Origin: Myxococcota bacterium
GTDB taxonomy: Bacteria; Myxococcota_A; UBA9160; JAFDDA01
Direction of reading: 5' to 3'
DNA: 64,000 nt
NCBI GenBank assembly: GCA_965228475.1
Contig: OZ245817.1
Location: forward strand, 1,472,001 to 1,536,000
The notes under the pieces were generated by a model. That model saw only the letters and a program-made list of their open reading frames with translations, was not told the origin of the DNA and did no database searches. A program made the translations under genes and the position numbers. Shown here piece after piece: positions 1 to 64,000 of the stretch (positions are counted from its first letter, which is position 1; each line of letters opens with the position of its first letter).

Positions 1-1
1 C

Positions 2-1702
2 CGGATCTTCCTCGGGACGGCCACGGGCGTCGGCAACCCCGTGATCTACGCCGGCAGCAAGACCGGGCGCGACGGCATCCACGGGGCGAGCCTGCTCGCG
101 AGCGCGGAGTTCGGCGACGAGAGCGAGCAGATGCGCCCGACCGTGCAGGTCGGCGACCCGTTCACGGAGAACTGCCTGATCGAGGCCTGCCTCGAGCTCA
201 TGCAGACCGATCACATCGTCGGCATCCAGGACATGGGCGCCGCGGGCCTCACGTGCTCGTCCTTCGAGATGGCGAGCCGCGCGGGCACCGGCATCGAGAT
301 GGACCTCGACCGCGTGCCCCAGCGCGCCGCGGACATGACGCCCTACGAACTCCTGCTCTCGGAGAGCCAGGAGCGCATGCTGATGGTGGCCCGCGACGGC
401 CACGAAGACGCCGTCTGCGAGATCTTCGAGCGCTGGGGCCTCGACGCCGTGGTGGTCGGCCGGGTGACCGGCGACGGCCGCATGAAGATCCGCTGGCACG
501 GCGACGCCGTGGTCGACATTCCGGTCGACCCGGTCGCGGCGGCTTCGCCGGAGCTCGATCGGCCGACCCAGGTGCCGGCGGACCTCTCCGAGCGCCAGAA
601 GCTCGACCTGGCGGCCGTCGCGCCGGAGGCCGATCTCGAAGGGGCGCTGCTCGCCCTGCTCGACTCGCCGAATCTCTGCTCGAAATCCTGGGTGTACCGG
701 CAGTACGATCAGCTCGTGCAAGGCAACACCCTGGTCGGCCCGGGGGGCGACGCCGCCCTCGTCCGCGTCCGCCGCGACGACGGCACCCCGACGGGCAAGG
801 CCGTGGCGATCGCTGCGGACTGCAACCCGCGCTGGTGCTGGCTCGACCCGTACCAGGGCACCGTCGCCGCCGTCGCCGAGAGCGCGCGCAACGTGGCGTG
901 CACCGGGGCGCGGCCGATGGCGCTCAGCAACTGCCTGAACTTCGGCAACCCCGAGAAGCCCGAGATCATGTGGGAGTTCGTGGAGGCGATCCGCGGCCTC
1001 GGCGACGCCGCGAAATCGCTCGGGACGCCCGTCGTCTCCGGGAACGTCTCGCTCTACAACGAGACCAAGGGCCGCGCGATCTTCCCGACGCCGACCATCG
1101 TGATGGTCGGCCTGCTCGACGACGAAGCCCGACACGCGGTGGCGCACTTCACCGCCGCGGACCGGACCGTGGTGCTGCTCGGGGAGACCCGCGAAGAGCT
1201 CGGCGGAAGCGCCTGGCTCTCGCTGCGCGCGGGGCAGGAAGCCGGCACGCCGCCGGCGGTGGATCTCGAGCACGAGAAGCGGCTCCACGCACTGCTCGCC
1301 GAGAAGGTCGCGGATGGGACGATCGAGACGGCCCACGACGTCTCCGACGGCGGCCTCGCCGTGGCGCTCGCCGAGTGCTGCTTCACCGGGGCGCCGGAGG
1401 GCGGCGCCGCCGACGGCGCGGGGGAGCCGATCGGCGCGAGCATCGAGCTCGAAGGCGGGATCCGCCCGGACGCGCTGCTCTTCGGCGAATCGACGGGGCG
1501 CGTGGTCACCGCCACCGCGAACCCCGAAGCCCTGCTCGAAGCGGCCCGGGCCGTCGGCGTCCCCGCGGCCGTCATCGGCCGCACCGGCGGCGACCGGCTC
1601 CGCATCGGCGCACCGGGCGAAGAGGCCTGGATCGATCAGTCCGTCGCAGCCCTGCGCGAAACCTGGCAACGAGCGCTTCCGCGGCGCATGGAGAGCGCAT
1701 GA
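2..1702 (+). CDS. purL: Phosphoribosylformylglycinamidine synthase subunit PurL (5' end outside the window)
   Basis: Motifs GRDGIHGAS, VQVGDPF, IQDMGAAG, LLSESQERM, NCLNFGNP and GNVSLYNET. The frame is open back to the window start. Confidence 0.97.
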   Translation, partial: RIFLGTATGVGNPVIYAGSKTGRDGIHGASLLASAEFGDESEQMRPTVQVGDPFTENCLIEACLELMQTDHIVGIQDMGAAGLTCSSFEMASRAGTGIEMDLDRVPQRAADMTPYELLLSESQERMLMVARDGHEDAVCEIFERWGLDAVVVGRVTGDGRMKIRWHGDAVVDIPVDPVAAASPELDRPTQVPADLSERQKLDLAAVAPEADLEGALLALLDSPNLCSKSWVYRQYDQLVQGNTLVGPGGDAALVRVRRDDGTPTGKAVAIAADCNPRWCWLDPYQGTVAAVAESARNVACTGARPMALSNCLNFGNPEKPEIMWEFVEAIRGLGDAAKSLGTPVVSGNVSLYNETKGRAIFPTPTIVMVGLLDDEARHAVAHFTAADRTVVLLGETREELGGSAWLSLRAGQEAGTPPAVDLEHEKRLHALLAEKVADGTIETAHDVSDGGLAVALAECCFTGAPEGGAADGAGEPIGASIELEGGIRPDALLFGESTGRVVTATANPEALLEAARAVGVPAAVIGRTGGDRLRIGAPGEEAWIDQSVAALRETWQRALPRRMESA

Positions 1703-3204
1703 AACCGTGCGATCGAGGCCCGTGCCCGGCCACCCCGCTCGACGGGCCGGAGCTCGCCGAGCTCCTGGCCGAGCGGGAGCGCGACCACTTCCACGACGAG
1801 TGCGGCGTGTTCGGCGTCCAGGGGCACCCGGAAGCCGCGAACATTACCTACCTCGGCCTCTACGCCCTCCAGCACCGCGGCCAGGAGAGCTGCGGCATCA
1901 CGAGCAGCAACGGCGGCGAGCACTATGCGCACCGGGCCATGGGCCTGGTCGCCGACGTCTTCAGCGAGCCCACCCTGCGCCGGCTCCCGGGCCGCGCCGC
2001 GATCGGCCACGTGCGCTACTCGACGGCAGGCGGCAGCATGCTGCGCAACGCGCAGCCCTTCTGCGCCACGACGGACGGCGGCCCGGTCGCGATCGCCCAC
2101 AACGGGAACCTCGTCAACGCGAACGCGATCCGCGCCGAGCTCGAGGGCCGCGGAACGATCTTCAGCACCACCGCCGACAGCGAGGTGATCGTCCACCTGC
2201 TCGCGCGTTCCCGGGAGGAGACGCTCGAAGAGCGGCTGATCGACGCGCTCTCGCGGGTGAAGGGCGCCTTCAGCCTCGTGCTGCTGACCAAGGACGCGGT
2301 CATCGCCGCCCGCGACCCCTACGGATTCCGCCCGCTCTCCCTCGCGCGCCTCGACGGCGGCTGGGTCGTGGCGAGCGAGACCTGTGCCCTCGACCTGATC
2401 GGCGCCACCTACGAGCGCGACGTCGAGCCCGGCGAGGTCGTGGTCATCCGCCGCGGGCGCCTGCGCACCCTGCGGCCCTTCGCCCCGGCGCCGATGCAGT
2501 CCTTCTGCATCTTCGAGCACATCTACTTCGCGCGTCCGGACTCGAACCTCTCGCGCCAGAACGTCTACGCCTTCCGCAAGGAACTCGGACGCGCCCTGGC
2601 ACGCGAGCACCCGGTCGAGGCGGACATGGTCGTGCCGGTGCTCGACTCCGGGAACGCGGCGGCACTCGGCTATGCCGAGGAGTCCGGCATCCCCTACGAG
2701 ATGGCGATGATCCGCAACCACTACGTGCGGCGGACCTTCATCGAGCCGGCCCAGGCGATCCGCCACTTCGGCGTCAAGGTGAAGCACAACGCGGTCTCCG
2801 AGTTCGTGCGCAACAAGCGCGTCGTGCTCGTGGAAGACTCGATCGTGCGCGGGACGACGCTCCTCAAGCTCGTCTCGATGCTGCGCAACGCCGGCGCTCG
2901 CGAGGTGCACGTGCGGGTGTCCTCGCCGCCGACGATCGGCCCGTGCCACTACGGGATCGACACGCCGACGCGGGAGGAGCTGATCGCCCATCAGCACTCC
3001 GAGGAGGAGATCCGCAAGCTGATCGGCGCGGACGGCCTCGGGTTCCTCTCCATCGACGCCCTGCGCAAGTCGAGCGCCGTCTTGAAGCACGGCATCTGCG
3101 ACGCCTGCTTCTCGGACGAGTACCCCGTGGCCATCCAGGACGACGCCACGCGGCCCCAGCTCTCGCTCTTCCGCACCGTCGGAGAGGAAGGCGACCCGAA
3201 GTGA
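1699..3204 (+). CDS. purF: Amidophosphoribosyltransferase
   Basis: ATGA overlap with the purL stop. Propeptide followed by the catalytic Cys (DECGVFG), LQHRGQE, GHVRYST and the PRPP loop VEDSIVRGTT; Fe-S Cys ligands present. The long 5' extension in the ORF track is not real. Confidence 0.97.
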   Translation: MKPCDRGPCPATPLDGPELAELLAERERDHFHDECGVFGVQGHPEAANITYLGLYALQHRGQESCGITSSNGGEHYAHRAMGLVADVFSEPTLRRLPGRAAIGHVRYSTAGGSMLRNAQPFCATTDGGPVAIAHNGNLVNANAIRAELEGRGTIFSTTADSEVIVHLLARSREETLEERLIDALSRVKGAFSLVLLTKDAVIAARDPYGFRPLSLARLDGGWVVASETCALDLIGATYERDVEPGEVVVIRRGRLRTLRPFAPAPMQSFCIFEHIYFARPDSNLSRQNVYAFRKELGRALAREHPVEADMVVPVLDSGNAAALGYAEESGIPYEMAMIRNHYVRRTFIEPAQAIRHFGVKVKHNAVSEFVRNKRVVLVEDSIVRGTTLLKLVSMLRNAGAREVHVRVSSPPTIGPCHYGIDTPTREELIAHQHSEEEIRKLIGADGLGFLSIDALRKSSAVLKHGICDACFSDEYPVAIQDDATRPQLSLFRTVGEEGDPK

Positions 3205-4580
3205 AGGGGCGTCTCGAGCCCCAGGCCCTCGAACAGGCGGTCCGCGACGGCAGCGTCGAGACGGTGGTCACTGCCTTCCCGGACCTCTACGGGCGCCTCG
3301 TCGGGAAGCGCATCCACGCCCCGTTCTACCTGGAGGAGATCGCCGGTTCGGGCATGCACGCCTGCGACTACCTCCTGGCCTGCGACATGGAGATGGACCC
3401 GACGCCGGGCTACGCCTTCACGAGCTGGGAGACCGGCTACGGCGACTTCCACGCCGTCCCCGACGCGGGGACCCTGCGGGAGGCCGCCTGGCTCGAGAAG
3501 TCGGCGATCGTCCTGTGCGATCTGCTCGACGAAGACACGGGCGCGCCCGTCGAGGTGGCGCCGCGGCGCATCCTCGCCCGCCAGCTCGAGCGGCTCGCCG
3601 AGCACGGCTTCAAGGCGATGATGGGCAGCGAGCTCGAGTTCTACCTCTTCCGCGAGAGCTACGCCGAGGCGCGTCGCAAGGGCTTCGCCGAGCTCGCCAC
3701 CGCCGTCGACTACATCGAGGACTACCACGTTCTCTCGGGCAACTACGTCGAGGACGTGATCGGCGACATCCGGCGCGAGGTGCACGCCTCGGCGATCGGC
3801 GTCGAGTTCAGCAAGGGCGAGTGGGGCCCGGGGCAGCACGAGATCAACCTGCGCTACGCCGAAGCGAAGGAGATGGCCGACCGCCACGTGCTCTACAAGC
3901 TCGCGGCCAAGGACATCGCCACCCGCCACGGCTGCTCGCTGACCTTCATGGCGAAGCTCGACGCCGCGCTCGCCGGCAACAGCCTCCACGTCCACACGAG
4001 CCTCGTCGATGCCGACGGCCAGTCGGTCTTCGCCGGCGAGGAAGCCCTGCCGGGAACGCCGGTGAAGAGTTCGCCGCGCTTCCGCCACTGGCTCGGCGGC
4101 CTGCTGACCCACGCGAGGGAGCTCGGCTGGTTCTTCGCGCCGAACGTGAACTCCTACAAGCGCTACCAGGCGGGGACCTTCGCTCCGACGGGGATCGCCT
4201 GGAGCTTCGACAACCGCACGGCGGGCTTCCGCGTGGTCGGCCACGGGCCGTCGCTCCGGGTCGAATGCCGCATCCCGGGCGGCGACGCGAACCCGTACCT
4301 GGCCTACGCGGCGCTGCTCGCCGCCGGGCTCGACGGCCTCGAGCGCGAGCTCGACCCGGGCGAGGCCTTCGAGGGCGACGTCTACGGCGCGGAAGGCCTT
4401 CCCCAGGTGCCGCGCACCCTCGGCGCCGCGGTAGCGGCCCTCGAAGAGAGCGCGTTCGCGCGCAGCGCCTTCGGCGACGAGGTCGTCGACCACCTGCTGC
4501 ACTTCGCGCGCACCGAGCTCGCCTCCTTCGAGGGCACCGTCACCGACTGGGAGCGCAACCGCTTCTTCGAGCGTGGCTAG
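3201..4580 (+). CDS. Glutamine synthetase-family protein (gamma-glutamyl-amine ligase, PuuA/GlnA4-like)
   Basis: GTG overlaps the purF stop. Motifs DLYGRLVGKR, ELEFYLF, GQHEIN, GNSLHVH, NSYKRY, DNRT and RVECRIPGGDANPYL. Confidence 0.9.
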   Translation: MKGRLEPQALEQAVRDGSVETVVTAFPDLYGRLVGKRIHAPFYLEEIAGSGMHACDYLLACDMEMDPTPGYAFTSWETGYGDFHAVPDAGTLREAAWLEKSAIVLCDLLDEDTGAPVEVAPRRILARQLERLAEHGFKAMMGSELEFYLFRESYAEARRKGFAELATAVDYIEDYHVLSGNYVEDVIGDIRREVHASAIGVEFSKGEWGPGQHEINLRYAEAKEMADRHVLYKLAAKDIATRHGCSLTFMAKLDAALAGNSLHVHTSLVDADGQSVFAGEEALPGTPVKSSPRFRHWLGGLLTHARELGWFFAPNVNSYKRYQAGTFAPTGIAWSFDNRTAGFRVVGHGPSLRVECRIPGGDANPYLAYAALLAAGLDGLERELDPGEAFEGDVYGAEGLPQVPRTLGAAVAALEESAFARSAFGDEVVDHLLHFARTELASFEGTVTDWERNRFFERG

Positions 4581-5316
4581 GAATGCCGCCGCCTCGGCTC
4601 CGGTGATCGTCGGGATCACGGCCTACGGGCGGGAGAGCGGGCCGCGCGGCGAGCACTTCACCCTGCCCACCGCCTACGTCGACGCCGTCCGCGCCGCGGG
4701 CGGTCTGCCCGTGCTGCTGCCGCCGGCGGAGGGCCCCGTCGAGGCGGTCCTCGCGGGCGTCGACGCCCTGGTCTTCGCGGGCGGAGGCGACATCGCGCCG
4801 CAGCACAGCGGCGGCGACCACGAGACCAACTACAGCGTCGACGACGAACGCGATGCCTTCGAGCTCGCGCTGATGGGCGCGGCCGTCGAGGCCGAGGTGC
4901 CGACCCTCGCCATCTGCCGTGGCCTTCAGATCCTGAACGTCGCGCGGGGCGGAACGCTGCACGGCCACCTGCCCGACGTCTTCGGCGACGATGTCGACCA
5001 CCGCGTGCCACCCCTCGACCCGGTCGAGCACCCGGTGACGCTCGAGGGCGGGTCGGTGCTCGAAAAGAGCTTCGCGGCGGGGCTGCTCGACATCGCCTCC
5101 TGGCACCACCAGGCGGTGGACCGCCTCGGCCGGGACCTGCGCGCCGTGGCCTTCGCCTCGGACGGCGTGGTCGAGGCCCTGGAGCTTCCGGGCGCGCCCT
5201 GGCTCACCGCCGTCCAGTGGCATCCGGAGCTCCAGCAGGAGCCCGGCTCGCCCCAGGCGCGCCTCTTCGCGGAGCTCGTCGACTGGGGGAAACGCCGGAG
5301 AGGGCCTTCGCGCTAG
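4573..5316 (+). CDS. Gamma-glutamyl-gamma-aminobutyrate hydrolase family (peptidase C26, PuuD-like)
   Basis: Class I glutamine amidotransferase motifs GGGDI, AICRGLQILNVARGG, HHQAV and VQWHPE; overlaps the upstream ligase gene. Confidence 0.9.
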   Translation: MARNAAASAPVIVGITAYGRESGPRGEHFTLPTAYVDAVRAAGGLPVLLPPAEGPVEAVLAGVDALVFAGGGDIAPQHSGGDHETNYSVDDERDAFELALMGAAVEAEVPTLAICRGLQILNVARGGTLHGHLPDVFGDDVDHRVPPLDPVEHPVTLEGGSVLEKSFAAGLLDIASWHHQAVDRLGRDLRAVAFASDGVVEALELPGAPWLTAVQWHPELQQEPGSPQARLFAELVDWGKRRRGPSR

Positions 5317-5446
5317 CGCGGAGGGGCGGCAGGCGAGGGGCAACCCGCGCGCACCCGGCGGAACATTGTGGGGAATCTCCTTCAGCGGGCCGCGGGCGCC
5401 GGCCGATAGATCTCCTGGGCCACCCCCGAGCCCCCTGAGGTCCGAC

Positions 5447-6631
5447 ATGAACGCTCCCCTCCGCGTTTCGTACGAATCGCCGGAAGCGCTGAAAGAGCAA
5501 TTCGAAGCGGAGATCGCCATGGGCGGTCTCTTCATCCCCACGGTCACGAACCTCGGGTTCCGTGACAGCGTGCAGGTGGTCTTCGATCTGGAATTCTGCG
5601 ACGAGAAGGTCGAACTCGCGGCCGAGGTCGTCAGCGTGGTCGAACCCGAGCTCGCGGCCGGCGCCGGCGAGGCGGGGGTCGCGATCCAGTTCACCGACCC
5701 GCCGCCCGAGGTGAAGGACCGGCTCGGCCCGTTCTTCGGCGAGCGCAAGAAGCCCGAGCGCCGGCGCTCCCCGCGGCGCGTCGCGCGCGTCGGCATCCTG
5801 ATCCAGCGCGAGGACGGCTCCGAGCTGACGGGCCGCACGCGGAATCTCTCGCACTCGGGCGTCCTGCTCTCGATCGACGGCCCGCCCGTTCCGATCGGCG
5901 AGACCGTGCGCCTGACCCTCGAACACCCGACCTTCGAAGAGCGCCTCGACGTGCCCGCGCGCGTGATCCGCTACCTCGAGGTCGACGGGACCGTCACGGC
6001 CATGGCCTGCATGTTCGAGCCGGAGATGGACACCCACAAGGAAGTCGTCGAGTTCATCGAGGACGTCCAGACCTCCGAGCACGCCCGCCGGCTGCGCGGC
6101 GTGACGGGCGCCATCGGCGAGCTCGGCATCATCAACGTGATCCAGGTCTTCGGCGGCTGCACCCGCTCCGGGACGCTCACCGTGATGCGGGGCTACGAAG
6201 AGGGCCGCGTGATCTTCGAGGACGGCCTGCTGCGCGAGGTCCGGCTCGGTCCGGTCTCCGGCATGAAGGCCCTCACGCGCATCGTCGGCTGGCGGGACGG
6301 GAGCTTCGAGTTCCACACCCGCGTCGAGCCGAGCTTCAGTCAGTCCGACCCGGTGCCCCTCGAGGGGGCGCTGCTCGAGGCGACGCGGCAGCAGGACGAG
6401 ATCGACCGGCTCGGCACGTCCGAGTGGTCCGACAACACGACCTTCCGCGTCGTCGCCGAGCGCCTCGACGCCGAGCGCAGCAACCTCTCGAAGATCGAGG
6501 ACTCCGCCGCGGAGCTCGCTTCGGCGGGCATGACGCTCCGCCAGATGGTCGACGTGATCCCCGAATCCGACGTCGACGTCCACGAGGCGCTGCGAACCCT
6601 CGGCGACCTCGGCGTGATCGAGGCACAGTAG
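5447..6631 (+). CDS. Tandem PilZ-domain protein with C-terminal DUF4388 (PatA-N-like) domain
   Basis: First PilZ-like unit (GGLFIPT...GVAIQF). Second unit with c-di-GMP motifs ERRRSPR and NLSHSG. DUF4388-like segment GAIGELGIINVIQ...RSGTLTV...GRVIFEDG...WRDGSFEF. Confidence 0.8.
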   Translation: MNAPLRVSYESPEALKEQFEAEIAMGGLFIPTVTNLGFRDSVQVVFDLEFCDEKVELAAEVVSVVEPELAAGAGEAGVAIQFTDPPPEVKDRLGPFFGERKKPERRRSPRRVARVGILIQREDGSELTGRTRNLSHSGVLLSIDGPPVPIGETVRLTLEHPTFEERLDVPARVIRYLEVDGTVTAMACMFEPEMDTHKEVVEFIEDVQTSEHARRLRGVTGAIGELGIINVIQVFGGCTRSGTLTVMRGYEEGRVIFEDGLLREVRLGPVSGMKALTRIVGWRDGSFEFHTRVEPSFSQSDPVPLEGALLEATRQQDEIDRLGTSEWSDNTTFRVVAERLDAERSNLSKIEDSAAELASAGMTLRQMVDVIPESDVDVHEALRTLGDLGVIEAQ

Positions 6632-6673
6632 GCGGGCCAATCGCGCTAGGCTCCCGGGCCACCGGGAGGACAC

Positions 6674-7468
6674 GTGGCAGCGAGCCAGGGCGCAGGGCGC
6701 CTCACCGACAAGACCGCTTGGATCAGCGGCGCGGGCAGCGGCATCGGCCGCCAGGCCGCGCTGCTCTTTGCCGCCGAGGGCGCGCGCGTGCTGGTCGCGG
6801 ACCGCGACGGCGCCGCCGCCGAATCCGTCGCCGCGGAGATCGCGGGCGCCGGCGGAACCGCGCACGCCTTCGCCGTCGACGTCGCGAAGGCCGCGGAGGT
6901 CGAGGCTTCCGTCGCGGCGGCAGAGAAGGAACTCGGCGGGCTGCACGTCCTCTTCAACAACGCGGGGATCTTCCCGGGCGACGACGGCAACCCGGTCGAC
7001 ACGCCCGAGGACACCTGGGATCACGTGATGAACGTGAACCTGAAGGGCGTCTTCCTCGGCTGCAAGTTCGGCATCCCGGCGATGCTGCGCTCGGGCGGAG
7101 GCTCGATCATCAACACGGCCTCCTTCGTCGCGGTCATGGGCGCGGCGACTTCGCAGATCGCCTACACGGCGAGCAAGGGCGGCGTGCTCGCGATGACCCG
7201 CGAGATCGCCGTCGAGTACGCCCGCCAGGGGATCCGGGCCAACGCGCTCTGCCCGGGGCCGGTGAACACGCCGCTGCTCGAGGAGCTGCTTGCCGATCCG
7301 GCCGCGCGCGCGCGCCGCATGGTCCACGTGCCGATGGGGCGCCTGGCCGAGGCCCACGAGATCGCGCGGGCCGCGCTCTTCCTCGCGAGCGACGACGCCG
7401 CCTACGTGAACGGCACGACGTTCCTCGTCGACGGCGCGATCACGAGCGCCTACGTCACGCCGGAGTAA
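6674..7468 (+). CDS. Short-chain dehydrogenase/reductase
   Basis: SGAGSGIG, NNAG and YTASK motifs; GGAGG ribosome-binding site before the GTG. Confidence 0.92.
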   Translation: MAASQGAGRLTDKTAWISGAGSGIGRQAALLFAAEGARVLVADRDGAAAESVAAEIAGAGGTAHAFAVDVAKAAEVEASVAAAEKELGGLHVLFNNAGIFPGDDGNPVDTPEDTWDHVMNVNLKGVFLGCKFGIPAMLRSGGGSIINTASFVAVMGAATSQIAYTASKGGVLAMTREIAVEYARQGIRANALCPGPVNTPLLEELLADPAARARRMVHVPMGRLAEAHEIARAALFLASDDAAYVNGTTFLVDGAITSAYVTPE

Positions 7469-7472
7469 TCGC

Positions 7473-9275
7473 CTAGCGCGTCAGTTCGTCCACGAGCTCG
7501 AGGTTCAGGATCTCCCGCCGGGTGAGCGAGCCGCGCTCGAAGAAGCTCCGCACGTCGGGCTCGCCGTCGCCGTCGAGGTCCTCTTCGCGCTCGGTGACGT
7601 AGCCCTCGGCATCGAAGCGCTCGATGCGGTCGAGCCGCCCGTCGTCGTCGGTATCGCGCGCTTCGGAGGCCAGCACGCCGGCCTCGTAGCGGAAGAGCCG
7701 CTCGGGCTGCCCGTCGCCGTTCGGATCCACCTCGATGCGTTCGAGATCGCCGCTCGCCGCGAAGCGCAGGTGGAGGTCCGGGAAGCCGAGCCCGCGGCGG
7801 TCTTCCCAGCGATCCCGGCGCGCCCCGTCCGCGTAGCCTTCCCAGCGGTCCGGAGTGCCGTCGCCGTCGGTGTCCTCTTCGCGCAGGAGCGGCGCGGGGT
7901 TGCCGCGGGAGAACCAGTAGCGGCCGAGGGGCCGTCCGTCGGGGGCGAAGTAGGCGCGGACCTCGTGGGGGCCTTCGGCGAGGCCGGCCGCGAGCTTCGG
8001 TCCCGGGCCGGTGGGCGCCTCGACCGGAATCGCGCGCAGGTGTTCGAGGGCCTCGGGCGCCGGTGCACGCTCCGCGGCGTCGAGCACGACCAGGGCGGCG
8101 AGGAGCTGATCGCGCCGCTCGCGCTGCTCGTCGAGCAGGCGCTCCGTGGCGTTGCGCTGGGCCGCGGTGAGCTGGGGCTCGAGCTCGCCCGACTCCGCGA
8201 AGCCCTCGTCGTCGCCGCCGAGTTCCCGGGCCATCTGGAGCGTGAGCTCGGCCTCGTTCACGTAGGCGCGGACGTTCACGTCGTCGGGGTCGATGGCGGC
8301 CGCCTGACGGAAGGCTTCGAGGGATTCACGCACGCGCCCCGTGGCGAGGCGTGCCCGGCCGCGCTCGAGATGCTCGGCGATCCGGTTCGAGAGACCCGGA
8401 AAGAGTTCGCGCACCGTGCGCGCCGGCCAGACGGCGCCCGGCTCCCCCGGCGCCGCGAGGGCCGCGGCGACGGCTTCCCTGGCGAGCACCGCCTCGAGCG
8501 CCCGCCCGATCGGCAGGCTGATGCAGTGCCGCTTGGGCGGGATCAGCTCGACCTGGCGGAGCGTCTCCGGCGGCGCGAGGGCGTCGCCCGGTGTGGCGAC
8601 GGCGAAGCGCAGCCAGGCGACGGAGAAGGGGCCGTCCTTTTCGGAATCGCCGCAGAAGGCGCGGTCGATCCGCAGGGAGAGCACGGCGCGCGGGGCCAGG
8701 CGCGCGAGGAGCTCCTGCACCTCGGCCATGTCCTCCGGATCCGCGGGGAGGACGGCGGAGTCCGGGAGCCGGGTGCGCAGGCGGCGGATCAGGTTCGTCA
8801 CGGCCTCGCCGCCGGGCCAGCCGCCGGCCACCCGCGGCGGGCGGCCCGGTTCGAAGGCCGGAGCCGGCAGCACCACCAGGATGCCCTGGCCGCCGTCGCC
8901 GAGCGGCTCGTCGGGCGGAAGGGGAGGCGGCGGGTCGAGGGCGTCGGCCCGGGCGCGTGCGCGCTCGGCGGCGTTCAGGCGGCCGAGCTCTTCGAGCACC
9001 ACGGCCTGGATGCGGTGCCCGCGGGCGTGGTCGGGGGCCGTCGCGAGGGCGGCGTCGAGGGCGTGCAGGGCGGACTCGAGCCGGCCCTGGGAGCGGAAGG
9101 AGAGCGCCATCTGGATCTGGTGGCGCGCGAAGCGCTCGCGGTCGGCGTCGTCGGGGCCTCCGCCGGGCCGGCCGGGGGTGAGCACCGGGGCGCAGCCGAG
9201 GGCAAAGGCGGCGAGGCAACCCGCGGCAGCCCGGGCCGTCCATCGCCTCGCCGCAGCACGCCCGGCTTCCGTCAT
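7473..9275 (-). CDS. TPR-containing lipoprotein with C-terminal DxDxDG beta-hairpin repeats
   Basis: Lipobox-like FALGC, two TPR-like helical segments, and repeats EEDTDGDGTPD, VDPNGDGQPE, RDTDDDGRLD and EEDLDGDGEPD. Confidence 0.7.
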   Translation of the reverse strand: MTEAGRAAARRWTARAAAGCLAAFALGCAPVLTPGRPGGGPDDADRERFARHQIQMALSFRSQGRLESALHALDAALATAPDHARGHRIQAVVLEELGRLNAAERARARADALDPPPPLPPDEPLGDGGQGILVVLPAPAFEPGRPPRVAGGWPGGEAVTNLIRRLRTRLPDSAVLPADPEDMAEVQELLARLAPRAVLSLRIDRAFCGDSEKDGPFSVAWLRFAVATPGDALAPPETLRQVELIPPKRHCISLPIGRALEAVLAREAVAAALAAPGEPGAVWPARTVRELFPGLSNRIAEHLERGRARLATGRVRESLEAFRQAAAIDPDDVNVRAYVNEAELTLQMARELGGDDEGFAESGELEPQLTAAQRNATERLLDEQRERRDQLLAALVVLDAAERAPAPEALEHLRAIPVEAPTGPGPKLAAGLAEGPHEVRAYFAPDGRPLGRYWFSRGNPAPLLREEDTDGDGTPDRWEGYADGARRDRWEDRRGLGFPDLHLRFAASGDLERIEVDPNGDGQPERLFRYEAGVLASEARDTDDDGRLDRIERFDAEGYVTEREEDLDGDGEPDVRSFFERGSLTRREILNLELVDELTR

Positions 9276-9291
9276 CGGCGCCCCGCTCCCA

Positions 9292-10896
9292 TCACCGGCG
9301 GATCAGGGTGTCGTCGCCGAACAGCGCGTCGTTGGTTTCGGGGTGGTCGAGGTTGTAGTGGAGGCCCCGGCTCTCCTCGCGGCGGATCGCGGCTTCGATT
9401 ACGAGCTCGGCGACGGTGGCGAGGTTGCGCAGCTCGATCAGGTCCGGCGTCACCTTCACGTTCCAGTAGTACTCGGTGATCTCGTCCTGGAGCATGCGGA
9501 TGCGGTGGCGCGCGCGCTCGAGTCGGCGGTCGCTGCGCACGATGCCGACGTAGTTCCACATGAAGCGGCGGATCTCGTCCCAGTTCTGGGAGATCACGAC
9601 GGCTTCGTCGCTCTCGGTGACGGCGCCCGACTGCCACGGGGCGACGGCGCCGGCTTCGATCGGCGGGATGTCGTCGATCCGCTCGAGGCTCGCCTGGGCG
9701 GCGGCGTCGGCGAAGACGGCGGCTTCGAGCAGCGAGTTCGAGGCGAGGCGGTTCGCTCCGTGCAGGCCGGTGCAGGAGACCTCGCCGGCGGCGAACAGGT
9801 TCTGCACGTCGGTTTCGCCGTGGAGGTCGGTCCGCACGCCGCCGCAGCAGTAGTGCGTCGCGGGGACGACGGGGATCGGGTCCGTCGTGATGTCGATGCC
9901 GTACTCGAGACAGCGCTCGTAGATGGTCGGGAAGCGGTCCTTCACGAACTTTTCGTCGTGGTGCCAGACGTTCACCGTCACGTACTCGTCGCCCGAGCGC
10001 TTGAGCTCGGTGTCGATGGCGCGGGCCACGATGTCGCGCGGCGCGAGCTCCGCCATTTCGTGGTAGCGGCCCATGAAGGCGCGCCCGTCCTTGTCGAAGA
10101 GCCGCGCGCCCTCGCCCCGCATCGCTTCCGTGATGAGGAAGCTCTTCGCCTCCGGGTGGAAGAGGCACGTCGGGTGGAACTGGATGAACTCCATGTTCGC
10201 GATGGTCGCGCCGGCCCGGTACGCCATGGCGACGCCGTCGCCCGAGGCGATGTCCGGGTTCGTCGTGTAGAGGTAGACCTTGCCGACGCCCCCGGTCGCG
10301 AGCAGCGTCACCGGTGCGTGGAAGCGCTCGATCTCCGTCGTCTCGACGTCGATCACGTAGGCGCCGAGGCAGCGGTTCGGGCCGTCGAGCCCGGCCTTGC
10401 CGGAGGTCAGGAGATCCACGGCCAGGTGGTTCTCGAGCAGCGTCACGTTCGGGTGCGCCCGCGCGGCGGTGAGCAGGGCGCTCTCGATCTCGCGGCCCGT
10501 GGCGTCGCGGTGATGCAGGACGCGGCGCTCGGTGTGGCCGCCCTCGCGGCCGAGATCGAACTCGTGGCCGGGCGCGCCCTCCTTGCGATCGAACTCGACG
10601 CCGATCTTCAGGAGCGCCTCGATCATCAGCGGCCCGCGCTCGACGACGAAGCGCACCGTGTCCTCGCGGCAGAGCCCCGCGCCGGCCACGAGGGTGTCGC
10701 GCACGTGGGCCTCGAAGGAGTCGTTCTCGGCCACGACCGCGGCGATGCCGCCCTGGGCCCAGTTGGTCGACGAGTCCATCGCCCGCTTCTTGGTGACGAT
10801 GCAGACGCTGCCGTGGTCCGCCACGCGCAGGGCGTAGAAGAGGCCGGCGATCCCGCTCCCCACCACGAGGAAATCGAACTGGGAGGCGTGGCTCAC
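9292..10896 (-). CDS. nadB: L-aspartate oxidase
   Basis: GSGIAG, WAQGGIAAV, REGGH, QFHPT, HYCCGG, GLHGANRLASNSLLE and REESRGLHY. Confidence 0.96.
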   Translation of the reverse strand: MSHASQFDFLVVGSGIAGLFYALRVADHGSVCIVTKKRAMDSSTNWAQGGIAAVVAENDSFEAHVRDTLVAGAGLCREDTVRFVVERGPLMIEALLKIGVEFDRKEGAPGHEFDLGREGGHTERRVLHHRDATGREIESALLTAARAHPNVTLLENHLAVDLLTSGKAGLDGPNRCLGAYVIDVETTEIERFHAPVTLLATGGVGKVYLYTTNPDIASGDGVAMAYRAGATIANMEFIQFHPTCLFHPEAKSFLITEAMRGEGARLFDKDGRAFMGRYHEMAELAPRDIVARAIDTELKRSGDEYVTVNVWHHDEKFVKDRFPTIYERCLEYGIDITTDPIPVVPATHYCCGGVRTDLHGETDVQNLFAAGEVSCTGLHGANRLASNSLLEAAVFADAAAQASLERIDDIPPIEAGAVAPWQSGAVTESDEAVVISQNWDEIRRFMWNYVGIVRSDRRLERARHRIRMLQDEITEYYWNVKVTPDLIELRNLATVAELVIEAAIRREESRGLHYNLDHPETNDALFGDDTLIRR

Positions 10897-11102
10897 ATCG
10901 CTCCAGCTAGGGGTTTTCCCCTGAGTTGCCGGTTCCTGATGCCCCGACCGGCCCTGGCCGGTGTCTCACAGGGTACGGGACGGCTAAGCCCCGGCGTACC
11001 GCTGCCGATACGAGAAGACGCAGGGGCTCGTCGTTCGGGCTCGGCAGGGCGAGTCTATCTGCGCCGCGACCGCGGCGGCAAGCACTCGCGAGGGGAGGCT
11101 CG

Positions 11103-11735
11103 ATGCGCGCTCGTTGCGCGTCCGATCACAGGGGTCCGGTGGCCGCGCTCTTGGGGGCCCTGCTGGGGGTCTCGCTGCTCGCCGGTCCGGCTCCGGGGGC
11201 TCTCGCCCAGGGCCACGCCGTCCTCTACCGCTGGGTGGACGACCGGGGCGTGATCCACTTCACCAACACGCCCTCGGACGCCCGCTACGCCGCCGTCTCG
11301 CGCCGGAAGCCCATGGGCCCGCCCGTCGAGCGCCGCGGCGCCGACGATTTCGACCCGCTCATCCGCCGCACGGCCAAGCTTCATCAGCTCCCGCCGGCGC
11401 TCGTGAAGGCCGTGATCCGCGCCGAATCGAACTTCGACCCGGCCGCCCGCTCCCACAAGGGCGCGATGGGGCTCATGCAGCTCATGCCCCAGACGGCCCG
11501 CGAGATGGGCGTCGGGGACCCCTGGCGCGCCGAGGAGAACATCCGCGGGGGCACGCGCTACCTGCGCGCGATGGTGAACCGGTTCGGCGACGTCCGCCTC
11601 GCCCTGGCCGCCTACAACGCCGGCCCCCACAACGTCGACCGCTACAAGGGCATTCCTCCCTTCGAAGAGACCCAGGAGTACGTGCGCCGTGTCTTGGCCT
11701 ACTATCGCAAGTACCATGGAGAGTTCCGGCGATGA
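11103..11735 (+). CDS. Lytic transglycosylase (SLT domain) with signal peptide and DUF4124-like N-terminus
   Basis: GGAGG RBS; YRWVDDRGVIHFTN; AESNF, GAMGLMQLMP and ALAAYNAG. Confidence 0.9.
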   Translation: MRARCASDHRGPVAALLGALLGVSLLAGPAPGALAQGHAVLYRWVDDRGVIHFTNTPSDARYAAVSRRKPMGPPVERRGADDFDPLIRRTAKLHQLPPALVKAVIRAESNFDPAARSHKGAMGLMQLMPQTAREMGVGDPWRAEENIRGGTRYLRAMVNRFGDVRLALAAYNAGPHNVDRYKGIPPFEETQEYVRRVLAYYRKYHGEFRR

Positions 11736-12492
11736 GCGCGCCCGGCGCGGCGTTTCGGGTCCCGTTTCCGGTCAGGGCGCCTCGCCGGTCGGCGGTCAGG
11801 GTCCCACGCCCGTAGCCGTTCATCCGGCCGCCGAGGCCGACCCCGCCACGCCCGAGGCTCGCCGCGCGAAGCGCGAGCGCGAGGAATTCTGGAACCTGCC
11901 GAACACCCTGACCGTGCTGCGCATGGCCGTGGTGCCGGTCTTCCTGATCTTCCCGTGGGTCGAAGGCTCGCGCGGCGGAAGCCAGCTCGTGGCCTGGCTC
12001 TTCATCGCGGCCGCCACCACGGACGTGATCGACGGCTGGCTCGCCCGGCGCGGCCAGACCGTGACCTCCATGGGGAAGCTCCTCGACCCCCTTGCCGACA
12101 AGATGCTGGTCTCGACGGCCCTGATCCTGCTCCTCGCCGTGGGCCGGATCCCGCTGGCGGCGGCGGTCATGGTGGTGGTCATCATCGGCCGGGAGCTGGC
12201 CGTGACGGGCCTGCGCTCGATCGCCTCCTCCGAAGGCCACATCGTGGCCGCGGCGCCCCTGGGCAAGCTCAAGGCCGTGACCCAGAACATCGCCATCGGG
12301 GCCCTGCTGTTCCCGGACCCGACCCTGGGCCTCCCGGCCCACGCCCTGGGCCTGGGCATGCTGGCGGTGGCCAGCGCCCTCACCCTGTGGTCGGGCTATG
12401 TATACTTCGCCGACTATTTCGGATGGGGCCGGGAAGCCTCACGTGGGGCCCCGGTGGGAGCCCCGGACCGAGATCAAGGAGCTAGTTCATGA
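11716..12492 (+). CDS. pgsA: CDP-diacylglycerol--glycerol-3-phosphate 3-phosphatidyltransferase (start codon uncertain)
   Basis: NLPNTLTVLR, the CDP-alcohol phosphotransferase motif DVIDGWLARR...GKLLDPLADK, and RELAVTGLR. Confidence 0.9.
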   Translation: MESSGDERARRGVSGPVSGQGASPVGGQGPTPVAVHPAAEADPATPEARRAKREREEFWNLPNTLTVLRMAVVPVFLIFPWVEGSRGGSQLVAWLFIAAATTDVIDGWLARRGQTVTSMGKLLDPLADKMLVSTALILLLAVGRIPLAAAVMVVVIIGRELAVTGLRSIASSEGHIVAAAPLGKLKAVTQNIAIGALLFPDPTLGLPAHALGLGMLAVASALTLWSGYVYFADYFGWGREASRGAPVGAPDRDQGASS

Positions 12493-13802
12493 GCCGCCTG
12501 GCTGACCTGAAGGATCGGATCGACTCGCGAGACGCCAAGATCGGCGTGATCGGGCTCGGCTACGTGGGGCTGCCGCTCGCCGTCGAGTTCGCAAAGGTGG
12601 GCTTCGAGGTCGTCGGTTTCGACGTCGACGGCGAGAAGATCCGCGCGATCGGCGCCGGAAAATCCTACATCGAGGACGTTCCGGAGGCCGACCTCAAGTC
12701 CGCGATCGAAGCGAACCGGCTCTCCGCGACGGCGGACCTCGCCAAGCTCGCCGACGTCGACGTGATCAACATCTGCGTGCCGACGCCGCTGAACCGCACC
12801 AAGGACCCCGACGTCTCCTTCATGGCCAAGGCCATCGAAGACATCGCGAAGACCCTGCGCGAGGGGCAGCTGATCGTGCTCGGCTCGACGACCTACCCGG
12901 GTACGACCTCCGAGCTGCTGATCCCGATCCTCGCCGCTTCGGGCATGACCATCGGCACCGACTTCTCCGTGGCTTTCGCGCCCGAGCGCATCGACCCGGG
13001 CAACCAGAAGTTCACCGTGCGCAACGTGCCGAAGGTGGTGGGCGGCGAGACGCAGCTCTGCACCGAGCTCGCCTGCCAGGTGTACGCCACGATCTTCGAC
13101 GAGGTCGTGCCGGTCTCCTCGACCGCCTGCGCCGAGATGGTGAAGCTCCTCGAGAACACCTTCCGCGCGATCAACATCGGCCTGGCCAACGAGGTCGCGC
13201 TCATGTGCGACCGCCTGGGCCTCGACGTCTGGGAAGTGATCGACGCCGCGGCGACCAAGCCCTACGGCTTCATGAAGTTCGTGCCGGGGCCGGGCCTCGG
13301 CGGGCACTGCATCCCCGTCGACCCGAGCTACCTCTCCTGGAAGATGAAGACGCTGAACTTCAACGCGCGCTTCATCGAGCTCGCCATCGACGTGAACACC
13401 TCGATGCCCGAGCACGTGGCGACCAAGATCGCGGACCTCCTGAACGAAGACCGCATGCCCGTGAACGGATCGCGCGTCCTGATCCTCGGCGTGGCCTACA
13501 AGCCCGACGTCGGCGACGTGCGCGAGAGCCCGGCCCTCGACGTGATCGAGGCCCTCGAGGCCAAGGGGGCCGTCATCAGCTTCCACGATCCCCACGTCTC
13601 CGAGGTGAAGATCGGCGACAAGATCCACAAGAACGTGGATCTCACCGACGACGTGCTCGAGAGCGCGGACATCGCGGTGATCGTGACGGACCACAAGGCC
13701 ATCGATTGGGATCGCGTCGTCGGCAAGGCGCCGCGCATCTACGACACGCGCAACGCGACCAAGGGCGTCTCCGAAGGCCGCGAGCGCATCCGCAAGCTGT
13801 AG
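12489..13802 (+). CDS. Nucleotide-sugar dehydrogenase (UDP-GlcNAc/ManNAc 6-dehydrogenase, WbpA/WecC family)
   Basis: GLGYVGLP, ICVPTP, PERIDPG, KLLENTFR, GGHCIPVDP and AYKPDVGDVRESP. Confidence 0.92.
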   Translation: MSRLADLKDRIDSRDAKIGVIGLGYVGLPLAVEFAKVGFEVVGFDVDGEKIRAIGAGKSYIEDVPEADLKSAIEANRLSATADLAKLADVDVINICVPTPLNRTKDPDVSFMAKAIEDIAKTLREGQLIVLGSTTYPGTTSELLIPILAASGMTIGTDFSVAFAPERIDPGNQKFTVRNVPKVVGGETQLCTELACQVYATIFDEVVPVSSTACAEMVKLLENTFRAINIGLANEVALMCDRLGLDVWEVIDAAATKPYGFMKFVPGPGLGGHCIPVDPSYLSWKMKTLNFNARFIELAIDVNTSMPEHVATKIADLLNEDRMPVNGSRVLILGVAYKPDVGDVRESPALDVIEALEAKGAVISFHDPHVSEVKIGDKIHKNVDLTDDVLESADIAVIVTDHKAIDWDRVVGKAPRIYDTRNATKGVSEGRERIRKL

Positions 13803-13808
13803 CGCTCC

Positions 13809-14669
13809 TTGCGGCTCGCCCTCCTCGATGACCGCGCCGTGCTGCTCACGGGCGCGGGCCACGACCGCGTCGTCGACGTGGCCACGCGCTCGGACGGCCG
13901 CTTCCCCTCGGATCCGATGGCGCTCCTCGCGGACTGGGACGCGGTGCGGGAGTGGGCCGCCGGCCTGCCCGGGGATGCCGCCGATGCACCGCTCGACGAA
14001 GCGGCCCTCGGCCCGTGCGTCCCGGCGCCGCGCAAGGTCTTCGGCATCGGCCTGAACTACCGCGGCCACGCGGAAGAGGCCGGGCTCGACATCCCGAAGC
14101 AGCCCATGGTCTTCACCAAGTTCCCGAACTGCCTGGCGGGCCCGCGCGCGGACGTGCGGCTGAAGGGCGAGCGCGTCGACTACGAGGCCGAGCTCGTCGT
14201 CGTGATCGGCCGCGGAGGGCAGGGCATCGCCGCAGAGCACGCGCGCGAGCACATCGCCGGCTACTGCGTCGGCCAGGACATCTCGGACCGCCGCGCCCAG
14301 TTCGCCGACAAGCCGCCCCAGTTCAACCTCGGCAAGTCCGCCGATACCTACGGCCCGATCGGCCCGGCTGTGGTGACCCTCGACGAACTCGCCGACCCCG
14401 ACGACCTCGCCATCACCTGCGACGTCTCGGGCGAACGCCTGCAGGACGCGCGCACGAGCGACCTCATCTTCGGCGTGAGCGAGCTCGTCGCCTTCCTCTC
14501 CCGCACGATCACTCTCGAGCCCGGGGATCTCGTCTTCACCGGCACGCCCGCGGGCGTCGGCTCCGTCCGGGATCCGCGCCGCTACCTCGCGCCGGGCGAC
14601 GTCCTCGAGACCGAGATCGAGGGCCTCGGCCGCCTGCGCAACGCCTGCACGGACGCCGCGGGCCACTAG
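13809..14669 (+). CDS. Fumarylacetoacetate hydrolase family protein
   Basis: IGLNYRGH, FTKF, DYEAEL, GKSADT and GDLVFTGTPAGVG; TTG start. Confidence 0.9.
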   Translation: MRLALLDDRAVLLTGAGHDRVVDVATRSDGRFPSDPMALLADWDAVREWAAGLPGDAADAPLDEAALGPCVPAPRKVFGIGLNYRGHAEEAGLDIPKQPMVFTKFPNCLAGPRADVRLKGERVDYEAELVVVIGRGGQGIAAEHAREHIAGYCVGQDISDRRAQFADKPPQFNLGKSADTYGPIGPAVVTLDELADPDDLAITCDVSGERLQDARTSDLIFGVSELVAFLSRTITLEPGDLVFTGTPAGVGSVRDPRRYLAPGDVLETEIEGLGRLRNACTDAAGH

Positions 14670-14728
14670 ACGGCGCCACCCCGGCGGGTGCTATCCTGAC
14701 GTTGCCCCGCGGTCCCGGGGAGCCGCCG

Positions 14729-15199
14729 ATGGCCGAGAGCCTCGAAACCCTGCTGGACCGCGTCGCCCGCTTGGAACAACTCCTGGAGGCGCGCGACATG
14801 ACCCGACCGAGCGACGAAGCCGCCACCGCCGCGCACGTCTGGAACCGGATCCCGTTCAGCGCCTGGCTCAAGATCAGCGGCCCGACCTTCGCGGTGATGG
14901 CGGCCGGTTTCGGTTTCCTCTGGAGCGCGCAACAGGAAACGACCGCCCGGATCACCGAGGTCCAGCAGGAGCTGACGGCGCAGATCCTAGAGACCCAGCG
15001 CGAGACGACGGCACAGATCATGGCCGTCCAGCGCGAGAGCACCGCCCAGATCAGGGAGCTCCAGCAGGAGACCACCGCCCAGATCCTGGAGGTCCAGCGC
15101 GAGATCCTCGACCTCCAGCGCAGCACGACCGACCGCATGCTCGACCTCCAGGGGCGGCTTCTCGAGCAGCAGCGAGCCGAGGGCGAGCAGCCCGGCTAG
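14729..15199 (+). CDS. Small membrane-anchored coiled-coil protein with 11-residue repeats
   Basis: GGGAG RBS, one hydrophobic segment (FAVMAAGFGFLW), then tandem Q(Q/R)ExTAQIxxx units. Confidence 0.7.
   Translation: MAESLETLLDRVARLEQLLEARDMTRPSDEAATAAHVWNRIPFSAWLKISGPTFAVMAAGFGFLWSAQQETTARITEVQQELTAQILETQRETTAQIMAVQRESTAQIRELQQETTAQILEVQREILDLQRSTTDRMLDLQGRLLEQQRAEGEQPG
14930..15148 (+). repeat. Imperfect 33-bp coding tandem repeat (five full units, one 21-bp unit, one diverged unit)
   Basis: Units start at 14930, 14963, 14996, 15029, 15062, 15095 (short) and 15116, e.g. cagcaggagaccaccgcccagatcctggaggtc. Confidence 0.85.
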
Positions 15200-15292
15200 C
15201 GGGCGCCCGCCGGGCCGCGGGAGGCCCGGCAACCCGCCGGAAGGGAAAGAGAAAACCGGACGCGGGAGCCGCCGTCCGAGGCCCCTCGGCCC

Positions 15293-15321
15293 TTGACGCC
15301 ACCCCCGATCTCACCCATGTT
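15293..15321 (+). promoter_or_regulatory. Putative sigma70 promoter of the tRNA gene
   Basis: TTGACG-N17-CATGTT followed by a GC-rich discriminator just upstream of the tRNA. Confidence 0.5.
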
Positions 15322-15331
15322 CCGGCTCCAC

Positions 15332-15406
15332 GCACGAGTAGCTCAGTGGTAGAGCGTCACGTTGCCAACGTGAGGGTCGCCGGTTCAAATCCGGTCTCGT
15401 GCTCCA
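15332..15406 (+). tRNA. tRNA-Gly (anticodon GCC)
   Basis: Acceptor stem GCACGAG/CTCGTGC, discriminator T and encoded CCA; D arm GCTC-AGTGGTA-GAGC; anticodon arm TCACG-TTGCCAA-CGTGA; T arm GCCGG-TTCAAAT-CCGGT. Confidence 0.96.
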
Positions 15407-15413
15407 CGAATTT

Positions 15414-15457
15414 CGAAGCCCCGTCAGGCGTTTGCGCCGGCGGGGCTTCGGCGTTTC
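15414..15457 (+). terminator. GC-rich hairpin after the tRNA, probable terminator
   Basis: cgaagccccg...ggcg-tttg-cgcc...cggggcttcg followed by gcgtttc. Confidence 0.65.
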
Positions 15458-15546
15458 GGGGCCTGGCGCGCTGCCGAGTGCTCGCCCGCGTCGGCCGGTG
15501 GCAACGGCTAGTCTAGAGTGGCCCTCAGGAGGAGACCGGACACTCG

Positions 15547-16677
15547 ATGACGCTGCTGGCCACCTACGTGATCCTGGCGATTGCGGTGTCCTTCGTGTGC
15601 TCGGTGCTCGAGGCCGTCCTCCTGAGCGTGACGCCGGCCTACGTCGGCGCGCTCCGGCGCGACCGGCCGGGCGTCGGCGAGTGCCTCTACGAGTTGAAGC
15701 ACGATCTCGATCGGCCGCTCGCCGCGATCCTCACGCTGAACACCGTGGCCCACACCATCGGCGCGGCGGGGGCGGGGGCCCAGGCCGCGGTGGTGTTCGG
15801 GAGCGCGTGGGTCGGTGTCTTTTCTGCGGTGCTCACTCTCGCGGTGCTGATCTTCTCCGAGATCATCCCGAAATCGCTCGGGGCGGCCCACTGGCGCGGC
15901 CTCGCGCCGCTGACGGCCCGGGTGCTCCAGGTGATGATCGTGGTGCTCGGCCCCTTCGTCTGGCTGTGCCGCGTCATCACGCGCCTCGTGACCCCCGGCT
16001 CGAAGAAGGCCCGGATCAGCCGCGACGAGCTGGCCGCCCTGGCCGACATCGGCGCCGAGCAGGGCGTGGTGGAGGGGCAGGAGGCGGAGATTCTGAAGAG
16101 CCTGCTGCGCTTCAACGACCTGCACGCCGAGGACGTGATGACGCCGCGCACGGTGGTCGCCGCCTTCCCCGAGTCCGCGACGGTGAACGACGTGATCGAG
16201 GCCCGGGTCCCGTTCTCGCGGCTGCCGATCTACGAACGGGACCGTGACCACGTGACCGGTTACGTGATGAAGGACGACGTGCTCGAGCGCGGCGCGGCCG
16301 GGGTGCCGGAGACACCGCTGCGCGAGCTGCGGCGCGACATCCTCACGGTGGACTCGCGGCTCCCGCTCCCCCGCCTGTTCGATCGGCTCCTGACGCGCCG
16401 CGAGCACCTCGCCGTCGCGGTCGACGAGTACGGCGGCATGGCCGGTGTCGTGACCATGGAGGACGTGATCGAGACCCTGCTCGGTCTCGAGATCGTCGAC
16501 GAGGCCGACCAGAACACGGACATGCAGCTCCTGGCGCGGCAGCGCTGGGAGGAGCGCGCCGCACGGCTCGGAATCGTCGCGGAACCGGCCGGCCCCGACG
16601 CCGATGCGACCCCGGCCGATGAAGCCTTGCCGCGGGCTGCCGCCGGCGGTGGAGCGGCGCCCGACGAGGGGAACTGA
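15547..16677 (+). CDS. CNNM/CorC-family membrane protein (DUF21 plus CBS pair)
   Basis: SFVCSVLEAVLLS, ILTLNTVAHT, SEIIPK, VMTPR, VDEYGG and EDVIETLLGLEIVDE. Confidence 0.9.
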   Translation: MTLLATYVILAIAVSFVCSVLEAVLLSVTPAYVGALRRDRPGVGECLYELKHDLDRPLAAILTLNTVAHTIGAAGAGAQAAVVFGSAWVGVFSAVLTLAVLIFSEIIPKSLGAAHWRGLAPLTARVLQVMIVVLGPFVWLCRVITRLVTPGSKKARISRDELAALADIGAEQGVVEGQEAEILKSLLRFNDLHAEDVMTPRTVVAAFPESATVNDVIEARVPFSRLPIYERDRDHVTGYVMKDDVLERGAAGVPETPLRELRRDILTVDSRLPLPRLFDRLLTRREHLAVAVDEYGGMAGVVTMEDVIETLLGLEIVDEADQNTDMQLLARQRWEERAARLGIVAEPAGPDADATPADEALPRAAAGGGAAPDEGN

Positions 16678-16755
16678 GCCGCGGGCACCTCGCAGTTTGC
16701 TGCCCCGGAGGCCGGCCGTGCGATAATGGGCCTCCAATCGTCGAGGAGGGTCGCC

Positions 16756-17763
16756 ATGAAACGGTTGCGCCTTGTCCCGATCCTGGCCGTCGCGGTTCTG
16801 AGCATTCACTCGAACTGCGGGCCCAACGATCTCGGTCCCGGTTGTTACTACTACGGTGAAGCCGGGAACATGGCTCGCCAGCTTTGTCTCATGCTTCCTG
16901 CGGGCGGACAGACCAAGGGTCTGATCGTGTACTTCCATGGGGGCGGCTGGCTCAACGTCGGAGGGCCGTTTCCCCCGGTTCCGCCGGCCGGCGTCACCGC
17001 GCAGCTCCAGGAGGGTTGGGCTCTGGCCAACGTGACGTACTCACTCAGCGCGCCGCCACCCGCTCCCTCCGAGAACCCCTTCCCCGTGGCGGTGCAGGAT
17101 GCGAAGCGTGCGGTTCGTTGGCTGAAGGCCAACGGCCCGAGCCTCGGCGTCGACCCCGACGTGATCGTTGCATGGGGTCACTCGGCGGGTGGGAACCTCG
17201 CCGCCATGGTCGGTGCGCCGAGCTACGAGCCGACGGGTCTCCCGCCGGCCCTGGCCGCCGAGACCTCCTGGGTCGATGCGATCATCACCTTCGCCGGGGT
17301 CCTCGACCTCGCGCACGTCCTCGAGATCCCGGATCTAGGCGAGACGGGAGATCCGTGCACGGCGGCGCTTCTCGTTCGGCAATACCTGGACCTCGAGACC
17401 ATCGACGTACCGGACTGCCAGACCGCGGGGCCCGAGGCCTACCGAGCCGAGCCGTCGAGCCCGGACTGGAACGTTGGCGTGCAGGCTTCGCCCTACGCGG
17501 TCTGGAGCGCCTACACGCAAACGCTGTCGGGGCCGCTGCCGATGCTCTTCATGGCCCAGGGCGACGCCGACCCCCTGCTCTCGGTCGACCAGACCGACAT
17601 TCTCTACCTGCTCTTCGACGTGTTCCAATCGCCGCGGGTCGACCTCTTTCCGGTGCAGGGTGCGACGCACGCTTTCGGCGAGCTGTTCGACGCGCTGGGT
17701 CCGGCACCCAACGCCATCGACGCGTTTCTCCTCGACGCGTGGAACACCTACTCCGTGCCCTGA
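16756..17763 (+). CDS. Exported alpha/beta hydrolase (HSL-like esterase), possible lipoprotein
   Basis: GAGGAGG RBS; signal peptide ending ...HSNC; oxyanion motif HGGGW, nucleophile elbow GHSAGG, GDADPL and C-terminal His (GATHAF). Confidence 0.8.
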   Translation: MKRLRLVPILAVAVLSIHSNCGPNDLGPGCYYYGEAGNMARQLCLMLPAGGQTKGLIVYFHGGGWLNVGGPFPPVPPAGVTAQLQEGWALANVTYSLSAPPPAPSENPFPVAVQDAKRAVRWLKANGPSLGVDPDVIVAWGHSAGGNLAAMVGAPSYEPTGLPPALAAETSWVDAIITFAGVLDLAHVLEIPDLGETGDPCTAALLVRQYLDLETIDVPDCQTAGPEAYRAEPSSPDWNVGVQASPYAVWSAYTQTLSGPLPMLFMAQGDADPLLSVDQTDILYLLFDVFQSPRVDLFPVQGATHAFGELFDALGPAPNAIDAFLLDAWNTYSVP

Positions 17764-17851
17764 GTTCCTCGAGGCTGCAGCGGGCAACCCTTCGAGAGGG
17801 CCCTTCGACTGCGAAGCGGCACGAGCAATGGAGGCGGCGGTCCGAACACGC

Positions 17852-18472
17852 CTATAGCGAGCGCCGTGCCCCTCGCCGATGCAGCGACAAGCCGACCAGG
17901 CCGATGCCCAGGAGTGTTGCCGTCCCCGGCTCGGGAACGACGGCGATCTCCCAGGTGTAGTCCACCAACGCGAACGAGTTGTTCGTGTTGCCGCTGAAGC
18001 CGCCGATCGTCACGCCGTAGAAACCGGTCGCATCGATCGGCAGATCCGCGACGAAGAGGCTCACGTCGGCGAAGGGCACGTCCTGGAGTTCGAAGCGGAT
18101 GCTCGAGACCGAGGTGACCGTCGCGTCGTAGCGGAACAGCTCGACTCGGATCCGGTTGAGGATCGCGTCGCCATCGACCTTGGCCGCGGAGAGCGTGATC
18201 GAATCGATCTCGAGCCCGGCTCCCAGCGACAACAACGCCGTGTCGAAGCTGCTCGGGATCGTGCCGCCCCACTGCGCCGTGCCGGTGATCACGTTCGTTC
18301 CGGCCCCGAGCGGCAGTGCGCTGCCGGGTGAGTGGGAGCCCGGCGCGAAGGTGCCGGGCAGGGACCCGTCTACGGCTTCGTCGTAGACGATGGGCGCAGC
18401 GCTCGCGGCGGCCGGCATGAACGTGGCGAGAACCGCAGCCGCCAAGGCGGCCCCTGCGAAGATCCTACGCAT
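17852..18472 (-). CDS. PEP-CTERM surface protein
   Basis: Signal peptide MRRIFAGAALAAAVLATFMPAAASA; C-terminal VPEPGTATLLGIGLVGLSLHRR. It is the 3' part of a long ORF-track frame. Confidence 0.88.
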   Translation of the reverse strand: MRRIFAGAALAAAVLATFMPAAASAAPIVYDEAVDGSLPGTFAPGSHSPGSALPLGAGTNVITGTAQWGGTIPSSFDTALLSLGAGLEIDSITLSAAKVDGDAILNRIRVELFRYDATVTSVSSIRFELQDVPFADVSLFVADLPIDATGFYGVTIGGFSGNTNNSFALVDYTWEIAVVPEPGTATLLGIGLVGLSLHRRGARRSL

Positions 18473-18633
18473 GTGGATTGCTCCCCTCTTCGGGGTAGTG
18501 GCCGCGAACACGGAAAGGTGTCGCGGGCGGCGGCTGGGAATGGGGACGGGCGGGACCCGACGGTCCCTCCAGCCCTCGCTCCCCTGGGGATCCGTCATGA
18601 TGCGAAGCGATCGGGCCGGACCGCGAGCCCGGG

Positions 18634-20409
18634 CTAGTGGTGGTGGTCGCGGCCCTGGAGGCCGAGGCGGCCGAGGAAGCCGCGGGGGCCCTGGCGGAGG
18701 AGCGACGCGGCCAAGAGGCCGGCGAACGCGAAGGCGAGCAGCTGGGATGCCAGGCCCGGGGCGTGTTCCGGGTCCGGGGTCGGGACCGGGACGCTCGCGC
18801 CGGCGGTCCAGTTGATGATCGCGCCGAGCGCGAGCGTCGCGCCGATCAGTACGGCGCCCAGCAGCAGGGTCGTCCGGGCGCCGTGGAAGGCGCGGACGGC
18901 GCCGAAGGTCGTCACGTTCGTGGCGGGACCGGTCAACAGGAAGGCGACGACCGCGCCGGCGCTCACGCCTTTCGCCAGGAAGGCTGCGCCCACGGGCGTC
19001 GCCGCCGAGGCGCACACGTAGAACGGCGCCGCCAGGGATGCGAAGAGCGGGATCTCGAGGGCAGCCGGCACGGCCGCGATCCAGCCCGGATCGAGCAGGG
19101 GTTCGAGCAGCGCGGCCGCCGCGATGCCGGCGAGGACCCAGGGGCCCAGTTCGTCGAGCGAGTCCACGAATCCGTATTCGAGAGCGCCGCGGACTCCCGT
19201 GCGGTCGGTTTCTTCGAGCGGCGCGTCGTCGTCGACGGCCGGTGCGGCCGGCTCCGGCGCGAGCGCGCCGACCGCGAGGCCGACGCACAGGGCCAGGGCC
19301 GTCGCGGCGAGGATCCGGACGAGGGTCATCTCCCAACCGAGGAGCGGCAGGGAGATCGCCACGGCATCGATGCCGAGCTCGGGCGTCGCGATCAGGAACG
19401 CCGCCGCCGCCGCGGGGGGCAGCCCCTTGTGCATGAGCCCGCGATAGAGCGGGACGACGCCGCAGGAGCAGATCGGGATCGGCAGCCCGAAGACGACGCC
19501 GCGCACGGCGCTGCCGAACGCGGTCTTCCCCCGCATCCAGCGGCTCAGCGTCTGCTGCGGGACCAGGCTCAAGAGACCCGCGCCGAGGAAGCCGATCAGG
19601 ATCGCCGGGCTCGCTTCGACGAAGATCCGCAGGCCCGCCTCCCAGGATTGGACGAGCGCCGGATGCGGCGCCAGCGGCAGCAACGCGAAGAGCGCCAGGG
19701 CCGAGAGCGCGCCGGCGCCGGCAAACGCCCCGGGTGACGCCTGGTTCGCCGATGGCGCGTGGCCCAGGACGACGTGGAGCACGCCGCCCGCGAGGAGTGC
19801 TTCGAGCAGGCCGCCCGCGGGCAGGTGCGCGCCGGCGTGGACCGCGAGCTCGGGGAGGAGCAGGAAGCCCGCCGCGGTCGCGGCCATCAGACCCAGGAGC
19901 CCGAGCGAGGCGATGCGCTGCCCGACGGCGGGAGCGAGCACGGACCAGACGAACAGACCCACCGGGAGGCGATGGGAGACGATCGCGAGCGTGACGCCGA
20001 GCGGGCCCGCCCCGCCGGCGTGGTTCCATCCTTCCGGGCCCTCCGGACCGTGCGCTGTGCCGTGGGACGCCGAGGCGATCGCAGCACCATCGACGGCGCA
20101 GTGGACGAGCAGCCCGGCGACGGCCAGGAGGAGGATCGGCCGCGAACGTTCGATGCGCGTGCCATGCAGATGCCGCTCGGCGAACGCGGGAAGGAGAAAG
20201 CCGGCGAGCGCGGCCGGGAACGCCCAGCCTCCCAGATCCGCGTACGCATGGGGAAGCAGGAACAGGAGCGAAAGGCCGGCCGTCATCACCAGCACGAACC
20301 CGTCGAGGGCCGCGCGCAGGGGTTCCCGGCGGTCGAGCGCCCAGGCCAGCAGCGGGCCGAGGGCGAGGCTCGCGAGGGCCAGGCCGAGAGCGAGGTTGGG
20401 ATCGTTCAC
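18634..20409 (-). CDS. Putative metal permease (DUF318/ArsP-like domain fused to a ZIP-like N-terminal domain)
   Basis: GLPIPICSCGVVP, ATPELG, YVCASAATP and GPATN in the C-terminal half; HCAVDG and SHRLPVG in N-terminal TM helices. Confidence 0.75.
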   Translation of the reverse strand: MNDPNLALGLALASLALGPLLAWALDRREPLRAALDGFVLVMTAGLSLLFLLPHAYADLGGWAFPAALAGFLLPAFAERHLHGTRIERSRPILLLAVAGLLVHCAVDGAAIASASHGTAHGPEGPEGWNHAGGAGPLGVTLAIVSHRLPVGLFVWSVLAPAVGQRIASLGLLGLMAATAAGFLLLPELAVHAGAHLPAGGLLEALLAGGVLHVVLGHAPSANQASPGAFAGAGALSALALFALLPLAPHPALVQSWEAGLRIFVEASPAILIGFLGAGLLSLVPQQTLSRWMRGKTAFGSAVRGVVFGLPIPICSCGVVPLYRGLMHKGLPPAAAAAFLIATPELGIDAVAISLPLLGWEMTLVRILAATALALCVGLAVGALAPEPAAPAVDDDAPLEETDRTGVRGALEYGFVDSLDELGPWVLAGIAAAALLEPLLDPGWIAAVPAALEIPLFASLAAPFYVCASAATPVGAAFLAKGVSAGAVVAFLLTGPATNVTTFGAVRAFHGARTTLLLGAVLIGATLALGAIINWTAGASVPVPTPDPEHAPGLASQLLAFAFAGLLAASLLRQGPRGFLGRLGLQGRDHHH

Positions 20410-20448
20410 CGGGGCGAGTCTAGGCCGTCGAGCGCCGGCCGGGGTCGT

Positions 20449-20793
20449 TCAGGCGATGTCGACGGGGCCGTGGTCGTCGCAGTGGCCGTCGTGGGCGTGG
20501 TGGAGATGCCCGTCCACGAGGTAGTCGACGTGGTCGCCGTGCGGCACGGCCTCGTGGCCGCAGCCGTCGGCGTGCCGGTGGTCGGCCGCGTGGCCGCCGC
20601 AGGCGTGGTCGGGCGTGCAGTCCGCCGGGTTCGTGGGACCGACGGCGAGCTGATGTTCGTCCACGTGGCCGGAGTGGGGGTGGTGGAGGTGGCCGTCGTG
20701 GAGGTAGTCGGTGTGCCCATCGTGGCGGACGGCCGGGTGGCCGCAGCCTTCACCGTGGACGTGATCGTGACCCTGATGGCGATGACAGGACAT
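20449..20793 (-). CDS. His/Cys-rich small metal-binding protein with a two-fold internal repeat
   Basis: GAGGAG RBS; GCGHPAVRHDGHTDYLHDGHLHHPH and GCGHEAVPHGDHVDYLVDGHLHHAH. Confidence 0.8.
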   Translation of the reverse strand: MSCHRHQGHDHVHGEGCGHPAVRHDGHTDYLHDGHLHHPHSGHVDEHQLAVGPTNPADCTPDHACGGHAADHRHADGCGHEAVPHGDHVDYLVDGHLHHAHDGHCDDHGPVDIA

Positions 20794-20876
20794 GAGCGCT
20801 CCTCCTCGGTACACCGGAAGAGTAGCGATCCGATCCGGAGCCGTCGCGCGGAGCCCCCCAGGCCTTGGCGTGCCGC

Positions 20877-21614
20877 CTAGCGTGACGCCCGGCGCCAGGC
20901 GACCAGGGCCGGGAGCAGCAGCCAGCCGAGGGCCGGTTCCGGCACGGGCGTGAAGCCGAGGTTGTCGATCGAACCCGAGCCGTTGAGGTCGACGTGGACC
21001 TCGTCGAAGGCGGCCACGCCCAGCATGGCGGCGGTGACCTCGGGCAGGTGGTTCGCGGAGTTGTTGCCGGCGAAGTCGACGGTCGGGTCGCAGAACACGC
21101 CCACGTTGCACTCGAAGGCCGAGAAGAGGACCTGGCCGACCTGCGCGCCGTCGTCGAAGAAGGTCAGGCTCGCGCCCCCGGCCTGGCCGGATTCGAGGTC
21201 GATGGCCGTCAGCGAGAAGGCGGTGAGGTCGAAGTCGAAGGCCAGCTCGAAGCCGAGCAGCGCGCCTCCGGTCCGGCGCTCGTCGTCCGGGTCGTCGCAG
21301 ACGTCGTCGGCGCATCCGGTCTGGTTCTCCGCCACGATCAGCGCGTTGCCGAGGATCTCACCGGCCGCGTTCCCGGCGGTGAAGGGATCTTCGAGGTCGG
21401 GGTCCGAGGTGCCCATCACCGTGGTGTCGAACACGATGGCCAGGTCGAAGGCACGCGTCGGGTTGACGGCGGTGATGGTCAGGCCGGCGAAGTCCGTATC
21501 CACGATCTCGCCGTGCTCGAGGTCCTGGAGGGGCTCGTCGAACGTGATGGTGTCCGCCAGGGCCGCCGGGGCGAAGCAGCCGAGCGCCATCACGAGGGGC
21601 AGGAAGGTTCGCAT
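20877..21614 (-). CDS. PEP-CTERM surface protein
   Basis: GAGGAG RBS; signal peptide MRTFLPLVMALGCFAPAALA; acidic body; C-terminal VPEPALGWLLLPALVAWRR. Confidence 0.85.
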   Translation of the reverse strand: MRTFLPLVMALGCFAPAALADTITFDEPLQDLEHGEIVDTDFAGLTITAVNPTRAFDLAIVFDTTVMGTSDPDLEDPFTAGNAAGEILGNALIVAENQTGCADDVCDDPDDERRTGGALLGFELAFDFDLTAFSLTAIDLESGQAGGASLTFFDDGAQVGQVLFSAFECNVGVFCDPTVDFAGNNSANHLPEVTAAMLGVAAFDEVHVDLNGSGSIDNLGFTPVPEPALGWLLLPALVAWRRASR

Positions 21615-21732
21615 CTTCGATTCTCCTCTTCGCCAGGGGAGTGCGAAGAGGAGGGGTCGAGGTGACGCGAGAAGGCCCGAATTGCCGGAAGGTTGCCGGT
21701 TCGGTGCGCGTGATGGGGCGGCGCTGCCGGTG

Positions 21733-22737
21733 TCAGAGGCGGGTCGCGCGCTCCTGCGCTTCGAGCGCCAGGGCCTGGGCGCGGAAGGCCTGGCTCGGGG
21801 ATTGCGCGGTCTCGCTGCGCTCGCGCACGTCGCGCAGCAAGTTCCCGGCGAAGGGCAGGGGGTCGCGGCTGCAGTCGATGTGACGGGTCTCCTGGCCATC
21901 GACGAGCAGCACGTGCTCGCCGCCCGGCCGGCCGGCCGGGTCGACGTTCTTGCGCACTTCGAGGCTGCCTTCGGTGCCGAGCACGGTGAGCCGCACGTCG
22001 CCCCAGGTGCCGAGGCCGGCCGGGGTGTACCAGTCGACGCGCGCGTAGCCCGTCGCCCGGGGGCTTCGCACGAGTACGCTGCCGTAGTCTTCGAATCCGG
22101 GCCGCTCCGGGTGCGCGCGGTTGGCGACGGTGGCGGCGACGACCTCGGCGTCCTCCGCGCCGGTGAAGGCGAGGAACTGGTCCATCTGGTGCGAGGCCAG
22201 GTCGCCGAGGATGCCGCCCGAGCGCGCGGGCTCGAAGAACCAATCCGGTCGCGCCGTGAGCCCGAGCTGGTGCGGGCCGACGCCGATCGTCTCGACCACC
22301 TCGCCGATGGCGCCGGCTTCGACGAGGGCCTGCGCGCGCAGGGTCGAGCGGCTCGCCAGGCGCTCCGAGTAGAAGATTGCGCACAGGCGCCCGCTCTCGC
22401 GGCGTGCGGCGTCGAGGGCGTCGAGCTCCTCGCGGGTCACGGCCGCCGGCTTGTCGACGAAGACGTCCTTGCCGTGACGCATGGCCTCGATGCCGATGGC
22501 GGCGCGCCGGTCGGGCACGTCGACGCACAGGACGAGGGCGATGGTCGGGTCTTCGAGGATCTCGCGCGCGTTGCCGGCCGCGCGCGCGCCGGGCTGGAGC
22601 TTGCCGAAGCCCTCCATCATCCCGGCGTCGCCGTGGAAGGCGGCGAGCTCCGCGCCCGCGGCCTGGAGCAGTGCGGTCATCCCGAAGACGTGGACGTGGG
22701 CGAGGCCGAGGATGCCGAAGCGGACCGGTTCACTCAT
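21733..22737 (-). CDS. Gfo/Idh/MocA family oxidoreductase
   Basis: Rossmann start FGILGLAHVH, GKDVFVDKP and GGILGDLASHQMD. Confidence 0.88.
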   Translation of the reverse strand: MSEPVRFGILGLAHVHVFGMTALLQAAGAELAAFHGDAGMMEGFGKLQPGARAAGNAREILEDPTIALVLCVDVPDRRAAIGIEAMRHGKDVFVDKPAAVTREELDALDAARRESGRLCAIFYSERLASRSTLRAQALVEAGAIGEVVETIGVGPHQLGLTARPDWFFEPARSGGILGDLASHQMDQFLAFTGAEDAEVVAATVANRAHPERPGFEDYGSVLVRSPRATGYARVDWYTPAGLGTWGDVRLTVLGTEGSLEVRKNVDPAGRPGGEHVLLVDGQETRHIDCSRDPLPFAGNLLRDVRERSETAQSPSQAFRAQALALEAQERATRL

Positions 22738-22846
22738 TGAATTGTTCACGCACGCTCGGCCATGATGCTCGAGCGTATCATGGACTCGACGTTCGCAGCG
22801 TTTCGAGCTGACGGCGCCGTAGAAGCCCTCGCTGCCCGTCCGGCCC

Positions 22847-23281
22847 TCAGGCCGTTTCGTCGGGCGGCTCGCTGGCGCCGTCGCGCAGGTGGAGGGCGAA
22901 GAGCCGGCACGCGTCGGCCGCGGTGAAGATGCCGGCGAGCTTTCCGGCCTTGAGGACCAGCGCCGATCCGATCCGCATCTCCCACATGTGGTGGAGCACG
23001 CCGTCGAGGGGCTCGCTGACGTCGACCATGTAGGCCTGGTCGACGAAGGCGTCGCCGACGGAGAGTTCTTCCTCCCGCTGGCCGCCTTCCTCCGGCGTCT
23101 GGCAGCGCTTGATGTCGCGGTCGGAGACGACGCCCACGAGCTTCCGGTCCTCGGTCACCGGGAGGTGGCGGATGTCGTGTTCGGCCATCATCGCCTTCGC
23201 TTCGGCGATGCCCGCGCGCACGTCGATCCAATAGGGGAAGGGCGTCATCGCGGAGAGCATGTCGGGGATCCTGGTCGGCAT
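22847..23281 (-). CDS. Stand-alone CBS-pair protein
   Basis: MTPFP, IRHLPV, LVGVVSDRDI and LAGIFTAADA. Confidence 0.85.
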   Translation of the reverse strand: MPTRIPDMLSAMTPFPYWIDVRAGIAEAKAMMAEHDIRHLPVTEDRKLVGVVSDRDIKRCQTPEEGGQREEELSVGDAFVDQAYMVDVSEPLDGVLHHMWEMRIGSALVLKAGKLAGIFTAADACRLFALHLRDGASEPPDETA

Positions 23282-23313
23282 TCGCGGTCCTCGGTTTTTC
23301 CGGACGCCAGTTT

Positions 23314-23329
23314 TGCAATTCTCGTACCC
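23314..23329 (-). promoter_or_regulatory. sigma54 -24/-12 promoter of the CBS gene
   Basis: Minus strand GGGTACGAGAATTGCA (GG-N10-GC with TTGC), about 33 nt upstream of the ATG. Confidence 0.65.
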
Positions 23330-23333
23330 TGGA

Positions 23334-23387
23334 GCCAAGAGGGCAGGGCCCGTCACGCCCCGGGGCGTGACTTCCTGCCTCTTTGGC
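23334..23387. repeat. Long imperfect inverted repeat with a perfect 20-bp palindromic core
   Basis: GTCACGCCCC/GGGGCGTGAC at 23352-23371, flanked by GCCAAGAGGGCAGG and CCTGCCTCTTTGGC. Confidence 0.8.
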
Positions 23388-23460
23388 CCGGCGTCGCTGG
23401 AGCGCTCCGCCTCCCGGGGCGCCGGAAGCCCGCTCGCCGGGGCTGCAGGGAGGAACGTCC

Positions 23461-24639
23461 ATGTCGAGTGTCGAGCCGGTTCGAAGCGTTCGGTCCGAGG
23501 TCGCGTTCACGCGGCCCGAGGATCTCCGCCCGGACCCCGAGCGGCCCGGCCTCCTGTGCGGCCCGGACGTGGACCCCTACGCCGGGAGCGAGCGCCGCTT
23601 CCAGCTCCACGAAATCGAGGTGCGCGACTGCGCCGCCCTCGAAGGCTTCACCCCGGACCTCGTCGAGCATGGCTTCGCACGCGCCGATCTCTCCGGCGAC
23701 GCGGAGCTCCAGGCCGTGCTCGAACGCGTGCGCGCTGCGGCCCGGCTCGCGCCGGAAGACGAGCAGGCCATCCGCGACCGCCTCGCCGGCGCGCGGCTTC
23801 CGCTCGGCGGCGGACGCTTCGCCGAGGTGAGCTACATCGCGCCGGAAGGGTTCCTGCTGCGAACGCCGGGCCCGAACGGGCTGCAGGAGCAGCCGGGGAA
23901 GGGCGCGCCCGGGACGGCCGGGCTCGACGGCGCCCGCGGTGTCCACGCCGATCAGGACGTCGGCGGAACCCCGCTCCGCGAGCTCATGGACGGCCAGGCG
24001 CCCCGGCTCTTCCATCACGACTCGCCCGATGGCCGCAACGCCGATTCCACGCTCCACCTCTTGAACGTCTGGATCCCCCTCGAGCAGGCGACCCGCCCGC
24101 TCGCGCTGATGGACGGCCGCACCCTCGACCGCAAGCGCCACCAGGCGCGTTTCGGCCTCAAGGTCGACCGGCTCCTCGGGCGCGAGAGCGAACGCGCCGT
24201 GAACCACGTCTGGGCCTTCGTGCACGACGGCGCGCAGCGCTGGTACTTCGATTCGGAGATGGGTCCGGAGTCGGCGTGGGTGTTCGAGACGCTCTCGGCG
24301 CCGCACGTCTCGCTGATGCTTCCCGGCGAGGACGCCGCCGAGGCGCGCCATGGCCAGCTCGGTGCGGTGCTCGACGCCGTCGAAGCCGGGGACGCGGAAG
24401 CGCTGGCCCGCGCCGCCCGCAAGGAGCGAGCGGACCCGGACCCGAGCACGCCGGCTTCGCTGCGCCGCGCGATCGCCGCGATGGACGCGTTGCTCGAAGA
24501 CGCCGCCACGCGGCCCGACGCCCTGTGCGCCGGCGAAGCGTCCGGCTTCGCCGAGCGCGCCCGCCGCGCCCAGCAAGCCGTCGTCCGCAAATCGATCGAG
24601 ATGCGCGCGGTCTGCACGGTCACCAGCGGGGGAGCCTGA
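23461..24639 (+). CDS. AsaB/CmcJ/NvfI-like Fe(II) oxygenase
   Basis: GVHADQ (HxD), LNVWIPL...PLALMD, WYFDSEM, PH and terminal RKSIEMR, as recalled for this family. Confidence 0.65.
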   Translation: MSSVEPVRSVRSEVAFTRPEDLRPDPERPGLLCGPDVDPYAGSERRFQLHEIEVRDCAALEGFTPDLVEHGFARADLSGDAELQAVLERVRAAARLAPEDEQAIRDRLAGARLPLGGGRFAEVSYIAPEGFLLRTPGPNGLQEQPGKGAPGTAGLDGARGVHADQDVGGTPLRELMDGQAPRLFHHDSPDGRNADSTLHLLNVWIPLEQATRPLALMDGRTLDRKRHQARFGLKVDRLLGRESERAVNHVWAFVHDGAQRWYFDSEMGPESAWVFETLSAPHVSLMLPGEDAAEARHGQLGAVLDAVEAGDAEALARAARKERADPDPSTPASLRRAIAAMDALLEDAATRPDALCAGEASGFAERARRAQQAVVRKSIEMRAVCTVTSGGA

Positions 24640-24699
24640 GCCCCGCCCCTGCGATCCCCGTCGCTCCTCCGGCTCCGCCGGTAGTACACTGATCCGGGT

Positions 24700-26253
24700 A
24701 TGCGGCGAGCGCGGTCCGCGACATCCGATCGATCCGGTCCCTTCGCGTTCCTCCAGAGGACGGCGCGATGGTTCGTCGCTGGCCTGGTCCTCCCCGTCCT
24801 TCTCTCCTGCGCGAGCGATGAGCCCGCCCCTCGCTTTCCGCAGCCGCGGCTCGTCCTCCTCTACGCGACGTGCACGCTGAACAAGGATTACCTGGCCCCC
24901 TACCAGCCCTCGGTCTCCTTCACGCCGTTTCTCGAGGCCTTCAGCGAACGGGCGCTGACGTTTCCGGACCACTACGCCGAATCGGGGCAGTCGGGAGTCT
25001 CCTTCGCCGCGCTCTTCAGCGGCACCCAGGGGATGCACCACGGGGTCTACCGCCACCCGACGCGCCTGGCCGACGAGGTCCACCTGATCGCCGAGTCCTT
25101 CGCTGCGGCCGGCTACGACACGTTCTCCTGGCTGGGCCATCCCATGGCGTCCGCCGCGCTCCAGTACGGCCAGGGCGTCGACCCGGAGCGGCAGTTCGAG
25201 AGGCTGTTGACCGCGAACGATCCGGCCTTCGAGAACATCCTCGCGCGGCTGGAATCGGATCCGGACTACCGCGTTTTCATCGTCACGAACTTCACCGTCA
25301 CGCACGGACCCTACGCGCCCGCGGCGCTCCCGGCCTTTTGCAGGACCTATCCGGCGCTTTGTGAGCGGATCGAAGGGATTTCGAATCGGCAGATCCTGGT
25401 CCGGCAGTACCAGCGGGCGCACCTGCGCTTCTCGTTCGATTTCGCGGAGACGGTGCGCAGCCTGCGCATGGACGAGGCGCGCGTCGCGCAGCTCGAAGAT
25501 CTGATCGAGACGCTCTACCAGGCGAACGTGCACCGGCTCGACCGCCTGTTCGAGAGCCTCGTCTCCCGGATCGAAGCTCGGGGCCTTCTCCAAGAGAGTC
25601 TGATCGCCTTGACCGCCGATCACGGCGAAGTCCTCCTGCGCGAAAACGCCCACTTCCGGTTCACCCACGGCTTCCAGCTCGCGCACGAGGTGCTCGAGGT
25701 CCCCATGATGCTCTTCGGGCCGTCGGTGGGTGTGCAGCCCGGGGTGTTCGGCGGCGTCACGCGGTCGATCGACGTCTTTCCGACGCTCGCGGGGCTCAGC
25801 GCGGTCCCCGTGCCCCCGGTGCCCGGACTCGGCGCCGATCTCACGGAGGCCGTGCGGGGCGAAGCCGCGGCGCCGGCGCTCCTCGCCTTCAGCCATACGG
25901 CGCTGTTCACCGACACCGTGTGGAAGCGGTACCAGCGGTACGGTGCCCTGCGCGCCCTGATCCCCTCCCAGGACGCGAGCTTCATGTGGGTGGCCGTGCG
26001 AGACCGCGATGCCTGGCACAAGCTCCGCTACCTCGACGGCGAGTGGCGGCGCTCGGTGTTCCATCACGAAGACGCGGCGCGCGAGTCGAACGATCTCTTC
26101 GATGCCGAGGACGAGCACCACGCGGCCCTGACCCAGGCGCTCCTCGACTACAAACGGACCCTGCTCGAGGCGCGCGGCGGGCCCGGGGCCGAGCCCGAAG
26201 TCGGGCTCGAGAGCCAGATCGAGCTGCTGCGCAGCCTCGGCTACATCGAGTAG
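24700..26253 (+). CDS. Sulfatase/alkaline-phosphatase-fold exported protein with a degenerate active site
   Basis: Lipobox-like LLSC; TPFLEAF, LFSG, THGPY, TADHGE, IDVFPT and terminal LRSLGYI. Confidence 0.75.
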   Translation: MRRARSATSDRSGPFAFLQRTARWFVAGLVLPVLLSCASDEPAPRFPQPRLVLLYATCTLNKDYLAPYQPSVSFTPFLEAFSERALTFPDHYAESGQSGVSFAALFSGTQGMHHGVYRHPTRLADEVHLIAESFAAAGYDTFSWLGHPMASAALQYGQGVDPERQFERLLTANDPAFENILARLESDPDYRVFIVTNFTVTHGPYAPAALPAFCRTYPALCERIEGISNRQILVRQYQRAHLRFSFDFAETVRSLRMDEARVAQLEDLIETLYQANVHRLDRLFESLVSRIEARGLLQESLIALTADHGEVLLRENAHFRFTHGFQLAHEVLEVPMMLFGPSVGVQPGVFGGVTRSIDVFPTLAGLSAVPVPPVPGLGADLTEAVRGEAAAPALLAFSHTALFTDTVWKRYQRYGALRALIPSQDASFMWVAVRDRDAWHKLRYLDGEWRRSVFHHEDAARESNDLFDAEDEHHAALTQALLDYKRTLLEARGGPGAEPEVGLESQIELLRSLGYIE

Positions 26254-26319
26254 GCGACGTCCTGATGAGCCAGGGAAGCGGCGTCGAAGGAGCGGTCTTC
26301 GAGCGACCGTCGACCGGCT

Positions 26320-27468
26320 CTAGCCAACCCCCCTCGTGCGGGCGAGTGGCTCCCCGCCCTCGGCGACCCCCCAGCCGACCTCGGCCTGGAGCGCGAGGTC
26401 ATCCCGCTGCGTGAGTCCGAGGAAGCCCGCAAAGACCTGATAGCCGCCGAGTTCTTGGTCTTCCGCACCCTCCAACTCGACCGGCACCGTCGAGAAGCCC
26501 ACGGGAAGAACCCCGAGACCTGCGCCGGCGCAGAGCCAGCGGCGGCGGCTCATGGGCACAGGGCGCCGCGTCTCCAGATCCGCGATCCTGAGGTCGCGGT
26601 CTCTCCAGGGAGCCAAAGCAGGGTTCCGTGCGTAGAACATCGAAACCGTCTCTTCCGCGCCGGGACCACCGCGCGCCTGATGGGGAAGATCGACGTAAGG
26701 GAAGAAGCGCATGATCCATCCAGGGACCAGCTCGCCGCCGTAGATCTCGACCGGCATGTAGATGGACTGCCAGAAGTCCAGGTCAGGCTTTCCCTCGGCG
26801 GTGCGTCGGAGTTCGCGGCAGACCGGCCGGAGCCACTCGGTCCACCACTCGAGGTCGAAGGCGTTGAGACGATCGAGGCGCCCTTCGATCTTCCTCCAGT
26901 CGTCGGGGGTCCCGAGCAGGGTCACCTCCGGGATTCCGCAGATCAGCCGGAGCTCGTAGCGGAAATATCGCTTCATCGAATCGAGGAGGACGACGTCGGT
27001 CGCAACCCGGGTAGCGGGCGTCGATGTCGAGAAGTCGTTCTTCAGCAGTTCACCGATGGTGCCGGTCTCGGCGCGGACTCTCTCGCAGAGCCCAGCGATC
27101 GCAAGCTCCCAATCCCCGAGTGTTCGAAGTCGGCTGACGCCGCACGTCACCGTCCGTGTGCCTTCGAAGTCCACGAGTTGATCGCGGCGGGCCTTGGGAT
27201 CGGCGTTGACGTGCTGTGCGAAGCCCTGTGCGATCGTCAGCCAAACTCCATCCGGCGACAGGACGAGGGGGCGATGTTCGGAGAACGCGCGGTGGACCGC
27301 GTCGGCGAAGGGATGGAGGCGAGCGCCGCCGGCGACACGCAGCTGCGGGTCGGACAGCATGAGAATCTCCCGCGGGCCAAAGACCTCCCGGACCGCCTCG
27401 ATCGCCGGCCACTCCTCGATGCGGTCCGTGGCACGGTCTACCGCGTCGATCTCGAACGTGAAGCTCAC
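26320..27468 (-). CDS. DUF4419 family protein
   Basis: AFSEHRPLVLSPDGVWLTIAQGF, FSTST, CGIPEVTLLGTPDDW, PDLDFW and GWIMRFFPY. Confidence 0.8.
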   Translation of the reverse strand: MSFTFEIDAVDRATDRIEEWPAIEAVREVFGPREILMLSDPQLRVAGGARLHPFADAVHRAFSEHRPLVLSPDGVWLTIAQGFAQHVNADPKARRDQLVDFEGTRTVTCGVSRLRTLGDWELAIAGLCERVRAETGTIGELLKNDFSTSTPATRVATDVVLLDSMKRYFRYELRLICGIPEVTLLGTPDDWRKIEGRLDRLNAFDLEWWTEWLRPVCRELRRTAEGKPDLDFWQSIYMPVEIYGGELVPGWIMRFFPYVDLPHQARGGPGAEETVSMFYARNPALAPWRDRDLRIADLETRRPVPMSRRRWLCAGAGLGVLPVGFSTVPVELEGAEDQELGGYQVFAGFLGLTQRDDLALQAEVGWGVAEGGEPLARTRGVG

Positions 27469-27565
27469 ATGCTCTCCCCTTGTGGAATCTGCGGTGCCGT
27501 CAACCTCCGACGATTAGACTCTATCGCAGGAATCGCCCGAACCCGGATCCGCAAGGAGGCCCCCG

Positions 27566-28042
27566 ATGACCGAGCCCACTCACGACGGCGCCGCCGTCCG
27601 GTTTCCGCCGCCCTTCGTTCCGCTGATCGCCCTCGCCGTCGGCATGGGGCTACACGCCTGGGTGTTGCCGTTCGGGCTCCCCATGGCCGGCCTGCTCCGC
27701 TGGACGCTCGCGGCGGTCTTCCTCGGCGTCGGCGTTGCGCTGCTGCTCGCGGCCTTCGGACTCTTCCAGAAGACCGGGCAGGACCCGAAGCCCTGGGAGA
27801 CAACGCCCGAGATCATCTCGACCGGCATTTACGCGCACACCCGCAACCCGATGTACGTCGGGATGGGCTTTCTCCAGGCCGGTCTCGGCGTGGGCCTGGC
27901 GAACGGCTGGGTCGTTCTGCTCGTGCCGGTGACGTGCTGGGTGATCGGGCGGATCGCGATCCGCCACGAAGAGGCCTATCTCACCGAGAAGTTCGGCGCG
28001 GTCTACACGGACTATCAGCGCTCGGTCCGGCGCTGGCTCTAG
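27566..28042 (+). CDS. Isoprenylcysteine carboxyl methyltransferase/PEMT-family membrane protein
   Basis: AAGGAGG RBS; TGIYAHTRNPMYVG, EEAYL and YQRSVRRW. Confidence 0.85.
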   Translation: MTEPTHDGAAVRFPPPFVPLIALAVGMGLHAWVLPFGLPMAGLLRWTLAAVFLGVGVALLLAAFGLFQKTGQDPKPWETTPEIISTGIYAHTRNPMYVGMGFLQAGLGVGLANGWVVLLVPVTCWVIGRIAIRHEEAYLTEKFGAVYTDYQRSVRRWL

Positions 28043-28103
28043 CCCGGGGAGCGGCGCGGGTCTATGCTGGCCGCACCTTCCACAAACCATTCGAGGTACT
28101 TCG

Positions 28104-28826
28104 ATGCGTTCCTGGACCCCGGTTCTCACCGTCGCGCTCACCCTCGGCCTCCTCTCGGGCGATGCCCTGGCCGATGCCCCGCAGCCGCTCACGCGGAACT
28201 ACGAGGCCCTGTCGGACTCGGAGCTCGACGCCCGGACCGCCTTCATCATGGAGCGCCTCGACGCGGGCAAGACCCACGCCCAGCGCTGGCAGTGGGGATG
28301 GACCGGCGCCTACGCCTCCGGCATCGTGATTGGCACGGGCCGCGCCATCGCGACGAGCGACTCCGCCAACCGTGTCGACTACATCACCACCGCCGTGAAG
28401 GCGACGATCGGGACGACGCGTCTCCTCGTCCAGAAGCACCCGGGCCGGCACGGCGCCGAAGAGCTCAAGTACATGAAGACGGCCACACGCCGGGACAAGA
28501 TCGCCCGCTTGAAGCGTGCGGAGGAACTCTTCCAGGAGGTCGCGAAGAAGGCCGAGGAGCGGAAGAACTGGAAGGCCCACGCGGGCAACGTCTTCCTGAA
28601 CGCCGCCGGCGCAGGGGTGACCTGGGCGTTCGGTGACTCCGACGACGCCTACAAGAACCTCGCGATCGGGCTGATCGTCGGCGAGGCGCACATCTGGAGC
28701 GCGCCCTGGCGCGGCCCCCAGGACGTCGAGGACTACCAGGTGCGCTTCGGCATGAAGTCGGGCAGCCGCTTCGACTGGAAGCTCGTCCCGACGGTGGGCG
28801 GCGCGGCCGTGCAGGTGACCTGGTAG
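28104..28826 (+). CDS. Exported hypothetical protein
   Basis: GAGG RBS, signal peptide ending ALA, GC3-biased codons and an aromatic C-terminus (VQVTW). Confidence 0.7.
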   Translation: MRSWTPVLTVALTLGLLSGDALADAPQPLTRNYEALSDSELDARTAFIMERLDAGKTHAQRWQWGWTGAYASGIVIGTGRAIATSDSANRVDYITTAVKATIGTTRLLVQKHPGRHGAEELKYMKTATRRDKIARLKRAEELFQEVAKKAEERKNWKAHAGNVFLNAAGAGVTWAFGDSDDAYKNLAIGLIVGEAHIWSAPWRGPQDVEDYQVRFGMKSGSRFDWKLVPTVGGAAVQVTW

Positions 28827-28833
28827 GCCCGAC

Positions 28834-30717
28834 TCACGCGGTCGTGAAACGGCCGTGGACCTCGGTCAGGGCTTCGGGCAGGCGCTCCGGGTGACTCAGC
28901 ACGTGCCACCTCCCGGGTCCGAACATCGGCGGCAGGTAGTCGCGCGCGACGGCGTCGACGGCCAGGGCGTGCGGGTGGACGCCCGCCGTCTCGGCTTCGC
29001 GGAGGGCCTGGCGGACGTCGGCGATGCCGTAGCGTCCTTCATAGCGGTCGTAGTCCGTCGGCTTGCCGTCGCTGACCAGAAGTAGCAGGCGGCGGTCCGC
29101 AGGTTCGGCGGCGAGGCAGGCGGTCGCGTGGCGGATCGCCGGGCCGATCCGCGTGTAGCCGCGGGGCTCGAGGGCGCCGAGCCGGTCCCGTACGGCGGGC
29201 CAGGTCTCGCCGAAACCCTTCACCTCCCAGACGCGGCACTGGTTCCGCGTGTGGCTCGAGAAGCCGAGGATCTGGAGCGCGTCGTCGAGCCGGTGTGCGA
29301 CTTCGCCGAGGACCGTCACGGCGTCGCGGGCGACGTCGAGAACGCGGCGCCCATCCACCCAGGAGTCGGTCGAGAGAGACAGGTCGAGGAGGACGGTGGT
29401 CGCGAAGTCCCGCCGCTGGCGGGCCTGCCGGACGTAGAGCCTCGGGTCCATCCCGCGGCCTGCGCAGCGGGAGCCGTGGGACTCGACGAGGGCGCCGAGG
29501 TCGACGTCCTCGCCGTCGAGCTGGCGGCTGCGCGGTCGGAGCTGCGAACGCTGGAGCGCGAGCCGGTGGAAGAGCTCGTCGACGAGCCGTGCGTGGTCTC
29601 GCAGCCGGCCGGCCGCCCAGCCGGGGCGCGTTTCGCGCGCCGGGCTCGGGAAGACCGTGCACCACTCGGGCCGGTAGCGCTTCTTGCGCGCATCCCACTC
29701 GTCGTAGGGGATGCCGGGCTCCTGGCTCGTCGCGTCCGCGGCGTCCGGGATGTCGAGTCCGAGGGCCAGGTCCGCACGAAGGAGCGAGTGGGCTTCGTCG
29801 TCGCTGCGGAGCAGGTCGCCGAGGTCGACGGAGTCGAGCGCATCGAGGTGGGCATCGAGTTCGTCGGCTCCGTCCACGTCGCGCGCGCCTCCGTCGTACG
29901 CGTCGAGCGTCTCGGCCTTCTCGAAGTTGTGGATCAGGACGGCGTCCTCCTGCTCCTTCTCGTCGAGCTCGACGCGGCGCAGGGCTTCGATGGCCGGCGC
30001 GTCGGCCTCGCTCTCGATCTCCGAGGGCCCGGGCGGTTGCTCCGGCGAGGCGCCGAGGCTCTTCAGGTCTTCCGGAGCCTCGAGCAGCTCCCCCCAGATC
30101 GCGATGCCCGGGCTTGCGGGGCCCTTCAGCGGCGCGGCCTCGATCGCGGCCCGTCTCTCGGGCTCGGTCCAGGGCCGCTCTCCCCGAAGCGCGGCCTGGC
30201 GTGCTTCTTCGACGAGCCGCGCGCGGCCGCGGAGTGAGGAGGGGTCGGGCCGCACCGACAGCGTCAGCGCCGCCGCCTCGGCGTGCATGCGGGGGAAGCC
30301 CGCGAACTGGCGACCCAGCGAGTCGACGGCCTCTCGTGCCAGACGCAGTGCTTCGAGGGGGTCGCCGATGCGCTCCGAAGGGAGGCGCCGCTCGCGAACG
30401 AGCCGGCGCAGCTCCGCGGCGACCGCCGTCCGCACCACGAGCAGGCGCCGGTTGGCCTCGGGATCCTCGGCGAGGTCGAAGCGCGGCGGAATCAGGAGAT
30501 CGCGCCCGCGGACGCCACCGACTCCGCGCGCCGGCAGGAGCCGAACGGGCTCCCGCGCCAGAATCTGGGCGAGGGTCGAAAGCGCGCGTTCCGAATCGGC
30601 CAGGTTCGCTGCCTGTGGGTTCGGAGCCGGTTCGCTGCGGAGGCGCTTCCAGATCGAGAGCAGACCGCGGAAGACCCCTTCTTCCCAGTCGAGCTCGATG
30701 TGGGGCCCGCCGGCCAT
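28834..30717 (-). CDS. norD: Nitric oxide reductase activation protein NorD (VWA domain)
   Basis: YDEWD, DGEDVD, MIDAS motif DLSLS, GYTRIGPAIRHA and SDGKPTDYDRYEGRYG; start overlaps the norQ stop. Confidence 0.92.
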   Translation of the reverse strand: MAGGPHIELDWEEGVFRGLLSIWKRLRSEPAPNPQAANLADSERALSTLAQILAREPVRLLPARGVGGVRGRDLLIPPRFDLAEDPEANRRLLVVRTAVAAELRRLVRERRLPSERIGDPLEALRLAREAVDSLGRQFAGFPRMHAEAAALTLSVRPDPSSLRGRARLVEEARQAALRGERPWTEPERRAAIEAAPLKGPASPGIAIWGELLEAPEDLKSLGASPEQPPGPSEIESEADAPAIEALRRVELDEKEQEDAVLIHNFEKAETLDAYDGGARDVDGADELDAHLDALDSVDLGDLLRSDDEAHSLLRADLALGLDIPDAADATSQEPGIPYDEWDARKKRYRPEWCTVFPSPARETRPGWAAGRLRDHARLVDELFHRLALQRSQLRPRSRQLDGEDVDLGALVESHGSRCAGRGMDPRLYVRQARQRRDFATTVLLDLSLSTDSWVDGRRVLDVARDAVTVLGEVAHRLDDALQILGFSSHTRNQCRVWEVKGFGETWPAVRDRLGALEPRGYTRIGPAIRHATACLAAEPADRRLLLLVSDGKPTDYDRYEGRYGIADVRQALREAETAGVHPHALAVDAVARDYLPPMFGPGRWHVLSHPERLPEALTEVHGRFTTA

Positions 30718-31526
30718 CAGAAGGCCAGGGCGACGAGGTCTCGCAGGCCCTCGGCGATCTCGGCGTCGTCGGTCAACGCCTCGACCAGGGCGGCGTTGCA
30801 GGCGGCGCGCGGCGGCTGGCCCGCGTCGATCAGCCGCGCCGCGTTCACGATCAGCCGCGTCGAGGGCATCTCCGCCAGGCCCAGTGGCTCGAGTTCGCGC
30901 ATGCGGCGGACGAGGGCGCAGAGCCGCTTCCCGTGGTGCGGATCGATTCCGGTTTCGCCCCGCAGGATCTCGAGTTCGACCTCGGGCTCCGGATAGCCGA
31001 GCGACAGGGCGAGGAAGCGCTGCCGCGTCGAGGGCTTCAGCTCTTTCAAGCCGCGCTGGTAGCCTGGGTTGTAGCTCGCGACCAGCATGAAGCCCTCGGC
31101 CGCCGGAATCTCCTCGTCGTGGCGCTCGACGTAGAGCGTGCGGCGATGGTCCGAGAGCGGGTGGACGACCACCACGACGTCGCTGCGCGCCTCGGCGAAC
31201 TCGTCGAGGTAGAGGATCGCGCCCTGGCGGACGGCGCGGGTCACGGGCCCGTCCTGCCAGACCGTGTCGCCGCCCTCGACGAGGTAGCGCCCGGTGAGGT
31301 CGACGGCGCTCGTCTCGTCGTGGCAGGCAACGGTGACGAGCGGTCGCCCCAGCCGTGCGGCCATGTGCTCGACGAGCCGGGACTTCCCGCAACCCGTCGG
31401 CCCCTTCAGGAGCAGGGGGACCTTCTGCGTGAAGGCCGTCTCGAAGACCTGGCACTCGTTCGCGACGGGCCGGTACCACGGTGCTTCGCCCGGCGCGGCG
31501 GACGGCACCGGCGCAGGGCCGCTCAC
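30717..31526 (-). CDS. norQ: NorQ AAA+ ATPase (CbbQ/NirQ/NorQ family)
   Basis: LKGPTGCGKSR, WQDGP, YLDE, SYNPGYQ and LKPSTRQRF; GTGA overlap with the norB stop. Confidence 0.93.
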   Translation of the reverse strand: MSGPAPVPSAAPGEAPWYRPVANECQVFETAFTQKVPLLLKGPTGCGKSRLVEHMAARLGRPLVTVACHDETSAVDLTGRYLVEGGDTVWQDGPVTRAVRQGAILYLDEFAEARSDVVVVVHPLSDHRRTLYVERHDEEIPAAEGFMLVASYNPGYQRGLKELKPSTRQRFLALSLGYPEPEVELEILRGETGIDPHHGKRLCALVRRMRELEPLGLAEMPSTRLIVNAARLIDAGQPPRAACNAALVEALTDDAEIAEGLRDLVALAF

Positions 31527-32866
31527 CCGGCGTTCCCGGTTTCGAGGGCCTCGTCGCTCGGCAAGCCGTGCTGGGCGAAGTTCCAGATGTAGAGACCGAT
31601 GCCGAGAGTCAGCAGGCACGCGGCCAGCACCAGGCCGAGGAAGTGCACCTCGATCGCTTCCTGCACCGCCAGGAAGTCCATGCCGGCCTTGCGCTCGAGA
31701 TAGACCTGCGTGATTCCCGCGACCGCGAAGGCCCCCGTCATGCCGATCATGCCGATGTTCGAGATCCAGAACGCCCACTCCGCTGCCCAGTGGTCGAAGA
31801 GCTTGCGCCCCGTGAGCTGCGGCATGGCGTAGGAGATCATGGCCAGGACGACCATCACGTACGCACCCCAGAAGGCCATGTGTCCGTGCATGGCGGTGAT
31901 CATGGTGCCGTGGGTCCAGAGGTTCACCTGGGGGAGGGTGTGCGCGAAGCCCAGGAAGCCGGCGCCGACGAAGGACATCACGCCGCAGCCGACCGTCCAG
32001 AACAGAGCAATGCGGTTCGGGTGGCGCATGCCGCCCGCCCGGGCCATGGCGACCGCGTAGAGCGCCATGCCGAGGAAGGCCAGGGGCTCGAGGCCGGAGA
32101 AGATGCCGCCGATCCAGAGCCAGTAGTCGGGCGTGCCGATGTAGTAGTAGTGGTGGCCCGTTCCGAGGATGCCCGACAGGAACGTGAATCCGACGATCAC
32201 GTAGAGCCACTTCTCGATCACCTCGCGGTCGACGCCCGTCAGCTTGATCAACAGGAAGGCCATGATGCCACCCATGATCAGCTCCCAGACGCCCTCGACC
32301 CAGAGGTGCACCACCCACCATCGGAAGTAGGAATCGATCACCTGGCTGTCGAAGGTGATCATGCCCGGCAGGTAGAGGAGGGCGGCGGCCGTGAGACCGA
32401 CGAAGAGCACGATGCTCGTCGTCGTGAATCGCTTCCCGAACCAGAGCGTCATGCCGATGTTGAAGATGAACAGCAGCACGTCGACCACCACCAGATAGTC
32501 GAGGGGACGCGGGATCTCGAGGAACTTGCGTCCTTCCCACCAGTTCATCTGGAAACCGATGAGCGCGATCACCCCGACGATGACGAGCGCCGCCCACTGG
32601 ACCACGGCGAGCTTCTCGCTGTAGAGCTCGCGGTCCGCTTCCTCGGGAATCATGTAGTACGCCGCGCCCATGAAGCCCGAGAGCAGCCAGACGACGAGCA
32701 GGTTCAGGTGGCTCGCGCGGGCGGCGTTGAACGGGATGTAGTCGTGGAGGACGTCGAAGCCCATGTGCGCCACGGCCATGATGAAGCCGAAGACGATCTG
32801 GAGGCAGAAGAGTGCGAGCGAAGTCGCGAAGAAGAGGTAGGCCACACGCTGGGATCGAAACTTCAT
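31523..32866 (-). CDS. norB: Nitric oxide reductase catalytic subunit B (cNOR)
   Basis: HLN, WWVVHLWVEGVWE, GTGHHYY, LEP, HTLPQVN and HGHMAFWG. Confidence 0.96.
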   Translation of the reverse strand: MKFRSQRVAYLFFATSLALFCLQIVFGFIMAVAHMGFDVLHDYIPFNAARASHLNLLVVWLLSGFMGAAYYMIPEEADRELYSEKLAVVQWAALVIVGVIALIGFQMNWWEGRKFLEIPRPLDYLVVVDVLLFIFNIGMTLWFGKRFTTTSIVLFVGLTAAALLYLPGMITFDSQVIDSYFRWWVVHLWVEGVWELIMGGIMAFLLIKLTGVDREVIEKWLYVIVGFTFLSGILGTGHHYYYIGTPDYWLWIGGIFSGLEPLAFLGMALYAVAMARAGGMRHPNRIALFWTVGCGVMSFVGAGFLGFAHTLPQVNLWTHGTMITAMHGHMAFWGAYVMVVLAMISYAMPQLTGRKLFDHWAAEWAFWISNIGMIGMTGAFAVAGITQVYLERKAGMDFLAVQEAIEVHFLGLVLAACLLTLGIGLYIWNFAQHGLPSDEALETGNAG

Positions 32867-32876
32867 CGGGGCACCT

Positions 32877-33566
32877 CTAGCGAAGGCTCGCGAGCCACTG
32901 GACGAGCTCGGAGCGGGTGGCGTCGGACATGTCGAGCTTCGGCATGGCGGTGCCGGGTTTCACCGCCGGCGGATCCGCCAGCCAGCGGTCGAGCTCGGCG
33001 ACGGAGAGCCGGGACCCCACGCCGTCGAGGGCGGGGCCGACCACACCGCCGCTTCCGCCCACGGCGTGGCAGGCAATGCAGACGCTGCTGAAGAAGGCCG
33101 GCGTCGGCAGGCCCGCATCCGGCGTGGCGGTTGCGACGACCACGGCTCGGGCGAGGTCCGGCTCCGGCGGGAAGCCGTTCGTGTCGATCTCGCCGATCCA
33201 ACCGAGGAACGCGATCACGTCCTCGATCTCCTGCTCGCTGAAGTCGTACTGGATCATGCGCCGCTGGCCCGGGAACATGGCCTCGGGGTCGCGCAAGAAG
33301 ATCGCGATCCACTCGGCGCCGCGGCGCTCGACCACCCTCGTCAGCTCCGGCGCGTAGTAGGCGCCCTCACCGAGGATCGTGTGGCAGCCCATGCAGTTGT
33401 TCTTGTCCCAGATGTGCTTGCCGCGAACGACCGATTCGGTCATGCGGTCCTGGTTCTGGAGCTTCGGGATCTCGCGGAGCGTATCGATCGTGAGGAAGAT
33501 GAAGATCGCACTGAAGAAGAGGGTTCCTCCGACGAAGAACCCGCGCGCTTGTGATTTCGAGAGCAT
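32877..33566 (-). CDS. norC: Nitric oxide reductase cytochrome c subunit with a second c-haem domain
   Basis: N-terminal TM helix, CMGCHTILGEGAYYAPEL, then a second CIACH...GPAL...KPGTAMP domain. Confidence 0.92.
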   Translation of the reverse strand: MLSKSQARGFFVGGTLFFSAIFIFLTIDTLREIPKLQNQDRMTESVVRGKHIWDKNNCMGCHTILGEGAYYAPELTRVVERRGAEWIAIFLRDPEAMFPGQRRMIQYDFSEQEIEDVIAFLGWIGEIDTNGFPPEPDLARAVVVATATPDAGLPTPAFFSSVCIACHAVGGSGGVVGPALDGVGSRLSVAELDRWLADPPAVKPGTAMPKLDMSDATRSELVQWLASLR

Positions 33567-33604
33567 CGCCGTCCCCTGCACCGACAGGTGCCGAAATCAG
33601 CACA

Positions 33605-33620
33605 TGCAAGTGCGGGACCA
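33605..33620 (-). promoter_or_regulatory. sigma54 promoter of norCBQD
   Basis: Minus strand TGGTCCCGCACTTGCA (GG-N10-GC). Confidence 0.7.
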
Positions 33621-33709
33621 AGCTCCCCTGGATCTCAGCGCTTCTCCCGTGTGCGCCCGTCCGGCCCGCGGGGTGGAATGTCCCAGCCGCCGAGGCGCTG
33701 AGGCGGCCC

Positions 33710-33735
33710 GGCGCAGGAGAGCGACCTCCTGCGCC
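33710..33735 (-). terminator. 10-bp stem hairpin downstream of the USP operon
   Basis: GGCGCAGGAG-N6-CTCCTGCGCC; no U-tract. Confidence 0.45.
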
Positions 33736-33748
33736 AGCGGCCTTCGCG

Positions 33749-34012
33749 CTACACGAGCTTGCGTACGTGCTCGTAGCCCTCGCGGATCTCGTCGAGCAGG
33801 AGACGGGCGGCGTCGCCCACGTCCTGCGCCGAGGCGCGGGTCTCGGAAGCGAGCAGGTTGAGCTTCGCCTCGAGGTGCTCCCAGCTCTTCTCCGCCGCTT
33901 CGTAGCGTTCCTGGGCTTCGAGCTTCGCCAGGTGGATCTGGACGCGCAGCTCGTCGCGAAGACTGCGCAGCTCGTCGGCTTCGGCCTGGATCCGGTCTTT
34001 CAGGTCGGACAT
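33749..34012 (-). CDS. Small helical hypothetical protein (87 aa)
   Basis: ATG overlaps the USP stop; helical sequence LRDELRVQIHLAKLEAQ...EIREGYE. Confidence 0.75.
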   Translation of the reverse strand: MSDLKDRIQAEADELRSLRDELRVQIHLAKLEAQERYEAAEKSWEHLEAKLNLLASETRASAQDVGDAARLLLDEIREGYEHVRKLV

Positions 34013-34935
34013 CAGTTCTCCCCTTCGTCTCGGTTTCTGCGGACCGTCAGCACGGGGCAGGGCGCGCGGCCCACCGCCCGCTCCGCGGTGCTGCCGAGCA
34101 GCAGGTGCGGCAGGAACGATCGTCCGTGCGTGCCCATGGCGATCAGGTCGACGTCGCGGCGGCGCGCCTCGCTCTCGATGCCCTCGGCGGCGTCGCCCTC
34201 CATGCAGGCGGTCGTGATCCGGTAGCCCTTCTCGCCGAGGGGCTTCGCGGCCTTCTCGAGCTCCGCGCGCGCCTGCTCGAGGGCGCCCCGCGTCATGTCG
34301 GAGAGGACGAAGCCGCCGGCCAGGTGGATGTACTCCGGCGGGATGTGGAACGCGTGGAAGAGCACGAACTCGGTCTCCTCCCCGGCGCCGAACAGATCGA
34401 GGGCCGTCTGCAGCGCGAGGGCGGCGTCTTCGGAGAAGTCCGTCGGCACGAGCACGCGCTTCAGCTGCTCGGGGGGCAGCATGTCCGTCTGGACCGTCAG
34501 CACCGGTACCGCGGAATGCTGGACCAGGCGCTTGGCCGTGCTGCCGAGCACGAGGTGGCGCAGGCCGCGCAGGCCGCGGGTCCCGCTGATGATCAGGTCG
34601 GCCTCGTGCTCCTCGGCGGCGGCGAGGATCGTCGGGGAGGCGGGGCCGACCCGCAGGTCGCTCACCGCGTCGATGCCCTCGGCCCGGAGCCGCTGGACCT
34701 CTTCGTCGAGCCGGTCGCTCACCGCCTTGCGGTACTGGACGTGGAGCTCGGCCGGGTAGGCCGCGAACTCGGGGAACCCCGGCGCGCCCTGGGGCGGTGC
34801 CAGCGCATGCTGCAGCACGAGGCGCGCGCCCCGCTGCTTGCCGAGGAGCCTCCCCCAGGCCAGCGCCACGTTCGCGCACTCGGAGAAGTCCGTGGCGACG
34901 AGGACGGTCGAAAGGGGAGCCGGGTTCGGGGGCAT
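34012..34935 (-). CDS. Tandem-domain universal stress protein
   Basis: Two repeats: VLVATDFS...GTRG...LGSTA and VLVPTDFS...MGTHG...LGSTAE...PCPVLTV; AGGAGG RBS. Confidence 0.93.
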   Translation of the reverse strand: MPPNPAPLSTVLVATDFSECANVALAWGRLLGKQRGARLVLQHALAPPQGAPGFPEFAAYPAELHVQYRKAVSDRLDEEVQRLRAEGIDAVSDLRVGPASPTILAAAEEHEADLIISGTRGLRGLRHLVLGSTAKRLVQHSAVPVLTVQTDMLPPEQLKRVLVPTDFSEDAALALQTALDLFGAGEETEFVLFHAFHIPPEYIHLAGGFVLSDMTRGALEQARAELEKAAKPLGEKGYRITTACMEGDAAEGIESEARRRDVDLIAMGTHGRSFLPHLLLGSTAERAVGRAPCPVLTVRRNRDEGEN

Positions 34936-34989
34936 TGCGTTTCCTCCTGTTCCGTAGATCTAAGACGCTTCGCGGCGCATGCAAGCGAT

Positions 34990-35005
34990 TTCAAGTCGCA
35001 TGCCA
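34990..35005 (-). promoter_or_regulatory. sigma54-like promoter of the USP operon (TTGA variant at -12)
   Basis: Minus strand TGGCATGCGACTTGAA. Confidence 0.55.
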
Positions 35006-35099
35006 GCAGGGCAGAGCGCTGCGGTGCGCCTTTCGGGCCCGCCTGCGCCAGAACGCCCCACTGCCCGAGCCGTCCCCGGCGGCAGAGGCGTCCGGAGTG

Positions 35100-35115
35100 C
35101 GGCACGATCGATGCA
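35100..35115 (+). promoter_or_regulatory. sigma54 promoter of the CBS gene
   Basis: CGGCACGATCGATGCA (GG-N10-GC). Confidence 0.7.
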
Positions 35116-35169
35116 ACGCTGCAGGGAACGAGGCGGCGAGCGTCAAGCAGCGCTCGCCGAGGAGGAGCC

Positions 35170-35604
35170 ATGGATCCGCGCGAGGTACCGGTTTCGGAGA
35201 TCATGCAGGCCGACTTCGTCCACATGTCGCCGGACGACGATCTCGACTACGTCTCGGAGCTCGTCCAGCTCGGGCGAGTCCGGCACTTCGCCGTGCTCGA
35301 CGAGGGACGGCTCGTCGGCATCGTCTCGCAGCGCGATCTGTTGAAGGCCTCTCTCACGAAGGCGCTGCCGGTCGCCGAGGAACGGCGCCGGGAGTTCCTG
35401 CGCACGGTGCGCGTCGGCGAGGTGATGGCGACCGACGTCCACACCGTGGCGCCGGACACGCCGCTCTCGGACGTCGCCCGGCTCCTCGATCGCTACAAGA
35501 TCGGCTGCGTGGTCGTCGTCGAGGGCGACAAGGCGGTCGGGATCGCGACGGAGACCGATCTCCTGCGACGCGCCTACATCGGAGATCGCCCCGCCGGCAG
35601 CTAG
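35170..35604 (+). CDS. Stand-alone CBS-pair protein
   Basis: GGAGGAG RBS; VRHFAV, LVGIVSQRDLL, VGEVM and VGIATETDLL. Confidence 0.9.
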   Translation: MDPREVPVSEIMQADFVHMSPDDDLDYVSELVQLGRVRHFAVLDEGRLVGIVSQRDLLKASLTKALPVAEERRREFLRTVRVGEVMATDVHTVAPDTPLSDVARLLDRYKIGCVVVVEGDKAVGIATETDLLRRAYIGDRPAGS

Positions 35605-36980
35605 CCGGCCTTGCTCTCCTCGGCCGAGGCGCGGCGGCGCTCGCCGCGCCGGTAGAGGGTTCGCCGATTGATTCCGAGGATCTCGGCCGCGCGGACCTTG
35701 TTGCCGCCCGTTTCCGAGAGCACGAGGTCGATGTAGCGGTCGCCGAGGTCGTGGAGCGTGACGCGATGCTTCGCGAAGGCCCGCAGGTCGCCGTCGGTCC
35801 CGCTGGCGGCGGCGCCCTCGTCGCCGAGCGGCAGGTCCTCCTCCTCGATCCGCTCGCCGTCGCAGAGCGCGAGCGCGCGCTCGATCACGTTCTCGAGCTC
35901 CCGAGCGTTCCCCTCCCAGTTGCAGCGCATGAGCCGCGCGAGGGCGCCCGGCGAGAGCGTGCGCGTCTCGCCGTCGGCGTGCTTCTCGAGCAGGGCCTCC
36001 GCCAGGGGGCGGACGTCGTCCGGCCGCTCGCGCAGGGGCGGGATGTGGATCGGGATCACGTTCAGCCGGTAGAAGAGGTCGCGCCGGAAGCGGCCCTCGT
36101 CCATCTCGGCCTCGAGCTCCTTGTTGGTGGCGGTCACGATGCGGACGTCCACCTTGACGGTGTGGTTCCCGCCGACCGGCCGGATCTCCCGATCCTGGAG
36201 GACGCGGAGGAGCTTGCTCTGCAGGCCGAGGCCCATGTCCCCGATTTCGTCGAGGAAGAGCGTTCCGCCGTTCGCTTCCTCGAAGAGCCCTCGCTTCGAA
36301 GCGTGCGCGCCCGTGAAGGCACCGCGCACGTGGCCGAAGAGTTCACTCTCGAGCAGGCCTTCGGGGATGGCCGTGCAGTTGATCGGGATGAACGGGCGGT
36401 CCTTGCGCGAGCTGGAGAAGTGGAGCGTCCTCGCGACGACCTCCTTGCCCGTGCCGCTCTCGCCCGTGATGAGGACGCTGCTCCGGTTGTCCGCGACCTT
36501 GCGGATCAGCGCGAAGATCTCGCGCATCGCGTCGCTCTCGCCGATCAGGTCGCCGAAGGCGCTCGTCCGGTCGACGGCGCGGCGCAGGCGCCGGTTCTCC
36601 TCTTCGAGGGCGCGGGTCTCGAAGGCGCGCTCCAGGGCGAGCAGCAGCTCTTCGCGCTTGAAGGGCTTGGTGATGTAGTCGAAGGCGCCGGCGCGCATGG
36701 ACTCGACGGCCGAGTCGATCGAGCCGAAGGCGGTCATCAGGATCACCGGGGTTCCCGGCCGCACGGCGCGGATCTCCGCCACCAGCTCGAGCCCGCTCCG
36801 GCCGGGCATGCGGATGTCCGAGACCACCGCGTCGGCATCGAGGTCGCGCAGCCGTTCGAGGGCCTTGTCGGCTCCCGACTCGCCGTGGGCCTCGAAGCCC
36901 TGATCGCAAAGCACCGAGACGACCATTTCGCGCATCGCGTCGTCGTCGTCGACCACCAAGACGTGTCGCCGTTCACTCAT
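35601..36980 (-). CDS. NtrC-family sigma54-dependent response regulator
   Basis: Receiver domain (VVDDD, SDIRMPG, KPF), Walker A GESGTGKE, GAFTGA loop, FLDEIG, FRRDLFYRL and a Fis-type HTH. Confidence 0.96.
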   Translation of the reverse strand: MSERRHVLVVDDDDAMREMVVSVLCDQGFEAHGESGADKALERLRDLDADAVVSDIRMPGRSGLELVAEIRAVRPGTPVILMTAFGSIDSAVESMRAGAFDYITKPFKREELLLALERAFETRALEEENRRLRRAVDRTSAFGDLIGESDAMREIFALIRKVADNRSSVLITGESGTGKEVVARTLHFSSSRKDRPFIPINCTAIPEGLLESELFGHVRGAFTGAHASKRGLFEEANGGTLFLDEIGDMGLGLQSKLLRVLQDREIRPVGGNHTVKVDVRIVTATNKELEAEMDEGRFRRDLFYRLNVIPIHIPPLRERPDDVRPLAEALLEKHADGETRTLSPGALARLMRCNWEGNARELENVIERALALCDGERIEEEDLPLGDEGAAASGTDGDLRAFAKHRVTLHDLGDRYIDLVLSETGGNKVRAAEILGINRRTLYRRGERRRASAEESKAG

Positions 36981-36996
36981 AGCTACCCTTCGCCAA

Positions 36997-37012
36997 AGCA
37001 CGGCCCGTGCCA
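36997..37012 (-). promoter_or_regulatory. sigma54 promoter of the activator gene
   Basis: Minus strand TGGCACGGGCCGTGCT. Confidence 0.65.
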
Positions 37013-37144
37013 GCGGGAGGGGCGCTGAGGCGGCTCTCCGGGCTCCCCGCCGGTCGAGTCGAGCCAAGAAGGCACACTCTCGGACTGAGTGTAGCAATAA
37101 GTCTCATGTCGTCCCGCTGCGCCGGGCGGTCTTCGCCCCGCGCT

Positions 37145-37160
37145 TGGCACGCGCTCTGCA
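37145..37160 (+). promoter_or_regulatory. sigma54 promoter of the CBS gene
   Basis: TGGCACGCGCTCTGCA. Confidence 0.72.
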
Positions 37161-37172
37161 CCCAACTCGGGC

Positions 37173-37565
37173 ATGCACGCGGTCCAAGATCTGATGCGGA
37201 GGCAGTTCATCCGGATCGAGCCGGATGCCGACCCGCGGGCCGCCCTCGAGCTCATGGAGATGGCGCGGGTCCGGTCGCTGCCGGTGCTGGCTCGCGGAGC
37301 GCCCCCCGGCTGGATCCTGCACCGGGATCTGGCCCAGGCAGCCCTCGACGGCAGCCTCGATCAGGAGTCGGGCATCGGCCGCTGGGTGCGGCCCGGGCTG
37401 CCGGTCCCCGTCCACATGCCGCTCTCGGACGCCGTCGAGAAGATGCTCGAGGCGGATGCGCCGTGTCTCATGGCGGCGGACTTCGAGGCCGACCCGCCGC
37501 ACATCGTCGGCCTGGTCACCGAGTCGGATCTGCTGCGCGCCGCGTACCTGAGCGCCAACGCCTAG
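37173..37565 (+). CDS. Diverged stand-alone CBS-pair protein
   Basis: VQDLM, VRSLPV and IVGLVTESDLLRAAY; resembles the gene at 35170. Confidence 0.8.
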   Translation: MHAVQDLMRRQFIRIEPDADPRAALELMEMARVRSLPVLARGAPPGWILHRDLAQAALDGSLDQESGIGRWVRPGLPVPVHMPLSDAVEKMLEADAPCLMAADFEADPPHIVGLVTESDLLRAAYLSANA

Positions 37566-37573
37566 CGGTTGGC

Positions 37574-38875
37574 CTAGGCCGTCTCCGGAGCGTCGGCCTT
37601 CGCCTGCGCCAGCGGGAGCCGGATCTCGAAGCACGTTCCCTTGCCGACTTCGCTCGTCACGTCGAGGACGCCCCCGTGGTCGCCCACGATGCCCTGGGCG
37701 ACGACCAGGCCGAGGCCGTTGCCCTGGCCCGCGGGCTTGGTGGTGAAGAACGGCTCGAAGATGTGCGCGAGCTGGTCCGCATCCATGCCCGCGCCGGTGT
37801 CCGCGAAGGTCAGCTCGAGTGTTTCCTCCGCGCCGGGACGGAGGGAGACGGTCAGGGTGCCGCCGCCTTCGGCCATGGCGTCGGCGGCGTTGAGGGCGAG
37901 GTTCAAGAAGAGCTGTTGGAGCTTCTCCGGGTCCCCGAGGACCGAGGGCGTCGGCTGGTAGTCCGTCTTCACCTCGACGGCGAGCCGCCGGAGCTTCACG
38001 CCGAGGAAGGAGAGGGTCGTCTCGAGCAGGGGCTCGAGCGCGACGGGCTCGCGGATCGACTCGCGCGGCCGCGCCATGTTCAAGAGCGCCTGGATGATGC
38101 GCGAGATCCGGTCGATCTGGTCGCGGATGGTGTTCAGCCGCCAGCGGGCCTTCTCGTCGGAGACGGCGGGTTCGAGCGCTTCGGCGTGGCCCTGGATCAC
38201 GCTCATGGGCGTCCCGATCTCGTGGGCGAGGCCGGCGGCCAGCGTGGCGACGGAGGCGAGGTCCTCGGCGGCGCGCGCGCGCCGGCTCGTCTGGCGCAGC
38301 TCGTGGGTGCGGTCGTCGAGGGTGCGGGTGAGGGAGCGGCTCGCTTCGGCGAGCTCGCGGTTCAGGTGCTCGAGCTGCTCCTCGTGGCGCGCGATGTAGG
38401 TCTCCATCGCGAGCTGCGCATCGAGCATCAGGCGCTTCATCAGTGCGGAGAGGGCGAGCTCGCAGCGGTCGACGGCCTGGCCGAAGGCGTCGCGCACGAT
38501 CGGCATGAGCAGCGTGAAGTAGAGGGTGTAGGCGCCGAGGTACCAGCGCGGTTCGAGCCCGATCCGCGCGTGGACCTCCCCGATCCGCAGCCGCTCGGCG
38601 ACGTAGGTCTCGTCGATGTCCGAGCCGAAGAGCGAGATCAGGTACGCGCGCTGGCTCTTCAGGAGGCGGGCCTTCACGGCCGGGTCCGAGAGCAGCCCGC
38701 GGGTCTCCTCGAAGGAGAGCAGGTGCCGGTAGAAGGCCGAGACGAGCGTGTCCGCCCGCTTCTCGACGTCGGGGCGCAGGCTCGCCAGGAGGCGGAGCTC
38801 GCCCGCGTCGAGGTTCAGGAAGGCCAGCCGGGTCTGGAGATCCGTTTGGAAGTCGCGGGTTTCCACTGCCCCCAT
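37574..38875 (-). CDS. Globin-coupled sensor histidine kinase (protoglobin + HisKA + HATPase; start uncertain)
   Basis: Sensor globin (FYRHL, RLRIGEVHARIGLEPRWYLGAY with the proximal His); H-box AHEIGTPM; N, G1, F and G2 boxes NAADAM, DTGAG, FEPFFTTK and GLGL. Confidence 0.92.
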   Translation of the reverse strand: MGAVETRDFQTDLQTRLAFLNLDAGELRLLASLRPDVEKRADTLVSAFYRHLLSFEETRGLLSDPAVKARLLKSQRAYLISLFGSDIDETYVAERLRIGEVHARIGLEPRWYLGAYTLYFTLLMPIVRDAFGQAVDRCELALSALMKRLMLDAQLAMETYIARHEEQLEHLNRELAEASRSLTRTLDDRTHELRQTSRRARAAEDLASVATLAAGLAHEIGTPMSVIQGHAEALEPAVSDEKARWRLNTIRDQIDRISRIIQALLNMARPRESIREPVALEPLLETTLSFLGVKLRRLAVEVKTDYQPTPSVLGDPEKLQQLFLNLALNAADAMAEGGGTLTVSLRPGAEETLELTFADTGAGMDADQLAHIFEPFFTTKPAGQGNGLGLVVAQGIVGDHGGVLDVTSEVGKGTCFEIRLPLAQAKADAPETA

Positions 38876-39011
38876 TGTGGGGAACTCCCGGTGGGGGTCA
38901 ATCCGAGGAAACCGCACCGGCCGTTCTGTGCCCATCCGTCACGCCTTCCCGGGCCGGGTGGGGCGGGCTGTCGCTCAGCCGACACGAAAGGCGAACTCGA
39001 CGTCGGATTTC

Positions 39012-39027
39012 TGGCACGGCGCTTGCG
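39012..39027 (+). promoter_or_regulatory. Consensus sigma54 promoter of the di-iron operon
   Basis: TGGCACGGCGCTTGCG, an exact TGGCACG-N4-TTGC match. Confidence 0.85.
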
Positions 39028-39071
39028 ATGCATCCCTCCCAGGTCTCGCAGCACCGCAGACGGAGGACGAC

Positions 39072-39962
39072 ATGTCGGATTTTCTCTCGGGTTACTCGAT
39101 CCAGTACTGGTTGGAGTCCTGCCCCCAGGGCTACCTCGAAGACACGGAGTTCGGTCACAAGGCCGACGCCAAGGAGCCCGCGCTCGTTCTCGAGAACGAC
39201 CTCATGCGGCAGCAGGCCATCCAGGTCACGACCCAGATGGTCGTCGGCGAGCGCTGTGCCCTGGCCGCCTCCTCGGGCCTGATCAACGCCGCGCCCGACG
39301 AAGCCGCGAAGCGCTTCCTCGCCACCCAGACCCTCGACGAAGCGCGACACGTGGAAGTGTTCACCCAGCGCCTGTTCGACCTCGGCGTCAAGAAGCAGGA
39401 TCTCGAGTCGACGATCCGCGAGTACGCGAACCCGAACCTCGTGAAGTTCGCCGAGCGGCTGCTCGAGAAGGTCGACAACAAGGACTTCATCCCCGGCGTG
39501 GTCGGCCAGAACATCATCCTCGAAGGGATGGCCTTCAGCGTCTTCGAGATGACGCACGCGGCCAACAAGGAGCTCAACCCGAAGTTCGCTCAAACCCTCG
39601 CCGGTACGATCGCCGACGAGCGGCGTCACGTCGGGTTCGGTGAGAACTACATCGGGGCCCTGATCAAGGCGCAGCCGGAGAAGAAGGCCGAGATCGAGAA
39701 GATGCAGAAGGAGATGTCCTACTACATGCTCGCCACCTTCGCGGACCAGTTCCGCGGCGACGAGAACCGCAAGGAGCTCGACGAGATGCGCCGCCAGGCG
39801 CGCGAGGCCGGCGGCACGGGCGAAGGCACGTGGCAGGGGCAGAACCTCTCGGATCTCGAACCGGACCAGATGGAGGGGCTGCTCTCGGACACGGTCCTGC
39901 ATGAGTTCAAGACGCGGCTCGGGCGGATCGGGATCGACTACCAGACGCCGTCGCAGCCCTAG
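39072..39962 (+). CDS. Ferritin-like di-iron carboxylate protein A
   Basis: GGAGGA RBS; ligand pattern VGE...DEARH...ILE...DERRH. Confidence 0.85.
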   Translation: MSDFLSGYSIQYWLESCPQGYLEDTEFGHKADAKEPALVLENDLMRQQAIQVTTQMVVGERCALAASSGLINAAPDEAAKRFLATQTLDEARHVEVFTQRLFDLGVKKQDLESTIREYANPNLVKFAERLLEKVDNKDFIPGVVGQNIILEGMAFSVFEMTHAANKELNPKFAQTLAGTIADERRHVGFGENYIGALIKAQPEKKAEIEKMQKEMSYYMLATFADQFRGDENRKELDEMRRQAREAGGTGEGTWQGQNLSDLEPDQMEGLLSDTVLHEFKTRLGRIGIDYQTPSQP

Positions 39963-39973
39963 AGGAGACCCCG

Positions 39974-40756
39974 ATGGCAGAGTCGGCCGAGGTCCATGGC
40001 CTCACCCCCGAAGAGTTCGAGGAGCGGGTTCACTCCTTCCAGTTCTGGTTCGATTCGGTCCAGGGCTATCTCTCGGGGAGCGAGTACGGCCATCAGGCCC
40101 ATTCGCCGCCCGCTTCCGAGGACATGGACGCCTCGGAGAAGGACCGGCTCATCACGGTGCTCTGCAACTACTGCGTCGGAGAGACCGCTGCGCTCGATGG
40201 AGCCAGCGGCCTCGTCGCGGGGGCGCCCAACCGGCTGACGAAGATCTTCCTCTCGACCCAGGTCGTGGACGAAGGCCGGCACCTCGAGGTGCTGCGCAAC
40301 CGGCTCGTCGAGCTCGGCGTGGCCGACCCGGAGGAGGAGATCGAGCGCCGTGCGACGCCGCGCCTGCGGGACTTCCGTTCCCGGCTCCAGGCGCTCGTCG
40401 CCGAGCGGGATTGGGAGGCGGCGATCTTCGCCCAGAACGTGATCCTCGAAGCGATGGAGTTCGCCACCTTCCACACCCACGCGCAGCACGCGGACCCGGT
40501 CACGCGGGAAGTGCTGCAGGGGATCATCAAGGACGAGCGCCGGCACATCGGGTTCGGCGAGCGGGAGCTCGGACGGCGCCTGAAGCACCACCCGACCCTG
40601 CGCCATCGCCTGGCGCGCGTGCGCAGCCAGCTCGACCCGCTCGTGCTTGCCTCCTTCGAAGACGCCATGGGGGAGCTGAAGGTCCCGGTCGACGAGCGCG
40701 AGCAGCTCGGCCGGAGCTACCTCGAGGCGGTGGAGCGCCTGGGGGTGGGGCTGTGA
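39974..40756 (+). CDS. Ferritin-like di-iron carboxylate protein B (paralog of A)
   Basis: GAGGAG RBS; VGE...DEGRH...ILE...DERRH; N-terminal SFQFWFDSVQGYL...GH motif shared with A. Confidence 0.85.
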   Translation: MAESAEVHGLTPEEFEERVHSFQFWFDSVQGYLSGSEYGHQAHSPPASEDMDASEKDRLITVLCNYCVGETAALDGASGLVAGAPNRLTKIFLSTQVVDEGRHLEVLRNRLVELGVADPEEEIERRATPRLRDFRSRLQALVAERDWEAAIFAQNVILEAMEFATFHTHAQHADPVTREVLQGIIKDERRHIGFGERELGRRLKHHPTLRHRLARVRSQLDPLVLASFEDAMGELKVPVDEREQLGRSYLEAVERLGVGL

Positions 40757-41046
40757 GCGGGCAGATCGTCGAGATGAACCCGGATGCGCCGCGCAAGCGC
40801 TACGAACTCCTGGACGACACGGGCTTCGACGAGGTCCCGAAGAAGTACCGGAAGTTCTACCGCCGCTGGGAGGGTGCGGGCGATTCGCTCGCCCCGAACG
40901 AAGTCCTCTGCCCCGTGTGCAAGGTCGTGATCCGCTCGAACCGCGAGCTCCGCATCGGGGACCGCGTCTACTGCATGGCGTGCATGGCCCGCATGCGGGT
41001 CGTGCGGGACGAGGGCGGCCAGCTCGTGGCCGAGGTCGAGTACTAG
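40753..41046 (+). CDS. Small Cys4 protein (rubredoxin/zinc-ribbon, LysW-like knuckles)
   Basis: GTGA overlap with the upstream stop; CPVC-x17-CMAC; 97 aa. Confidence 0.78.
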   Translation: MSGQIVEMNPDAPRKRYELLDDTGFDEVPKKYRKFYRRWEGAGDSLAPNEVLCPVCKVVIRSNRELRIGDRVYCMACMARMRVVRDEGGQLVAEVEY

Positions 41047-41064
41047 GCGCGCGAGCCCGGCGGG

Positions 41065-41259
41065 CTAGCGGCTCGGCGGAGGCTCCGCGGCCTCGGCCCG
41101 TTCTTCGCGCTCCGGGCAGGCGTCGTCGTCCTCGAGATGGCGGTGGGCCGGCCCTTCCCAATCGTCGAACTCCCCGCGCCGGACGGAACGCACGACGATC
41201 CACAGCAGCACGCCCGCGAGCAGGAGCGAGGCCGGGATGGTGATGGCGAGGAAGCTCAT
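41065..41259 (-). CDS. ccoS: cbb3 oxidase maturation protein CcoS
   Basis: TM helix followed by VRRGEFDDWEGPAHRHL; last gene of the cco cluster. Confidence 0.88.
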   Translation of the reverse strand: MSFLAITIPASLLLAGVLLWIVVRSVRRGEFDDWEGPAHRHLEDDDACPEREERAEAAEPPPSR

Positions 41260-41269
41260 CCCGCTGCCC

Positions 41270-43483
41270 TCATGAGCCCGGCTCCCAGCGGAGCAGGCGG
41301 ATGCTGTTCGCCGTCACCGCGACCGAAGAGAGGCTCATCGCGACCGCCGCCCAGAGCGGCGTGAGCACGCCCGTCGCGGCCAGAGGGATCGCGACGATGT
41401 TGTAGCCGATGGCCATGGCCAGGTTCTGGCGGATGCGCCGAAGCGTCACCCGCGAGAGCTCGACGGCGTCGGGCAGGGCCTCGAGCCGCGGCGCCCGGAT
41501 CACCACGTCGGCGGCGTGGATCGCCACGTCGGCACCGCGGGCCATGGCGATGCCGACGTCCGCGGCCGCGAGGGCCGCCGCGTCGTTGATGCCGTCCCCG
41601 GCCATGAGCACGCATTCTTCCGCCGCCTGGTGGCGCGCGACGGATTCGACCTTCTCCTCGGGAGACACCTCGGCGGCGAAGGTCTCGATCCCGGCGCGGG
41701 CGGCGGCCCGCGCGACGGCGCTCGCGTGGTCCCCGCTCAGCAGGGAGGTCTCGCTGCCGAGGGCACCGAGCCGTTCGACCGCGCGGGCCGCGTCCTCGCG
41801 CGGTGCGTCCGAGAAGGCGAGCAGGCCCGTGACCGCAGCGTCTTCGGCGACGAAGGCGAGGGAAGCGCCGCGCTCCCGGGCCTCGCGCGCGGCGGCTTCG
41901 AGACGTGCGTCCGGAACGAGGCCGTGCTCGGCGAGCCACTTCTCGGAGCCGACGAGCACGCGGTCGTCGCCTTCGCCGGCGGCGACGCCGAGCCCCGCGC
42001 GGGCGGTGCGGTGCGTCCGCTCGCGCACGTCGAGGCCCGCCTCCGCGGCGGCGCGGGCGATGGCGGTCGCCACCGGGTGGAGACTCGTCCCTTCGGCGGA
42101 GGCGGCGGCCCGCAGGACGTCCTTCGCATCGCGGCCCTCGGCCGCATCGATCCGTTCGAGCGTGAGCCGCCCTTCGCTGAGCGTTCCGGTCTTGTCGAGG
42201 ATCACGCGGTCGACGCGCGCACAGCGTTCGATGGCTTCGCCCGACTTGAACAGGATGCCCTTGGCGGCCGCGCGGCCGATCGCCGCGGTGATGGCCGCAG
42301 GGGTCGCGAGCCCGAGAGCGCACGGGCAGGCGACGATCAGGACGGCAGCGGTGTAGAGGGCGACGTCGAGGGGCGCCGCGCCGCGCAGGGCCGTCATCAC
42401 CGCGGTCAGGGCGGCGATGGCGAGCACCGCCGGCGCGAAGACGGTGGCGACGCGATCGACGAGCCGTTGGACCCGGGGCTTTTCGGTCTGGGCCCGCTCG
42501 AGCAGGGCGACCATGCGTGCGAGGTTGCCTTCGCGCGGCGCGGCGGTCACCCGCAGCTCGATCTCCGCGAGGAGGTTGCGCGAGCCGCCGACCACGGCGT
42601 CACCGGGGCCCCGGGTCACGGGGAGCGACTCCCCCGAGAGCAGGGCTTCGTCGAACTCGCTCTCGCCGTAGAGGAGGATCGCGTCGGCGGGAACGCCCTC
42701 GCCGGGGGCGACGACGATGACGTCGCCGGCCACGAGCTCGTCCCGGGGCACCGTTTCGAGACCGGCACCGCTCCTTCGCCGTGCCGTCTCCGGGGCGAGC
42801 GCGGCCAGCGATTCCACCGCGGCCGAGGCACGCGCACGGGCCCGCCGTTCGAGCGTTCGACCGAGCAGGACGAGGAAGACGATCATCGCGGCCGAGTCGA
42901 TGTAGACGTGGTGGCTTTCGCCGAGCGTCGCCGCGATCGAGGCGGCGAAGGAGACGCTGATCCCGAGCACGACCGGCACGTCGATCGGGATCGTCCCCGA
43001 GCGGAGCCCGCGGAAGGCCCCCTTCCAGAAGGGCGCGGCGCACCAGGTGACCGCGGGGACCGAGAGGGCGACCGCGATCCAGCGCAGGCCCCGTCGCGTC
43101 GTCTCGTCGATGCCCTCGAAGGCGCCGATGTAGAGCGCGACGGCGAGCCACATCACGTTGCCGGCCAGGAATGCCGCCACGAGCACGCGAACCAGCGCGT
43201 CGCGGGCCTGCTGCTCCGCCGGGCGATCGAGGGCGGCCGGATCGTAGGGCGTGGCTTCGTAGCCGAGCTCCTCGATGCAGCCGACCAGGGCTTCGGTCGG
43301 CGCCTCCTTCGCATCGTGGCTCACCCGCGCGCGGTGGTTCGTGTAGTTGACGACGGCCTCGCGGACGCCGGGCAGCTCGCGCAGCGCCCGCTCCACCCGC
43401 CCGACGCAGCCCGCGCAGCGGAGCCCGTCGAGGAAGAGACCCGTCTCGGACGTTCCGGGGGCCCCGGCCGTCGATTCACTCAC
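41270..43483 (-). CDS. ccoI: Cu-transporting P1B-type ATPase CcoI/FixI
   Basis: HMA domain CAGC, SGES, CPC, DKTGT, HP, GDGIND and YN. Confidence 0.92.
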   Translation of the reverse strand: MSESTAGAPGTSETGLFLDGLRCAGCVGRVERALRELPGVREAVVNYTNHRARVSHDAKEAPTEALVGCIEELGYEATPYDPAALDRPAEQQARDALVRVLVAAFLAGNVMWLAVALYIGAFEGIDETTRRGLRWIAVALSVPAVTWCAAPFWKGAFRGLRSGTIPIDVPVVLGISVSFAASIAATLGESHHVYIDSAAMIVFLVLLGRTLERRARARASAAVESLAALAPETARRRSGAGLETVPRDELVAGDVIVVAPGEGVPADAILLYGESEFDEALLSGESLPVTRGPGDAVVGGSRNLLAEIELRVTAAPREGNLARMVALLERAQTEKPRVQRLVDRVATVFAPAVLAIAALTAVMTALRGAAPLDVALYTAAVLIVACPCALGLATPAAITAAIGRAAAKGILFKSGEAIERCARVDRVILDKTGTLSEGRLTLERIDAAEGRDAKDVLRAAASAEGTSLHPVATAIARAAAEAGLDVRERTHRTARAGLGVAAGEGDDRVLVGSEKWLAEHGLVPDARLEAAAREARERGASLAFVAEDAAVTGLLAFSDAPREDAARAVERLGALGSETSLLSGDHASAVARAAARAGIETFAAEVSPEEKVESVARHQAAEECVLMAGDGINDAAALAAADVGIAMARGADVAIHAADVVIRAPRLEALPDAVELSRVTLRRIRQNLAMAIGYNIVAIPLAATGVLTPLWAAVAMSLSSVAVTANSIRLLRWEPGS

Positions 43484-43664
43484 CGCCGGCGCCCGGCCGT
43501 TCGAGCTCGCGGGCGTACTCGAGCCCTGCCCGGTAGGCGTCGTCGACGACGGTCGGGTCCGGGTTGCGGATCGCCGTCGCCAGGAAGAGGAGCGAGACGC
43601 TGATCATTCCGCCGAGCAGGCTCGCGATGATCCAGGGCCAGGGTTCACGTCGATCATCCGCCAT
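43476..43664 (-). CDS. ccoH: Short CcoH/FixH-like protein (62 aa)
   Basis: AAGGAG RBS; EPWPW + TM helix + VVDDAYRAGL; lies between ccoG and ccoI. Confidence 0.72.
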   Translation of the reverse strand: MADDRREPWPWIIASLLGGMISVSLLFLATAIRNPDPTVVDDAYRAGLEYARELERPGAGGE

Positions 43665-44997
43665 GGAAGGCTCCTTGCTGTGCAGACCCCTGGGCCGAAA
43701 CCGGGGCGACGAAGGTGGACTCGCGGACGAGCTCGCGGATCTCGCCGTCGCTGCGCCGGAGTCGGAAGGAGATGGGCATCGCACCGGCGCCGAGCTCCGG
43801 CGCGCCCGGGTCGACCACCACGAACACGCGCGTCTCGACGTGCCGGATGGGGGCGACCGAGACCGGGTTGCTCCCGGCGACCAGCTCGAAGCCGTCCGGT
43901 GCGTCGAGCAGGATCTCGAAGGCGTGGGCCTCGCGGTCGCGGTTGGTGATGAACACGGTGTAGGCGTTCGTGAGCCGGCCGTCCCCGGTGGAGCCGAACA
44001 TCTGACTCCGGTTGTGCTCGACGTCGAAGTCGACGGGAACCCGCTGGCCGAGCAGGACGAGGAACGAACCCGCGATGACCGCGAGCATCGTCGTGTAGAC
44101 CAGCACCCGGGAGCGGAAGATCCGGGCTTCGCGCAGGCCCTCGAGGCTCACCCAGGCCCGGTAGTCGATCAGGCCGCGTTTCCGCCCGAGGCGGGCCATC
44201 ACGCCGTCGCAGGCGTCGATGCACTGGGTGCAGGTGATGCACTCGAGCTGCATGCCGTCGCGGATGTCGATCTCCGACGGGCAGACGGCCACGCACAGCC
44301 CGCAGTCCACGCAGTCTCCGGCGGTCGAACCGCGCTTGCCGCGGGGCTCGCCGCGCGCGGCGTCGTAGCCGATCACGAGCGTGTCGCGGTCGAAGAGCAC
44401 GCTCTGGAGCCGGGCGTAGGGGCAGAGGAACTTGCAGAAGGTCTGGCGCACGAAGGCGAAGTCCAGATAGGCCAGGGCCGAGAGGACGAGGACGAAGCCG
44501 CCGGCGACGGCCGGGGGTTCTCCCCGGAAGGTCGAAGCGAGCAGTGCGTCGATCGGGTGGAAGTATCCGACCACGTGCACGCCCACGACCAGCGCGATCG
44601 CGAGGAACACGAGATGGGTGAGCGCCTTTCGCCAGGGGGCGATGCGGCGCGGCGGGCCCCCGGCGCTCCAGCCCTGGATGCGGCGCGCGATCCCAGCGAA
44701 CACGTCCGTGAAGACGGTCTGCGGGCAGGCCCAGCCGCACCACACGCGGCCGGCCAGCGCCGTGAAGAGGAAGAGCGCGAGCGCGACGCCGGCGATCAGG
44801 AGCCAGAGGAAGAGGAGCTCCTGGGGGAAGATCACGAGGCCGAACACGTGGAACTTGCGCCCCGGGATGTCGAGCCACACGAGCGGGTCGCCCTGGATGC
44901 GGATCCACGGGATGCCGAGGAGCACGGCGATCAGGACGACGTTGGCCCAGGTTCGAAGCGTCCGGAAACGACCCCGGACGGGGCGCGCGCTCAGCAC
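43654..44997 (-). CDS. ccoG: cbb3 oxidase accessory polyferredoxin CcoG/FixG
   Basis: GRVWCGWACPQTVF, CPYARLQ, CVDCGLCVAVCP and CITCTQCIDAC. Confidence 0.95.
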   Translation of the reverse strand: MLSARPVRGRFRTLRTWANVVLIAVLLGIPWIRIQGDPLVWLDIPGRKFHVFGLVIFPQELLFLWLLIAGVALALFLFTALAGRVWCGWACPQTVFTDVFAGIARRIQGWSAGGPPRRIAPWRKALTHLVFLAIALVVGVHVVGYFHPIDALLASTFRGEPPAVAGGFVLVLSALAYLDFAFVRQTFCKFLCPYARLQSVLFDRDTLVIGYDAARGEPRGKRGSTAGDCVDCGLCVAVCPSEIDIRDGMQLECITCTQCIDACDGVMARLGRKRGLIDYRAWVSLEGLREARIFRSRVLVYTTMLAVIAGSFLVLLGQRVPVDFDVEHNRSQMFGSTGDGRLTNAYTVFITNRDREAHAFEILLDAPDGFELVAGSNPVSVAPIRHVETRVFVVVDPGAPELGAGAMPISFRLRRSDGEIRELVRESTFVAPVSAQGSAQQGAFHGG

Positions 44998-45003
44998 GGC
45001 GCC

Positions 45004-45567
45004 CTAGCTCCCGGGCGGAGCGGCGTCGGGCGCACCCACCCCCGGTTCGTCGGACTTCGGCAGCGTCTCCAGGTACGCCAGGGCCTTCCAGATCTTCTCG
45101 GACCCGAGCTGCACGCCCCAGGGCGGCATCCCGAGCGGGCGCCCTTCGGCCACGCTCACGTACAGCGCCTCGTCGTCGTCCCCGTACTTCCAGTAGGGAT
45201 CGACCAGGCTCGGCCCGACCAGGCCGCGGCCGTCCGCGAGGTGGCAGGCGGCGCAGGTCGTGGCGAACACCTCGCGGCCCTCCTCGATGGCCGCGGCGTC
45301 GCCGCGGAACGGGTTCTCCGAGGGCAGCTCCGGGCGGTTCGCCGCGATCACCGCCTGGGCGGTCTCGACCTCGGCCCGCCACTGACCCTCGGCGGACCAG
45401 CCGGAGAACAGGTAGTAGGGCGTGTAGATGCAGGCGAAGAGGATCGACGCGACGAAGGTCCAGTTGAACCACGGCGGGATCGGGTTGTCTTCCTCTTCGA
45501 TGCCGTCGCGCATCGGCGCGCCTTCGGTCGGGAGCTCGGCGATCTTCTCGTGCAGTTCGTCGTTCAT
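45004..45567 (-). CDS. ccoP: cbb3 oxidase subunit III, mono-haem
   Basis: DGIEEEDNPIPPW, TM helix, one CAACH and GMPPW. Confidence 0.88.
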   Translation of the reverse strand: MNDELHEKIAELPTEGAPMRDGIEEEDNPIPPWFNWTFVASILFACIYTPYYLFSGWSAEGQWRAEVETAQAVIAANRPELPSENPFRGDAAAIEEGREVFATTCAACHLADGRGLVGPSLVDPYWKYGDDDEALYVSVAEGRPLGMPPWGVQLGSEKIWKALAYLETLPKSDEPGVGAPDAAPPGS

Positions 45568-45716
45568 CCCTCGTCCTCTTCGAGCATGCGCCGCGCCGGC
45601 GCTTCCAGGCGTTCCCGGTTGGCGGGGCGGTACAGGTAGGCGGTGATCCCGGCCAGCACGAGAGCCAGCAGCGCAAGGCGGCCGAACTTGTAGATGGCGA
45701 CCCAGTCTTCCGTCAC
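45564..45716 (-). CDS. ccoQ: cbb3 oxidase subunit CcoQ
   Basis: 50-aa single-TM ORF overlapping the ccoO stop and the ccoP start; YLYRPANRERLE...MLEED. Confidence 0.75.
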   Translation of the reverse strand: MTEDWVAIYKFGRLALLALVLAGITAYLYRPANRERLEAPARRMLEEDEG

Positions 45717-46423
45717 GGTGCACTCTCCATTCGCGAGGCCTCGAAGGATTCCCGCGTCACCGCGGTGCCGAGGGCCTGGAGGTAGGCGATCAGGGCCAGC
45801 GCCTCGCTGCGCATGTTCTCCTCGGAGAGCGTGAGCCCGTCCTTCTGCAGGGAGGCGACGACGGTGGCGGCCTCGGCCCAGGCGTCGTCGGCCGCGTTCG
45901 CGATCTCTTCGTCGGAGTAGGGGTGACCGAGACCCCGCAGGACGGAGAGCTTCTTCGAAGAGAGCGACGTATCGAGCTCGTTCGTCAGCAGGAAGCCGAA
46001 GTCCGGCATGTTCGAGCGCGGCTCGATGCTGCGCGGCTCCTTCAGGTGGATCCAGTGCCAGGAGTCCGGGTACTTCTTCCCGATGCGCGCCAGGTCCGGC
46101 CCCGTGCGCCGCGAGCCGAACAGGAATGGGCGGTCGTAGACGTGCTCGCCGGCCATCGTGAAGGGGCCGTAGCGATCGGTTTCGCTGCGCAGCGGACGGA
46201 TCTGCTGGCTGTGGCAGACGTTGCAGCCCTCCCGGATGTAGATGTCCCGGCCCTCGAGCTCGAGCGCGCTGTAGGGCCGCACGCCGGGGATCGCGACGAT
46301 CGTTCCCTGGAGGAAGTAGGGCGGGATCAGGAGGGCGAGGCCGCCCACCGCGATCGCGAGCAGCGTCAGCACGGTGAACGTCACGCCCTTGGCTTCGAGC
46401 TTCCGGTGTCCTTCCCACGCCAT
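45713..46423 (-). CDS. ccoO: cbb3 oxidase subunit II
   Basis: GRDIYIREGCNVCHSQQIRP, GSRRTGPDL and SNMP. Confidence 0.96.
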   Translation of the reverse strand: MAWEGHRKLEAKGVTFTVLTLLAIAVGGLALLIPPYFLQGTIVAIPGVRPYSALELEGRDIYIREGCNVCHSQQIRPLRSETDRYGPFTMAGEHVYDRPFLFGSRRTGPDLARIGKKYPDSWHWIHLKEPRSIEPRSNMPDFGFLLTNELDTSLSSKKLSVLRGLGHPYSDEEIANAADDAWAEAATVVASLQKDGLTLSEENMRSEALALIAYLQALGTAVTRESFEASRMESAP

Positions 46424-46424
46424 C

Positions 46425-47873
46425 TCAGCGTCCCCCCGCCACGGCGCCGATCGGTTCGCTCGACGGTTCTGGGATGCGGCTCGTTCCCTGCTGGATGGTG
46501 CGGATCACGTTGTAGAACATGATCAGCGCGCCCACGAGGAACACCGCGCCGCCGCCGGCGCGCAGCACGTCGTAGATGCGGATGGCCGACACCGTCTCGA
46601 TGAACGAGTAGGTCAGGCTCCCGTCGTCCTCGTACGCGCGCCACATCAGGCCCTGGGTCACGCCGGACACCCACATCGGCGTCACGTAGAGGAGCACGCC
46701 GATCGTCGCCGTCCAGAAGTGCACCTCCGCCAGCCGCACGCTGTAGAGCGTGGTGTGCCAGAGGCGCGGGATCAGGTAGTAGAGCGTCGCGAAGCAGGTG
46801 AGGCCCACCCAGCCGAGGGCGCCCGAGTGCACGTGGCCGATCGTCCAGTTGGTGAAGTGCGAGAGCGAGTTCACCGTCTTGAGCGACATCATCGGCCCCT
46901 CGAAGGTGCTCATGCCGTAGAAGGTCAGGCCGACGACGAACATCTTGAGGAGCGGGTCGGTGCGCAGCTTGTCCCAGGCGCCGCGCAGGGTGAGCAGGCC
47001 GTTCAGCATCCCGCCCCAGGAGGGCAGGATCAGCATGATCGAGAAGGCGGTCCCGAACGTCTGCGCCCAGTCCGGCAGCGGCGAGTAGATCAGGTGGTGG
47101 GGGCCGGCCCAGATGTAGATGAAGATCAGGGACCAGAAGTGCAGGATCGAGAGCCGGTGCGAGTAGATCGGCCGGCCCGCCTGCTTGGGCAGGAAGTAGT
47201 ACATGAGACCGAGGATGGGCGTCGTCAGCAGGAACCCGACGGCGTTGTGCCCGTACCACCACTGGATGTTCGCGTCGTGGATGCCGGCGTAGATCGAGTA
47301 GGACTTCCACATCGAGACCGGCATCTCGAGGCTGTTGAAGATGTGGAGCATCGCGATGGTCAGGACGGTGGCCAGCCAGAACCAGATCGCCGCGTACATG
47401 CTCTTCTCGCGCCGCTTCGCGAGGGTCCCGAAGAAGTTCACCGCGTAGATCACCCAGACGACGGCGATGGCGATGTCGAGGGGCCACTCGAGCTCCGCGT
47501 ACTCCTTCGAGGTGGTCTTGCCGAGGGTCAGGCTCACGGCCGCCGCGACGATGATCGCGTTCCAACCCCAGAGATTGATGCGCGAGAGCGTGTCGGAGAA
47601 CATCCGGACGCGGCACAGGCGCTGGAGGCCGTAGTAGGACCCGGCGAAGACGACGCCGAGCGTGAAGCCGAAGATCACGGCGTTGGTGTGGATGGGCCGG
47701 AGCCGCCCGAAGTGCAGGATTCCCCAGTTGGTCTCGGGCCAGGCCAGCTGGATGGCCGCGATCAGGCCGACCAACATGCCGACGATGCCCCAGACGAGTG
47801 CCGAGATGGCAAACCCCCGCACCACGGCCATGTCGTACTCGACCGGTCCCTCTTGCGTGACAGCCTCGCTCAA
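46425..47873 (-). CDS. ccoN: cbb3 oxidase subunit I
   Basis: [35 protein letters not shown] and [12 protein letters not shown] start after GGAGGGG. Confidence 0.96.
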
Positions 47874-47926
47874 GATGATCCCCTCCACGGCGCGCGGGCA
47901 GGCCCGCACGGCGTGCCCTGCCGGAT

Positions 47927-47942
47927 TGCAAAGGCAGTACCA
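47927..47942 (-). promoter_or_regulatory. sigma54 promoter of ccoNOQPGHIS
   Basis: Minus strand TGGTACTGCCTTTGCA. Confidence 0.75.
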
Positions 47943-47979
47943 AGGGCGGGGCGAAGGGATGGCTCGCTCCGCACTGCGG

Positions 47980-48027
47980 TGTGCCTTTCTGGCGCAATCG
48001 AGGGGTTTCGAGGGACGAAACGGCACG
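47980..48027. promoter_or_regulatory. Pair of candidate activator (UAS) sites shared by two divergent sigma54 promoters
   Basis: TGTGCC-tttct-GGCGCA (47980-47996) and AGGGAC-gaaac-GGCACG (48011-48027), 31 bp apart. Confidence 0.55.
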
Positions 48028-48065
48028 AACCCGAGGTCGTCGGCCGGAGCTTCGGGCCGTCCCGC

Positions 48066-48081
48066 TGGTACAAAACCTGCT
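48066..48081 (+). promoter_or_regulatory. sigma54 promoter of the hemerythrin gene
   Basis: TGGTACAAAACCTGCT. Confidence 0.7.
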
Positions 48082-48093
48082 CTAAGATGCGGA

Positions 48094-48534
48094 ATGTCCA
48101 GCCGCGAAGATCAGACCGGCCTGCGCCTGCGCATCGACCGCGAGGCGCGCCGCATCTCCTCCCAGCACCGCCAGCTCGATGTCTTCTACGAGCGCGTGAT
48201 CCACTTCCTCACCGGTGGCGACGCCGCCCGCGCCCGCGCCGAGTTCCTCCGGCTCTGCGACGCGCTCGAGGCACACTTCACCGTCGAGGAGCGCATGCAC
48301 TTCCCCGCATTGCACGGCCTGCGTCCCGAGCTCGACGCCGAGCTCGCCGGGCTCGTGGAAGAACACAAGGCGTTTCGCTCGGCGCTCGAAGCGATCACCG
48401 GACATCTCCAAGGCTCGGAGCTCGGCCGGGCTTCCGCGGCCCTCGACCGGCTCGTGGTCGACCTGGCCGCCCACGAAGGGCGCGAGGAGAAGATGGCCGA
48501 GCAGCTCGATCGGTCGCCCGGCGAGACCCGCTGA
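48094..48534 (+). CDS. Hemerythrin-like (HHE cation-binding) protein
   Basis: QH...[11 protein letters not shown]...EH...HEGREE ligand pattern. Confidence 0.85.
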
Positions 48535-48605
48535 CACGCTCCGGGGCCGTTTCGTGACCCTTTGCCCCGTTCGTTCCCGCCGCGAGCGATGAGTTCGCGC
48601 AGGAG

Positions 48606-48621
48606 CGGCACGCTCCTTGCT
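48606..48621 (+). promoter_or_regulatory. sigma54 promoter of the outer-membrane protein gene
   Basis: CGGCACGCTCCTTGCT. Confidence 0.75.
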
Positions 48622-48652
48622 CATGGACATGGCAATCCCAGAGGAGGGTGTC

Positions 48653-49624
48653 ATGTCTCTCAGGCGCATCACTCGCGCAATCGCCGTCATCGTCTTGTTC
48701 GCCGCCAACCCGGTATCGGCCGCGGCCCCCGAAGACTGTCCCAAGTGGTTCCCCGACTTCCGGTGTGACCGGGCCCCGCGCTACGAGGGATTCGTCATGC
48801 CCATGACGGCGCCCTACCTCTTCGAGGAGCCCTTCGTGAACTCGGGCTTCGCGCTGCAGTACGTGCACCACGACTTCCCGGACGACTCGGTCCTCGACGG
48901 CGGGTACGCCTCGGTGCTGGCGCTCCAGGCGCGGGTCGCGATCACCGACCGCCTGGCCTTCATCGCCACCAAGGACGGCTACACCTGGCTTCGGCCGGGC
49001 CACCGCCTCCTGCGCGACCAGCAGGGATTCTTCGACATCACGGCGGGCTTCAAGTACGTCCTGATCGATCGGCCCGAGGACAACTTCATCCTCACGCCGA
49101 GCCTCCGCTTCGAGGTGCCGACGGGCAGCTCGGACGTCTTCTCCGGAAACGGCAACGGCGTGGCGATCCCGGGCGTGTCCTGGGGCTGGGGCCTCGGGAA
49201 CTTCCACATCCTCGGGAACCTCGGCGGGCAGATCCCCTTCGACCGCGGGGACGAGAGCACGTCGCTCTTCTACAACTTCCACTTCGACTACGGCGTCCAC
49301 AAACACTTCGTGCCCTTCATGGAGCTGAACGGCCAGCACTGGACCGACAGCGGCACCGGCGGCTTCCGCGTGCGCACCCGGGTCGGGACGCTGCCGCTTC
49401 GCACCATCCAGAACCTGCTCGGGAACGGCCGCGGCGACGGCAACGACGTGGTGAACCTGGGCTCCCAGGGCGTGGACGGGAACAACATCGTGACGCTGGC
49501 CTTCGGCGCCCGGATCCCGCTGACGAAGCACGTGCACGCGGGCTTCGCCTACGAGTTCCCGGTGACGTCGCGGGAAGATCTCTTCCAGCAACGCGGGCAG
49601 GTCTCCCTGAACTACGAGTTCTAG
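48653..49624 (+). CDS. Putative outer-membrane beta-barrel protein
   Basis: GAGGAGG RBS, signal peptide, amphipathic beta strands and a C-terminal VSLNYEF BAM-type signal. Confidence 0.75.
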   Translation: MSLRRITRAIAVIVLFAANPVSAAAPEDCPKWFPDFRCDRAPRYEGFVMPMTAPYLFEEPFVNSGFALQYVHHDFPDDSVLDGGYASVLALQARVAITDRLAFIATKDGYTWLRPGHRLLRDQQGFFDITAGFKYVLIDRPEDNFILTPSLRFEVPTGSSDVFSGNGNGVAIPGVSWGWGLGNFHILGNLGGQIPFDRGDESTSLFYNFHFDYGVHKHFVPFMELNGQHWTDSGTGGFRVRTRVGTLPLRTIQNLLGNGRGDGNDVVNLGSQGVDGNNIVTLAFGARIPLTKHVHAGFAYEFPVTSREDLFQQRGQVSLNYEF

Positions 49625-49673
49625 GTCCGCGGCGGCCGGGGCCGCCGGATTCGAGCTTCGTTATCGTCGGCCG

Positions 49674-50183
49674 GTGTCGGAGATCCGCCTTCCGAAACAG
49701 ATCGAACCCGCGTGCGCGGACCGGCTCGTCGCCGCCTTTCGGGCGAGCGAGCGGCAGCTCTGGGACCGCGGGAGCCTGTCCGTTCCGGATGCGCGCCTGA
49801 CCGCGCGGGTCCGCGAGGCCCTCGCTTCGGCCCGGGCGGCCAGCCGACTCCTGCGCGGATTCGAGGCCGCGGAGCGGGCCCTCGACGCGGAGGCACGCGG
49901 GCAGCGCCGCGTCGATCGCAAGACCGGCGTCGCGCGTGGCGGCCGCGTCTCCCGGCTGCTCCTGCTCGCGGACGATGGCTCCGAGCGGTTCTACCGCAAC
50001 GCGGAGTCGCTTCTCCTGCGTCACGAACCGCGCGTCCTCGCGATGCGCTTCGCGGCCGACCAGAACGAGCTCGGCGAGCTGTGTTTCGGACCCGGGCACG
50101 TGGCCCGGGCGTTGCTGGTCGAGCACAAGGACGCGGTGGCGGACGTCCTGGTGGCCATGGACGAAGACCGGGATGTTGCCTGA
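49674..50183 (+). CDS. Hypothetical protein, possibly L7Ae/L30e-like fold
   Basis: RLLRGFEAAERAL...RLLLLADDGS...NELGEL pattern. Confidence 0.55.
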   Translation: MSEIRLPKQIEPACADRLVAAFRASERQLWDRGSLSVPDARLTARVREALASARAASRLLRGFEAAERALDAEARGQRRVDRKTGVARGGRVSRLLLLADDGSERFYRNAESLLLRHEPRVLAMRFAADQNELGELCFGPGHVARALLVEHKDAVADVLVAMDEDRDVA

Positions 50184-50544
50184 TCTCGCGCCCGAGCTGA
50201 CCGGGGCCGAGCGCCGGGTCCTCGAGGAACGTCTCCGGGCGCTTCGGGAGGAGCTCGCGGAAGCGCTCGAGGGCGCCGGCGAAGCCTCGAAGCCGGTGGA
50301 TCTCGACGAGCCGATCGGCCGCGTCTCCCGGATCGATGCGATCCAGCAGCAGCAGATGGCGCGCGCCGGGCGGGAGGGCCTCGTGCTGCGCGCGAAGCAG
50401 GTCCAGGCGGCGCTACTCCGCATCGAGGCGGGGACCTACGGGGAGTGCCTGGCCTGCGAGGAGCCCGTCGGCTTCGCACGGCTCTCGGCGCGGCCGGAGA
50501 CGCCCTTCTGCATCGCCTGCCAGGCGCGGCGCGAGCGGCGCTGA
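50173..50544 (+). CDS. TraR/DksA family C4 zinc-finger protein
   Basis: Coiled coil with tip DEPIGRVSRIDAIQQQQM; GTYGECLACEEPVGFARLSARPETPFCIACQ. Confidence 0.88.
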   Translation: MLPDLAPELTGAERRVLEERLRALREELAEALEGAGEASKPVDLDEPIGRVSRIDAIQQQQMARAGREGLVLRAKQVQAALLRIEAGTYGECLACEEPVGFARLSARPETPFCIACQARRERR

Positions 50545-50557
50545 GTCTCCGTCGTTT

Positions 50558-51169
50558 CTAGGGTCGGGGCGTTGCCGGCGCGATCACACCATGGAGCAGG
50601 GTCTCGATCACGGTGTCGACCCGCCGCACGCTCACCTCGGCATCGGCGCGCTCGAGCACGAGCAGGGTGTAGGAGACGAACACTTCGGAGATCACGTGGG
50701 CCATGTCCTCGACGGGCAGGTCGGCGCGCACGTCTCCGCGGCGCACGCCCGCCTCGAGGATCTGGGCGATCAGCCGGGGGAGGAGGGCGCGGCCTTCGTC
50801 GAGCACGTCCCCGATGAGGAACCGCACGAGCCCGGCGTCGCGGAGCAGGATGCCGCGCAGCACCGTGCGCGTGCGGGCGAACTCGAGGCAGGCCGCGAGT
50901 ACGAGGCGGATCGTGTGTGCCGTGCCCGGGGTCGTTCGCGCGGCCTCCGCGGCGAGCACCTCGTTCCACTCCTGGAAGACGCGCGCGGCGACCCGGGCGA
51001 ACAGGCCCGGCTTGTCTTCGAAGTAGCGGTAAACCAGCGGCCGCGAGACCTCGGCTGCGGCGGCGACGTCCTCGAGGGTGGTCTTGCGGTAGCCACGCTC
51101 GCCGAAGATCGCCTCGGCGGCGTCGAGAATGGCCCCGTAGCTCGGCGGGCGGCGCGCTTCCTCAGACAT
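50558..51169 (-). CDS. TetR family regulator
   Basis: ILDAAEAIFGERGYRKTTLEDVAAAAEVSRPLVYRYFEDK. Confidence 0.92.
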   Translation of the reverse strand: MSEEARRPPSYGAILDAAEAIFGERGYRKTTLEDVAAAAEVSRPLVYRYFEDKPGLFARVAARVFQEWNEVLAAEAARTTPGTAHTIRLVLAACLEFARTRTVLRGILLRDAGLVRFLIGDVLDEGRALLPRLIAQILEAGVRRGDVRADLPVEDMAHVISEVFVSYTLLVLERADAEVSVRRVDTVIETLLHGVIAPATPRP

Positions 51170-51236
51170 ACCGGGGGTTTCTTCTGACAGACTTTTCGTC
51201 AACAAACTCGCCCTCAAGGCGCTCAGGAGGTGTATT

Positions 51237-51257
51237 TTGGTGACGAATCATCATCAA
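51237..51257. promoter_or_regulatory. Imperfect palindrome, candidate TetR operator
   Basis: TTGGTGACGAATCATCATCAA (16/21 symmetric) between the divergent tetR and oxidoreductase genes; a related TGAC-N9-GTCA lies at 51185-51201. Confidence 0.55.
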
Positions 51258-51282
51258 CTTGTATACACGAGTGGAGACCCGA

Positions 51283-52674
51283 ATGGCGAGCGATTCCTAC
51301 GACGTGATCATCGTGGGCGGTGGGATGGGCGGCCTGAACCTGGCGGCGCTCCTGGCCAAGGAGGGCCGGCGGGTGCTCGTCCTCGAGAAGGGCCCCCGCT
51401 CCCAGCTCGGCGGCCGGGCCGCGAGCGGCCGCGTCGGCAGCGCCGCCGTCGACAACGGCATCAAGGGTCTGATCATGGTCGGGAGCCAGGACGAGATCTT
51501 CCGCCGCATCGGCAAGACGATGCCGGAGAACGTCTGCCGCTGGACGAGCTCGGGCCAGGTCCACATGAACGGCGAGTGGCGCGACCTCGACAAGCTGATC
51601 CGGGGTTCGCTCGGCGAGTTCGTGAAGCTCTACGTGGAGACCGCGAAGGACTGGAGCTACGAGGAGCTCGAAGCGATCGAGGACGTCTCGATCGAGCAGT
51701 TCGTCCAGGAGCGCACGGACGACCCGGGCGTGATCGACTTCTTCCGCTACCTCGGCTGGCTGTTCGGCGGCACGCGTGCGATCCCGAACGACTTCTCCGC
51801 CGGGGCGCTCTTCTACAGCGTGAAGAAGCAGTACGAGGTGCACGGACACTTCCCGTCGCAGTCCTACTGGGTGAAGGGCGGGAGCGGCGCCATCGCGGGG
51901 CCGCTCATCGAGGCGATCGAGGAGAATGGCGGCGAGATCCGCACGGAGGCGTCGGTCTCACGCATCCTCATCGAACGCGGCCGCGCGCGCGGCGTGGCCC
52001 TCGACGCGAGCCCTCGGCGCGTGCCGACGGAGCTGCCTGAAGCCGAGATCCTCGAGGCGCCCGTCGTGGTGAGCGCCGTCGCCATCTGGGACATCTTCAA
52101 CGTTCTCGACGAAGACGACCTCTCGCCCTGGTACGCGGATCGCCTGCGTCACACCCACCGCAAGGTCGAGAACGATCTCACGCTCACCTTCGGCCACGAC
52201 GACCCGGATCTCTGGGACCACACCGGGATTCGCTGGGTCCAGGAGGGGCCGGTCTCGGGCCGCCCCTGGAGTGCCAGCTCCCTCGAATACTCGGACGATC
52301 CGAACGAGTACCAGGTGACGTTCTGGATGCAGCTCGGCTGGTGGGAGAAGCCGAACTACTTCCAGATCCGCGAGGCGAGCCATCGCAAGGCGCTCGAGGA
52401 GCTGTTCGAGGCCTGGGAGGGCGACGTTCGTGCGCTCTTCCCCGGCGTCGTGGAGAAGGCCCATTGGCGCCTGCGCTCCTTCGGTCCGGCGACCCTGATC
52501 GAGACGCCCGGCAACGTCGGGCGCAACCTCGTGGACGTGAAGGCCGAAGGCGTCGAGGGCCTCTACCTCGTCGGCGAGCGGACGAGTGCCGCCAAGGTGA
52601 TGGGCGTCTACGGGGCGGCGCAGACGGCGCTCGAAGCGGCGCGGCTGATCCTCGAAGACGCGCCGCGCCGCTAG
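51283..52674 (+). CDS. FAD-dependent oxidoreductase (phytoene desaturase-like)
   Basis: VGGGMGG...VLEK...GGRA, KGGSGAI and EGLYLVGE. Confidence 0.85.
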   Translation: MASDSYDVIIVGGGMGGLNLAALLAKEGRRVLVLEKGPRSQLGGRAASGRVGSAAVDNGIKGLIMVGSQDEIFRRIGKTMPENVCRWTSSGQVHMNGEWRDLDKLIRGSLGEFVKLYVETAKDWSYEELEAIEDVSIEQFVQERTDDPGVIDFFRYLGWLFGGTRAIPNDFSAGALFYSVKKQYEVHGHFPSQSYWVKGGSGAIAGPLIEAIEENGGEIRTEASVSRILIERGRARGVALDASPRRVPTELPEAEILEAPVVVSAVAIWDIFNVLDEDDLSPWYADRLRHTHRKVENDLTLTFGHDDPDLWDHTGIRWVQEGPVSGRPWSASSLEYSDDPNEYQVTFWMQLGWWEKPNYFQIREASHRKALEELFEAWEGDVRALFPGVVEKAHWRLRSFGPATLIETPGNVGRNLVDVKAEGVEGLYLVGERTSAAKVMGVYGAAQTALEAARLILEDAPRR

Positions 52675-52751
52675 TGGCTCCGCCTGGGACGATCCGGAGC
52701 CGCCCGGCGCGCTAGGATCCGGCGCCGCTGCGGGGCGGTTCGGGAGAGAGC

Positions 52752-53852
52752 GTGGTCGCGAGCGTGCAGCCGGAAAAGTCCGCCGCCGGAGGGCGAATCG
52801 AAGCCTTCGACGGTCTGCGCGGCTACGCGGCGCTGACGGTCGCCATCTCCCACTGCCTGACGGCGGTGGCGCTCTCCGCCGAGGAGCGCTGGCTCGTCGC
52901 GGACACGCCGTTGGCGGTCTTCCTGCGGCCGGCCGGGGCGGTGCAGCTCTTCTTCGTGCTCTCGGGCTACGTGCTGGCCTTCTCGCTCTCCCGCGGCGGA
53001 GGACTCGCGGACGTCGGCGTCTACTACGCGCGGCGCGTGTTCCGCATCTACCTTCCCTATGCGGCGGCCCTCGGGGTCGCCTGGCTCGCGGCGTTCCAGT
53101 ACCCCGTCACGCCGCCGGGCCAGGGCCTCACGCGTTGGATCCGGAACTACGCGGGGATCCACGTCGACGCCGCCGCACTCCCGGGCTTTCTCTGGCTCCC
53201 GAGCATGGCCGGCGGACAGCTGCCCGTCGGCTGGTCCCTGCGGGTCGAGGTGATCTTCTCGCTGCTCCTCCCGCTCATGTTGCTGTTGGCGCGCCGCCTC
53301 CACTGGGCGCTGCTCGTGCCGCTCGCGCTGGCCGCGGTCTCCTGGGGGAACAGCCTGCAGACGCCGCGCTTCGCCCTCGACTTCACCCTGGGGATCATCG
53401 TCTTCCTCGAACGGGAACGGCTGGCGGCGCTGGTCGCGCGGATCCCGAAGCCGGTCGTACCGCTCTGCGTCGCCGCGGCGGCGATGCTCTTCGCCTTTCC
53501 GGGCGGGCTCGGCCCGGTCTCCGGAAGCGACCTCGAGGTCGTGGCGATGGGTCTCGGGAACGCCGCGCTGCTCCTGTTCGTGGCGGAGGTGCCCTGGCTC
53601 GGCGCGCTGTTCGCGAGCCGCCCGATGGTCTTTCTCGGGCGGGTCTCGTACAGCCTCTATCTGCTGCACTTCACGGTGCTGATCCTGCTGGCGCCGCACC
53701 TCGTGGGCCGCCAGCCGACGCTCCTCGACGGAGCGATCCTGACCGTCGCGGTTCTCGCGGTCTCTTTGGTGGCCTCGGAGATCTTCTACCGCGTCGTCGA
53801 GCGTCCCTCGATCGACATCGGTCACGCGCTCTCGCGGCGGCTGCGGGGCTAG
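52752..53852 (+). CDS. Acyltransferase family 3 (OafA-like membrane O-acyltransferase)
   Basis: FDGLRGYAAL, FFVLSGY, RRVFRIY, WSLRVE, GRVSYSLYLLH and VERP. Confidence 0.9.
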   Translation: MVASVQPEKSAAGGRIEAFDGLRGYAALTVAISHCLTAVALSAEERWLVADTPLAVFLRPAGAVQLFFVLSGYVLAFSLSRGGGLADVGVYYARRVFRIYLPYAAALGVAWLAAFQYPVTPPGQGLTRWIRNYAGIHVDAAALPGFLWLPSMAGGQLPVGWSLRVEVIFSLLLPLMLLLARRLHWALLVPLALAAVSWGNSLQTPRFALDFTLGIIVFLERERLAALVARIPKPVVPLCVAAAAMLFAFPGGLGPVSGSDLEVVAMGLGNAALLLFVAEVPWLGALFASRPMVFLGRVSYSLYLLHFTVLILLAPHLVGRQPTLLDGAILTVAVLAVSLVASEIFYRVVERPSIDIGHALSRRLRG

Positions 53853-53865
53853 ACCGGGCGGCGGC

Positions 53866-54609
53866 CTACTTCTTGCCGCCGTAGCTCGAGCCCGGCCCGT
53901 AGCTCTTGCCCTTGCTCCCGCCGAGGGGCGGCGTCGGGTGGCTCGGGATCTCCGGAATGCTCGGGATGTCGGGCAGGAGCCCGCGCTGGCCGGGGTTGCT
54001 CGTCGGGAGGCCCTGGTCCTGGGCGTTGAGCGGCGCCTTCTTCTTGGCGGCCCCCGCGGCCTTCTTCCGGGCCGCCTTCTTGCCGCTGCCCCTGGGCGGT
54101 GCGCTCCCCGCGCCGCCCTTGCCCTCGGCGTTCTTCGGATTGACCGTGCCCTTGCCCTTGCGGATGTCGCGCTTGCCCCACTGGACGTCGTCGAGGTCGA
54201 TCTTGCCGTCCTCGTTCTTGACCTTGAGCTTGCCCTTCACCTTCGTCTTCTTCACGGTGATGTTGTTCTTCCCGAGCTCGTCCTTGACTTCGACGTCCTT
54301 CGGGCCGGAGAGACCCCGCACCTCGACGTTGTCGTCGCCGCCGCGCAGGTTGACCTTGAGCTTCCCCGTCACCTTCTTGCCGGTGGTGTGGCTCTTGCCG
54401 CCGTTCACCTTCGTCGTGCCGTTGCCCTTCACGGTGATCGTGCCGTTCTTGTTCTGGGTGATGGTGACGTCGTCCTTGCCGGCGCCGCCGTTGACGCGCA
54501 GGCCGCCCTTGCCGTCGACCTGGCCGACCTGGACGTCCGCCAGGGCGGGCGCCCCCAGGAGCAGTGCGAGGCTCATCCAAAAAGCGAAGTGTGCATGGGC
54601 TCGGCTCAT
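53866..54609 (-). CDS. Exported Lys-rich protein with beta-solenoid-like repeats
   Basis: Signal peptide ending PALA; strand-like repeats (GKDDVTIT, GKLKVNLRGGDDNVEV, GKLKVKN); KKAA-rich linker and Pro-rich tail. Confidence 0.75.
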   Translation of the reverse strand: MSRAHAHFAFWMSLALLLGAPALADVQVGQVDGKGGLRVNGGAGKDDVTITQNKNGTITVKGNGTTKVNGGKSHTTGKKVTGKLKVNLRGGDDNVEVRGLSGPKDVEVKDELGKNNITVKKTKVKGKLKVKNEDGKIDLDDVQWGKRDIRKGKGTVNPKNAEGKGGAGSAPPRGSGKKAARKKAAGAAKKKAPLNAQDQGLPTSNPGQRGLLPDIPSIPEIPSHPTPPLGGSKGKSYGPGSSYGGKK

Positions 54610-54702
54610 GGGATCCCCCGCGGTGGTCGAGAACATCGCGCGCCGGCGCTCGCGAACAGGGAGAGCATCGCGTCTCCATGGCCGCTCGTCTACCGTTCGG
54701 CC

Positions 54703-55740
54703 ATGCGCCGCTTCGCCGCCATCGTTCTCGCCCTCGTCGCGACGCTGGCGCTCCTCGAGCTGGGGGCGATCGCCCTGGCTCGCTCGGACGTCCTGGTCGT
54801 GCCGCGTCCGCATCACGGGAACACCGGTTTCTGGTGGCACGATCACCCCACCTTCGGTGCCTGGCACCATCCGGACAGTGAGGGCGATCACAACGGCGCC
54901 TGCTACAAGGCCCGCTACGAGACGAACGACGTCGGCGCCCGGGACGTCGATCGCCCCGAGCGCGCGGCGTCGCGCCGGGTGGTGGTGCTGGGCGACTCCT
55001 TCCTCGAGGGCTACGGCGTCAACGCCGAGAACCGCTTCTCGAACCTGCTCGAGCGCGAGACCGGCGTCCCGCACCTGAACTTCGCCATGGCGGGCTTCGG
55101 GCCGTACCAGCAGCTCCTCGTCTACGAGGCGCTCGCGAAGCGCTACGACCACGAGGCCGTGATCGTCTCGATCTTTCCCGGGAACGACTTCGCGGATCTC
55201 GACCCCCGCGAGTGCGCGGCCCTCGGAGACCCGGACTACTGCTATCGGCCGTTCCTGGTGGACTCGGGGGATGGGTTCGAGCATCACGTGCGGCGGGAGT
55301 CGGGGCTTCGCAGGCAGCTGCGTCTGCACAGCCAGGCGTGGAACGCCCTCGCGGCGGTCGCGCGCGGTCGCGCTGCGCAGGAGGCCGGCGGGACGGGCTC
55401 GCGCTTCTACGACTTCGCGGCGGAGAACCAGGCGGTGCTCGAGGCGGTGCTCGATCGCTTCGTGACGGCGGCCGCGGGCAAGGAGCTCGTCCTGCTGCTC
55501 ATCCCGAAGGCGTCCGATCTCGCGGCCTTCCTCGAGCGCGGGCCCGCACCGCTCTCGGGCTGGCTCGCCGGCTGGGCCGAGCGCAACGGCGCCGCGCTCG
55601 TGGACCTCCTCCCCGCGATGGCGCAGCACTCCCGCCGCTGGGACCCGTACTACCTGGCCTGCGACTTTCACTGGAGTCCGTACGGGAACCGCGTCGCGAG
55701 CGAACTCTTCTTGAAGCAGCTCGCGGGCTGGGGCGGCTAG
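54703..55740 (+). CDS. SGNH/GDSL hydrolase-like exported protein
   Basis: N-terminal TM helix; VLGDSF, GND and DFHW blocks. Confidence 0.82.
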   Translation: MRRFAAIVLALVATLALLELGAIALARSDVLVVPRPHHGNTGFWWHDHPTFGAWHHPDSEGDHNGACYKARYETNDVGARDVDRPERAASRRVVVLGDSFLEGYGVNAENRFSNLLERETGVPHLNFAMAGFGPYQQLLVYEALAKRYDHEAVIVSIFPGNDFADLDPRECAALGDPDYCYRPFLVDSGDGFEHHVRRESGLRRQLRLHSQAWNALAAVARGRAAQEAGGTGSRFYDFAAENQAVLEAVLDRFVTAAAGKELVLLLIPKASDLAAFLERGPAPLSGWLAGWAERNGAALVDLLPAMAQHSRRWDPYYLACDFHWSPYGNRVASELFLKQLAGWGG

Positions 55741-55745
55741 CCCGC

Positions 55746-56519
55746 TCAGCGCTTGCGGGCCTTCGCCTTCTTTCCCGGCGGGGCCGGGCGCGCGGCCTCG
55801 CTGTGGGGCGCCGGCTTCCTGCGCTCGGGATGGACGCAGATCTGGTCGACCAGGAGCGCGAACGCCCGCGCCTCGTAGTCGAGCTCTTCCAGCACGTCGA
55901 GTCCGAGCAGGTAGGCGTGGATGCGGAACGTGTTCAGACCGATGAAGCGCCAGGCGATGAGGTCGCAGTCGAGATCGGGGAGGAACTCTCCGTTCTCGAC
56001 GCCTTCCTCGAGGATCTGGCGCACCATGTCCGCGTTGCGCTCGACCGAGGCCTTCACGAAGCCCGCGAGCTCCCGGTCCGATTGCAGCTCCGTCACGACG
56101 AGGGCGTTGAAGATCGCGCGATCGCCGAGCCCGCGGGAGCGGACGGCCTCGCCGAGCGCCCAGAGGCGGTCCCGGGTGGTGGAGGTGGCGTCCCGCGAGC
56201 GCGCCAGGTCGATCGTGTTGGGGCCGACGGTCCAGGCCACCGCCGCGCGGATCAGCTCCACGCGGCTTCCGAAGATCCGGTAGATCTGCGCCAGGGTGCA
56301 GTCCGCGCGCTCGGCGACGGCCCGCATGCTGACCTTGTGGATCGAGCCGCGCTTCACCGATTCCTCGACGAAGGCCACGAGGATCGAGGCGCTCCGGACC
56401 GCCGAGGGGACCCGCGAGCGGCGCTCCTTCCCGCTCGCCGTCTTCTTCCTGCTCGCCGTCGTCTTCCGCTTGCGCGCCGCCACGGAGGCATCTTCGGGGA
56501 TTTGTCGCACCGCTGCCAT
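55746..56519 (-). CDS. TetR family regulator with a basic N-terminal extension (start uncertain)
   Basis: VSMRAVAERADCTLAQIYRIFGSR HTH; ILEEGVENGEF. Confidence 0.8.
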   Translation of the reverse strand: MAAVRQIPEDASVAARKRKTTASRKKTASGKERRSRVPSAVRSASILVAFVEESVKRGSIHKVSMRAVAERADCTLAQIYRIFGSRVELIRAAVAWTVGPNTIDLARSRDATSTTRDRLWALGEAVRSRGLGDRAIFNALVVTELQSDRELAGFVKASVERNADMVRQILEEGVENGEFLPDLDCDLIAWRFIGLNTFRIHAYLLGLDVLEELDYEARAFALLVDQICVHPERRKPAPHSEAARPAPPGKKAKARKR

Positions 56520-56554
56520 TCCCGGCGAGGGGCCCGGCGGCGGGCCCCCGCGCC

Positions 56555-58621
56555 TCAGTTCGTTCCGTTGTCCTCTTCCGCCGGCACGAGTTCGAGGAAG
56601 AGGCCCGTGAAGCCCTGATCCCGGACCGACTCCACCGGGCCGAGGCCGAAGCCGAGCAGCGTCGGGAGATCGAAGGCGGCGATGGCGTTGGTGAGCTTCG
56701 GGAGGATCTCCTGCTCGAGGAAGCTGCCGTTGGCGATGAAGAGATCCACCAGGGCCGTCGGCGGAATCCACTGGGCGAGCGGCGTGGTCAGGTAGGCCTC
56801 GATGGTGGTGAAGCTCGCATCGGGGGCGCACGTCGGCGTCCCGCTGCACGTCTCGATGTCGAACTCGAGCTTCGTGTCGGGGACGAAGCCCGGCGGATAG
56901 ATCACGCCGCCGGCGTACGGGTCGTCGATCACGGCCGAGATCCCGCCGTTCAGGCGGAGGATGCCGCGCACCAGAAGCGCCGGGCCGCGCCGGAGCTCCA
57001 TCACCATTCCGGCCAGCTGCAGCGCGGATTGAGAGGTCAGCGGCCCGGCGCTGCCGGTCAGGATCGGCGCGGCGGTCGGGGAGTAGCGAATGGACATCGC
57101 GTCCGTGGGGGCGATGTCGTTCTGGAGCTCCGGCGGGATCGTCCCGAAGAGGCAGGCGCCCGTCAGGGTGGGGGAGCCCGTCGGCGTCCCATCGTCGCAG
57201 CTCGGGTCTTCCGTGATCTCCCCGGAGAGGCCGCCGGTCTCCACGAAGCCTGCGAAGAGCTGGTTCATGAAGCTGTCCGAGAGGCCGATTCCGAGGTCGA
57301 AGGGCAGGGCGCCCGGCGAGAGTGCTCCCCAGACCGGCGGGCTCACCGGAACGCGGAAGCGCTCGGGGGGCAGCGCCGGGCACGCACCGTCGAAGAGCTG
57401 CCCCTGGGCGCAGAGCGTGTCGTTCGCCACCGCAGCGGTGTCCACCATGTAGCGGATGCCGTCGACGTCCTCGTCGATCGCGACGATCGAGGAGTTCAGG
57501 TCCATCATGAGCGTGGGTTCGATGGCCTGGGCGATGCCGAGCGCGTTGATCTCGGCTTCGACCGCGTCCGCGATCACCGAGCCGCCGCCCGGCGGGTTCA
57601 GGCTGTCGGCGACGAGGGTGAGCGCGCTCGCCTCGAAGTCCGCGCCGAGCGTGCCGACCAGATAGGCCTCGAAGGTGCTGTAGGCGCAGGGTCCCAGCGT
57701 GAAGTCGACGGTGAAGGTGCCGAAGGCGACGGCGAGGTTCGTCTGGGTGACGTCGATCTGGGGGCTCGCCGGGGTCTGATCGAGCTGCGCATCGACCATG
57801 AGCGGGTCGATGGTGACGGTGCCTTCGCAGTAGATGAGCGGCGCGCCCGGCGGCGTGAACGGGTCGTGCAGCTTGAAGTCGACCTCGAGGGCCGGCAGCG
57901 CGACGCCGAGATGGGTCACGCCGGCGCTCGGCGTGATGTCCACGCTCGGTTCTCCGTGGGTGACGGTCTCCACGAACACGTCGATCGGAAGGCCGCCTTC
58001 CGTGACGCAATCCTGGGTCGGGTCGATCTCGGGGAAGCAAAGACCGCCGAAGCTCGTGCCCTCGAGGGCCGTGAGATCGAGGCTCCCCGTCACGGTGGGC
58101 GCGACGAAGTCGGCGATGGCGTCGAGACCCGGCTGGGCCAGGCGGAGCGCGATCCCGTTCTCCGTCGATGCGTTCCACTGTTCGCCCGGATCCTCGCCGA
58201 CGACGAGGGTGACGTGGGCGCGGCGCTGGAAGGCGTTGTTGGTCGAGTCCGTCAGTACCGCGATCACCGTGTTCAGGTGGGGCTCCGCGTCGGCGCCCGG
58301 GACCCGGTAGTCGATCGGGACGGCCGCGCTGAAGGTGACCGGGTTGGTGTCGTGGACGGTCGCCTGGATCGGGCTGCCGAGAATTCCGTTCACGTAGAGC
58401 TCGACGACCGCGTCGGCGGCGGCGAGGCCCTCGTAGCGGAACTTCCCGGTCACCAGGACGTCGTCGCTCGGGCTTCCGGGGGTCGGCGAGGAAAGCTCGT
58501 GGAAGCTGCCCATGGCCGGCGAGTCGAACTTCAGCGGCACGTTCGTGCTGCACGCTCCCATTCCGGAGTAGAGGCCTGCCAGGACGGTCAGGGCGGCGAA
58601 CGCCCAGCGCTGCACGCTCAT
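56555..58621 (-). CDS. Large lipoprotein: Ig-like domain plus putative BPI/LBP (TULIP) fold
   Basis: AAGGAG RBS; lipobox-like MGAC; GIALRLAQPGLDAI and LGIGLSDSFMNQLF segments. Confidence 0.7.
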   Translation of the reverse strand: MSVQRWAFAALTVLAGLYSGMGACSTNVPLKFDSPAMGSFHELSSPTPGSPSDDVLVTGKFRYEGLAAADAVVELYVNGILGSPIQATVHDTNPVTFSAAVPIDYRVPGADAEPHLNTVIAVLTDSTNNAFQRRAHVTLVVGEDPGEQWNASTENGIALRLAQPGLDAIADFVAPTVTGSLDLTALEGTSFGGLCFPEIDPTQDCVTEGGLPIDVFVETVTHGEPSVDITPSAGVTHLGVALPALEVDFKLHDPFTPPGAPLIYCEGTVTIDPLMVDAQLDQTPASPQIDVTQTNLAVAFGTFTVDFTLGPCAYSTFEAYLVGTLGADFEASALTLVADSLNPPGGGSVIADAVEAEINALGIAQAIEPTLMMDLNSSIVAIDEDVDGIRYMVDTAAVANDTLCAQGQLFDGACPALPPERFRVPVSPPVWGALSPGALPFDLGIGLSDSFMNQLFAGFVETGGLSGEITEDPSCDDGTPTGSPTLTGACLFGTIPPELQNDIAPTDAMSIRYSPTAAPILTGSAGPLTSQSALQLAGMVMELRRGPALLVRGILRLNGGISAVIDDPYAGGVIYPPGFVPDTKLEFDIETCSGTPTCAPDASFTTIEAYLTTPLAQWIPPTALVDLFIANGSFLEQEILPKLTNAIAAFDLPTLLGFGLGPVESVRDQGFTGLFLELVPAEEDNGTN

Positions 58622-58634
58622 GTCGGACTCCTTC

Positions 58635-58762
58635 GATATCATTAGATATCTTTTATTGATCTCTTGAGTGATATAAAACTTATATAAATCAATTATTTAA
58701 AGATCGAAAAGAACCACTGGAAACAATCTATCACAGATTTTGATTGCAAACGTTATCAATTG
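58635..58762. promoter_or_regulatory. AT-rich divergent control region with an IHF-consensus site
   Basis: 30 G+C in 120 nt (58641-58760); AATCAAttatTTA at 58687-58699 matches WATCAA-N4-TTR; several short palindromes. Confidence 0.7.
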
Positions 58763-58809
58763 AGCGTAGATCGGTTTTCGACGGGCTTCGCCCCGGGGAG
58801 GAGGATTCG

Positions 58810-60822
58810 ATGCCGACTGGGCTTCGTTCACTGCCGATTGGGCTTCGTTCGCTGCGGACTGGGCTTCGTTCGCGGATCTTGTTGTTGGCGCTGGCGTTCG
58901 GCGCGACCGGTTACAACTGTGGCGCGCCGCCGTCCATCTACATCTCTTCGCCGACCAGCGGCGCGTTCCACATCCTCTCGGCCTACGGCCCGAACATCAC
59001 CGTCGACGGCCAGCTGAACTGCCTGCCGACGACGGGCGTCGAGGTGCGCCTGTGGTGGGACGAGGTCGGCCCCGACTCCCAGGCCGTCCTGGCGAGCGTC
59101 GCGCCCTCGACGCTCTTCACGGCCACGATGCCGGTGCCCACCGACGGGAAGGTGCTCCACACGATCATCGCCGAGGTCCGCTACGGGCCGGCGCTCTCGC
59201 TCTCGCGGCGTCACAGCGTGGTCGTGCACGTCGTCGACTACACGTCGAACGTCGGGACCGGCGACGACTTCACCACCCTGATCCGCCTGACGGACCTCGG
59301 CCTCGACGAGATGGAGCCCGCGCTCTCCGCCCAGGCCTCGGCGGCCTTCGACCTGAACGCGACCCTCCAGTGGCAGGACCTGCTGAACGGGACGGAGCCC
59401 TGCTTCGTCAACGGCCCGTTCGGCAGCTGCTTCGGACGCCTCCACCAGGCGTTGGTCACCAACGCTTCGATCGGCAGCGTCGGCGTCGAGCTCGACGCCG
59501 TTTCGGGCGCCGTCGCGACGGACATCGCGCTTTCGGACATCGACCTGAACGCCCAGCTCCAAGGGAAGCTGGCCGGCTTCGGCTTCACGTGCGACGCCGC
59601 CCTCAACACGGACGAGGCGGACCTCGACGTGGAGATGGACCTCGAGAAGGACCCGGCGGATCCGAGCCGGCTGATCGTGGTGCAGAACGGGAACGTGGGG
59701 GTCGGCCCGCTGAACTTCCTCGCCCTGGACCTGAACTGCTCCGGCGTGATCGGCGGCGTCCTCGGCAACCTGTTCGACACCGTCACGGACTCTCCCGAGA
59801 CGCTCGAGCGGGTCCAGACCGGCCTCGCAGACATGATCAACTCGAACCTCGTGCTCGCGGACGGCTTTCAGGATGCCCTCGACGAGATCGCGCTCGCAGA
59901 CGCGATCGGAACGTCGCTCGGCATGGACCTGGGCGTCACGCTCGGCGGCGATCCGCTGATCAACGGCACGGGGATCTCGGTTGTGGCCGGAATCGACCCC
60001 CAGCCGACCACCACCGAGTGCAGCCCCGGCAACCCGCTCGCCGGCAACGGCTGGGCCTGCCAGGCGCTCCCCGACACGGTCTTCCTCGCGAACAGCGGCG
60101 GCAACTTCTGGGGATGGGACGACACGGCGCCGAGCGGTCCGAGCTACGACGTCGGCGTCGGGATCGAAGATACGGCGCTGAACCTGCTGCTCCGGGCGGT
60201 CGCCGAGCAGGGCAAGCTCTCGCGGCGGGTCACGTCCCTCCCGGGAATCCCCGGGAACCTCACCTGGGACGCCCTGATCAGTCCGGCGGGCTGCGCCGCC
60301 ATCGGGATGCCCTGTTCGGACCGGGTCGACATCAAGATCTCGCCCGTCGTGGCGCCCTTGGTCCGGGGCAACGCCGGAATCGGCGGTTCGATCACCGACC
60401 TCGTGTTCCAGCTGAACCTCGAGTTCGCGACGCCCGGGTTCAACGCGTCCTACGACGTCCCGCGGCTGACGATGCTCCTGACCGTCGAAGCGGGGCTCGA
60501 CCTCGTCGTTGCCAACGACGAGCTGGGCTTCGAGTTCAAGCTCTGCGACCCCGAGCCGTGCACGCCGAACTTCGACCTGAACGCGATCTACACGTTCTTT
60601 CCGAACGTCTCGATCGGTCCGCGTCTGATCGACGGCGTCTTCATCGGCCAGCCCGACATCCAGGACGCCGTGACGGATCTGCTCACCACGAGCCTCGCGA
60701 GCGCCATCCAGGGCTTCCCGTTGCCGGAGTTCCAGGGGCAGACGCTCACGCCCATCACGATCGAGCGCGAGGGAACGCTCTCGACCACGACGGGATACAT
60801 GACGGTGTTCGGGGACCTCTAG
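58810..60822 (+). CDS. Large lipoprotein paralog: Ig-like domain plus putative BPI/LBP (TULIP) fold
   Basis: GGAGGAGG RBS; signal peptide ending GYNC; TLIRLTDLGLDEM and VGVGIEDTALNLLL segments are collinear with the divergent gene. Confidence 0.7.
   Translation: MPTGLRSLPIGLRSLRTGLRSRILLLALAFGATGYNCGAPPSIYISSPTSGAFHILSAYGPNITVDGQLNCLPTTGVEVRLWWDEVGPDSQAVLASVAPSTLFTATMPVPTDGKVLHTIIAEVRYGPALSLSRRHSVVVHVVDYTSNVGTGDDFTTLIRLTDLGLDEMEPALSAQASAAFDLNATLQWQDLLNGTEPCFVNGPFGSCFGRLHQALVTNASIGSVGVELDAVSGAVATDIALSDIDLNAQLQGKLAGFGFTCDAALNTDEADLDVEMDLEKDPADPSRLIVVQNGNVGVGPLNFLALDLNCSGVIGGVLGNLFDTVTDSPETLERVQTGLADMINSNLVLADGFQDALDEIALADAIGTSLGMDLGVTLGGDPLINGTGISVVAGIDPQPTTTECSPGNPLAGNGWACQALPDTVFLANSGGNFWGWDDTAPSGPSYDVGVGIEDTALNLLLRAVAEQGKLSRRVTSLPGIPGNLTWDALISPAGCAAIGMPCSDRVDIKISPVVAPLVRGNAGIGGSITDLVFQLNLEFATPGFNASYDVPRLTMLLTVEAGLDLVVANDELGFEFKLCDPEPCTPNFDLNAIYTFFPNVSIGPRLIDGVFIGQPDIQDAVTDLLTTSLASAIQGFPLPEFQGQTLTPITIEREGTLSTTTGYMTVFGDL
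58813..58875 (+). repeat. Three 21-bp tandem repeats in the signal-peptide n-region
   Basis: ccgactgggcttcgttcactg / ccgattgggcttcgttcgctg / cggactgggcttcgttcgcgg. Confidence 0.9.
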
Positions 60823-60849
60823 GTCTCGCTAGAGGGAAGGGGAAGAGAG

Positions 60850-61959
60850 ATGGATGTTGTCGTTCGAAGAAGGGTCGTCGCGCAATGGGGGTTCCTCGCG
60901 CTGCTCCTGGCGTCGTTCCTGCTGCCGGGCTCGGCCCGCGCCTACACGATCGGAGCGGCCGAGGGCACGAACACCGCGACGCAGCTCGAGCTCCGGCTCA
61001 CGCTCTGGGACGACGGGAACCCGCTGCAGGCCGTCTTCCACGAGACGGGCTGTGAGCCGGACGAAGATTGCCCGTTCTCCCTGACGCTCGGGGTCGCGCC
61101 GGTCTTCGTGTTCGGGCCGGGCGGAAGCTTCGGGACCTTCGACTTCTCCGCGACCCTGCGGCACGAAGGCTCGGCGGAGTCCGTGCAGTTCTCGGGCTAC
61201 GGGCACGAACTCGGCACGCACCCGCTCGACGTAGCGGGTCCCTTCTGGCAGCAGGTGAGCTTTCACCTCGCCGAAGGGCCGGGCGAGTCCTACCTGACGG
61301 TCTCGGCCACGGTCCCCGAGCCGCGCTCCCTCGCGCTGCTCGGTCTCGCGGGGATCGTCTTCGTGCTTCTGCGCCATGCGTTCCCCCCGCGTCGCCGGAG
61401 GGGGTTCCGGGGGGCTCTCCAGCCGGCGAGGCCGGGTGCCACCGTCGCCGCGTGCTTCCTCGCGGCGGCGGTCGGCCTCCCCGGCACCGCCCGGGCCTTC
61501 ACGGTCGACGTCGTTTCGCTGACGAACGAGCCGGGTCTGTTCGCAGCCGTCGTCCGGGTGCTCCACGACGGAAACGCGGACCCGCTCGAGGCGCGCATCT
61601 CCGGCTGCGTCCCGGACGTCCCGAGTGATGCGTGCCCCTTCACCCTGAACCTCCAGGTCTGGCCCGTGCCGATCCTGCCCGGCGTCTTCGACTTCCAGGT
61701 GATCGGCAACCTCGCGCACGTCGACTCGGCCTTCGCGCCCGCCTTCGAGCTGCACAACCACGATCCCCAGATCGGCACCGAGATCGTGCTCGGCCAGGAC
61801 GAGGTGTGGCAGACCTGGAGCCTCGGCTGGGACGGCGCCACGCGATTCGAGCTCGTCGCGACGGCGGCCGTCCCCGAGCCGCAGCTCGCGGTCCTGACCG
61901 CGGCCCTCGCTGCGACCTTCGGGTTGCGCCGCAGGCGCAGGGAGCCGCGTCCGGTATGA
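60850..61959 (+). CDS. Double PEP-CTERM protein (two signal-domain-VPEP units in one ORF)
   Basis: Signal ...PGSARA, domain 1, VPEP-TM-RRRR, second signal ...PGTARA, domain 2, VPEP-TM-RRRRR. Confidence 0.8.
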   Translation: MDVVVRRRVVAQWGFLALLLASFLLPGSARAYTIGAAEGTNTATQLELRLTLWDDGNPLQAVFHETGCEPDEDCPFSLTLGVAPVFVFGPGGSFGTFDFSATLRHEGSAESVQFSGYGHELGTHPLDVAGPFWQQVSFHLAEGPGESYLTVSATVPEPRSLALLGLAGIVFVLLRHAFPPRRRRGFRGALQPARPGATVAACFLAAAVGLPGTARAFTVDVVSLTNEPGLFAAVVRVLHDGNADPLEARISGCVPDVPSDACPFTLNLQVWPVPILPGVFDFQVIGNLAHVDSAFAPAFELHNHDPQIGTEIVLGQDEVWQTWSLGWDGATRFELVATAAVPEPQLAVLTAALAATFGLRRRRREPRPV

Positions 61960-62008
61960 TCGAGTCGCTCGCCCGGAGGCGGGTCGCCGCCCACCTGCCG
62001 GAGCGAGC

Positions 62009-62851
62009 ATGCACTACGGGGTCTCGATCTTTCCCACCGACTACGCGATGGCGCTCCCGGAGCTGGCCGTCGCCGCCGAGGCCCGGGGCCTCGAATCGCT
62101 CTGGGTCGCCGAGCACTCCCACATCCCGTCCTCCCGCAAGAGCGCGTTTCCCGGCGGCGGCGAGCTGCCGAAGATGTACTACGACACGCTCGACCCGTTC
62201 GTCGCCCTCGCGGCGGCGGCCTCGGTGACGACCCGGATCAAGCTCGCCACCGGCATCTGCCTCGTCGTCCAGCGCGACCCGATCCACACCGCGAAGGAGG
62301 TCGCCTCCCTCGACCAGCTCTCCCGCGGCCGCTTCCTGTTCGGCGTCGGCGCCGGCTGGAACGAAGAGGAGATGGCCGCCCACGGCACGCGCGATTTCAA
62401 GCGCCGCTTCAAGCTGATGCGGGAGCGCATCGAGGCGATGAAGGCGCTGTGGTCGGAGAAGGAGGCGCGCTACCGCGGCGAGTTCGTCGAGCTCGAGCCC
62501 TCGTTCCAGTGGCCGAAGCCCGTCCAAGAGCCCCACCCGCCGATCCACGTGGGCGGCGTCTTCCCGGGCGGCGCGAAGCGCGCGGTGCGCTACGGCCAGG
62601 GCTGGATCCCGATCGGCGGGAAGGGAGACGGTCTCGAGGAAGCGATCCCCGCCTTCCACGCCATGGCCGAGGAAGCCGGTCGGGAGCGTCTCGAAGTCAC
62701 GGCCTACGGCATCGTGCCGACCGAGAAGGTCGTGGATCGCTATGCGCGGGCCGGAGTCGATCGGATCGTCTTCGCGCTGCCGCCCGCGCCGCGGGAGGAG
62801 CTCCTGCCGCACCTCGACCGCTGCGCGGCATTCGTGAAGGAGTCGAAGTAG
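62009..62851 (+). CDS. LLM-class (F420-dependent-type) oxidoreductase
   Basis: SLWVAEHSHIP, DPFVAL, AKEVASLDQLSRGRF and PKPVQEPHPPI. Confidence 0.9.
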   Translation: MHYGVSIFPTDYAMALPELAVAAEARGLESLWVAEHSHIPSSRKSAFPGGGELPKMYYDTLDPFVALAAAASVTTRIKLATGICLVVQRDPIHTAKEVASLDQLSRGRFLFGVGAGWNEEEMAAHGTRDFKRRFKLMRERIEAMKALWSEKEARYRGEFVELEPSFQWPKPVQEPHPPIHVGGVFPGGAKRAVRYGQGWIPIGGKGDGLEEAIPAFHAMAEEAGRERLEVTAYGIVPTEKVVDRYARAGVDRIVFALPPAPREELLPHLDRCAAFVKESK

Positions 62852-63969
62852 TGGCGAAGCGTCAGGAACAGGAGACGGCGCGCACCGAGGTCACCGAGGT
62901 GGCGCCCGACGTGCTGCGCATGGAGCTGCCGATCCGGATGCCCGGGCTCGGCCACGTGAACTGCTACGCGATCGTCGACAAGGACGGTGCGGCGGTGGTC
63001 GACCCGGGAATGCCCGGCCCCGCCACCTGGAAGGCGATCCAGGACCGCCTGAAGCAGGCCGGGCTTTCGCCGAAGCACGTCCACACCGTGGTCATCACGC
63101 ACTCGCACCCCGACCACTTCGGCTGCGCGATGCGCTTCGCCAAGGAGTCGGGCGCGAAGATCGTGGCCCACCGGAAGTTCACGTTCGGCCCGCCCCAGGC
63201 GGCGGAGCCCGAGGTCTCCGCCGACGACCTCGCGGCCCATGCTTCCCACGACGGCCATGCCCACGGCCCGAAGCTCGAAGAGCGCGACGAGAACGATTCC
63301 GGGGAGGGCGACGAGGCGCTCCAGCGCATCCTGAAGAGCGGCCCCGGCCGCACGCCCTGGGGCGGCGAGCGCCCGCGCCCCCCTTGGCGGGTCAAACTGA
63401 AGTGGCGCGTGATGGGCATGCTCGGGCACCGCATCGTCCCGGTCGTGACCGACCCGGTGGAGCACGGCGATGTGCTCCGCCTCGCGGGGCGCGAGTGGTT
63501 CGTCTTCCACACCCCCGGCCACACCCAGGATCACTTCTGCCTGCACGACCCGGCCTCGGGCATCTTTCTCGCCGGCGACCACGTGCTCCCGACGATCACG
63601 CCCCACATCTCGGGCATCAGCTCCTCCCCCGATCCGCTCTCGACGTTCTTCTACTCGCTCGACCGGGTCGCCGAGATCCACGACGTCGAGCAGGTGCTTC
63701 CCGCCCACGGTCACCCGTTCCACGACCTCGCCGCGCGTTGCGAAGCGATCAAGCTCCACCACGACGAACGGCTCGAGAAGGTGAAGGCGATCGGCCGCGA
63801 GCTCGGGCCGGCGCCGGTCTCGGCCTTCTCGGAGCGCCTGTTCAAGCCGCGCAGCTGGGGCGCGATGGCCGAGAGCGAGACCTACGCCCATCTCGAGCAC
63901 CTGCGCATCGCCGGCGACGCGGGCCTGCGGCGGGACGAGGATGGCAAGCTGATCTACGAGACCGGCTGA
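62851..63969 (+). CDS. MBL-fold metallo-hydrolase
   Basis: GTG overlaps the upstream stop; THSHPDH, TPGH, GDHVLP and PAHG. Confidence 0.9.
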   Translation: MAKRQEQETARTEVTEVAPDVLRMELPIRMPGLGHVNCYAIVDKDGAAVVDPGMPGPATWKAIQDRLKQAGLSPKHVHTVVITHSHPDHFGCAMRFAKESGAKIVAHRKFTFGPPQAAEPEVSADDLAAHASHDGHAHGPKLEERDENDSGEGDEALQRILKSGPGRTPWGGERPRPPWRVKLKWRVMGMLGHRIVPVVTDPVEHGDVLRLAGREWFVFHTPGHTQDHFCLHDPASGIFLAGDHVLPTITPHISGISSSPDPLSTFFYSLDRVAEIHDVEQVLPAHGHPFHDLAARCEAIKLHHDERLEKVKAIGRELGPAPVSAFSERLFKPRSWGAMAESETYAHLEHLRIAGDAGLRRDEDGKLIYETG

Positions 63970-64000
63970 GCGCGGCGCGCACCCACGCCGCGTCGTGCGC

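Follow-up and report, generated by a model that had tools for sequence, protein, structure and literature searches.

A probable in-frame fusion of two tandem PEP-CTERM cargo genes in a marine bacterium of the Myxococcota

The window, a 64,000-nucleotide stretch of contig OZ245817.1 from a marine bacterium of the Myxococcota, contains one uninterrupted frame of 369 codons plus TGA (60850..61959, + strand), in which two tandem, paralogous genes for exosortase cargo have probably been fused in frame. It encodes, in this order, a signal peptide, a domain, a VPEP motif followed by a helix and RRRR, a signal-peptide-like segment, a paralogous domain, and a second VPEP followed by a helix and RRRRR. 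Since each unit has an export signal and a membrane sorting tail of its own, the chain would probably be cut back into two proteins.

Two predicted secreted units in one reading frame

The frame opens at ATG 60850, ends at TGA 61957–61959 (369 aa) and has no in-frame stop, confirming the first-pass annotation, in which two secreted units had been seen in one reading frame with no stop between them. Its coordinates for the start of the first VPEP (61312), the end of the ...GLPGTARA segment (61497) and the start of the second VPEP (61870) were all correct. An upstream ORF ends with its stop at 60822, and a Shine-Dalgarno-like purine-rich run, gagggaaggggaagagag (60832..60849, +), was read directly 5′ of the ATG.

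Signal peptide 1 (residues 1–31; 60850..60942, +) has RRR in its n-region, a hydrophobic window at residues 9–30 with a mean Kyte-Doolittle (KD) hydropathy of 2.01, and a c-region GSARA with a predicted cleavage site. It passes our own signal-peptide rule, a crude one which puts cleavage sites too early, as do 76 of the 81 frames of the genome in which a regular expression detected a PEP-CTERM-type signal. Domain 1 (residues 32–154; 60943..61311, +) is acidic (K+R 1.6%, D+E 13.0%), contains two cysteines (GC..DC) and is predicted to be all-beta, with the strands coming from a low-confidence model; profile searches matched no Pfam or NCBIfam domain in it. PEP-CTERM signal 1 (residues 155–184; 61312..61401, +) consists of VPEP, a helix (hydrophobic window at residues 158–179, KD 2.70) and RH..RRRR.

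The remainder of an Arg-rich loop and the internal signal-peptide-like segment, ending in ...ATVAACFLAAAVGLPGTARA, occupy residues 185–216 (61402..61497, +). Of the 22 residues of the loop (175–196), 7 are Arg and none is acidic. By our own rule the segment has the Sec/signal peptidase I layout, with a basic n-region, the h-region ATVAACFLAAAVGL (hydrophobic window at residues 195–214, KD 2.04) and alanines at −3 and −1 of a putative cut between TARA and F. The h-region is short, and the c-region TARA carries Arg at −2. Domain 2 (residues 217–340; 61498..61869, +; K+R 2.4%, D+E 12.9%) is a paralogue of domain 1, and PEP-CTERM signal 2 (residues 341–369; 61870..61956, +) consists of VPEP, a helix at residues 345–360, RRRRR and EPRPV. 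This last helix is the weakest of the four (KD 1.73).

With TIGR02595 (cut-off 16 bits) the whole protein scored 23.5 bits and half 1 alone 19.9, while half 2 alone, at 16.7, was barely above the cut-off. With PF07589 (cut-off 20.7) the whole protein scored 24.7, and the halves alone 18.1 and 8.4, both below. In the genome scan TIGR02595 gave 23.7 bits for signal 1 (tail of 193 aa) and 18.8 for signal 2 (tail of 5 aa). PEP-CTERM signals are defined, in the available part of bioRxiv 10.1101/2023.06.07.544157, by a signature motif, a hydrophobic helix and a cluster of basic residues. Both signals have all three parts (VPEP, 158–179 and RRRR; VPEP, 345–360 and RRRRR). Signal 2 is C-terminal, 5 residues from the stop; signal 1 is not, lying 193 residues before it.

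The two halves of the protein are homologous (51/152 identical residues, 34%; E 9e-15), bearing out the earlier claim of homology between the two domains, and the alignment begins within both signal-peptide regions. Local alignment of residues 15–34 with residues 203–220 gave a score of 46 against 22.7 ± 4.7 for shuffled sequences, with 1 of 2000 shuffles scoring as high, indicating that, as judged by alignment, the internal segment is a paralogue of the protein's own N-terminal signal peptide. The alignment and the shuffle score thus uphold the proposed architecture of a complete PEP-CTERM signal, an Arg-rich loop and a segment paralogous to the protein's own signal peptide.

The first-pass annotation had found no convincing internal start. 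There is, however, one in-frame GTG (Val172; 61363..61365, +), the only one near the junction, inside the first sorting helix and with GGGGA 8 nt upstream. Unit 2 might then be made mainly alone from this GTG, with a 45-residue signal peptide MLLRHAFPPRRRRGF...TARA, and the fused chain be minor or incidental. Both sister ORFs of the genome (described below) also carry a GTG or TTG in frame within the first sorting helix, but GTG codons and G-rich strings are common at such a G+C content, and a consensus scan of 58400–62300, which is weak in a G+C-rich genome, detected 0 promoter-like sites; the one terminator-like site it gave lay far upstream of the ORF. As no stop lies between ATG 60850 and unit 2, the fused chain is necessarily made whenever unit 1 is, and separate production of unit 2 as the main route is improbable.

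Copies of the fused frame and searches for homologues

The length of 369 aa was identical in 3 protein records from different assemblies. Over 60700–62100 the contigs of sequencing runs X1 and X2 were identical, and the contig of run X4, the most divergent copy, differed by 25 substitutions and 0 indels. Rebuilding the divergent copy reproduced exactly the 9 residue changes of protein record P0004. The first-pass annotation had allowed for a stop hidden by a sequencing error; this is not so, the 3 protein records and the contigs of 3 runs all being stop-free. The junction does contain homopolymers of 6 C, 5 G and 6 G, and an assembly or sequencing error in these, at 61380–61420, might hide a stop or a frameshift. 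Against such an artefact, the probability of which we consider negligible, the records and contigs come from at least three studies and are concordant without indels, with one copy 25 substitutions away, and a single indel could not yield two clean genes, the +2 frame being open to 61628.

Compared with the most divergent copy, there were 11 synonymous and 10 non-synonymous changes, giving a pN/pS of 0.33 from only 21 changes. Synonymous changes were present in unit 1, in unit 2 and at the junction. All copies in which the fused form was observed share at least 98% identity. No RNA run was among the sequencing runs in which the sequence occurs.

Homologues of the domains were sought at several levels. 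None besides the gene itself was detected in its own genome, and 40 relatives gave only three short matches (E 0.004–0.009). A scan of genome contigs found nothing. A word-indexed search of 5.8 billion clusters, using forms of at least 202 aa, recovered only the 98%-identical P0004, and the same database gave no near-length relatives of the sister ORFs P0006 and P0007. HMMER against 1.84 billion representatives returned P0004 and a weakly matching Ig-like repeat protein, P0005 (E 8.6e-5), which was taken as uninformative. Three metagenome loci were rejected as spurious, the match being to a glutamate-dehydrogenase-like gene that shares the word VLHDGNAD. No domain homologue was found elsewhere in these searches. 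The same-genus genome G001 (89% complete) was too distant for synteny: the downstream oxidoreductase has its best match there at 50% identity, and no counterpart of the upstream gene was detected. AlphaFold2 on a 3-row alignment gave an unusable model (mean pLDDT 36.5), and the ESM Atlas returned no usable match for residues 217–340.

Exosortases and other double ORFs

The genome encodes two exosortases (PF09721, 186.4 and 170.2 bits; TIGR02602, 165.9 and 126.3 bits, cut-off 105.55), for neither of which any exosortase subtype model reached its cut-off. Six-frame translation gave 83 matches to TIGR02595, 65 of them above the cut-off; a scan of 12 relatives gave 408. Within the genome the signal occurs in many, otherwise unrelated proteins, mostly with signal peptides, which is the multi-copy pattern expected of PEP-CTERM.

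Among the 83 model matches of the genome, true [VI]PEP signals with a tail of more than 23 aa numbered exactly 3, one in each of three double ORFs; with these ORFs set aside, every remaining true [VI]PEP match lay at most 23 residues before the stop. Behind each of the 3 internal signals come a basic cluster and then a hydrophobic stretch with an AxA-type site, and a second PEP-CTERM terminates all 3 ORFs. The signal-peptide rule was passed by 3/3 junctions and by 62 of 6001 random RR sites (1.0%). The loop is 22 aa long in the 60850–61959 ORF versus 5–6 aa in its two sisters, and the junctions in relatives are compact too. K+R content is 1.6–3.8% in the domains and 32–83% in the loops and tails; as read from sequence, these values agree with a four-helix precursor whose two domains both lie outside. 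Residues 277–492 of sister ORF C (P0007) align (E 2e-15) to residues 12–215 of a stand-alone 235-aa PEP-CTERM gene in genome G027, residue 12 of which falls within that gene's own N-terminal signal peptide, so the internal segment of ORF C appears homologous to a genuine N-terminal signal peptide.

A search for other proteins with an internal PEP-CTERM followed by a signal peptide, which the first-pass annotation had suggested, yielded the 3 ORFs of this genome and, among the matches listed from 193 genomes, at least 5 additional junction ORFs in 5 further genomes belonging to the same order. In these junction surveys the best 15 or 32 candidates per genome were scored, and counts are of the matches listed. 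The double layout is not a one-off. Several candidates were set aside: a junction-model match in the same genome (C1:4387605) was the membrane N-terminus of a sensor kinase without a sorting signal; of 6 candidates examined in the phylum survey, two (L023, L025) had stops and two (L032, L047) were terminal signals with tails, as were three (L088, L091, L092) of the 7 examined in the order survey.

The internal signal-like helix might escape signal peptidase, leaving unit 2 tethered by a hairpin after the exosortase cut, or an uncut four-helix membrane protein, or a chain that is degraded. The short h-region and the Arg at −2 of TARA, where cleavage is a prediction, would agree with this, and the uncut HVO_0405 fusion of an archaeon is described, in the available part of PMC7157517, as unstable. 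But the N-terminal signal peptide shares a ..SARA c-region with Arg at −2, an AxA-type site is kept directly after the hydrophobic stretch in the 3 junctions of this genome and in 5 of relatives, and the homology of the ORF C segment points to a real signal peptide. We consider an uncut helix unlikely.

The fused frame could also be a recent stop-loss accident, neutral or slightly harmful, heading for decay and without function as a unit. The domains are orphans and the fusion was seen at strain level only, as such an accident would have it. The pN/pS of 0.33, the synonymous changes spread over both units and the junction, the divergent copy without indels, and the existence of three ORFs of this kind in a single genome and of five in relatives, with a junction that is always compact and topologically correct, all speak against it and make it very improbable.

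Proposed processing and related systems

A fused chain cut into two proteins would be processed as follows. It would pass through the Sec translocon and form a precursor with four helices. Signal peptide 1 would insert in-to-out and place domain 1 outside, and the PEP-CTERM 1 helix, running out-to-in, would serve as a stop-transfer, with the Arg-rich loop remaining in the cytoplasm. The internal signal-like helix would then run in-to-out and restart export, placing domain 2 outside, and the PEP-CTERM 2 helix would run out-to-in and leave the RRRRR tail inside. The expected cuts are those of signal peptidase I behind ..SARA and ..TARA, and those of exosortase at the two VPEP motifs; they would give two small acidic surface proteins and a helix-loop-helix remnant left in the membrane.

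Membrane polyproteins cut at internal signal peptides are known elsewhere: FbcH, the cytochrome b/c1 precursor in Bradyrhizobium japonicum, is one, and the flavivirus polyproteins are others. As in the processing proposed here, an internal signal behind a helix that ends in the cytoplasm restarts translocation, and a signal peptidase cut gives two proteins. Those polyproteins, in contrast, have no exosortase-type sorting signal, and their products belong to a respiratory complex or a virion.

Canonical PEP-CTERM cargo of the exosortase (EpsH, Xrt) system (Haft et al. 2006, PMC1569441; TIGR02595, PF07589) likewise has an N-terminal signal peptide, VPEP with a helix and an Arg cluster, and many copies per genome with exosortases present. 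Unlike such cargo, the ORF described here has a complete signal 193 residues from its end, followed by a second signal peptide, domain and signal. A word search of the text of PMC1569441 found no mention of an internal or second PEP-CTERM signal. The earlier statement that a PEP-CTERM signal normally occurs once, at the terminus, is correct, but fusion-made internal tripartite signals have already been published for an archaeal homologue (PMC7157517, PMC6098224) and proposed for MYXO-CTERM (PMC11980579), as far as the available parts of these papers go. No paper on a PEP-CTERM/signal-peptide polyprotein was found in the literature searched.

The archaeal case concerns the protein HVO_0405 of Haloferax volcanii. 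Its original study is reportedly that of Abdul Halim et al. in 2017. According to the available parts of PMC7157517 and PMC6098224, HVO_0405 is a substrate of archaeosortase A (ArtA) with a central PGF tripartite signal that arose by gene fusion, and its cleavage into N- and C-terminal fragments was demonstrated. It resembles the present ORF in that a normally C-terminal sorting signal lies mid-chain because two genes were fused, and ArtA is an exosortase homologue. It differs in being archaeal, in its PGF motif, in being a Tat substrate, and in that the fusion is strain-specific and single; its downstream part is a NifU-domain protein, for which no second signal peptide or sorting signal is reported in those parts of the papers. 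In MXAN_5598 of Myxococcus xanthus, an internal MYXO-CTERM is attributed to the fusion of two genes and the N-terminal part is proposed to be processed and anchored (available part of PMC11980579). There too an internal tripartite sorting tag is ascribed to gene fusion, with processing only proposed, whereas the tag is a Cys-containing MYXO-CTERM, the enzyme is a myxosortase of the CAAX-protease type, and downstream of the tag lies an OmpA-domain outer-membrane beta-barrel. The family NF033207, "midcut-by-XrtH protein", is similar by its name only, which implies a PEP-CTERM-like cut site in mid-protein. It matched residues 147–234, across the junction, with 14.1 bits (E 0.037), below its cut-off of 45; the XrtH model was absent among the matches of the two exosortases (E ≤ 1e-4), and the name "midcut-by-XrtH" was not found in the literature searched.

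To our knowledge, exosortase sorting is still known almost only through genomics. Proteolysis by archaeosortase became demonstrable via HVO_0405, a natural substrate that, once cut, yields a downstream fragment both large and easy to detect (available parts of PMC6098224 and PMC7157517). Fused ORFs give bacterial exosortase the same handle, and can show whether bacteria use an internal signal peptide placed behind a stop-transfer helix. Should both cuts take place, gene callers and annotators are at present recording a single protein in place of two, and the succession of PEP-CTERM, Arg cluster and signal peptide would offer an easy criterion for recognising polyproteins of this type. Should they not, the ORFs illustrate how readily tandem surface-protein genes fuse without being purged.

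A broader reading, which we put forward tentatively and think somewhat doubtful, is that exosortase bacteria repeatedly build secreted polyproteins. The PEP-CTERM helix, short Arg loop and signal peptide would form a reusable "stop-and-restart" cassette, made independently three times in this genome, by which signal peptidase I and exosortase would cut one Sec-inserted chain into surface proteins that are sorted separately, two here and more elsewhere, bringing paralogous partners to the same place in equal amounts. That 1:1 release is of benefit is speculation.

Loss of the stop codon and intergenic stretch between close-packed tandem PEP-CTERM genes is the likeliest origin of the fusion, which may have been tolerated, perhaps favoured, because all targeting signals remain usable. 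Tandem PEP-CTERM genes are closely packed: in one pair the next signal peptide is in frame 14 codons past the stop, and one pair overlaps by 4 nt.

Anatomy and verification of the fused ORF

The fused ORF is a single open frame of 369 codons on the plus strand, from an ATG at 60850 to a TGA at 61957–61959, directly preceded by a purine-rich Shine-Dalgarno-like run (60832–60849, +). The two PEP-CTERM modules in one frame described by the first-pass annotation were confirmed and all its coordinates were correct: the first codon of the first VPEP lay at 61312, a ...VGLPGTARA segment ended at 61497 and the second VPEP started at 61870 (all +, read from sequence). With the NCBIfam PEP-CTERM model TIGR02595 (cut-off 16 bits), halves 1 and 2 alone scored 19.9 and 16.7 bits, respectively. 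With the Pfam model PF07589 (cut-off 20.7) the whole protein passed at 24.7, the halves alone falling below at 18.1 and 8.4. Judged by the criteria in the available part of a preprint (10.1101/2023.06.07.544157), both signals have the sequence features of PEP-CTERM, and signal 1 lacks the C-terminal position that also defines such signals.

The two halves were homologous (51 of 152 aligned positions identical, E 9e-15), and their alignment started within both signal-peptide regions. Residues 15–34 (FLALLLASFLLPGSARAYTI) and 203–220 (FLAAAVGLPGTARAFTV) gave a local alignment score of 46, against 22.7 ± 4.7 for shuffled controls, where 46 was attained once in 2000. The hydrophobic segment inside the chain is therefore a diverged duplicate of the ORF's own N-terminal signal peptide. 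The earlier statement that no convincing internal start existed held for ATG and TTG, both absent in frame from the first VPEP as far as the ARA site, but a sole in-frame GTG (61363–61365, Val172) was present, within the first sorting helix.

The 90%-identity cluster of the fused protein had three members, each of 369 aa, encoded on a 5.0-Mb contig, a 90,650-bp contig (1 substitution) and a 1,757-bp contig (record P0004, 9 substitutions). Contigs from four public sequencing runs were compared with the window over 60700–62100. Those from X1 and X2 showed no difference and were not taken as independent evidence, because both may be source runs. The X4 contig, from a marine metagenome, covered the whole interval with 25 substitutions and no insertions or deletions; that from X5 covered 60814–61266 only, with 8 differences. 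When the 21 X4 differences inside the ORF were applied, the protein changed at nine residues, precisely those of P0004. Eleven of the 21 differences were synonymous and 10 non-synonymous, a pN/pS of 0.33, and by part the ratio was 0.37 for unit 1, 0.24 for unit 2 and 0.45 for the junction, all from small counts. With the neighbouring frame open to 61628, no single indel could resolve the ORF into two orderly genes. The three protein records and the indel-free X4 contig thus argued against a hidden stop, and that the fusion itself is real is close to certain.

Internal sorting signals in the source genome and its relatives

The source genome, one contig (C1) of 5,006,157 bp, encoded two exosortases, scoring 186.4 and 170.2 bits with PF09721 and 165.9 and 126.3 bits with TIGR02602 (cut-off 105.55); no exosortase subtype model reached its cut-off on either. 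Scanned in all six frames with TIGR02595, the genome had 83 matches at E ≤ 10 (65 above the cut-off), for each of which the distance to the next in-frame stop was measured. Tails of more than 23 residues followed seven of them. Four were discarded (≤13 bits and without the motif or stop-containing), and three were true VPEP, helix and Arg signals, located in the fused ORF of the window, in C1:1689878–1691428 (−, P0006) and in C1:4197019–4198845 (−, P0007 or ORF C). Each of these ORFs had a second PEP-CTERM signal at its end. An independent regular expression found 81 frames with PEP-CTERM signals and also recovered the other two internal signals, missing that of the window ORF because of its Arg and His residues.

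The junctions read ...RRRRGFRGALQPARPG ATVAACFLAAAVGLPGTARA|FTVD... in the window ORF, ...LLTRRRR IPTAFGLAFASAALWVAPSANA|QVTL... in P0006 and ...GGSLRRKSRR GALVAVLAGSFLAAPATAA|TIFE... in P0007. P0006 (492 aa, L008:2879–4357) began with a signal peptide, a domain and VPEP-helix-RRRR; a signal-like segment (..APSANA|Q) led on to an unrelated domain of 262 aa, and VPEP-helix-RRRRR closed the chain. Its near-length relatives were not found in the protein database. P0007 (507 aa, L009:4020–5543), the third double ORF, lay within a run of PEP-CTERM genes.

A simple signal-peptide rule was applied (at least 12 uncharged residues, mean hydropathy ≥1.6, a small-x-small end and no Pro next), which 62 of 6001 sampled RR sites (1.0%) in the six-frame translation satisfied, as did 9 of 243 read-throughs beyond the stops of ordinary PEP-CTERM genes, several of these nine being simply the signal peptide of the next gene. 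The domains contained 1.6–3.8% K+R and 10–15% D+E, and the loops from sorting helix to signal-like helix 32–83% K+R and no acidic residues, a distribution that fits four membrane helices and an outside location of both domains. With the same junction in three ORFs, all satisfying the rule, and with charges in agreement, the proposed architecture of a sorting signal running into an internal signal-peptide-like segment held and was plausible, which partly supported the interpretation of the first-pass annotation.

Such junctions were also sought elsewhere, as the first-pass annotation had suggested. A three-junction profile was compared with 401 genomes sampled from the phylum, 15 candidates being scored per genome. 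Six candidates were examined: one was a clear double (L027), one, in a giant repeat protein, was weaker (L033, genome G038), and four were rejected for stops or as terminal signals with tails. The clear double (L027:955–2334, −, genome G008, 460 aa) read ...TPIPEPGTLALLGLGVVALASRRRRR GLLAIAVGAALLMGAAAPALA|TPVE..., scored 25.1 bits with TIGR02595 at residues 233–256 and carried a C-terminal VPEP. A four-row profile was then compared with all 193 order genomes offered (32 candidates per genome), and among the best 150 of 413 matches were at least seven further stop-free candidates covered over a long stretch. Four of seven were true junctions and three, terminal signals with tails, were rejected. 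The double among them, L087 (G497), carried an IPEP at its terminus; L086 (G433), L089 (G469) and L090 (G453) were giant proteins with 944, 1430 and 696 residues after the junction, in which a terminal PEP-CTERM was absent. In the relatives' ORFs, assessed at the junction and downstream part, a PEP-CTERM led by way of RRRR(R) to a hydrophobic stretch, an AxA-type site and then hundreds of residues, with a second PEP-CTERM at the end of two (L027 and L087). The total was at least eight clear ORFs, in at least six of the 193 order genomes and in four coded families, a lower bound from insensitive surveys that used the junction as the source of their query.

Origin by gene fusion

Beyond the three near-identical copies, no relatives of the domains of the fused ORF were detectable in the source genome, related genomes, protein clusters, genome contigs or metagenomes, so a split ancestor of this ORF could not be demonstrated. 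For P0007 it could: G027, a genome of the same order, had a stand-alone 235-aa PEP-CTERM gene (L014:1477–2181, −), residues 12–215 of whose product aligned at 32% identity (E 2e-15) with residues 277–492 of P0007. The N-terminal signal of this product, MRMRMLGIGAIGLLLAAPAPA|IEIFSDDDF, was placed opposite the internal ...SRRGALVAVLAGSFLAAPATA|ATIFEDQDF of P0007, so the latter segment was once an N-terminal signal peptide.

Raw material for fusions is plentiful in the source genome. In the PEP-CTERM run of ORF C, the downstream gene (L009:3217–4023) overlaps it by 4 nt; another PEP-CTERM gene (L009:5651–6538) lies upstream. Two ordinary PEP-CTERM genes adjoin at C1:3242454–3243326 (+), the second signal peptide being in the same frame, 14 codons past the stop (C1:3242454/3243258), so that one stop-codon change would create another fused chain. 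Two tandem near-identical PEP-CTERM genes at C1:2698251–2700110 (+) share both their signal peptide and their 25-residue sorting signal; they are a recent duplication in tandem, an arrangement from which a fusion like that of the window ORF could follow.

Proposed processing, known systems and neighbouring genes

Membrane insertion and cleavage follow the positive-inside rule, the alternation of stop-transfer and re-initiation as one helix after another reaches the Sec translocon, and the −3/−1 rule of signal peptidase I. By these rules the fused chain would be inserted with four helices and both acidic domains exported; signal peptidase I would cut after SARA31 and TARA216 and exosortase at both VPEP motifs, leaving a hairpin of about 60 residues. 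Fusion plus processing into two proteins, as these established rules predict, is somewhat favoured. What the data show is the anatomy, its strain-level conservation and its recurrence, internal segments that are paralogous or homologous to real signal peptides, and sorting enzymes encoded in the genome. That the two paralogous domains are needed in equal quantity, e.g. as a heterodimer, is speculative.

Two known proteins resemble this arrangement. In the available text of two papers (PMC6098224, PMC7157517), HVO_0405 joins an ArtA substrate to a NifU-domain gene in a fusion specific to one strain, and both fragments were detected, which shows for ArtA that a sorting enzyme of the exosortase superfamily can cleave a mid-chain signal; HVO_0405 shares with the fused ORF a mid-chain sorting signal made by gene fusion. 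For MXAN_5598 the same processing was proposed by its authors, in the part of the paper available (PMC11980579), the internal tag being MYXO-CTERM rather than PEP-CTERM. An NCBIfam family named "midcut-by-XrtH" shows that curators are aware of mid-protein exosortase sites; the fused protein scored 14.1 bits with it (cut-off 45), and the subtype models revealed no XrtH in the source genome. In the searchable literature, mostly outside subscription journals, we found no account of a PEP-CTERM followed by a signal peptide or of two PEP-CTERM modules in one chain, only unrelated work combining PEP-CTERM and polyprotein, and no paper using the name "midcut-by-XrtH"; the word "internal" is absent from the text of Haft 2006. 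The parts, and the principle of an internal sorting tag by fusion, are already known; a stop-and-restart junction that brings in a second export signal, and the repeated occurrence of this junction, were absent from the literature searched.

An upstream ORF of 692 aa (58744–60822, +), with a hydrophobic N-terminal region, has its stop at 60822, ahead of the fused-gene ATG, and ends 27 nt before the fused gene, with which it may be co-transcribed. It had no match in Pfam or NCBIfam families and was not found in same-genus or same-family genomes. Downstream lies an F420-dependent LLM-class oxidoreductase gene (62009–62851, +; TIGR03619 263.7 bits, cut-off 166.9), probably unrelated to the surface-protein gene. 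A further PEP-CTERM signal in the window (17873–17938, −; C1:1489873–1489938; 22.1 bits) ends an 855-aa open frame in the ordinary terminal position, 6 residues from the stop.
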